A program made the translations under genes and the position numbers. From Catajapyx aquilonaris (taxonomy: Eukaryota), in NCBI GenBank assembly GCA_000934665.2, contig KZ538792.1, forward strand, positions 1-47,254: a stretch of 47,254 bases of DNA, in the 5' to 3' direction. The number at the start of each line of letters is the position of its first letter. Position 1 is the first letter of the stretch. Shown piece after piece: positions 1 through 47,254 of this stretch. Below the pieces are notes generated by a model. That model made no database searches. It was not told the DNA's origin and saw only the letters and a program-made list of their open reading frames with translations.

Positions 1-289
1 GCGCGAATTTGAATTCGATATTGGAAAATGGGTAAGTAAATTGTTATTGCCGTGTATTTCCATGGCAGCCAAAACCATCAAAGATGGCGGACCCCTTGGA
101 CCTTGACGGCCTGCCTGTACCCTATTTACACCTCGTTGACATACCACACACGTCAAGATGGCCGCCAGCCTTGACAACGCCATAAACAGAGATACGAAAA
201 AAATCGAATGTTTGCGCCTCTTATGTAGTATATGCTCCCTGGCCAAAGCTTGTTTTGTTTTGGCAATTATCATGGAACAAGACCATACA

Positions 290-713
290 CAGGGTGTATC
301 TGAACTCAGTGCCCCGACGTATATGACTGCCTTCCAAGCCACCAGAGGATCGATTTAAGTATAGGAGTCATATGTCTGGGCAGCCTCATTACTGAGATAC
401 ACTCTTTAGCGATTTTTGCCTAATCGCTCCTTCTGACTTTTAAATAGAATTTTCTGGTGTAACTAGCCAAAGAGGCCTTACCACCTGTGGGCAACAAACC
501 AACAAAGTCCCGCCCCCAGACCTTCCAGAGCCTTCTGACTGGGGGAGGGTTCGATGGGTGGCCTCACCGACAGGATATTTTGTACTACATGTTTGCGGCC
601 AATTATCTCTGTAATGCGGCGGCCAAACATAATGACTCCTATACTTAAATCGATCCTTTGGTGGCTAGGAAGGCAGTCATATACGTCGGGGCACTGAGTT
701 CAGATACACCCTG
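290..713. mobile_element. MITE with long terminal inverted repeats (Tc1/mariner-like, TA target)
   Basis: CAGGGTGTATCTGAACTCAGTGCCCCGACGTATATGACTGCCTTCC... from 290 is the reverse complement of ...GGAAGGCAGTCATATACGTCGGGGCACTGAGTTCAGATACACCCTG ending at 713. The arms run about 100 bp with few mismatches. TA follows at 714-715; the left flank is CA. No coding capacity. Confidence 0.85.
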
Positions 714-2105
714 TATAAGGTTTTGAACTGTTTTTATGAGTTTCCACACCCTCACAATTTGCATAAAAAGTTTACACCTAGTCCTGCATTACTGGGTAAA
801 ATAATGAGGTCGGATGGCATCAGAATTCATCTGCCAATTTTGTATTGGCCCACAAAGGGACCATCCAGAGAGATTTAAATGATCACAGAATGTGAAGTGT
901 CAAGGTGGTTGACCATGCTCTTCACAAAGCTTCACATGAGGTCTATGGAAGAGGTATGTCAAAATTGATGAAGATAATATTTCACTTACCACACCAGTTG
1001 CTCTTAGAATTGGGTGAAACTTTTGAATTGGGCTTGTACTATGAACTGCAAAAGTAATGTTGCACTGTTATGCGATGGCGTCCGTGACTTGTCGTTTCGC
1101 ATGGGCGTTGCCGAGTTACGGATGTTAATTTGGCATAATTCCGGAATCCACAACACTTTGCTAACTGGCAGCAGTCGTGGTCTCGCAATCCCTCAGACCC
1201 ATGGCCGCACGGTCCGGGTCGCAGTTTGAGAGCGCCGCTACTTATTGGTGCAACTTATTTCTAGTTTATAGAGTCTGTGTAGGCTAATTTATCAAACAGA
1301 ACACACTCGTTTATCAGCAATTTACGAACATTACTGTGGCTTTGCCATACGCGAAATTTACCTGCACACAGTCCGTTATACCAACGAACGACATGACATC
1401 ACGATCCGGCCGCCTCCACCCGGCCCTCCCCTCCAATCATGTCCACAACTCACTCGGCAGACATACTACTGCACATGCTCAGAAAACACGGCTGGTGTGA
1501 CATCATGTTGTTCTTACAGGGTTAACGAACTGCAGCATAGCGTTTAAATTTGCAACCTCCTTCTCAGCACTCCCAACCCCGCCGCGTAGCTAGATGAGGA
1601 TAAACGATAGACTTTCCACATTTTCATTGTTGCCTAACGCGTGAGCTGGAATGTTTGTTCATAATCTAGCAACGTATGCCTTGTTCTGAGTGATAACAAC
1701 GAACCTGTCTGCATTCTGGTCCAGCTTGAGGAATTAATTCCAGGGTCCCTAGTCACTTCCCACACTTTAAAACCACACAAAACCACGATGCAAAGGGTCA
1801 GCAAGCCGCAGGTACTGTTTCCTAATTGATTCGGCAAATGGGCCAAGTACGTGACATAAGCCGTTCTGAACATGATTGCACTTGTTCTAAAGCATTGTTC
1901 TTGCGGTGCAAATTGGCTGATTCCATTGTGTCGCCACACAAAACCAAGACATGTCATGCCAGTACCTGGTGGGTTATAATCCAAGAAGGCTGGTCAGTGA
2001 ATAAGACTATACTAACCTGAGAGGGGGACCCACCCTAACCTGTGTGACGTAATAGATTCGCCTGAAGCTACAGTCGACGGAAATCTGGCGAACGCGCCTG
2101 TGGAA

Positions 2106-2690
2106 CCTTCTACTCTTCCTGTTTCCAAGGAAATACCCTCATGCAACAAGAGGAGTAATTATAATAGGCGTATTCGGCAATTCAGATTATTCTGAGATAC
2201 GTCACGTGATATCTGAGCTGTTAGCCCTGCCCCTCAGAAGATTATTGCCGAACGGCCGAACTGAGAGACCCCCTACCCGCCTGTGCTGCATCCCAGTGAT
2301 ATGCCAATGTTCGGGTATTTCGGTGCCGTGTTTCGGACGCTTGCGGGTAATGGTGCTGGTAAAATCGGGTATTTTCAGGTCCTCTCGCGGGGTTTTTGGG
2401 CATTTTGCATTGGCAACACTGCTGCATCAATAACACGAATTTGTTGTCCTCCATGTTTCTCAGCAAGTAAGTCAGGTCAGGAGTACACTAAGTTCCTGAG
2501 CTTGGGAAGTCAGGTAGGGCGCATGCGCACTTACTTCAGGGGGCGTGGCACCTGATTTGCCGAACATCCAAACAGCCCAGGAAGTCAAGATTCCTGAATT
2601 GCCGAATACGCCTAATAATGATAATAGAACTCCGTTTACTCCTATTGTTGTGTGAAGTACATTTCCATGGAAAAAGGAAAAGTAGAAGGT
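2106..2690. mobile_element. Diverged inverted-repeat (MITE-like) element, possibly nested
   Basis: ACCTTCTACTCTTCCTGTTTCCAAGGAAATACCCTC...GGAGTAA (2106-2158) pairs with TTACTCC...TTTCCATGGAAAAAGGAAAAGTAGAAGGT (2636-2690). An inner perfect pair is TAGGCGTATTCGGCAATTCAG (about 2165-2185) / CTGAATTGCCGAATACGCCTA (about 2594-2614). A related GTTTCCATGGAAATACCCTCA segment recurs near 44236. Confidence 0.65.
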
Positions 2691-2996
2691 ACTCTCCGAT
2701 TCGCATAAGTCCGAACCTTTTTGGATATACATACGGCAGAGGGGGTGAGCCGCCGCAAAATTAGGCCCCAGCATCATTGACTTTCTCGAAGAAACAGTGC
2801 TGGTACATGTTATTCGAATGCCTAATTATCATGGGCAGCCCATGCAGTAGCTGCAGCGCTACACAAACTGCACATTTTGATGTGAGGAGCGGTATGGTCC
2901 TGCATGGTGGGCACTACTTTCAGGCGTATGGATGCAATAATAATAATTTTTAATAATTCATACCTCGTTATCAGCCGGGGGAGGGGGGGGGGGGAG

Positions 2997-3000
<4 letters not shown>

Positions 3001-3068
<68 letters not shown>
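3001..3068. repeat. (GA)n microsatellite preceded by a G-rich tract
   Basis: About 34 GA units with a single interruption, read directly. Confidence 0.97.
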
Positions 3069-3069
<1 letters not shown>

Positions 3070-3121
3070 GTGTTCATCCCAATTTTGTTTTGACTGGAAC
3101 TCTTTGCTTTCATTTTTACTT

Positions 3122-3316
3122 AGTTTTTTGGGATAGGATAGGGACGGAAGGAAGCGGCTGTCGCCTATTATTTAGGAAGCAATCCTGGAATTCTCCTGGG
3201 GGGACTGTGGGAAACCACAGAAAACCATGGTTAGGATTGCCGGCCCCGGGACTTGAACCCAGGACCTCCCAATTAACAGTCAAACACCTTATCCACTCCA
3301 CTCCAAACTGCTTCGG
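3122..3316 (-). mobile_element. tRNA-derived SINE (tRNA-Asn-like head)
   Basis: Minus strand shows an A-box-like TGGAGTGGATAAGG, an anticodon-loop-like GACTGTTAATT (GTT) and a B-box GGGTTCAAGTCCC. The body GGTTTTCTGTGGTTTCCC...GCCGCTTCCTTCC resembles arthropod tRNA SINEs. There is no acceptor-stem pairing, so it is not a tRNA gene. Confidence 0.8.
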
Positions 3317-3722
3317 TGGGCATATAGATATCCAAAAAGGTTCAGACTTATGCGAATCGGGGAGTACCAGGGGTGCGTTTGGCAGAATTCAGTTGCCTAC
3401 TACTTGGCAAACAAAACTGTTACGTCACAGTCAGTATGTTAGGCTTGGTCCCCTATACACTATTTGGGTTAACTACTAGACGTTTTGTTAAAATTCATCA
3501 TGCAATTTGCTAATGTGTGATGCAAAATATGAAGTTCGTTAGGTCTATAAAAAACTAGTTGATGATGACTGCAGTGTTGTTGATGCATGCATAGACCTCT
3601 AAGGTCTATGGATGCATGCTTGTCTGTCAATCAAGACCTTACAGAATTATTTTATTGCAGTGTGGATTAAATTGCTGATAAACGAGTGGGTTATGTTTGA
3701 TAAATGACACAGACTCTATAAA

Positions 3723-3894
3723 GGCCCATACACACAGGCCGTCGAGTTTTGGTCTTTGGTCGCGTTGACGCCACGGACCAATCAACAAGCGCAACACAAG
3801 AATTAGTGTTGAGCTTATTTCCATGGGTCATGATTGGTCCGCGGTGTCAACACAACCAAAGACCAAAACCATCGATCGCCTGTGTGTATGGGCC
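3723..3894. mobile_element. Short fold-back MITE (PIF/Harbinger-like or TTAA-type)
   Basis: GGCCCATACACACAGG...TTTTGGTCTTTGGT...CGGACCAATCA pairs with TGATTGGTCCG...ACCAAAGACCAAAA...CCTGTGTGTATGGGCC. Flanks are TAAA and TTAA. Confidence 0.8.
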
Positions 3895-4181
3895 TTAAAC
3901 TAGAAATAAGTTGTACGACTAATTGTAAGTAGCGGCGGTCTCGAGCACCACCCTGGACCATGCGGCCACAGGACCGTGGGACCGCGGCCGCAACTGGTGA
4001 GCAAAGTGTTGTGGATTCCGGAAAATTGCCAAATTAACATCCGTAACTTGGCAACACCCATGCTAAACAACAAGTCATGGACAGCATCACATAACAGTGC
4101 AATATTACTTTTGCGATTAATAGTACATTCTACATGGTACCTTCAAGTCACACCTGGATACAGGAAGTACATGCAACTAAC

Positions 4182-7100
4182 CTGGAAAGTTGGTTGGGAG
4201 TTGATACTCATATGGCAGCTCAAACTGCGTTGGATTCAACAAGGATGCCACCTTTACCAAAATGTCTAAGGCAGTTTCCTTGTTGTCCACTACTTTCACC
4301 TCCTGATTCCCTGCTTGCTCCTCGGTTTGTGATTCCTTTTCTTCATCTTTTGCATCTTCCCCTTCCTCCTCCTCCTCTTCCTCCTCCTCCTCCTCCATCA
4401 CCACCTCGGCCTCCTCCATCTGCGTATTTGTGACCTCAACCTCCTTCACATGATCTGCGTCACCCCCACTCTTCTCTGCAGAATCCTTAATATCTTCCTT
4501 TTGCTTGCCATTTCTTTCATGCTCCTCCTCATCTGTGTGGTCACCCTCGTCATCTGTGTCAACCTCTTCAGTCATGTCACTATGTCTTCTACCTCGATTT
4601 AATGCCCTGCAGGCTACCATTAGGGCAGCTCTGCGCAACTTTGGTCCCTTCAGTCCTGTACTGCTACTCCCACTGCTATTGCTGCTACTACAGTCATCTC
4701 CTACACTCTCCCTCTTGCGGCTGCCTCTTACCAAAAACTCAGGATCGGAGTCACGCCTCCGAGTCACGCGGCCTCTGGGGGAGGTATCTGTCTTTGTGGT
4801 ATCAGGTCGCAATGTGGGGCCATTAGCTTCTTTCTTCTTGTCTTTCACCTTCTGTTGGAAGAACGTTAGAATGGTAACACCTCATAACACATGCATGGGC
4901 CTTACATTTATTCCACAGATTAAATTGAAGTCGGCCAACCTCTCTCAAATATAAGTACATCCCACTCTTGTCACCAACAATGGCTCACTTAATATGCACC
5001 AGCCTGGTTGGTACCCCTGCCAGAGGTTAATGAAAGTGTAAATTGATCAGGTTGGAACCGCATCTTGTCTAAGAGCCAGTCTAAAAATCTCAAACTAGGG
5101 CTGGTAAGCACATGCAACTGTGATCAAGACAGCCTCATAGCACTAGTCAATCAACTGCCACAAGAACATTGCTTCAAAATTCACATAATTCCCTTTGTGT
5201 TCCAATGACACCATGTACTTAAATTAATTACAATGCATTACAAAATGTCAAATTATTCAGATGTCACATTGATGACAATTCCAAATCTACCAGTTGGCCC
5301 ACCCATGCGATTGGGTAAGTGACTGTGGCATGTATGGAGTATCTGTTTTCACAGAGTTCATGTTAAACTTTGAAAGGAAGAAACTTTAGGTAAGTAACAA
5401 ACTTGAGGCTTGCCACAGAACATCTTGAGAATATGCAGCTTCCAAGAGAAAAGCTGGTAGCACAGGATGGGAAAGACACCTACAGAGAAATTGCTGGCAC
5501 TCTCACTTCAGCAGAAAATCAATAAAAACATATCTCCACAACTGGTATGCACACTTGCCTATTGGTGAATCCTTTTCTACCACAAAAGGTAATATAATTA
5601 GGTTCACATCTTCACCAACATGCCTATTGCAAGTTATTATGTACTGTGCATACCTCTTCCTGAATAATGACTGAAACTGCCCATTAAAATCGCAAGTTGA
5701 CTTCTAATGATCAACCATAGAGTCTGTCTTCTTGGAAGAGGGAGCATGTATGCACGGGTTACCTCACCAGAACCATTGACTCCTCAACCTTATAACCAAG
5801 AGTATGTTTCTACACTGGACAATTTCCTCAACAGCCTCACAGAATCGCTCTTGAAGTCACTCAACATGGTTCCCTCATTGGCGGCATCGACCCAAATATG
5901 CAATCAACATTCCATGTTTTCTGGTGGTTCACTCCCTCTTGAGAGAGCACATGATAATTCCAAAAATGTAGTGCAGGTTTTAATGGGAAAGAAGAAAAAA
6001 ACTTGTAACTTACCCCAGTCACTTTGCAATTGTGGCAAACCCACTCTCCAAATGGAATGTCTTCTTCATCCAATGGTGGATTACTGCAAAGAATATCATG
6101 AACATGGAGCGTGATTATGCATTCAAGTTATATGATTTATTACATGTTTCATTGCAGTAAATGTGTGAATTTTTTTTGGTCTGTCCAATTCTTCGTTGCT
6201 GACTACCCCTTAAATATCCAGATGTTGGTATGTACAAGGGCTGTTCAAAAAGAAACTGAACGTATTGAGGCTACTGACAGCACCTACCGACATGTCTTGA
6301 CAACAAATTACCATTTGCCACGTTCCGCTATGATCATTGGTCATCAAAATACATCCACTTAAGTGAGCACTTCGACAAGCTGTTCGTCGAATTAGTGAGA
6401 AAGTTAAAATGAGAGAGCTTGAAAAACGCGTTTGTGTGAAATTTCGCTTGGTAAAAATTGACATTTCAATTGCTTTACCAAGCATACCTGGGAAGGGTCT
6501 CCTCAACCAAAAGAGGCACAGATCAGTGGGTCAAAGGTCAAGGTGTGACGTTGGTTGTGTTTTTGGATTGGAAAAGCCATTTTCTTTATGAATTTCGACC
6601 ATGTTGTCAGATTGGCAGACAGTGTTGTACCAGAATGTTTTAGTGCATTTGAGGGCTGCTATGCCCAGGAAAGGCCTCAATTGTGGGAAAGCCAGACTTG
6701 GATATTGCACCATGGCAATGCGCCGGCTCACACGTCGCTTCTCATCATCAGTTATCTGGCAAAACATCAGACATCCGTTGTGCCAAACTACCATATTCTC
6801 CGGACTTACCCCCAGCAGACTTTCTGCTATATTCAAAACTTAAAACCAGTTTTAAATAACGTTGTCATTTCCGAACCGTAGAGGCGATTCAGGACAATGC
6901 GACACGAGCACTGTGTGCCATCACAGAAAGTGTGTTCCAGGAAGCATTCCAACAATGGAAGAAAAAATTGAAAACTGTCTATCGCCAGTAGAGGGAACTA
7001 CTTTGAAGGGGACAGGGCTTAAAATGTTGCAAATTGAGCAATCGAGTCTGTATAGAAAAAAGTTCAGTTTCTTTTTGAACAGCCCTCGTATGTGTGCATT

Positions 7101-9651
7101 ATTGTGCAAAATCAGGGGTAATTGTACAATATGTGCTCATTATGGCAACTAGCCTCAATACATCAGGAATCACTGTTCACCATAACCATTGTCAATTACA
7201 CCCCCACTAAGTAACAAATCTGCTAGTCACTGGCATTTCAAAATTTTGACTTTGTATCAAAGATATTTCCTCTAATAATATTCTATTGTTACAAATTATC
7301 AATTTAATGGCTCTCTCCCTCAAAAATGTGATCTAGGTGAATGCATAAATTCTGCACCAAAGCATCCTTTACTTCAGCTCCTGCAGTGATGTGCTACACC
7401 ACTGACAGAAGCAAACTAAAATCAGGGTTAGAATCTCACATCAAAATCTTCATTCTCATGTTCCAAGAGTTCAAGCGCTTCCTAAACTTTGCCATTAATA
7501 AAAATCAGTCATTATTAAGCTCACAGTGATTGTTTCCTAAAAACTTCTGACACTGTATTTTTTTCTAAACGGTATGAAATCATGGTGAGGTGCAAATGTC
7601 AACATGCAGCAATATCCATCCTGGACTCATGCCTACCAGCCATTAATTCATGGCATGAATCACAAAGTAATATTTTCCACATTAATGGTACTCAAGCTGA
7701 AATGTCATTGTCTGGGCCAAAATTATTGCACTGAAGTGGACAAAATTTGAAGGATGCATAAAACCTGCTCTTAACATATGCTTAAGTTCAGCACCTCTTC
7801 ATCCGATTCACCAATCAAGACTCGAATCACTCAATTGAGAGGCCCATGCTTGTGTAGCAATATCTCCACTACAGCTGCTTAAAAAAGAAAGGTGAATATC
7901 TCAGTTCACTGATGGTAAGTTACCCTGATGCTGCACAATGATGCCCAAGCAGTACGACGGCACTACAGAAGCATGTAACAATGCCGATTATAATTGTAGC
8001 AATTATATCAAAATGGTCAACATTAGAATCTATACCTACATAAAGGCACCTCAAATATGCATGACAAAACAAACTTATGTTGTGGATACTTTTTACACAC
8101 AAAAGAACATCAATAATGAAGCCTTTCATTAGACGTGACACTAGTGAAACTTCCTGCATCATGCTCCCATTTTATGTAACACTTTTTCATCCCCTCTCCA
8201 TCCCACAACTGATGTCATGCAGCAGCAGAAAAATCATGTACGTACTGGCATTCCAGATGGAAAGATGCTGGGCATCTGTCACAGCAAAGAAGATCACCTC
8301 CTTCCCCACAAGCATCACAACAATCATGGTTGTGACCTTTTCCTGGTCGCTTGTAGTAGGGATGGAGATCCCTGTTCTCCTTTTTCTTGCGCGAAGATTC
8401 GTCACTTCCAGGAGGTGCGATTAGTGCTTGGATTTGCTGAAACGGGCCAGATTTCTTAGGAATCCCATTACGATACCTGTAAACAGCTTACAAACAATGG
8501 CCTTACAGTATAAATTACACTACACATCCCAGGTACTGATAAAGCACAATGGCTGCCCTGTAACTCGGCCAAATATTTGATTCTAGGGCTCAATAGTTTC
8601 AGGTTAGACTTGGCTAGCAAACTCTTATTACACAAAATAAACTCTCATCTACAATAAGTCCTTCAACTCAACTTATTCAAGTGATATCAGACTGGCACCC
8701 ACTGCAGCAGTACCCACTCACATAAGTAACTGTACTTCAGGATGGGAGAAAAATATCAGGAATATAAGTTTCACTTGCGTAGGCACATTCATCCAGTCAC
8801 GTAGCAGGCTACACTCACTTCCAAACAAGTTCAACACTGTACGTTCTCAACACGTGGGCTAATCCCATCCCACATGCACACGAATTTTTGCACTACATCC
8901 TATCTCAACTGAGTCAATCAAGTGACTGTTTGATTTGTTCAGTAAAGGTAGAACAGCACAAAAGGCACATTGGAGTATTACGTAAAGGATATGCTCAGTG
9001 ACTGCTATTACCTTACCCTGCCTAAATGGTCATACTGACTCACTGTGGTCACACCTAGAAACACTTTGACCTTCTTTCACTCTGAGCAAAGAGACAAACG
9101 CATACATGAATACAAAGTGCGTTGTGCTGAGCCACACTGCTACGTTGACCCCCACAGTCCCTCGTGCATGTACGATGACTGAGTGTACTTTCTAGCCCTA
9201 TGCCATCACAAATTACACTGGCTGTGGGTCTAGCTTTGCCCCAATCTGCTTGATAGCGGCTTCCCTTCATTCCAAGAGGAGTCAGCAGTCTCAGCACTAG
9301 TGGCTAAGCCATCTCCCCAAAGTGCTGTTCCCTAGTTCCAGTGCATCCCATGCTCCATCCCTTTCCCCACAGCTTCCTTCTTTACCCTTCCAGAGTCCCT
9401 GAGCCATCCCGAACGCAGATTCACCCGAACAGGCGCCATTTTGACCGCCTTCGCCTCTCTGCTCCACACACACAGCCTGCTGCCCCAGTGCTGCTCCTCT
9501 CTCTCTCTCTCTCCCTCTCGCTCGCTCCCTCTCTCCCGCCTGCCTGCCTGGCTCTCTCTCCCCTCCCGTCCGCCTTGGTGTCCCCCCTTGATCCCCCTTC
9601 CCAAATACTCACGGGCATGAGCCCCCCCGTGATGTCCAGGTCGTACTCCAT
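4182..9651 (-). CDS. PHF12: PHD finger protein 12 (Pf1, Sin3/HDAC complex subunit), 5' part; the gene continues beyond the left edge
   Basis: Exons (minus): 9651-9613, 8436-8246, 6083-6014, 4851-4182, all GT-AG and phase-consistent. Translation MEYDLDITGGLMP-QIQALIAPP...[49 protein letters not shown] gives the PHF12 N-terminus plus PHD1. An acidic linker follows, then ...ASLLNPTQFELP, a conserved PHF12 motif. PHD2 exons were not found in 1-4181. Confidence 0.93.
6235..7088 (+). mobile_element. Internally deleted, degenerate mariner transposon in PHF12 intron 2
   Basis: 27-bp TIRs C(A/G)AGGGCTGTTCAAAAAGAAACTGAAC with TA on both sides (6233-34, 7089-90). Frameshifted transposase remnants: KRVCVKF, TLVVFLDWK, RPQLWESQTWILHHGNAPAHTSLLI (HHDNA motif degenerate), a YSPDL-like segment and a YFEGD-like end. 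At 854 bp it is shorter than the roughly 1.3 kb of a full mariner. Confidence 0.9.
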
Positions 9652-11465
9652 CCTCGCCGTGGCTGCCCCTGGGCTCCCCTCAAGTGGGGAGCACAAACCA
9701 CCGCACTTACACCTCGCTCACGCCAGGCACAGGCAGAGCAACACACAAAAAAAAATAAACACCCGCTGGTAGAAAGTCTGTCCGATTCCCTCCCGTCCCT
9801 CCCTCCTCTCCTCTGGTCCTCCCCCTCTGGCTGGTCTGGTCTGGTCTGGGACCCGGGGCCGGCCTGGGGTCCGCAGGCGTGGGTCCGGAGCTGTGTCCTA
9901 ACCAAGGGTTTTTCACGTATCCGCTGAGCGAGCCCACAACCGATTTGGAGGGAAGCAGAGGTGTACGCATGCGCACACCAGAGGGGCTCCGAGCGCACGC
10001 AGGGTGGCCAGACGCGGAGGAGGTCGGAGGGCGACGGTGGCGCCACACGCACAATGGCCCACTCCTGCCCCCTGCTCTCCCTCGCTCTTTTAACCGAAAA
10101 TGCCACCTCCACAGGGCGTGTTAATTGACATGACAGGTTTCAATGGCCATGGAGTGATTAAATATTTGGATGGGAGTGCGGAGGAGGGAAGAGTTTGTGG
10201 GTCAGTCACCTTGGAGGGGGGAGGGAGGGCGCCAACGATGACGTCATGATGTAGGTCGCATTCCACCTGGCGGGACTAGTGCACTCGCAGATACCGTATC
10301 ACACCACGAGTATACGGCACTGTACTTGTTTCCACTCTATTAGAGAGGCTCTCTACACTCTACGGGTCGGGTATAGGGGCACTATGAGGAAAAAACCTGA
10401 TATTCACATGGTTATCCGAACCCTAGGTTTTGCCAGCTGAAAGAAAAGTCTAGTCGCAGATGGGCATTGTGAAAACCATGACCGTGCCCTATACCATTTT
10501 ACCAAACAGTAGCTTATCCCAGTCTGCAGCTGAAACTCTGTTTGTAGGGTTTTCTGAGAGACTTTGAAGTAACATTGTAACTAATAAATGACACAAGGTT
10601 AAATTGCAGATTAGGGTAACCTACTGCTAGAGAAAATGGGCCTGAGGAAGACAAGGGTTTTTTTTGGCACATAGTTGGGCAAGATGCATTTACTAATGAC
10701 TGCAAGTATACAAGATTCTCAACAAGCTCCTACATTCACCGAATGCATTAATTGTCACTTCTAGGCACTCGCAGTAAATATACAGTCACATGAACACCAA
10801 TAAATAATATATTTCTCATTAAATATACCAGTAACTTTGGAAGACTACACACTTGAATCACAGCTATTGTCATGACTATTACACACATACCCTGCATTTG
10901 TAAACGTAATAACGTATGCTATGAAGCTTATTGCTGTTGCCATCTTATAAGTACTACGTAACAATAATGGAACAAGTTTTCAATTAGAAAATCTAGTGAA
11001 AAACAATGGCAGTTCTTGTGCAAGGCATTACTGAGCTTCTTGGCAAATCTCCTTGTACTGTGGTCAACAAAATATCTTTTTGAAAAATTTCCTCCTGGAG
11101 AGGCAATCAATAACGAATGCATAGGTACAACAACAGTTTGCATATTGGCTAAACCAGATCTACTCACTGCCTCTAGTTGGAAAGTGTTTTTGAGGAGGGA
11201 AGTGTGGAGGTTAAACAAGTACTCTCGATGTCACAGGATAGGTGGTATAATTATTATCATCATGATTGTATATCACTGTTACCAGCTGTTACCAAGAGCT
11301 AATAACAGTTATTAGCTCTTGCTGTTACTGATTAGGGCTTTTTATGAATGAAGTTCAACAGTGACACCACATCCCAACTCACATCCCCAAATGCACTAGC
11401 CAACATAGCGTGAGGCAACAGTATAATAACTCTTCCTGCTCAAAATCCTGATACCAATCTGGCTG

Positions 11466-13359
11466 CTAAAACCAACGTCTGTAGGTGTTGTCCATCATGT
11501 AGTCAACCAGGTGATCAATAGGCTTGACAATGAAAGGGATGCAACCAAGACCAATTCCAACAGTGGTCCATTTGCAGGTGGCCAGAGGAAGCTTTGTAGT
11601 CCTGGCCAAGACCCACAGGCTGGCGGCACAGACACGATTTATAGTGAATCCAGGAATGGCCACTGATGCCAGGGTCTGCCATACAAGCGTGTCCACAGCT
11701 GTCACTACAAGCTGCTTCTGCCGACCCTTCACATCCATTGAAAGTTTCTGTAATATGCAACAAGTTACATAACATAAATATGAGTCAAGAATCCAATGCT
11801 TTGTGATGTAGAGTTCTTGCACCCTCAGTTATGATCTTGGGAAACAGTTGGGGGAGAAAAATTGAATTGGGCATTCAGGTTGGAAACCAAATCAAAATAG
11901 AATTGATTCATTTGATTGAATCGTGTTACTTTCTTTCTTTGGCTGTTAAAAACAAAGACAAATTAATAAGCATCTTGCTGTAAATTTTTGAAAATATATG
12001 TTAATGAACAGGGCTCAACAGAGACAGCCAAATGAAAGTACACACCCTTTGCAATTTCTCCCCCCAAAAAATCGAAACAATGGAAGTCATTCTAAACAAT
12101 GCTGGTCCCTGGAGGCTGTTTGAAGACCTCCCAGCAACACAATCTCGAGATTCTTTGACTGCCTAGGTCACAAGTGTGTGGGCATTGTCACAAAGACTAG
12201 CAACTTGGTTTCCTTCTCCTGATTTTTGAGCGGGGAGGGTTTGAGACCCCTTGCCATCCAGTCCCATTGCATCCAATGACTTCCACCTCTTTTGTTCTGT
12301 AACAGAGCTCTGGATGGAAAGAAGTTCTCATCGGAAGATAAAGTTAAGGTGTGAAGTGATGTCTTCCATGGGTGAGGCTTTAAAAACCTTGCTTTACAGA
12401 GGAAAAAGTGTATGAAAGTGCCAATATAATTCCTTTAAAATGAGGGAAGGATGCCCACTCTGACTGTGTAGCTGCCAAATGACATCAGTATTGTGCCATA
12501 GCATTCACCTTCTGAGGTTCTATATTTGAGGGGTGTGGTGGAAAAAGGTGAAAACCCTAATTTTTGTCATTTTTGACCTGAACACCTAGCAACAATGTAC
12601 AAGACATGACAAACAGTTTGGTACACTCCCAAGTTCCCATATAATCTCCGAGTTCTCCCAATTATTCCCAGTCGAAAAATATCTCTTCTCCTTATTATCA
12701 TATACAATCTGCTTTTCTTTCCTGATTCTTCATTGTTTAGCCATGAATACTGTGATGTAATGGCAATAAGGCTCTTTGGAGATGAATTACTGCTCCCTAT
12801 GAACTAAGAACAACAACACTGCTATTATTATTATCCTTGTACAATCAGTCCATCAAGAATTGTCGTAGCGGCAGCGCACGAACTACAGTTACGAGCACTT
12901 CTCCCCCCAGAAGTGCTCGTAGGCTGTAGTTTGTGCGCTGCCGCTACGACAATTCTTGGCGGGCTGATAGTACCTTGCTTAGTAATGACAAACATGTAAA
13001 ATTGAGAGTGTACACTATACAGTATATCCTTTCACTTGACTGCCTCAGTTGGTTTTCATTAAAGTAAATCTGCAAAGGAAAAGTGTAATTATCGATGTTA
13101 TGGTGTCATGATACCTTATCCATCTTGCTGGTTTTGTCGGCAGTGTCAGCAATCACATACGCAGATGCAACTCCATAACTCAGTCGCACCCAGTTGACAT
13201 GAACGACGGACCGGAATGATTCTCCCACTTCATTTGCATAGCCTGTAATGCAACAATTTTCAACCACAAAGTTCTCCATCTCCACACACTGTGTTACTCA
13301 CCTAGCAGGCGGACAGGTGTGTCCCTGTAGATATCAACTGGTTCCCCTGTGCTTCCCAT
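11466..13359 (-). CDS. MTFP1: Mitochondrial fission process protein 1 (MTP18), 155 aa
   Basis: Exons (minus): 13359-13302, 13242-13115, 11747-11466, GT-AG and phase-consistent. MGSTGEPVDIYRDTPVRLLGYANEVGESFR...YGVASAYVIADTADK...DTLVWQTLASVAIPGFTINRVC...IPFIVKPID are hallmark MTP18 motifs. Confidence 0.96.
12839..12973. repeat. Near-perfect fold-back (about 65-bp arms, tiny loop) in MTFP1 intron 2
   Basis: CAAGAATTGTCGTAGCGGCAGCGCACGAACTACAG..TACGAGCACTTCT-CCCCCC-AGAAGTGCTCGTA..CTGTAGTTTGTGCGCTGCCGCTACGACAATTCTTG. Confidence 0.9.
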
Positions 13360-13789
13360 TTTGCTTAGTCGCTACTTGTGCAGTCTTGTGCGCTGCAAGT
13401 TAAACACGTGCCTATTACTTATCAAGAGCCATATTATTAAATAACGAGCAGCAGACACAGTCAAGTGGCAAACATGCAGTGGAACTCTGCCAGCGAGGCC
13501 AAAGGTCATGCACAAGCTGGCCTCATTAGATAAGGAACAAACCCTCTGAGACTACAATCCAGCCCTTCACTGCACCCAGGAAGCCTCAAATAATCCCCAC
13601 AAGGTAACCAGATTGATTTATCGCATTCTAATCCAAGTGCACCATTCAAAATAATTCACATTGTCAAAAGGTCAAGGCCAAGCACGGATGTAACCGTAAG
13701 TGAGGGGGCAAATAAGGTAGGCCTATCTGAAAAGCATTTCTGAGCCATGCTGATTGATAATTTTAACCCGTAATATGCAATAAACTCAC

Positions 13790-14107
13790 GTAATGTGCAC
13801 GTAACGGCACGTAATCAAGGCCGACGACGTTTCGAGCGTGTCTTTTGTTCAGTCCGGTTCGAGTGCACGTCTCTTTAATTTTTATCACTACACAATGTTT
13901 AGGAAGAACGCATTTAAATCACGGCTTAAAATCGACTATATGTGTATTCAGCGTAAATTTACACTTAACATTTTTGATAAAATAAGTGGGTGCACTCGTA
14001 TCCGCACAAAACATGGCGCCAGTTGCATAAGTGATTGACTTGCAAGTCTGGTCTCGCTCAATTTGCTCACAATTGGCACATTTTCCTGGGTCGTTTCACC
14101 ACTCGAA
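13790..14107. promoter_or_regulatory. Putative bidirectional promoter between MTFP1 (-) and MAD2L2/SDS (+)
   Basis: The ATGs are head-to-head, about 750 nt apart. A probable MTFP1 5'UTR intron has donor GTGAGT at 13789 (minus) and acceptor TTAACTTGCAG at about 13393. The stretch is CpG-rich. AAAACATGGCG at 14008-14018 is a YY1-like motif and also opens a uORF, MAPVA*, at 14013-14030. Confidence 0.55.
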
Positions 14108-14680
14108 ATGGCGGAATCTGGCAGCGATCACTCCGAAGCGGTGTCCCGCATTGTTCAAGTGATGCTGAACCAGATACTGTACGAGAGACATGTCTACCCG
14201 AAATCAGCGTTCAGTCAGGCCCAGGAGGTGTACCAGGTGCCGGTACATTTGGCGACCCATCCGGATGTTAAAGTGTACCTGGATGAGTGTGCGGGTAAAA
14301 TCAAGGCCTCTTTGCGTGCAAGGACTCTGCGTCAGGTTGTCCTCCAGCTGCAGAGCGCATCCAGTCATCTTGCTCTAGAAAACTTTGTTTTTGATTTCCG
14401 GTATGATCAGAAAGTGTCAGGCAGGCTGAATAAAGACTGCAGACAGATGCTCACAAGTGTGCTGAACTGTGACTCGGCACTGGATCCAATACCATCTGGA
14501 TGTCTGTTTAGTGTCATGCTCCACGTCGCAGATGATGGGGCGACGTCCAGTTGCTGGGTTGATGTAACAGAAGAGCACAGCGCAGAGCCAAATGCTTTTC
14601 ACATGGTTCCACTGAATGTGCTAAATGCACCAGGGGTTCAAATCCGTTTGTACATTGAAGAGCGCAAACAAAAGAGCTAA
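14108..14680 (+). CDS. MAD2L2: HORMA-domain protein MAD2L2/REV7 (Pol zeta accessory subunit), intronless, 190 aa
   Basis: ATG at 14108 (GAAATGG). VMLNQILYERHVYPKSAF...YQVPVHLATHPDVKVYLDE...ENFVFDF...LDPIPSGCLFSVMLH...IRLYIEER follows the REV7 pattern (ILYxRxVYP..F; YxVPV...HP; EKFVFE; QLYVEER). Confidence 0.88.
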   Translation: MAESGSDHSEAVSRIVQVMLNQILYERHVYPKSAFSQAQEVYQVPVHLATHPDVKVYLDECAGKIKASLRARTLRQVVLQLQSASSHLALENFVFDFRYDQKVSGRLNKDCRQMLTSVLNCDSALDPIPSGCLFSVMLHVADDGATSSCWVDVTEEHSAEPNAFHMVPLNVLNAPGVQIRLYIEERKQKS

Positions 14681-14818
14681 CATTGGGGTAGTTCGTCGTC
14701 CTACCACGAGGAGAATCAGGGAAATGTGTTATTTTAATGTAAATTGAACTTTCAAAGCTTCCAGTTATTTTGGAGTAATTTCATAGATAAGGAATTTATA
14801 TTTGTATTTTTATGTAGT

Positions 14819-16723
14819 ATGGAGCCTCTACATGTGGCCACACCTCTTCTGCACAGTACCACGTTGAGTGGGGTTGTTGGTGCACCTGTATATCTCAAGA
14901 TGGAAACTGTGCAACCATCTGGGTCCTTCAAGATTCGTGGTGTTGGTTGCCACATTCAGAGGGTGAGTACAAAGAGGTACATTTATACTCTCGGTGAATG
15001 GAGATTATCTTTGTCTTGATGAACAGCTGGTCCAGAAGGGTGCAAAACATTTGGTTGGTTCCTCTGGAGGAAATGCGGGATTGGCAATGGCATATGCAGC
15101 GTCTCAACTTGGAGTGGAAATGACTATCTGTGTCCCAGGCACAACCATGCCATTTATGATTCAGCGCCTAAAGGATTTGGGTGCCAATGTTAAGGTAAAA
15201 TATTTATATCTATGATGAACATTGTTAAGGTCTGAGGGTATATTGAAATTGCGCAGCCGAGGGAATAGTGGTTAGAGCTACAGCCTTCCATTTTTTGACA
15301 TGAGTGCATTGTTGGCAGATTGGAGGCGTTGGCTGGGATGGAGCCAATGAGATGGCTCTAAAGGTGGTGGCAGACAACCCTGGGGCCATATTTGGGCATC
15401 CATTCGACCACCCAAATGTTTGGGATGGGCACACATCTATTGTGAAGGAGATAAGTGAGCAGCTTAGACAGAAACCATCATGCATTGTTGTGTCTGTTGG
15501 AGGAGGAGGATTGATCTGTGGAATCTTAGAAGGATTGGGTTTGGTTGGTAAGTCACAGGGGTCTAGAATGGTAGTGTAGGTATGAAGTTTTGGCCATGTT
15601 TTGGCAAAATAAGCGAAAGCTATCAGAACTTTTCTCTGCTACCTTGATTTTTAGCGTGTAAATTGGGAAAATGTGGATCAGTCAAGTCTGTGGGAAAAAA
15701 TAACAACTATTATTCCGGTGCGTGATGCACATTTTGTGTACCCTGCTTCCTGTTTTCATATACCAATCTGGTATTCCATTTCAGAGTAAAACTGCTTTCA
15801 CAGACTGTCTAGTAATTTTCTAAATTCCCTCGTAGGTTGGGAGAATGTTCCAGTGCTAGCCATGGAAACAGAGGGTGCCAACTGCTTCAACTTGTCTATA
15901 AAAGCTGGATGCCTGATTACAATGGATAAGATCACTAGGTGAGAGCAAGGTTTCACTTTGTTGGTACTTTACTTAGGTAAAAAGTACCGTAATAATGAAA
16001 TATGTGACACAGGATGGTGTAATTAGGGACCAGTTGTGTCATCTCAAATTCTGGAGAAAATCTAATTAGCCTACTTGGGAATACTGTACATGATGAGATT
16101 TTCTTTTGATTCTACTGATACAATGCATTTTTGTTGTACATAATGAACACTGTCCTGTTCCATATGAATATCTTCTGTAAATGAAGGAACTCCACTGCAG
16201 TGACTGCAGACAGATTAAGTTGACATTGGTCAGAAATACTTGGGAAATAGTTTGTGCGTTTTGAGGTAGACGTAGTCCATGCATTGATTTCATTAATGAT
16301 GTGTTCTTTTCTGAGCATCCTCAAACATAAACAAATTCTAGTTGGATCTAGTAATGAGCTGGTAAGAAAGTACAGTACCATTATCGACCATTATTATAAA
16401 TCAGTGTGTTCTCCAACAGTTTGGCAGTAACCCTTGGAGCACGTGCAGTGACACCCCGCCTCATGGAGCTCTTGTCGTCACGGACAGTGATGTCAGAAGT
16501 GGTATCTGATAGGCAGGCTGTTGATGCCTGTCGTAAATTTTTGGATGATCACCGCCAGCTGGTGGAGCCATCATGTGGGGCATCACTTGCTGCTATCTAC
16601 TCAGGAGGGATCAGACGACTAATTTCGGATGGGACAATTGAGAATGGCCCCATTGTTATGATTGTCTGCGGTGGAAGTGGAGTCACAGTAGACATGCTCA
16701 ATGCCTGGCTATCTCGTGATTAA
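14819..16723 (+). CDS. SDS: L-serine dehydratase / L-threonine deaminase (SDS/SDSL family, PLP fold type II), 315 aa
   Basis: Exons 14819-14962, 15027-15194, 15319-15547, 15836-15938, 16420-16723, GT-AG and phase-consistent (948 nt). Motifs: [16 protein letters not shown] (PLP lysine), [33 protein letters not shown] and IVCGG. SDS and SDSL cannot be distinguished here. Confidence 0.93.
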
Positions 16724-17562
16724 TGGCAGGGAAAGTGGTTGCATGACACAAGACAAAGGTGGGATTTACATTGGCATGTAAATAGGGCATACTGGTGCTA
16801 TTTTTATGGCACATTAGCATTTATTGAAGTGTGCAAATAATCTATGTCCAACAAGATCCAACTTGAAGCCAACTTTTCAGCGCTTGGGCTTGTTACTACT
16901 ACACACTACAGGATATGGAATTTTTTCATGTGGAAGTTGATGTAGTGTTCCGTATGTGATTGTTCATGAAGGTCGAAGGGCAGTCTGCTTCACTGTAGTC
17001 TCTATCTGATTACCCATACTCATTGTTATATAAATTAGCTGCACAACTGCATTTTTTTTCTTGGTAATATGCATTCAACTGTGTTGACCCCCCAAGTGAA
17101 AAATAATTACTTTTTAACCCTGACAGGAAAATATATAATAATTGTCCAAAAGAACTCGTTATGATACATGATTTTTTGTTTGAGACATCATTTCAGGCTT
17201 AGTGACAATTATGAGTATCTTGTCCCCACATAATACTACTAGTACTAATAACAATAATAATAATAATAGTGGTTTATTTACCCCCTCCCTGTGAGGTATA
17301 CAGGGTGTTTCAGAGTCATGGGTCTAGCGCGCGCAAGGGGGTGGGGAAAAATCGTAGGTGGCGACAACCCCGGTCGGTTTTATAAAACAATTGGAAATAC
17401 GGCAGTAATCAATATATTTATTACGGCCGTACGGCATGACGTCACATCCTTTCTGTTCGAATTGACTGGCACGGACTGGCAGGTGCACTAGTGGGTTGAA
17501 CCTGGTTGAATGGCTTTTCAGCCTTGCGGGTTGCACTGAAAAAGGCGCTCTCATGCTATGCC

Positions 17563-17621
17563 AGCAGGGTACTGTACAAAGTAGTGTCCTACTGTACAGT
17601 AGTGTGTACAGTACCCTGCTA
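17563..17621. repeat. Small palindromic element
   Basis: AGCAGGGTACTGTACA ... TGTACAGTACCCTGCT, a 16-bp perfect inverted pair. Confidence 0.7.
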
Positions 17622-17924
17622 GTCTAGTTCCTGCTAACGTAGCAGTGGGATGAAAATTTCACCCCTAATTTTTTATAATATTTCTAAGTTTCCTCATGAG
17701 CGGGATTTTTTTTTGTAACACATTTAATTGGTGTGTCTCACTATCTCCTTGATATGTAAAAATTATTAACATACGCGTATTTGTACATTACTCTCTCGCA
17801 AATGATTTTAAGCAGAAAAAAGCCACCCCTGTACAAGTGAGACAGGCACAGCTGAATGGCTTCTCCGCCAGGCGCTGAGGTATGCAAAGACTTGCATGGA
17901 CAAAGGGATCACGGCTTTATCCAC

Positions 17925-18093
17925 TGGTACAGTGTTGGACATTAATCGAGATATGTTGGTAGTGACATTTTTCGAAGCGGCAGAAGAAGGAATCTTGCTC
18001 GCCCAGCTTGCACTATCCTTATCTTCGATGCCTTCTTCTGCTGCTTCGGATGTCACTAGCAGCATGCCTCGATTAATGTCCAACCCTGTACCA
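17925..18093. mobile_element. Fold-back MITE between the convergent SDS and ZNHIT2 3' ends
   Basis: TGGTACAGTGTTGGACATTAATCGAG...AGTGACAT...CGAAGCGGCAGAAGAAGG pairs with CCTTCTTCTGCTGCTTCG...ATGTCACT...CTCGATTAATGTCCAACCCTGTACCA. Termini are TA-flanked CAG.GTTGG. This explains the mirror-image ORFs 17808-18083 and 17896-18096. Confidence 0.8.
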
Positions 18094-18496
18094 TGACAGA
18101 GACAGCTTAATTATTTTAAGTACATTATTGCATGAAACTAGCCACACAGAATGATCACTGCAGGTCAGCTAGAAAAAACATCCATCCCTGTGTTGCCCTC
18201 AATTATGGTGAAACATAATTTGAAGTGCCACACTTTGTATCTGCTAACATGCAAGGTTTTTCAAGATCGGCATTTTCAACAACAACATCACGACATTTCC
18301 CTCTGAGGGGTAGTCAGCGATGAAGGGAGACGCAACCTAACCCAACATATGAACTAATAAAACTCATGAGAATAAACCTAAAAACAACCCGTCCCACCCC
18401 CCACTCTGCCCACCTCAGAAACAGACACTCAATATTAAATTTAAATATTACACTATGCAATATTGTACTTCGTCAAAAACAAGCCGCCGCCCCCCC

Positions 18497-18519
18497 NNNN
18501 NNNNNNNNNNNNNNNNNNN
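18497..18519. other. Assembly gap (N run) inside a poly-C tract
   Basis: 23 N bases flanked by C runs. Single Ns also sit in C or G homopolymers at about 29396, 37709 and 38830. Confidence 0.98.
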
Positions 18520-18893
18520 CCCCCCCCCGTCACCAGCCACTACTCCGGACGCCCTGGCCACGCCGACGCATTTTCAATAAAAATAAATTAGCAAGACAAG
18601 AGGTTTAATAAACACAAAGCAAGTCCATCCATGTTTATGATGCAAATTCAAGTCATTCATTCTGATTTCAAATTAATACTCTGACACCTCCTTAAACAAC
18701 AGGTCAAGGTAAATCTTCCAGCTGGCTGGTACACTAGTGGAAAAACTGCCTTGTATCCCGGCAACCAGCACCAATACAGGCGTGGATGGAAGCGGAAGCA
18801 CGTGCTTCCACTTGCATCTGCGTGATTGGCCACTCGGCACTGCTTGTGGGGGGTACGCTGTAGTTTTTTTTCCCCAGTGGGTACTGCCCATTT

Positions 18894-21367
18894 TTAATAG
18901 GTCTGCGTCGTCCAAAGTTTTTCATAGTTTTCTTTCGCCCAACTCAGCATATATTCCAACTTCTTCAGAGTCCTAAAGTGATGCTTGTTCTTCTCCTTAA
19001 CAGCAGCTTGGAAAATATCACATGCTTCTGATAGTGCAGCCAACACATACTGATCACTGCTCCTGGCTTTATATGGACCTGCAATTATCTGGCTGACATC
19101 TGTTTGGATTGATTTTGCAGTTTCTGGAGTAATCCCATCTTCAGCACAATCCACCAGCATATGCTGTATCCCAGACTCAATTGCATCTCCAAATGACTTG
19201 AAGTTGGTTTGTTGTGACAATGTAGCAGACACCTTGGACATGTGTGTGGCCACAGCAGATGGAGATGATTGCCAGTCTCCATTGTACACTTTCATAGCAC
19301 AGGCATAGGCATAGAGAACATTAACCATGCTATATTTCACAGCATCTGAAGGTGCAGTTTTCTGAAAATAAAAGTCACTTTAGCAGGCAGCACCACTACT
19401 GCATGATAGGTAATGAACAAAGTCTCCCTACGTTAGCTTGAATCACTACTTTATACACTATACTCCCGATTATCTGTGCTAATGAATGCATGGGTGTCCC
19501 CAGATAATCCGAAAACACGGATAATCCGAAAATGGTCCTAGATACCGTACAAATGAGATATTCACAGCTTTTTAATGTACTGCTGTACATAGTGTATGCT
19601 GCTTTATATAAGGTTTAATCAAAATTATGAAACTTACCAGAAATTTTTAGATTGTCTTCTGGAAAAGTCTTATATGTCTTCGTTTGTGAGACACAATGAC
19701 ATTTTTGAGGACTTTCATTTTTCATTTTATTTTTTGGTGATGCACGGCTAATCTGCACTAGGATAATTGGGAGTACAGTGTACATTTAAATTCTGAAGAA
19801 CAGGAAGAAATTTTTTTGAAAATGTGATCATTCTTCAAGCATTTCATGAAAGTACAGCACCGTAAGTTAGGTACTACACAGGTTTAAAATGAGTGTAGCC
19901 TTCTACTTCAGTAGAACATGTTTGAGGTTCACTTTTTTCATGGCAATAAATTAAAAATTCTTTTCGTATAACAGAAAGCGTATAACAGTGTATAATAGAA
20001 AAATGCCTTAGTAAAATCTACAGATTTTGGCTTGTAAAAGAAAAATGCATACCGTTACTGCAGACAGTTCTTGTATGTTCTCCCTGATTTTTGGACGTTG
20101 GTTCAACATTCCAACCACTTCAACTCTCCCAATTCTGCAAGTATAGACATGTTAACTAACATAAAGCATGGGCCTGACAACCCTTTAAGAACTTGTCTTT
20201 CTGTCATGGTAAGGATGATGAAAATCATTATTACAAACAATGATTGCTCTCAACTTACTGCTTTCTCCACCAAGGTGACCAAACTGGTACAAGGCAACCA
20301 GCCTCACCATTTTCAACCAGTTTCTTGAATTCTGCCTGTTCTTCCTGACTCAGCTTGTCCCAAACAATGTCTGTGTCATCCAAATCCACCCCTGCCAACC
20401 TCTCCTCTAATGGCACATCATCATCTGAATCTGCATATAATCCATGACAGAAAGTTGCTTTAAAAAACCTGCATCTTGGATATTGCATACCATAAAACAG
20501 GGTGAATAGGGACCAATCTCCTGACACAAATATGATACGGTTGTTTAATATAAATGTCTCCACCATGCGGGGAATTTGGAGCTGGTATCTACCGCTGCAA
20601 CCATCCAAATCCTAGTCTGCAAACGCCCTCCGAGGAAAGAACGGTTTGGGTTGGTTCTGAAGGCAGCCAACCCGAAGCGACCCCCTAGTAAATGCCTATG
20701 GAGGCGCACCAGGGCCAAATCCTCGCATAGCGGAGACTTTTATATTAAACTACCATCAACACAGGGTTAGGGTGGATGTGTCCGGGGGCTGATAGGGACA
20801 TTGAGAAAATCTGCATGCTACACCAGCAAACAATGCAATTCTGCCGTAAAGTTCCGAGTCCAACCACATGCAAACTTGTGGAAGTGACAGTTTAGGCAGA
20901 GTGGCATCTTTATTAAGAAACAATGACCCCGCAACATTTACAAATTGGCGTCACGGCATACCTAACTCTTCCGAATCGGGCTGCGCCCCCTCTTCATTTT
21001 CCATCTCTTTCTCCCACTCCTCCTTCTCCAGTTTTTCCATCTCCTTGATCTTCCCCAGCAGGTCCTGGCTGAGCCCTTCCGTCCCTTCCTGCTCCACCTC
21101 ATCCAAGACGCAGTCCCGATAGAACTGGTCCGAGCACTCCATGTGCTCAGGGGCTCCATAGCACTTGAGGGAGCAGTAGGACAGCTCACACTTTGGGCAC
21201 GTGTACCGCGCCTTCCCCTTGTCACATCTGGAAATTCACATCGCAATAAAATGTGTTCAACCTCAAAGCAATTGCGATACTTGCATTTCACATAGTGAGT
21301 CTCCCTCCCTGGGGTCTGGAAGGAATGCCTCTGCGTTGCCCTCGCTGCACCCGCTGTATCCCGCCAT
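18894..21367 (-). CDS. ZNHIT2: Zinc finger HIT domain-containing protein 2 (R2TP/U5 snRNP assembly cofactor), 356 aa
   Basis: Exons (minus): 21367-21285, 21227-20962, 20430-20259, 20134-20053, 19361-18894 (1071 nt); first intron is GC-AG. zf-HIT finger: CEICDKGKARYTCPKCELSYCSLKCY...HMECSDQFYRDCV. Further motifs: DSDDD.PLEERLAGVDLDD..VWDKLS.EE..EF, VPVWSPWW, NVLYAYA and KKLEYMLSW. Confidence 0.92.
19456..19780. mobile_element. pogo/Tigger-like MITE in ZNHIT2 intron 4
   Basis: TA-CACTATACTCCCGATTATC ... GGATAATTGGGAGTACAGTG-TA, with internal GATAATCCG repeats. Same family as 37586-37916, in the opposite orientation. Confidence 0.8.
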
Positions 21368-21724
21368 GGCTTCCAACTATCATCGACGTTCACTAAACGA
21401 CGGCACCGGACACCGGACGGCGGACGGTACAATATTATGTCCAGATGGCGGGGCCGTCGCAGTAAACTTAAAAAGACCCTTGTGAATGGGTGACATCTGG
21501 CGAGAGAGTGCGCCTCATGTGGCGAAACTGGGCTGGCCGAAACCAAGGGCGAAACCCGCCAAGTTGAAACACTAATGATAAAGTCATGATTTTTCTACTC
21601 TGCACTTTCATACCTCAAGATGCAAATATAATAATTATCATACTCTTTTATTTCACATTATGTCAATTAAATAGTGACAGCATAATCAACTTCTCATGTT
21701 GTCACCTTTGGTTTTATTATAAGG

Positions 21725-23026
21725 TCAGTTTCCCTCTGGGCTTGGTTTGTATTTCTTGACAGTTTCACCTTGGATCTTCTTATTCATCCACTTGGAGAGC
21801 TTCAGGCCGTTCATTGTAAGTCTCTTGGTAACGTCAGGCTCCAGAAGCTTTGCAACGAGGCTTCGGAAGGCAGGGCTCACTCGGTCATGAATTTGGCCAA
21901 ATGACCAGCTTCTTGCCAACTGGTCACCCCGGAACTTCTTGACATGAGTGTCATTGAATGGCATGCAGTAGCTCACCATTGCATATAAAACAACTCCCAG
22001 AGACCACATATCCGCTGCCTTGGGATCATATATGTAGGTATTTACCACTTCAGGGGCCACATATACAAATGTCCCACAAAAAGTCCGGCTTAGTGGCTCA
22101 CCCTCACCTGACGAGCAGTCACGAGCAAACCCAAAATTGGAAAGCTTGACTCTCCGATGCCTGAATACAAGAACATTCTCACACTTGATATCTCTGTAAT
22201 GTAAAATTGCACAATACTCTTTGTCACTGGCAATGCTTATTAAACATACCACTATATTGCCCATTGATTAGAGGCAACTCTTATGCAATGAGAAATGGCA
22301 AACATTAAGGAATAAGTAGCTCACCTATGAGCAATGCCAAGCTCATCATGAAGGTATCGCAATCCTGCAACAATTTGATGAAAAAAGATCATTGCATGCC
22401 CTTCCAGCAATCCTCCTTCTTCTGAGATTAAGTTAAAAAGATCCCCCTTTTCAGCATATTCCATAAATATGAAGAGATGATATCCTATTTCTACTATGGA
22501 GTGTGCTTGGACGACGTTGGGGTGTTCCAGCTTAGGGATCATCTCCACCTCTCGTGGTATGAACTTAGTGGTGAAGACAGGTGGGGCCATCTCAGTGAAG
22601 TATGTCTTGCACACCATGTGTTGAGGTAGTTCAACATCCGCCCAGTTCACCACCTTGTAATAAGTTACATAAAGGACGTAATCTTGGAAGACATAGCACC
22701 AGATAGTATATTTTAAAATGACTCATTTCTGCATCGCAATAACTCAGAATTAAACAGAGAAATACGCCTTTTTGTGTAATTATAGGGCTGCCACTGGGCC
22801 TCAATGGTTGTGAGAAAGGGCATGATTTTCTCAAATTTAGTGTTGATGTCTACTGCTGGCATGAACAGTTTTGATGAGAGTGGGCAAGAATAAGTCAAAT
22901 GTGTCATTGCTTCCTGGCACTGACCTTGTGTACCGCTGTGAAAACTCCTTGACTGATCCTCTTCCCAAAGGCGTAGCCTATCCTTTTTAGTTCCCTCACC
23001 TCATGCTTACTAAATCTCAAAGTCAT
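21725..23026 (-). CDS. Testis-specific serine/threonine kinase (TSSK, CAMK group)-like protein, 299 aa, with NFG in place of DFG
   Basis: Exons (minus): 23026-22925, 22653-22325, 22193-21725 (900 nt, open frame). Motifs: KFIPREVE (TSSK KFLPRE motif), HPNVV, FMEYAEKGDL, IAHRDIKCENVL, VKLSNFGFAR, LSRTFCGT..YVAPEV, YDPKAADMWSLGVVLY and MPFND. AATAAA lies on minus at 21713-21718. Confidence 0.88.
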
Positions 23027-25211
23027 CTCAGTAGATTTTGCATAAAATAATTTTTGAAACACACCAAATAAAAACAGGTGATTTTAACTGAACCTGGCTT
23101 ATATTCAGCTTGTTTACATATGACGATAATGGAGTTGTTGCTAGGAGGCACACATCCTGAGAGTTGCCAATGCCTACTTTACCAGGATGTTGAAAATACG
23201 GCCCTAACAGTAGGATGCTTTCGTATTGTATGGCTTCTTGTAAAGTGAGAACTTGAAGATCTTAACTTGTTAATTGTTTGAATGGGAAGGAGCAACGTAA
23301 CTGTGGCTATCGGGCTATTGGAGTAATATGGGTTTCAGCGGGGAAGCATGTGTTGATAACTGTTCACACATAAATCGGATCACATATCTGCAAATAACAT
23401 GTGGGAAAGGAGAGGCAGACATCCCGGTAACCATGTACAGGATCATATTTTAATGTCTGACTTGATAAATAACTTATGGCTTTTTCTATATACAACATGT
23501 AACGACCAGGTCACTCACAGATTGACAAAAAGTGCCTATGCTGCATAGTGATGGGAAAAAAAGGGGTACTGATGGCATCACTGTACAAGTCTAATTATAA
23601 GCTGCAAATCTGTTCCAAGCGACATTGAATAGGGAGTGTCTTTGCAGGGAATTGAATTGACCACGTGGTAAGCTGTACACTAATTAGCTCAAGTAAATGG
23701 AAATCATCACCCTGCTTGTCATTCGTGTACAATTCATTGACCTGTTTAAAAATTCTTCTCCTTCCAACCAGACTGTGTCACAGTGGAACAGAAGTAAAAA
23801 GGGGGCAAGCTCGTTGGATAATACCTGCCTTATTCATTTCATTAGTCTTAACAATGGTAGAGAACAGTAAAAAAGTCTGTTGAGAAAGGCTTCCAACAAA
23901 TGCAAAACAGAGACAGGTCGAGGCAAAAACTGACATTGGTGACAAATGTAAGGCACAAGTCAACATGACAAAGATTACCAGGGGAAGGAAACCAGAAGAG
24001 TACATGGTATGGCATATTCTCTTGCATCTCTTAGACAACAAGAAATTTGAATAGCTTTGCACTTCCATCTGCTCTGCAAGGAATTGAGGCAAAGCTCATC
24101 GGCAGTGGAACCCAAAGATGGAGGGATTCAATCTTGCGCTTGCGCATCTGGCATCTCTAGGCTGGCATGCTTAATTATCTTAGTTGCTTATCCTTTCCAC
24201 TTACAGTTAGTTCACAAAAGGCTGTCAACCTGTACCTGCAATATTTTAGATGGTATAATTTGCACCTTTCATTCACACCCTGAATTCCGATAGCATGATT
24301 TCGTGACAGTGAAGCGTGTAAGAAATGTAAAATAAAGCATTTACATAAGTTGTATGTGGTCACTTTTAACAATAAAAATGAGTGAAAATGCTTTCGCATT
24401 GTCAAGAGGTCTGAAATTGGTCCGTATCTCCAGCAACATTAGTCCACACGTAACCCCTCCTATTCAGTGAACACATTTCTGCTGCTGTTGTGAAACTTCA
24501 GAGTATTACCTTACGTCACATTTCAAGCATTGCAGTAAACCACAAGCAATCAGTTTAATGGCTTCAGCTCTAGTTCGAGACTTGGTACTTTCCTAATGAA
24601 ACCATTTTCCATCTGTTTCCATTTATGTGGTTGTCAGTCTGCAAGAGTTTGAGCATAACTCCGCCTCAGTGAGCGACAAGAACAATGCTGACACTGATTG
24701 ACACTATGCAACTTGAAACAGAACTTAGAGGGATCCAAATAGAGAAAAGAAACTTGCTCATTTCATGCCAACAACTGACACTCGTTAGAATGAGGCAAAA
24801 GTGCTACCAGCTAGCCAAAATCAACAGCCTCTTTGCAGTGCTGTAATTGCTACAGTGTGCAACAGTATTGCTGAACAAGCGAGCTGCTAACCCTTGCAAC
24901 ACTATTTCCAGGAGTGGTTCACTAGGTCAGGTTGAGTCTAGAGTAAAAGAAATGGCAAAAAAAATTGTCGGGTTCAGTTCACCTGTGGGCTCAACTTTGA
25001 GCCTGTCAGCACTGTTTAGTTCCTGAGACAAGAATCACTCAGAACAGTTGCTTATTGTTTTATTCACACAATGGCCCACCAGGTTTATGTCTTTGTATCT
25101 GAAAACAGAAGTCATTACAGGTGATTAATTGCAGGCAAATTATTAGAATTATCATATACGTAGCATTGAAACGATGGTAATTACAGTTTGGCCCCAGTCA
25201 ATGAGGTGAGA

Positions 25212-28200
25212 TCACTGCATTTGCTGCAAGCCACCATTGTAGGCGTAGTCAGCTTTGTTGTGCATAATTAACTTGCTGTCCACAAAATAAAAGCTGTCCG
25301 ACCTCGTTTCGAATGCATGCTTGATCATCTCTTCCGCTGGAAATGACAGAATCCATTATTACCATGCCTTTCTACACTTGCACAATGGGTGAACGATAGC
25401 GAACTCACTCAATTCTGGGCCGAGAGAGGGAAACTCATAGATGTGCTCGCAGGTGTTTTTGCTGTTAGGGATGCAGAACCCAAATTCAAAGTCAAAGCTC
25501 TTGAGAAGCTTGTCCCGGAAGAAGTGCCGCTCAATCATCCGGAAGTTGTTCACTGCTTTGTTTCCCACAGTAAACTCCACTCTGCACATCCACAAAATTA
25601 GAACTCAAGAACAATGGCTGAATCCAGGGTTACTCTACTTACGTGGCTCCAACAGTCTTCAACTTGAGAAACTGCGGTGTGAACTGGTATCTGACAAATC
25701 GGCCTGCATTAGGATCTGCATCCTCAGAGTCAGGGTCAATATCTTCTTCCTCTGATTCTACAATAAAATGTATGATCAGTACACATTTCATCCTGAGAGT
25801 ACCGCAACCAACCAGATTGCCTACCACCCAGGATACCACCTTCTTCCCCCAAAAATTGATTTTGCACGCTCCCTGAGCAAACTGACTAGGTCCAATTTGC
25901 ATAAATCGCTTGATGCATAACCTCCAAAAACTTCTCCATTTTTGGGGGTGTCCTGAACAAGAAATCGATGCAAGCTGGATGGAGAGCGTCCATTTGATTT
26001 ATCCCCAGAGCAGTTGTGCGCCGAGAAAAAAGGATTTGAACCAGACCCCCCCATTGGGAATGTGGTGGAAGGATTTAAGCCCAGTTTTGAAACCGGCCCC
26101 AAATAGGTTAACACCGGAGGCCTCCGGATCGAAAGAGATTACTGGCTGACAAGGAGCGAACAGACAAAAAAATGATGCAAAAATGGACTACGCCCGCTGG
26201 CAAAATACTGTATAAATAAAAATGTGCTTTTGTGTGTGTCGGCTTTGTATTTCTATTCTTTTTTTCTCTTTCTCTCTGTTAACCCTTTTGTCCTGGAGCG
26301 ACATTTCTGGCGATGACACAAAAGACACCGAATTCATTTTCCCTTTTCAATGCCCCAGCCGTCAGAAAGTGTCGCATCCACGGCTCACATCCTCAGGCCA
26401 AAAAGCGTGAATTGGTTTTCCCCAAGTCACACTGCCATGAAAAAAGACCCCTGTTTTTTTAAATATATGAAAACCATGGGCATACCTGTAGGCGGTGGTG
26501 GTGGTTTGGCGATCTCAAAAAGAACAGTTCCGGACTCCATATCACGAATTTTGAACCTGGTGAAGTCGATGTCGTACACATTGGCCTCTGGAGAGCATAG
26601 GTACTCTGAAATAATAAAATGACATGAAGACATATAATCCAATGAGCATGTTCGCATCGCCCTACATCATACATAGTGTACCCTCTTAAAAATCAATCTG
26701 ATATCGGAAGGTATGACTCGCTCTGCGCCAATCAATCGATAAAATTCCCCCTTTTCCAACCGCAACTGTCGTTACAAAAATACCAACCGCAATTTTGACC
26801 CATAATTCACTTGCAAAAAAAAATAATCGCTGTTAAATCCTCTATCATACGAGTCATTAGCACCTGCTCACCATCAGACGACCACTTTTGTCATTCGAGC
26901 TTACGGAAATGAGACTGGCTCCCACCAAAATGATGGATGGGATATGTTTGTGCGGGCGGACACCGCGCAGAATACATAAACCCGGGGCAAAAAAAAAACC
27001 CATCGGTGAGATGTGCCCTCGGAATTATTCATGGGCTCCTGTCTCCCCCCTCAAAAGGAGCCTCTGAAGTGAAAATATCCCCATCCATTAGAAACTGCAA
27101 CTTTTGTCCTCTGTCCAACATTTTCCCTGCAGACATAAGTGCAAAAATTGATTGCAAAAATCTGGCTCCAGAATCTCTGCAGGCTTCGTTATAGGAGGCT
27201 GCCGTCTCCTGCAAATTGTATCAAGTCCGCGCATGAGAAGACTCCCATATTTCTTCCGTTACCTTCGAGGGGTCCTCTGACAGCCAACTTAATGTTATAA
27301 GCAGAATTTTTGTATGCAATGACTTGACCTAACCCAGGTCACCTCGGCAACAAGAGGGGGTGGGATTGGGGTGTACTAACCCCATATTCAACCTTGAATG
27401 GATTTCTTTTTCGTGGGCTTCTGGGTGGGTAGTTCGTGCAACATGGACGACGCGCTTCGAGGAATGTACGGAAATCGATATCGAGGGGGTCGGGTACAAT
27501 AGGAACCCTTGTTACCAAGATGGCAGGAATTCGCTTTATAGTCAGTCCATCCTTGCCCTTGGTTGCAAAAACCTACCGCCCTTAAAATTGACAAACCCTC
27601 ATTGATTTTTCTAGTGTCTAACATTGACCATATGTGATGATCCCACATGGTACACACGTAATTCCAGTCAGCAATGATGCACGCAATAGGTCAATTTCGC
27701 CAGAAAAAAACGAGGTTATAAGTCGTCATTTTCGGAGAAACGCTTCTCACGTCCCTGATGGACGGTCTAAAGGACATTACTAGCTTTAGGCATGAAGGAG
27801 CTGCTTGTTTTTCTGCTTATTATCCAAGAGTCGCGACCGTCAACACGCAAACGGTGTGTTTCGTGCCAGTCAAATGATTACCTCCTAAACGTCGTGGTTC
27901 CTTCCAAAGTCATTCGCTCGTCCTATACCAAGAATAAGTTTATTGCCCTACGACGCAATAGGTCGAGTGAATAAATAACCTCCAAAATATGCGTTGTTTT
28001 TTTGGCATGTGATGATAATGACTAATGGGCCCAAGTCGCTGTATACACATCTGTGGACGAAATTTACGACGAATATACTGTCGTGATGCGACATTGTAAG
28101 ACTATTGACTTCGTGTTCCCCCGTTACAGTATCATGTGGGCATCACATGCTCATAATCGTGCAAGGCACCTATGGAATTTCATAACACTTTACATAATGC

Positions 28201-31200
28201 CCGTGATATCTGAATGCCCAACATTCAAACAATATATCATGCATTATCAAGATTCACTAGTCAGCTGCTAGACTCATCAATACATATGCGTCAGTAGAAA
28301 ACCCAGCTCTTTCAATCCATATCACCTGTCCAAAAGCATGAATTAAGTTCATTCTCCACGCCCTGTACAGTCCATCGATTGAATACTTGAGTGACCATAT
28401 GGGGGCCCCAACACTTACCCAATTGTTGCCAGGCAACCCAACTCCAAAATGTATCCCCCCAAAAACTCCTTATTTACATATTTTGAACCCCAAGATCAAT
28501 CCTTCTGACGTTGTCTTTCATAACCACAATCGTCCGGCCCTGACGTCACCTCAACGTGGGTGGCAGTAATAGCCATCCCCTAGAGCCCGCTCTTTTGATC
28601 TCCATTGTAAATATAGTGCACACAAAAAAAGAAGCACAACCGGCATTGTGTGTTCCGCCGGCCACCTATCGATCCTGGAAACCCCTTTTCGAGGGAGCCT
28701 AGCCGACTCCATATAGGGTGCTCCCTGTCCTATATATAGAACCAGACAGATCCAGCATATTTCAGATAATTAAAATATACTCTAATATTTCCCCCCCTTA
28801 GTTTCATGGCCGTGGTTCGAAGGACAGTATACTTCAAGGTGATACAACTGCAGCAAGAATCAAGGTGCCCCACTCAACTTCCTTCCCCCCGTCACTTTAT
28901 TGATTGGCCTGGGGACTTGTTTATAGCCTCGCCCCCGCCAACTATTTCTCCAGCCATTAGACAATCGGATAAAATAGTTACTTGGCTACATTCCGCAAAA
29001 ATGGTGAAAGTCCGCTATTGTCACCATCAAGAAGGATGGGTCCGGAATCTTCCTGGAGAAAATGGGTAATTGGTATTGTGTCACAGGTGCCGAAGCGCAA
29101 CAATAGCATTGTGTGTACACGCACCCATGCATTCAGATCAGATCAGCCCCACCTATAGAGAAAGGAGGTAGTTTTCTCAACCCAAGGGCGCAAAAATAAG
29201 GAAGACTTCTTCCCTGTCTCAAAGTGCAACTTTTCCCAGCTGATACTGTAATAAAGGAGTCAGCTGGATGCTGCACCAAGTTAGACGGCCCAATCTGCCT
29301 GCCTCCAAATGGGCCACTGGGCCAATCGATACGAATCGCCCTACTTTTAGCTCACTCCTAGATCCCACCACATGACCTATTTCCCCCCCCCCCCCNCCCC
29401 CCCCCCCCCTACGCATAGAGCATCCTAACGCATATACATGGGATGAGTTGCCTACCAGCAGGGGTCAGCATCCCTTCAAATATTTATTTTTAAAAAGAGG
29501 GGGTTATTCATATACTGAATATCAAGTGGATGGAAATACCAGCCTATTAAGATGCTATAGCCCCCTAGAGAGCGCAGATTGTCTATCATGCAAAGTGCGA
29601 CTTAATCGTACCATGCCAGGCCATTAGCACGTACTTTCAATACTATCGCCCGACACGCCTCAGAGGCTGGGTCTGACATGAATATTGAACCACATGGCAT
29701 ATTATTAACTCATGGCCTGTTCAAAGAATTGGTTACAAAAATAAGGCTTCTGATTTGAAAGATAGGATCCAGTGCATCATTGTGTGAACTTGGTATTTTT
29801 CAACCAGGTTATCAGAGTGTATCGCGTGACGTCAAACCCCCCTGATTGTGACCAAAAAAAAACCTTACGAATAAGGTGGCGACACGTGCATATTCGGCCT
29901 AATCGCATGCAATCATGCGCCCGGATGCAACAAAAATGCGCCTATTAACGACGGGTGAAAAGGATCGGCTAATTGCGATTGTGACGCCAGCTTTGGTAAT
30001 TACTAGAGCACGTCGTGTCATTGCGCAGGAAATAACAACCACAGGCCACTGGGACAGAACCGCCTTGCTTTCTCTCCACCCATTATATTTATTAATACCG
30101 AATCCCTGGCAGGATGGAGTGTGGAAATGGTCGTTATACCATCAGTCTGCAAAACGTGACCGTGACCTATGCACATTTTCTCCTTTTATTCGGGCACCAC
30201 TGTAATGATGTCTTCTTTGTAACCTGGCCCCATGCCGAGAATAGCAAAACGGAGACTATTCAAAGACACACAAAGGGAAGCTGGTGTAGGCAAATCTATG
30301 CTACTTACTCTCAGTGATTCTGGGAAGTCGCAGCACATCATCTGGAGAGATGAACTCTCTAGATAGCAGTATATCTTCTGTCACCGGATCTGCAACAACA
30401 AATTATGCAAATCAGTGAGGTTTTCATAAGTATGAGATAAATCAAACGGTGAATAAAATAATGTCTTCGGTCATTTCTTGGATGTTGCAATCACACCACA
30501 GGGCATTTTCTTTGATCACCTTGTTTACAAACAAACTGGTAGCAATGTCGACATTACATCCTGGGCGTCCTTCCCCGTATATGCGCAGCAGACTTCATCT
30601 TGGGGATGTCTTTTGATCACGGTACGAGCCGGAAACATCGCAATCCTCATGTCCCTCGAGAAAGTGGGGGTCCGTCCGATGGAACATTTTCTTTTGATCT
30701 TTCTTGGCACCCCGCACTCTCCAAATTGATTCCCAAGCCCGGAGGTTCTCTTCCAAGGTTTTCTCATCTCAAAACCTAATTACCTTGATCAATTCGGGGC
30801 CATTTTCGCTGCCACATTAATATGTGGGAAAAGAGGCGGTCCTCCCTGGGGCCCTTCAAGCCCGTCTTAACAGCTCTTCTCAACACTTCTGTTAATTGAA
30901 CTTTCCCTATATACCTGCCTGTTTCTTTGAAATCATTACCTGGCATCTTGTTTCACCTGGAATCCACCAACTGATCGATCTCTCTGTTGGAAATAATTCA
31001 TGGCGATGTCCCAACTGCTGCTTTGTGCATTTGTAATGCACCAGTGGCCTACAGCCATTCCGAAGCGGTGTTAAAAATTTAAGAGCCCATCACCGCGTCG
31101 ACCCCGTTAGTACAAGCCCTCGATATTCTGCATATACACAACACCAGTTTTTGGGGAGTGTGTATAGTGAACGTTGCCCCATTGAAGGAAGTGACCCTGT

Positions 31201-32758
31201 CTGGACGAGGTCGCCATGTGACCTTGTCCTGGGCGCCCAATGAGGCTAATTCGGCCAAGGGCATGCTTAGCAACGGCTTGGCGGCAAGCTCAATTAAATA
31301 GTAACGCCGGGACGGGGACAATGAAAAGTGAAGTGTGTCCGGAAGATCGATTCGGACAGTAGCATATGCTACTTCTAATATTCTTGGCCAGGTGGACACT
31401 TGGGCCGTATAACATTCGTCCGGTTCTTATTGGACGGGGCAACAATACTCAAGTGCCTAAATGTCATCTTTGTGAACAACTTATGGGGCCATAAAGCGCC
31501 GGCCCCAAACCCCAGGCTTTTCCTTAGTAGTCTCACATATATTGTAGCTCTGCTCTTCATGATGGTCGTAAATAACCCTGGCTCTTCCTTATTGTTGCCA
31601 GTGTAATCCTGACAATAGTTTCCCGTCTTTTTGAGGCACATTATACAGGAGTTGTTGCAATGAAGCCCCTTTCATGACTACATTAGTTGTTAACTTTAAT
31701 AACTTCAGTGTGTACCAGCTGGCAACATAAATATAGTATACTATCTTCATAAATACTGCCAACTCGATACCTCCTGTATGCCCTATCGGTTTTAATAAAA
31801 CAAATATTGACAGTAGAGTCCTGATAATGTGTACACTACATGCCGACAAAACCACCATGAAGTGAATTCAATGAACCATTGCAAATGTGCTCCCACCAAA
31901 TTTTTTTACTTTTAAATAATAATAGATTGCCTTATTGTGAAGCAGAACCTAGCATTACTACAAAATTAATGGCTTGTAAGCAAGTGTAGGAAATTTGAAT
32001 GCTTCAGTGACTCTCGTTTTTGCTAATCAAGTGGTGTATAAACCATATCTTTCATAGGGCTGGCACCAAATGGCTAAAAGAACACCTCAGGATTACAAAA
32101 GCATAAAGACCAATAGAATAAAAAATTGATCCATATACTGTACAAAGTTCCAATATTTGGCACTGAACATCGGACAAATAGTCTTGAGAAAGAAACTTTT
32201 AATGATCCGTAACTTTGCTTTCAAAGTTTGGAGACACCTCCCACTGCTCTTCTTCCCACATTTTGATTACCACAGGCAATATCCAAGCCATCAACTAAAC
32301 TTGTACAGTTCCCCCGATTCTAAAACAACAGTAGTGCAGTAACCGGCTACAATTTATTTCTTCCAAATGGAGGAAATGTCACTTAAAGTCCCCATCATTT
32401 TTATGTTCATCTGTGTTGGATGACTGTCAAAGTATTTTGCAACAACTATAAATGACAAGAAATATGCAATTATACAGAACTATCCCCTTACACTCTTGCA
32501 ACATAACATGTCCTGACATATCACAATAACATTGCCACAGTTTGTTCTATTTCGACTGTGCGCTACACAATTCGAACGGTTTTTTTCACTCGGATCATCG
32601 ACACTAACGGTTATAGCTAGTGATCAAAATATCAACAGAGCAGATATACCTATGGAATGCTGACCTGGATCGAGCATGGTCTGGTCCTTCCTGGACTTGG
32701 CTTGTCGGAAGCCCGCATTGGTGAACAAGTTGCCGTTCTTCTTGCTCACCACACTCAT
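25212..32758 (-). CDS. unc-119: UNC-119 homolog (myristoyl-protein chaperone, PDE-delta fold), about 235 aa
   Basis: Exons (minus): 32758-32665 (MSVVSKK...), 30389-30309, 26605-26486, 25757-25643, 25581-25409, 25336-25212, all phase-consistent. Motifs: [93 protein letters not shown] and [24 protein letters not shown]. The first exon is less certain than the rest. Confidence 0.95.
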
Positions 32759-34739
32759 AGCTAGGCAGACAGAGTCCTCCTCGTCGACTAGTGTCGGTCA
32801 CTGAACGTGTGACAGCTGCTCGCAATACGTCACCGACGTCGCTTAGGCACACCGCACCAACTGACCCGGGCAGCCGAGGATCTGCCTCCTCATCGCCGCC
32901 TCCGGGGCGTCAGCAATCGGGCAGGGCGCGATAGCCGTCGAGACCGGACCGCAGTCGAACAAACTCAATCCCTCTCAGACGCCAAGCACCAACTGAATTC
33001 GGCATCGACGAATAGGAGGGCGGCTGCTGTTTGGACGCATTCCTACCCACAGACTCGCGGACAGACAAAGCATCGGGCGCGTTCCTACTCGCGTCACTGA
33101 ACCAAACAATACGTCTCACCACCGCTAGACGGCGCCACCAACTGGGTATAATAATGTAAACATGGTCTTCAAAGACCCGACATGGCCTTTTAAGACCATG
33201 TTTACATACAGGTATGTAATAAAGTGTTTCGCGAACAAAAGACTGGAGATTGTAAATGAAACGAGAGTACTTGTTAAGCACCTCATTTGTACATCGTAAA
33301 TCACTTTATTCTCTGAAGAAACAATCTTTCTGGTCTCACAGAGGCCAATATTCCCCGTACCCATTAACACTTAATAACAATTGGCAAATCATCAGGGGGG
33401 GAAAAAAAGGAAGATGAAACTGCCACTCAATAATTGAAGATGTAACAGAGTTCACGTAAGAGAATGAATCCCGATTGAAAATTTACTGCTCTGCAGGAAG
33501 TAATGGAGGTCAGAAAAGATAAGGAAAGGAAGGAAGAGGAGAGAGAATCCCTAAGACAACTCCACTAAATCACCAAACAATACAACGCATCTCAAAATTG
33601 CACAGGAACATAAAGCACTTAAAAAATGGCCATCACATCCATTTAAAAAAGTTCCCTGCGACGAATTCTTATTGATAGGCAGGCTCCCGCGTTGGGAGAC
33701 TGCCAAAAACAGCCGCTTTTAACATTATTCTCAAGGCAAAAAACCCATCCCTTTTAGGTGATTATTTGTCACAGTTGTGCCAACATTTTTCATGCTTTAT
33801 TGCACAGAGAGGGAGGGTCAGGAGGGGGCAAAATATAAATGAGATTAACTAACCCTTACAGGGTGCTATTTTCGCCGCTGTGAAATCTTCCTCGCTCTGG
33901 ACACTCCTTGGCATTTTAAAATTTTCCGATTGCCATTCTTTCACTATGGCCCACTAGTTACTACCGCCACTATCTAGTGTAGTAACTCGCCACACATTTA
34001 CACAAAATAGTAACATTACATGGCATTGCCACTCATTCCCCCAACAAGTTTCTTATTGTGAAAAAAATTACTGGCCCACATTTTAAAACCAAGCCACTGT
34101 TGCAACCCCTTTTCTAAAGCATTCCAAAAAAGCGACAAACAGATGACAAACATTGTTATTGGATTTGAATTGTAGTAATGTTACACTGTACAGGTTACAA
34201 TTTATACAACTCCCTTTTTTCGTGATTCCCTCAACATGTGCACCAAGGAAGGGGAGAAGAAATAAATCACAAAAATTAAGAGGCTCAAAAAGGGCCGCTT
34301 CTGGTGTTTAAAAAAAAAGTTATTCAATTTCATATACAGTGAACCAAACAAATATGTAAGATTCAAATGATGCTAAGAAGCGAATCTGTGCATAGCTGTA
34401 CACTTGAGCGGCAAAAATGGGCACATGTTGACTGGGGGAAATTTAACGAGGGCAACAAATGAAGGAACGTTGATTAGCGGAGGACTAGCAATGTTTTATC
34501 TTTTTTTTGTGTGTACTTTCCTTATTGAAAGTGGAGCCCCTTGTTCTTTTTGCTTCAGTCTTGCACTGAGCAGAATTAAGGCGAGAAACAATGCACTTAT
34601 CTCTCGTTTCAAAAGCTTTCCCATTCCCCAACCCTTTGTCTCGTCTGGAACAAATAAATCCACCCCATCTCTGTGGTGGTAAGAGACAAGACTGTGGAGG
34701 AAAAAAATGGGAAAGGAAGTCAATTCATTGCTGGAGGCC

Positions 34740-37700
34740 TCAATAGATATCTGGACATCTGCTCCAGTCTTGCTTCTCCTTGCAGGCCCAATACTGTCCC
34801 TGGTACACATGTATCACATTACCGGTGAGCAGATCCTTCTCTTTTCTGAACCATATTGGCTCATACTGAGAGTAAGGGCGACCTGGAATTAAGTGTTGTT
34901 TAGCTACTCTCCTACTCATGGTTCAAATTGCAAAATGGGATGTAGCCATTTCATGTGAATCTCACCTTCTCCAGTAGCAATCTCAGCATCAGTCTCTCGC
35001 CTTTTTCTAGTCATCCTTTGCTTATCTTCAAGCCTGAGCTTCTCAGAATTTGCCTCATCCCATCGGCCCTCTTCCATAAGGCGCTGGTCTGGACGATGCC
35101 TTGAGTCTGTGGGAGCCACACCATCTTCACGCTCATTCAGCTGGCACGCCAACAGTGTGAAGTTGTAGTACTTGTCTGAGTCAGCCCTGAAAAGATACAT
35201 TGTTACCATGAGAAATACCTTTACTTTGTGAAGTAGCAGTACTTTACGCCGAAAAACAGGTACCTTAGAAATGGTTTGTCAAGATTCCTAAGCTCTACAA
35301 TTTTACTCCCATCTCCAACCCTGAAAACATTCCCAGAATCTGACGTTACTGGACTTCTTCCAGAAGGATGTAAGATTCTACCATGGTGCCCAAATTCTTA
35401 CTGTTGCAGTCTTTCTGAGACTACAGGGTGAACCAGGAAAAGCATAAACTCACGTGGTAGGGTTCCTCTTCCACAGCAGACGGTAAGATCCAGTCTCAAG
35501 CACTGAGTTTCCCTTCTCAGCTTCCCCCGAGGTACTCAGAACTTCAGCTGCCTCCATGCTATTATCCCATGTTCCTTTGAGAACCCACTTAACATTCCCT
35601 TGCTTGTCCACCACACATCCTGTCACCTGCAAAAATGGTTACAATTAGATTATAATGTACTCTAGTAATATTTCATGTCTAGGAGTCTTAATGGTACCTT
35701 TCTCTGCACATCTCGGTTAAAGTAGCTGTAAGGGATAAATTTGAGATGGCACTGTTCCTCTGTCTGATGGTTCATGATATCCATCTCTCCACTTTGATCC
35801 ACCCACAGCTTGCCAACTATAATGTTGTGAACAGTTGTGCTCACTTTGCGCCATGTGTAGTGGTTGCCTGAAATATGGTGAAAAATTACGTATATTCAAT
35901 AATTTGGATAATGACAGTTGCACTTTAACTATTACTATCATTATCTTAAGCAGCATATTTTTATATAGCAAAACCTGTCTTTCACAGTCACACAGCAAAA
36001 ATGTTCTGTACTCAACAGATTTCAACTACATGCAATAAAAAATGCACTGAAAATTCTTCTCAGCCCCCACACAAAAATTCTGTAATGGACAAGTTTCTGC
36101 TGAACCTAGGGACTGTTAGAAACAGGTTTTACTGCATATGAAACTGGCTAATTGGTTAATGCAAAAAAAAAGCCCCCTATGAACTACAAAAACAACTGAT
36201 ATCCTGAAAATGTACTTAGGATATTTTCCTACTCATTAATTTACTTGCTGCACTTTTACAAAATTAAGGCCCTCACCAATATTAAACAAAATTACAATTT
36301 TGGTTATCAATTCTGAAGGCATTGTGGAAAGGTGCCTTTTATGTACTAAAGCCCACAAATGAAAATAAAACTACTCTTCCTCCTTATCCTTCAGTTATTA
36401 TCAACTACACTTTTACTTGCAAACACATCCATGTGATTATTATTAATTATTATTATTGCTTTTGTCCATTCATCTCACCTGACTTGTCAAATGTGAGATG
36501 CGCAATCCCAAGTGGTACGACCTGCAAATATTTGCCACGGAACTTTGAGGACATAGAGAATTCCTGCCAGCACTTCCATCCCCTCCCTTCGCAAATCTGT
36601 GCAGCTACAGGTGGGTGATGGGAGACCTGTTCTGACACAGATCTCCACCCCATGTCATCCATGCGGTCACACTCAAAGGTTTCTCCCAAGAGGGGGTTAA
36701 AGGGCTTCCCTGTGCGAACAGAAGTGGTGGCATAGGAAGAGACAGTGAATGCAGCTACATAGGCCAGCTGTTCACAGGAGTCGTCACAGCGTGCAGCATC
36801 ATCCAAGATGTCGCTGTATTCATAATCCTCTGTCAAGCGCTGAAGCATTGAAAGAGGCTCTGAAAAGTTCACCTGAAATGCAAGAGATGATGTTTCAATT
36901 CTTACAATTCATCTGCAAGCTGACCTGTGAGTAAATCTTTTGCCACATACACTGAGTCATTACAGAAAGTGCAGCTGCACTATTTATGGTTTTCAGTTAT
37001 TGACAAAACTTGAGAATGCTAATGATCAATTACTTTTTAAAGCACCTATTCTCTTACAGAACTGTAAATATGTGGCTGAATCGAAGTGTTAAGGGGTCAA
37101 ACATGGCTCGAGGTCTACTTATGATCACCTTATGTGCTTATTGTTCGTTAATCTGCCATAAATATAAGCAAATAACATAATTATGAGTGGCGCTTAGTCA
37201 AGGAAATAATACAAATCAACTGTAGGATACTAACTGGCATTGGTATCTTTGTGAGGTCCTTCCCAATGCAGTTCTTCATGATGCTCCATAGGTTAAGAGG
37301 ATAATTGGGCTTCTCTGGAACACGTAAGCGACGCTTCTTCTTCACAAGGTCCAAGGCAGAGTGGTACTCACTGGACGGCTTTGAAGTGGCCGAGTTTGCC
37401 TAAAGTATATGGAAATAAAGGTTTGAAATTTCCATCAAAACAGAAAATGGATCCTTGCAAGAACAATGTTCCTAAAACTACAGATTGTAACATCACCCTC
37501 CATGAGTATTTTGGACACTTTCCACATGTGGATATCAAAAGTTATTTTCACTTTCACTTAAATTCTGTTGTTACATCTGGTAATACACTGTACTCCCAAT
37601 TATCTGGGTGCTGATTATCCGTGCATCGCCAAAACAAAAATAAATAAATAAAAGTCCGAAAAAATGTCATTGTCTTGCAAACAAAAAAAAAACGGGGGGG

Positions 37701-40700
37701 GGGGGGGGNGCATACTTTTCCCATAATACAAACTAAACGAGTGGGATGTTTCATAATTTTGATTAAACTTAATTTAAAGCAGTGAACAGTAGTTCATTTA
37801 CAACCGCTGAACAGCTCACTTTTATGGTATCTAGGATCACTAATGGATTATCAGCGTTTTCCGATTATTTGGCAACACCCGTGCAATCATTAGCCCGGAT
37901 AATTGGACGTACAGTGTAGTTCCACCTTAATTAGGCATATATTACAGTGGTACCCATTTTATGCCACTTTAATTTAAGCGTGTTTCAAAATTACTTGAAA
38001 TTAATTTTTTATATTAGAAAATATTGAACAAATTGAAAATAATAAAACATTCAAAACACTAACGCACTGTCTCAAAGACTGTGTGTCCAAACACACAATT
38101 TTCTTGTTAATGGTGCAGTGTGGCAGGGTGTCGAGACATGTGTACTGTATTATTAGTCTGTCCTCCCCAAAATACTGTACCTGTTGTTACAATACACTAC
38201 AAGTACTGTAGTTCTTCCAAAGAGAAAGGAACTCTTAAAACTCGATAATCCTCAACCTGAAACTTCCCTATAAATGTGTGTATTTAATGTCTCACATACT
38301 CATCAGCATTAAAAACAGTAATATTAGTACTTCCCGTGGGAAATTTTTGGAAATGTTGGACCCTATCTGATTCACTTACATTATAATTTTGTCTCATTTT
38401 TTGCTTATTCACTTTATGATGCTATGTTGCTGGGACTAATTACAGACATGGAATGAGTATCCCCTGCATTCTACATTCAAGTCATGTGCGTTTTAAAATA
38501 ATAAATTAAAAAATTCCCTATGTCAAGATTCTTCTGTTTAGAACCTTCTCATTTGTAAGCAGCACATAGAACCTTGCATATTGAACTTACTCCATCGAAT
38601 ACGTGCCAGGACTGAAAGAAATGAGCACATCAACTAATTAAATATTTGCATTAAATATCAATTTCACTGCAGCCATGAGGTCTAGAACCTATTACCAGAG
38701 AAAACCATGATTAATCATGTATTATTCTTAAATGAACACCTTTTACAGGTGCTTGGGGTACACCAGGTTGGTCCCATGTTTTGATGCAGACAGTTTTCTG
38801 TCTCTCTCTCTCCTCCTCCCCCCCCCCCCNCCACCCCCCACCACTTCAAAAGTACACACACTTGATCTTCCAAGCTATGTTAGTCAATGGTTGGTTAGGC
38901 TATGTTAGGTTATGAAAATAAGTTATAATTACAGGTCAGAGAGTTACAGTCTAAATGTATATGAAAATCTACTCAAAAAATTGACAAAATATGCTCCCAA
39001 TTATTTCCTTAAAAGCGCACAAGTATGCTCTGGTTAAAACCATGGCATAATGTTAGCTGCGTATTATCAACACATATGGTGTAGTTATACATCATGAAAG
39101 GTAATTAAAAGTATGCAATGGCTTATTAAGGCCCATTTACACAAGGCTGATTCTAGCAAAACAAAAGCACAGCCATCAATCAGCACGCATTCTGGCCAAT
39201 CTCAAAGCTGATTATCAGGCTGCACTTAAGATTTGTCAGTAGCAGTCCTTTCTCATACACTAGTTTTAGTGATAGTTCGTGAGAATAATCTTCTCTATTA
39301 ATGTGCCTGTCAGCGTCAGTATATTTTTCAGCATTGAAAAAGACTGACATCAAAGATATAAATATATACACACTTACACACATAGGTAACAAGATCAACA
39401 AGTACTAGTGAAGTCCAAAAATAAACTTCACACAGTTATAATTTTGAAGCCAAAAGACCTACGTGGTAAAATAGATTATGTATTGCTAGAGGCATCCTTC
39501 CACTACGAAATGTGATCATTAGGCTTGATTGTGCAAGTTGTGCACAGACACAATAGTAGTCGGAAACCAGCAGGTTCCTGACTAGAGTAAGCCAATCCCC
39601 AGACATAATGGCAAACAGTTAATGCGTGTTGCAAATGTGGATGAAGGATGAAATATCAGCAGCTGTCCATAAAAGTACTTAAAATGTGTAGTGCCATAAT
39701 CCATAAGTGGTGATGGAGGTGTATGGTCTGGAAGTAATGTCAGAGAAAATGGTGAGAATCTCTGCTTGTCTTTCCCACTCTCAAGCCCTTAATGAAGTTT
39801 TTGGCACCATGACTGCACCGGCTGCTTAGGGATCATGAAACTACACATGATTCAGGCACATTCATAGCTTACAACCTCCTACACTTCATCTTCCAAAATA
39901 TTACTCGATCCCAAAAGTAAGTATCCTATTGTCACTTAAACTTTTGTACAGAATTTCCTACAAAATTCACCATAGCCACAAAATAACACACACCTTTAGC
40001 TACTATTGCACAAATATCAAAAATCATGCTGAACACAAGCACATTGATGAATGCATTTTTTTGAGGTTGATTTTGTAAGACAATGTTAAGAGCGAAGCTG
40101 ATTCCCTTGTTTAGTGGTCACTCCATAGACTTTCTCCTGCCAAGAATTTTTTGGAGTTGGTGAAGGAAGTTAAGATTACTTGGTGTAGGCTCTGGACCAT
40201 GGTATGAGTGCTAAAAGCTGCACCATTTGAACAGTTTAAAACTTTCATAATGCTTATGCATGAACTGCAATGTGCAGTTAAGTTTTGAGGTGTGGCATCA
40301 TTCTCCAACAGTTCAAGTGGACAGTCTGTAAACACTTTAAAAGTAGTTCACAAAATTGCCCAGGCACAGCATCAAGTGACTTTCACTCCTTTTGTCCCTG
40401 GCATAAAATTTTTGGAGGATGAAAATATAGTGTGTCATAGAATTTAAGAACTAGGCTTGGCAGCAAATGTGCTCTATATAGGCTTGCAAAACCTGGTACC
40501 ACAGTTCAAAAAAACTTCGATAGACATGGTGTTTGTGTCCTGAAATAGTAAAACGTCTGAGCTATTACATGGCTATGACGACATTTGAAAAATGCCACCT
40601 AAAACATTATGGGGAAAAGGCACTTTATACTGGAAAGCAGTCATGTGTAAAAACCTAACTATCTGACCTCTAATTATAATTTAATTGAAATGAGATAGAA

Positions 40701-43700
40701 TTCAAATGCCTGTTCTGACATTATTCTCTCAATCCCATTAGTCCTGGCGCAGATGTAAAGTGCCCTACATTGCCATCCACTTGGCTCTTTGAGGCTTCAG
40801 GTTGCTGCAGCTCATCTGATCCACAATGAATAGGATCGCGGCACTTCTTCCTTGGCCTCCTCAGTTTTTCCTATGGGCAACCACATAACCTCTTAATAAT
40901 CAATAACTCACCCAGATCATTAAATTTAAATCAATCTGTAACTGAACACAAGTTACTTTAATAAACAATGGAGTGGAAAACAGGTTTAATGATAAGAACA
41001 ATCAGACACTGTACCACACCGAAGTAGGCTGTGATGTGACAGATGAAAATATAAAAACAAGGCATCAAAAGGCAAATAGTAAAACCTAATAAACACAAGA
41101 ACTCATTTTCCAGTGGCCCCTAGAAATTGTGGCAGATTGTGGGACGATTTCGCAACATAGTTAGAGGGCACTTGTAAGCGATTAAGATGGGTCTACATGA
41201 TCTTGTATTATGCAAAATGACAAGGTTAAAATGGGTAGCAGTAGTTACTTCTTGTATTCAGAGATAAAGCAAGCCCCTGACTTGATATTTCCACTAAGAT
41301 TAGCTCTTGGTTCAAAATACATTTCTTAGATATTTATTTCGGCAATACCATTTTACCACGCAAAAAATGAGTTAAGTAAAACTCAACCTAACAAGATTAT
41401 TGCAGCGTTGTATGCCATCTTCAAAAGTTGGCAGCACATTAAATGCAGTTATGCAACAGAGCCAGGCACAGCTGCCATTAAATATACAGAGAATTCAACC
41501 CACTAGATCAGGTGCTGAACTGTAATTGCCAGATGCACACATGACTTCAGTTCAATTGCAAAACTGGGTGGTGGATTGCCAGCCTGTAAATCAGAAATAC
41601 AGGTGACACAAATTAGGGTGCATTGCCCTTGGCCACTCAAGCCTAAGTGTAACAGGACCCATGACAAATCACTCCCATACACTATTCCAATGATGAAAAT
41701 CAAAATTACCTGGTTTTGTGTAGACCTAGTTTGGCCCATAGCAAACAAAATGGAAATAGCTGCAGATGGCCTGCACCAAGTCACGCAAAGTTGTGTCACC
41801 AGGCAATGTGACAATATTGAAGGAGATTGATTACAATGCAGGGGGTGGATTCATCAAACATTTGATTCATCCACCCCCAGAATTGCACTATTATTGATCA
41901 TGAGGTGAAAATCCTACCTCAAGTCAGGGACCTTACTTTATCTCTGGATGCAGGATGTGAACTGCTCATTAAAAGTAATGTGTCCAAAACCATATCCTGC
42001 CTTAGTATTACACTATTTAAACATACAACCAGTGCTGCAATATAATTGATTTCATTCAATAGTTTTAGTGACCAACACACAACTGTGAAAATCAAGAATG
42101 TGTACCATTGATTGAAAACTTAAAATAAGAATATCATCTAATGCTTTTAGGGCCTCTCAGGTGGTGATTTTAAGCTTCAAAGAATTGCATATACTAATAT
42201 TTCAAATGCAGATTTTTGCAATACCAGAATGGATTGCCCAAACCTGAGTTTCACCTTTCATCATTACATTGTTATGAACAACTTCCAGTAAAATTGTGTA
42301 AGTTTGAGAGGTAAATCAGTTAATATATCATTTAAATAATTAATCGATAATTCTCATGTGTGTTCTGCAGCACATATAGAACAATAATTAGCAAATTATG
42401 TGAACTTCTGCTGCTGGAACAGGCCTGCAGCTAGCTCGCACTGGCAGGGGTTCAGGATGCAAGTCTTATTTTGCTACCTGCATCCATGTGTAAGTGGTTC
42501 TTTACACATCCATGAAAAATAAATTCTAAATAAATGAGACATAGGCAACATTATTTTTTAGATGAAAATAATAGCTCTCGAAGGATTTGCATCTGTAAAC
42601 AGAGGGTTCATAATAAGAATAGCTTTAGACAGCTCCAGGTGTAGCTCATGGAACCCACCATATTGCCTGATAGTACTAAATTACTCCATGCATGCATCCT
42701 TATTATATAACTCTCAATCCATAATATCCTTACAGCAGCGGCAGTGAGCAGCCCAAGAGGTCCCTTCTGCTTAGATGGAATGACTCTTGCAGTTGTCTCC
42801 ATAGCATCTTCAACTTCACTGCTCGACCCAGACACTTCCCCATGAATATCAGATGTTGGAGCTCCTCCCTCTGACACCTATTGGTCCAGGAAAAGATTTT
42901 AAAAATCCATGTGATACCCATCTAAAACTTAGCTCAACTATGAAATTCAGAATTCCTTGCTACTATCATGTAATTAAAAATACAAGTACCTCATTACAAA
43001 GAAAGTCTAACAAATTGCAACATTTGCTATCTTATCCAGATAATGGGCCTAATGCATTACACACACTTCATGGAAAAGAACACAATGCTTCATAAATAGA
43101 AAATAAAATATGAAGTTAGTGATGCAATATTCAAAATACTGGTTGCAGATTATCTCCTTTAAGGTGGAAATGAAGCTAGAGTCACTCAATAAGAATTTTA
43201 TGAAAAAAACATGTTACGCAGTTTTGTGTCCTCTTATCAATGGCGCAAAGAAAAATACACGTCACCGTGCAAATTAGCGAACTGGAGGGCTCAGAAGTTC
43301 GCGATTTAACATGGGCCCTTATGGCAGAATTTTCAATAGTCCACAAAAAAATCATAAGTAAATGAGAATTTTAAAATTAAATGTGGAATATGTCGGGAAT
43401 TATATACTGATCGCAACCGCAAAAAGAAAACCCTACCTCACCGTGCTCTTTCAATTTGTATTGCGGAAAAACGATCCGAAAATGATCCAGTGACGTCACC
43501 TTGCTCCACTCGAGTGAGGCAGTGGCAACACTGCGTTGTTTACGGTAGCGAGATACGACCGCGAAATATGAGTGCAAGTTAGTATGATGGTTTTTACAAC
43601 GGCTCACACAGGATTTTCGTTTGGCGGGGGTGTTTGTCAGACGTCAGAACCGTTATATTGGTTTATATAGTTATAATTATAATAGAATAATCGAATGATT

Positions 43701-44536
43701 CGAATCCACACGGCAATGCCGTCACATACTGCTACGCGATAATTGGCCCGGACCTTTGCTGTGTTGCCGATTCTACCTGTCACACGCGTACCAACTGAAC
43801 GTGTTCCAAATCTGACACAAATGAAGAGCTACAGGCTCCCCTTTCGGAACTAAACTTTTAAAAATGCCTCGACAAATTGGGACCTCGTACTGACGACCGA
43901 ATAAAATCGATTTCCATCAAAAATAACAAATATTAAGCACACCTCCAAATACCATGTTTAAGTTGGCAGCCGTGACAATTGCGCCTGCGCACAAAAACTT
44001 GCCGCCGGTAATGGGCCCATATTAAATCGAGTTTAAAACGCAGATTCGAATGGAATGCATAGGATTGAACAGCATTTACTGCTGCATCGGTTGCGTATGT
44101 TTCCCTGATTTTAGCCCTTCTTATTAACATTCCAATTCTAGACTCTCATTTGATTAGCAAGTCGCTTCATTTCCACCTTAAGGGCTCACACTGCATACAG
44201 TGCGGAACACAAAACGGCGATCTGACGTCATCAAGGTTTCCATGGAAATACCCTCACAGAACAATATGAGTGAACAGTAGCAACAAAAAGCAACAATATA
44301 AGAAACGATGATGTCAGTTCGCCGTTTGGTTTTCCGCACTTTAACTTATAGTGATTAGTATTTTAAATTACTAGTTATTGACAGTACTCTACAGTACATT
44401 AGACACACCTGAGACCCAGTGCTGATTCCAGAAGAGGTGCGACGATGTGTTGTAATGGGCACAGTCACAGTGAAACTCTCTGTTGTTTCCATGGCATCAA
44501 AGAACTCTGTCTCCTCATCTTCATCAGAGTGGTTCA
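34740..44536 (-). CDS. OSBP: Oxysterol-binding protein (OSBP/ORP4 type), 3' part; PH-domain exons were not found and probably lie beyond the right edge
   Basis: Exons (minus): 44536-44409 (FFAT motif EFFDAME), 42877-42734, [40870-40769 candidate cassette], 37399-37235 (LNLWSIMKNCIGKDLTKIPMP), 36872-36479 (KPFNPLLGETFE; EQVSHHPP fingerprint), 35867-35698, 35626-35454, 35186-34966 (PTDSRHRPDQR), 34882-34740 (DWSRCPDIY*). All GT-AG and phase-consistent. Confidence 0.96.
37586..37916. mobile_element. pogo/Tigger-like MITE in an OSBP intron
   Basis: TA-CACTGTACTCCCAATTATCTGGG ... CCCGGATAATTGGACGTACAGTG-TA. Same family as 19456-19780. Confidence 0.8.
43163..44177. mobile_element. Non-autonomous DNA transposon with TTAA target duplication (Kolobok-like termini)
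   Basis: TTAA|GGTGGAAATGAAGC ... GCTTCATTTCCACC|TTAA: a perfect 14-bp TIR, with TTAA at 43159-62 and 44178-81. The interior is CpG-rich with no transposase ORF. GG termini fit Kolobok better than piggyBac (CCY). Confidence 0.78.
44199..44340. mobile_element. Short inverted-repeat element
   Basis: AGTGCGGAACACAAAACGGCGATCTGACGTCATC pairs with GATGATGTCAGTTCGCCGTTTGGTTTTCCGCACT. The core resembles the arm of the 2106-2690 element. Confidence 0.65.
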
Positions 44537-45566
44537 CTGTGGTGGGGATAACACTTGTATGTCAAAACAGTCATGACAACATTCACATTGACACACATAA
44601 TTTATCACTCCACCCTCCACCCTGTCCTCCTCCCAGTAGCCTACATAAACCATGCAAACTCTTCTTGTTTTTCACCGAATTAGTCCACATCTGATAAACT
44701 CTGGACTCCAGGCTGGTGGGGGGGAAAACCAGGCCAATTTTTAATGACACAAGTGCCCCTCAACTTATTAAAAACATCAGGGCAATTAGCCTTTCCATGA
44801 CGTCAATCTAAGCATACATTACATCACACATACCCCCAGTGTCAAAAGAAATCTGCAACACCAATCTGCTCTGATATCGGGTACGTATCTGGTACCTAGT
44901 ATGCAAAATTGCAATTTCAATATGAGCTAATTATCTGCAATAAACAATAACCAACAAATCTGTCAGATTCTGTCTGTTAGCAAGTCACAACATTTTCATT
45001 TCACTAAGCCATGAACTTTCCTGTTTACAAAAGGAAGCAAAGTGTGGTGTCACATAAAATGATTTGATTATGGCAGGAAAATCCTGTAGGGGAGAGTGGG
45101 GCACAGTGGTCCTTTCTATTTTAAAGATAGAAGAAACCAGAATAACACCTTCCATCTGGTACCTCGTGAAACAAGTCACTATTGCATCCTGCCAACATGG
45201 TATCCACCTCTGAGATGCCCGCGATCCTGCAGTATCAGGGGAAAGCTATTTGTAGGGTAGTGAAATAACTTCCAACCCACAGTTTAAATACCATGCCAGG
45301 CGTAGAATGATCTGGGCATGGCCCTGACATAAAAATGTTGCTGAATCGAGTCATCCTTTGTGCATAAATGCTGGAAATTTGGGAACTGTCATTTTCAATG
45401 GAAGCTACGATTCATAACATCACGTCAGTTGCTTCCATCTGGGGCACAGTGGTCCATGGACAAATGTGCACCTCTTTGTGGATGACAGTGCTCCATTTTG
45501 CCTGTGTACAGCAATATTAATGTCATCATAGGTTTATATGCTAATGGTTTTGACAGACACTAGTAT

Positions 45567-45924
45567 TTTTATTTTATTTTATTTTATTATTTTATGTTAC
45601 CCCGTGATAAGGCTGAGCCTTTTTAGGGGGGTGGAATACCACCATTTCACTCCATTTTCTGAATTAACTTCATACACCGGTGCAGGGAATCAAGGACGTT
45701 AGGTAAGGATAGGGATTTTTGGGGAGGGAACATTGGTGCAAGTGCAATGTCGGTAAAGGGGTCATGTGCTGTTCCCCAGGAGGTTAGGTTGCCAGACACC
45801 TCCTTGGTGCAGGTCAGAGACCCTCCTGACGCAGGTGAAAGGAAAGTTCCCCAGGCGGGGATCGAACCTGGGGCCTTTCAGTCAGCAAGCCGTGACGTTA
45901 CCATCACGGCCACCACACCTCCCC
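45567..45924 (-). mobile_element. Full-length tRNA-derived SINE with a 15-bp target-site duplication
   Basis: The direct repeat GACAGACACTAGTAT lies at 45552-45566 and 45925-45939. The minus strand starts GGGGAGGTGTGGTGGCCGTGATGG (A box), contains GGTTCGATCCCC (B box) and ends in an (AAAAT)n tail. Confidence 0.92.
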
Positions 45925-47254
45925 GACAGACACTAGTATGAAATGAAGTTCATGCCCCAAAGATGTGGCAGGACAAGATCTACTTTCTGGAGAGAGACGA
46001 CGTTTCACTTGTGACCACAGGTTTCAGTAACAGAGGTCCTTCTTATTATTTCCTATTTATTTTCGAGGGGTTATAATTATGTACGATAAAAAATAAAATC
46101 TACTTCTTGTGTGAATTAGTGGTCCCAATAACTTCCTGACCACTGTGCCCCAGGCATCAGGGTAGAGTGGTCAATTTGCATAGAGCAGCCTCTAAAAAAT
46201 TTAGGGCTGCAAAATGAACGCCCGCCTGCAAGTACTTGCAGTAAACAAGTTACCTGAGTCCGGTCTCCATAGTTACGGTGCGAGCTACAAAGAACACCGT
46301 TTTCGTGCGGCTGCAAATGTTGCGGTCGCCCTGCAAGTAGGCAGGTTAGGAAATACGGAAACCGGCAGGAGGGAAGCCATATCATGACGTCATGATTGTT
46401 CTACCCATTGTTATAGTACCTAGAATAACCTGGTATGCCGATCGGGTATCCCTCCAATGGAAAAGCTCAGCTTCCCAAAAAGTTCTGACATCATGACGCA
46501 AGCGATAGCGCATATGCATCGCCCATGTGTTTACATGCCGGTGACGTGCATTGCCACGGCATGCCAACAGCATCACCACAGCATACCAACAGCATTGCCC
46601 ACGCAAAGGACGATAGGAAGGAGACAAAAGATGATCAGGTTGTTTATGGCTCGAATTTTGGAATGGCAAAGAAACTCTCGCGGTCAGTATAGATTCCTAC
46701 TCGCGAATATACTCGGCTTCTGTGCTTTTGGAGACGTCATAAGTGCCAAAGAGTGGATGAAGGGACCCTTGGGAGTGGTGGTGAGCAGGTGGATACAGGT
46801 TGTAGGTCCGTATAACATACAGCAATTCAATAATAGCCCAACAAGACAGGATCCATGTCCACCATGTTTCGCCTTGGATATGGGCCCATGTTCTATTGGT
46901 CGATATATATTGCTCACTTAAGAGCGCGCTCTAGGCTACGCTATTCATTGTTGCGGGTAGCCCCGCTTCATCTCGCTGTCACGGTCGCAAATAAGGAGGT
47001 ATCGGCATGAAACTGGAGTATATGGACGTGAAAGAGTTGCACTTTGAGATGGTGCGCTTATTTTTCTCCTGGGGCGATATTTGCGGCCGCCGTGGCCAGG
47101 TACAGTTTTTTATTTTGACCCGCAATTACTCCTTTCCATGTCGGTACCAGTGAAATTCGAGAGCGTCACGAGGTTTCTACGCCGAATTACCGTAAGTGTG
47201 TGAAAGGGCACGAGTGTGGCAGTCTTGGTTTGGCCAAACTTTGGGATCGAAAAT

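Follow-up and report, generated by a model that had tools for sequence, protein, structure and literature searches.

A REV7-family HORMA gene and a serine dehydratase gene 138 nt apart in Catajapyx aquilonaris: probably two tightly packed genes

In Catajapyx aquilonaris, a HORMA gene of the REV7/MAD2L2 family and the serine dehydratase (SDS) gene that follows it appear to be two separate genes packed head to tail, possibly with read-through, rather than one shared unit resolved by splicing or trans-splicing. The probability of this reading is put at about 0.55. The evidence comes from RNA contigs that span the spacer between the two ORFs, and from the sequence of the window, which is the whole stretch of 47,254 bases. 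The junction comprises the following features.

14013-14030, plus strand: upstream ORF of 5 codons
14108-14680, plus strand: HORMA ORF, 190 aa, intronless, with the stop codon TAA at 14678-14680; a divergent member of the REV7/MAD2L2 family
14681-14818, plus strand: spacer of 138 nt, present over its entire length in RNA contigs (records 2 and 3)
14801-14817, plus strand: acceptor look-alike that an RNA contig reads through; it holds a one-codon ATG-TAG upstream ORF at 14812-14817

The SDS ATG at 14819 lies on the same strand as the HORMA ORF, 138 nt 3' of the HORMA stop. The first-pass annotation had given this layout, with the stop at 14680, and the sequence confirms all of it. It had also let the unit begin at 14013, which does not hold as a gene start; this position is the ATG of the five-codon upstream ORF, and the HORMA ORF begins at 14108. 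Nowhere else in the window, with about nine genes in 47 kb, do genes come nearly as close. Rfam gives 0 matches and a tRNA scan 0 genes in the window, and a search for related loci in metagenome contigs yields 206 pattern matches with 0 confirmed.

The 190-aa ORF matches the Pfam HORMA domain PF02301 (E 4e-9, 36.7 bits against a cut-off of 24), and its atlas neighbours are HORMA clusters. Among ten clusters looked up, five are named REV7, MAD2B or Pol zeta subunit 2, one is 'HORMA domain-containing', two carry source identifiers only, and two are nameless; the top named matches are REV7/MAD2B. In a PDB sequence search, the 15 best distinct entries are REV7/MAD2B (E 5.3e-17 to 4e-15), and MAD2 follows from 6e-7. 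Human and mouse REV7 match best, along almost the entire length (E 5e-17). The near-invariant REV7 columns Y30, P31, F35, Y57, E91, W150, and P168 are kept. The AF2 model (pLDDT 89.3, pTM 0.87) shows the complete HORMA fold, C-terminal strands included. In Foldseek, REV7 takes all of ranks 1-14 (E 1.3e-16, TM 0.84). Rank 15 is MAD2 (E 1.8e-15, TM 0.87), and because it follows so closely, the fold alone does not split REV7 from MAD2.

The identity to any REV7 is 24-35%. By BLASTP it is 24-32% to ten REV7s that range from ticks to algae, and these ten share 25-48% among themselves, bar one pair at 87%. Among 1.84 billion representatives, no protein reaches E<=1e-30, and the identity is at most 35%. 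A word-indexed protein search returns 61 candidates, none at E<=0.001. Compared with REV7, the protein is shorter (190 aa), has loop deletions, and is encoded without introns. Judged by sequence and modelled fold, it is a very divergent member of the REV7/MAD2L2 family, either the ortholog or an extra intronless copy. The earlier name MAD2L2 thus stands as far as a REV7-family HORMA protein is meant, and needs qualifying in view of the low identity. A retrogene origin is a conjecture, prompted by the intronless and divergent state; no poly(A) remnant is seen by eye near the ORF, and a literature search for MAD2L2 as a retrogene found nothing relevant. The protein is of interest as an intronless REV7-family member more divergent than the REV7s of different kingdoms are from one another, and its role could be that of the ortholog or of an extra copy with a new partner.

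The SDS gene is built as follows.

14819-14962, plus strand: coding exon 1; record 3, joint 14961>15026; Pfam PALP 3.6e-10
15027-15194, plus strand: exon 2; RNA joints, frame checked
15319-15547, plus strand: exon 3; joint 15192>15317; PALP 5.2e-15; 3' boundary predicted from GT and frame
15836-15938, plus strand: exon 4; joint 15936>16418; 5' boundary predicted from AG and frame
16420-16723, plus strand: last coding exon; contig record 4; PALP 7.5e-9; stop codon at 16721-16723
16724-17152, plus strand: 3' UTR as far as the contig reaches, with neither AATAAA nor ATTAAA; AATATA at 17130 and AATAAT at 17137

Joined in frame, the five exons encode a model protein of 315 aa. The PF00291 profile (295 positions) is matched by three of the exon pieces, over 4-47, 120-178, and 242-295. 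By these Pfam matches, the sole basis of the assignment, the product would be a PLP-dependent serine dehydratase of the PALP family. The model contains the strings SGSFKIRG and SVGGGGL, which may be the PLP-lysine and glycine-loop motifs.

The locus is present in a single small sequencing run (31.8 million letters, one tissue), which is treated as RNA or cDNA because its contigs skip introns at GT..AG. Record 3 has 587 letters and 0 mismatches. It is unbroken over 14733-14961 and then spliced at the joints 14961>15026 and 15192>15317, both GT..AG, so that it runs through SDS exons 1-3 with introns 1 and 2 removed. Record 3 is mature plus-strand SDS RNA. It bridges 14818/14819 with 86 letters on one side and 143 on the other, collinear with the genome, and the SDS 5' UTR is thus collinear upstream to at least 14733. 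Its letter 1 maps to the genome at 14733, so it carries no non-genomic leader. Record 2 (14558-14748) has 191 letters, 123 of them up to the HORMA stop and 68 beyond it; it is unspliced and gives no strand information. The two records overlap by 16 nt (14733-14748) yet are separate contigs, and only the words across 14719-14762 are missing between them. The claim that the two genes are very close is therefore borne out at the RNA level, with RNA across the whole spacer and HORMA-side and SDS-side contigs meeting in it.

No contig of this run joins the HORMA and SDS ORFs, and contigs drop rare forms. Contig ends do not mark transcript ends, as a break within the SDS mRNA, from 15507 to about 15859, illustrates. 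Among the parts that the run leaves uncovered are 13937-14470 (most of the HORMA ORF), 13403-13669, 15539-15805, and 16073-16339, and no conclusion is based on these gaps. Contigs cannot reveal transcription starts or poly(A) ends, and may drop minor isoforms and short leaders. The contig depths (3 for record 2, 4.84 for record 3, 14.2 for record 4, and 15.5 for MTFP1) cannot rank genes or gene parts and are not used as evidence.

The first-pass annotation had placed a good 3' splice site 1 nt before the SDS ATG. The string TTTGTATTTTTATGTAG, whose last two letters are the AG at 14816-14817, is separated from the ATG by 1 nt. It has pyrimidines at 10 of 14 positions, against 6, 8, 8, and 10 of 14 in four SDS acceptors. 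Under a simple ad hoc rule of the analyst, acceptor-like strings number 130 on the plus strand of the window, and 16 fall in 46 AT-rich bins of 138 nt. Such a string ends 0-3 nt upstream of only 7 of 980 ATGs. The likeness to a 3' splice site is real, and its use is decided by RNA. The resemblance claimed earlier therefore stands, and the use finds no support, as the RNA contig is collinear through the site. If the two genes are simply packed, the locus serves as a warning that an acceptor-like string beside an ATG is no proof of splicing.

One proposal was that SDS mRNA in some tissue splices an upstream exon to 14818 and removes the HORMA gene as a 5' UTR intron, so that the string would be a real, perhaps ancestral, 5' UTR acceptor. 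The pyrimidine content, equal to that of used SDS acceptors, and the rarity of such strings within 0-3 nt of an ATG (7 of 980) speak for it. The donor-like strings named earlier (GTGATT at 14031, GCAAGT at 14042, and GTAAGT at 13696) are all present, and the first two also speak for it. Against it, the spliced SDS contig is collinear through 14818, and a main spliced form should break or branch a contig there, judging from how contigs are built. Among the 8 joints listed, none ends at 14818 and none starts at 14030, 14041, or 13695. The donor at 13696 sits within MTFP1 intron 1, on the left side of that gene's 5' exon (13790 to about 13856), and would therefore need a plus-strand start left of 13696. 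Removal of the HORMA gene as an SDS intron is thus unsupported by these data, and this nested arrangement is improbable.

Another proposal was an operon with spliced-leader (SL) trans-splicing at 14818. It draws on the shortness of the spacer, its lack of a canonical poly(A) signal, and the unpaired acceptor-like site 1 nt before the ATG. Against it, the SDS contig is leaderless and collinear across 14818 from its first letter, the MTFP1 contig has ordinary cis-spliced 5' exons, and Rfam finds no SL RNA in the window. The evidence on leaders covers 6 of 27 loose contig ends, and contig building may lose a short leader. Neither the contigs nor the Rfam scan of the window give a sign of spliced-leader processing in this animal. 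The suggested search for a donor or leader joined to 14818 came out empty, both among the 8 joints listed and on record 3. Trans-splicing at this site finds no support here and is hardly credible.

The strand opposite the HORMA gene carries MTFP1, which bears on the promoter.

11008-11747, minus strand: MTFP1 (MTP18) last exon and 3' UTR; record 1, with the contig end at 11008; Pfam MTP18 4.3e-10
13115-13242, minus strand: MTFP1 coding exon; joints 11747>13115 and 13241>13301 (CT..AC, which is GT..AG on the minus strand), with the exon limits checked
13302-13392, minus strand: MTFP1 start-codon exon; RNA joints and ORF model
13790-13856, minus strand: MTFP1 5' non-coding exon, at least 66 letters; joint 13392>13790, with 66 letters on that side
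13857-14107, no strand assigned: predicted divergent promoter plus HORMA 5' leader, together no longer than about 250 nt, in a CpG-rich stretch

The position of the 5' exon puts the MTFP1 transcription start at about 13855 or further right, so that MTFP1 and the HORMA gene stand head to head. The CpG observed/expected ratio is 1.41, 2.05, and 1.13 across 13700-14099, against 0.54 for the window, and this is the only CpG-rich stretch nearby. At SDS there is no CpG-rich promoter, since the ratio is only 0.28-0.31 at 14700-15099. The CpG content and the head-to-head layout suggest that 13857-14107 acts as a promoter. It would resemble divergent (bidirectional) CpG-rich promoters, as the MTFP1 5' exon faces the HORMA ORF head to head across no more than about 250 nt. 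A fragment search with MTFP1 gives 97 matches, the best being a tick protein at 70%; proteins of at least 166 aa were searched and the model has 155 aa, so the search gives no verdict on close relatives or on the phylum. A further ORF at 18897-19379 on the minus strand gives 19 candidates and no match in a protein search whose length window probably left out its relatives.

The sole CpG-rich promoter-like stretch thus lies upstream of the HORMA gene, which fits the remaining proposal, possible though doubtful, in which a read-through or bicistronic RNA runs from the MTFP1/HORMA divergent promoter through SDS, with the HORMA ORF first and SDS second. Translation of SDS would then require re-initiation or some other unusual mechanism, unless it took place only on a shorter, minor RNA. 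RNA contigs span the whole spacer and overlap by 16 nt, and, as contigs also break inside the SDS mRNA, a transcript need not end at the break in the spacer. Bicistronic animal mRNAs with two conserved proteins are a known kind, and PMC13303939 describes 14 human examples. Against this reading, the two ORFs are joined by no contig. From the HORMA start at 14108 to 14812, 18 ATGs precede the SDS ATG, and 3 belong to the spacer. Such a series disfavours scanning or re-initiation, as upstream ATGs make a downstream ORF hard to reach in the scanning model. The spacer RNA fold has a z of +0.72 against shuffles, with 150 of 200 shuffles equally or more stable, and nothing in it points to a structured entry site.

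The AT-rich spacer without AATAAA or ATTAAA, as first described, is confirmed (68% A+T), and all 20 hexamer variants scanned there are likewise absent. This lack of canonical and common variant poly(A) hexamers is counted in favour of a bicistronic RNA, but for AATAAA it is uninformative here. To lack a canonical hexamer is unremarkable because 79% of 20,000 spacer shuffles also lack a canonical hexamer. The plus strand has zero AATAAA or ATTAAA over 14429-18356, so the SDS 3' end lacks one too, and the absence in the spacer is no argument against a 3' end there.

A stricter form of the bicistronic reading, a single capped mRNA from the MTFP1-side divergent promoter with SDS translated by re-initiation after the 190-codon ORF, is rather unlikely. 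Re-initiation would perhaps be tuned by two one-codon ATG-stop ORFs that lie in the spacer, at 14737 and 14812. If true, the mRNA would link amino-acid catabolism to a DNA-damage/HORMA adaptor through translation, and the REV7-like/SDS pair would add a full-size conserved protein pair to the few animal bicistronic genes.

Under the preferred reading of two packed genes, the HORMA gene would most likely be driven by the CpG-rich divergent promoter common with MTFP1 (about 13860-14100). The SDS mRNA keeps the genomic spacer unspliced as its 5' UTR, which is seen for at least 86 nt, and the AG at 14816-14817 is a look-alike, unused in the SDS RNA contig. RNA runs at least 68 nt beyond the HORMA stop, so that the RNA of the two genes abuts or overlaps within 14733-14748. 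SDS transcription may start in the late HORMA gene or the early spacer, from a promoter without a CpG island. A non-canonical poly(A) signal within the spacer may end the HORMA RNA, the SDS 3' end apparently being of this kind too, and some read-through is possible. The start codons of the two ORFs are each flanked by A at -3 and G at +4, which fits each being the first long ORF on its own mRNA. Coupling of HORMA and SDS, if any, would act via promoter occlusion or transcriptional interference, not via common processing.

Several points weigh against separate units. A continuous RNA whose word cover drops locally would also give the 16-nt contig overlap. Poly(A) hexamers, canonical or common variant, are missing from the spacer, and SDS has no CpG-rich promoter. 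The acceptor look-alike equals or surpasses the four SDS acceptors, and no more than 7 of 980 ATGs have such a string so near. If simple packing is correct, the locus is an ordinary tandem pair in which a 3' end and the next promoter share about 100 nt.

Literature searches joining REV7 with serine dehydratase, or MAD2L2 with a read-through transcript, found nothing, and the search joining serine dehydratase with bicistronic gave nothing relevant by title or abstract. Nematode and tunicate SL operons have very short spacers that lack AATAAA, and their downstream ATG directly follows an acceptor-like site. The HORMA-SDS pair is alike in its short spacer without AATAAA and in the acceptor-like site before the ATG. 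It is unlike them in that the SDS contig is leaderless and collinear across the site. The known bicistronic case SLC35A4/STREMI rests on transcript and ribosome evidence (PMC13303939), whereas the evidence here is RNA contigs; a term search of the text of that paper finds no MAD2L2, REV7, or serine dehydratase. Compared with bicistronic or 'conjoined' animal genes, the present locus differs in having no single contig over both ORFs and in having ATGs in the spacer. It resembles them in its two full-length conserved ORFs, which lie on one strand, 138 nt apart, with RNA over the entire spacer.

The window is animal DNA, with spliced genes, GT..AG introns and CpG depletion (observed/expected 0.54). 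Besides the genes listed here it holds a PHF12-like gene, a protein kinase gene, a GMP-PDE-delta-like gene and an oxysterol-binding-protein gene. The 138-nt gap between the HORMA ORF and the serine dehydratase gene (SDS) is exceptional in the window, since other genes lie kilobases apart.

Features of the HORMA/SDS locus and its neighbour MTFP1
11008-11747, - strand, MTFP1 exon, from contig
13115-13241/2, - strand, MTFP1 exon, from contig
13301/2-13392, - strand, MTFP1 exon, from contig
from 13790, at least 66 letters, - strand, MTFP1 5' exon, from contig
14108-14680, + strand, HORMA ORF
14681-14818, spacer
14819-14962, + strand, SDS exon 1
15027-15194, + strand, SDS exon 2
15319-15547, + strand, SDS exon 3
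15836-15938, + strand, SDS exon 4
16420-16723, + strand, SDS exon 5

The HORMA ORF on the + strand is unbroken from ATG 14108 to TAA 14678-14680 and encodes 190 aa. The start at 14013 in the first-pass annotation does not hold for this ORF; the ATG at that position opens an upstream ORF of 5 codons. The product has a Pfam HORMA domain (E 4e-9). Its 15 best distinct solved-structure sequences are all human or mouse REV7/MAD2B (residues 9-189 aligned, E 5.3e-17 to 4e-15), with MAD2 matches beginning only at E 6e-7. In a complete HMMER scan covering 1.84 billion representatives, 302 matches reach E<=0.001 and 20 of these reach E<=1e-10; no match reaches E<=1e-30, and the top one is 35% identical. 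Ten clusters from among the best were examined, and five of them are named REV7, MAD2B or 'DNA polymerase zeta subunit 2' (from a tick, sharks and rays, a metagenome protein, a chytrid and an amphipod); the others comprise one 'HORMA domain-containing' cluster (centipede), two with source identifiers only and two nameless. Ten REV7-type proteins share 24-32% identity with the ORF by BLASTP, and 25-48% among themselves, except for one pair at 87%. In a 38-sequence alignment the near-invariant columns Y30, P31, F35, Y57, E91, W150 and P168 are retained, and AlphaFold2 with this alignment gives a confident HORMA fold (pLDDT 89.3, pTM 0.87). Foldseek places REV7 at ranks 1-14 (E 1.3e-16, TM 0.84), with MAD2 close behind at rank 15. 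Taken together, these results show that the upstream ORF is an unusually divergent REV7-family member. A neutral pseudogene so diverged would not be expected to retain a full ORF and fold; the ORF may be the animal's sole REV7 or an additional intronless copy, perhaps a retrogene.

The ATG at 14819 begins a five-exon SDS gene, modelled as 948 nt in frame (315 aa). Parts of it align to the Pfam PALP profile, at positions 4-47, 120-178 and 242-295 of 295. The product is a PLP enzyme of serine/threonine-dehydratase type, with SDS as its putative subfamily. Intron 1 is 64 nt. MTFP1 (Pfam MTP18) lies on the - strand with its 5' exon from 13790, and is thus head to head with the HORMA gene across at most ~250 nt. 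Its GT..AG intron 13243-13301 (-) is 59 nt, short introns standing beside one of 1367 nt. MTFP1 (11008-13856, -) and the oxysterol-binding-protein gene (34919-36908, -) are ~20 kb apart; on human chromosome 22q12 MTFP1 and OSBP2 are likewise neighbours, and the linkage may be old and conserved.

A single public sequencing run, X1, contains the locus (0.39 of sampled words; a small run). Its contigs omit the SDS and MTFP1 introns precisely at GT..AG with 0 mismatches, and X1 can accordingly be taken as RNA from the same species. One contig of 587 letters (record 3) is spliced SDS RNA, covering 14733-14961 unbroken and then joined to 15026-15192 and 15317-15507. It spans the supposed acceptor with 86 letters to the left and 143 to the right, and has no foreign leader, because its match to the locus starts with letter 1 of the contig. 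SDS mRNA takes its 5'UTR from the spacer itself. None of the eight listed joints in the X1 contigs ends at 14818 or starts at the donors proposed earlier (GTGATT 14031, GCAAGT 14042, GTAAGT 13696). The first-pass proposals that the HORMA ORF is removed as an SDS 5'UTR intron, or that a spliced leader is added at 14818, are thus contradicted by these records. The joints and the leader result are drawn from the records listed, beyond which there are 63 more, and from 6 of 27 loose ends, and contigs lose rare forms; a tissue-specific 5'UTR intron is improbable, and spliced-leader trans-splicing still more so. The acceptor-like string favours both and cannot be discounted on sequence grounds: among 980 ATGs, just 7 are preceded at 0-3 nt by the end of such a string, and its pyrimidine content (10/14) matches or exceeds that of the four acceptors assigned to SDS (6, 8, 8 and 10 of 14). 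By the simple rule devised here such strings are nevertheless common, with 130 on the + strand of the window and 16 in the 46 AT-rich 138-nt bins.

The tight spacing noted in the first pass is borne out: the spacer is 138 nt with 68% A+T, lacks AATAAA, ATTAAA and other listed hexamers, and closes with TTTGTATTTTTATGTAG and a single T directly before the SDS ATG. The missing hexamers say little, because 79% of 20,000 spacer shuffles also lack the canonical ones. AATAAA and ATTAAA are absent throughout 14429-18356 (+ strand), including the SDS 3' end, where the contig stops at 17152, past AATATA 17130 and AATAAT 17137. The MTFP1 contig ends at 11008 (-), ~20 nt past AGTAAT (region 11008-11035), a motif also found in the spacer at 14773-14778. 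From these two contig ends only, non-canonical poly(A) signals may be used in this animal, and such 3' ends appear usual at the locus.

A second contig of 191 letters (record 2, of either possible strand) covers 14558-14748, the final 123 nt of the HORMA ORF and 68 nt of spacer. It shares 16 nt with record 3, and the two stay unjoined. Contig breaks are not transcript ends, since even the SDS mRNA falls into separate contigs between 15507 and ~15859. A read-through, bicistronic HORMA-SDS RNA would fit the gapless RNA coverage of the spacer and its want of a recognisable poly(A) signal. It would also fit the promoter-like stretch upstream of HORMA: the MTFP1-HORMA interval lies inside the sole CpG-rich stretch nearby (observed/expected 1.41, 2.05 and 1.13 in windows covering 13700-14099), and values near the SDS start are 0.28-0.31. 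However, such an RNA would put 18 ATGs (14108 to 14812) before the SDS start, three of them in the spacer, whose RNA fold is nothing special (z +0.72). Read-through is possible but doubtful, and its boldest form, in which one genuinely bicistronic REV7-like/SDS mRNA is translated with re-initiation, is unlikely. Two separate units, abutting or overlapping by at least 16 nt, are favoured (probability about 0.55), given the upstream ATGs, the strong start contexts of both ORFs (A at -3, G at +4), the unremarkable fold and the non-canonical 3' ends that appear usual here.

The SDS 5'UTR has one-codon upstream ORFs at 14737-14742 (ATG-TAA) and 14812-14817 (ATG-TAG), the latter forming part of the acceptor look-alike and stopping 1 nt before the SDS ATG, and a 7-codon upstream ORF begins at 14724. 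These three could damp or tune SDS translation. Downstream of SDS, summed contig depth is far higher over 17942-18475 (69-145), with odd joints and many contigs only 90-95% alike; this is probably an expressed multi-copy repeat. An N run (assembly gap) at 18498-18520 has C runs on both flanks. Further downstream, at 18897-20611 (-), a pair of long open frames of 161 and 118 aa has no match in Pfam or a word-indexed protein search; the pair is probably one gene convergent with SDS. The GA-dinucleotide repeat at 3003-3080 gives an (ER)n frame at 3003, and the G+C-rich block at 9300-10140 (58% GC at 9001-10000) has long open frames on each strand. Both are more likely low-complexity or CpG-rich DNA than genes.

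Within the one library covered, full-text searching finds nothing linking REV7/MAD2L2 with serine dehydratase, such a retrogene, or read-through transcripts. At this locus a divergent REV7-family gene forms the first half of a closely spaced tandem pair. For animal bicistronic genes, PMC13303939 reports 14 transcripts in human that each code for two conserved proteins. The HORMA/SDS locus would at most work like such genes, and otherwise functions as numerous compact tandem pairs do.
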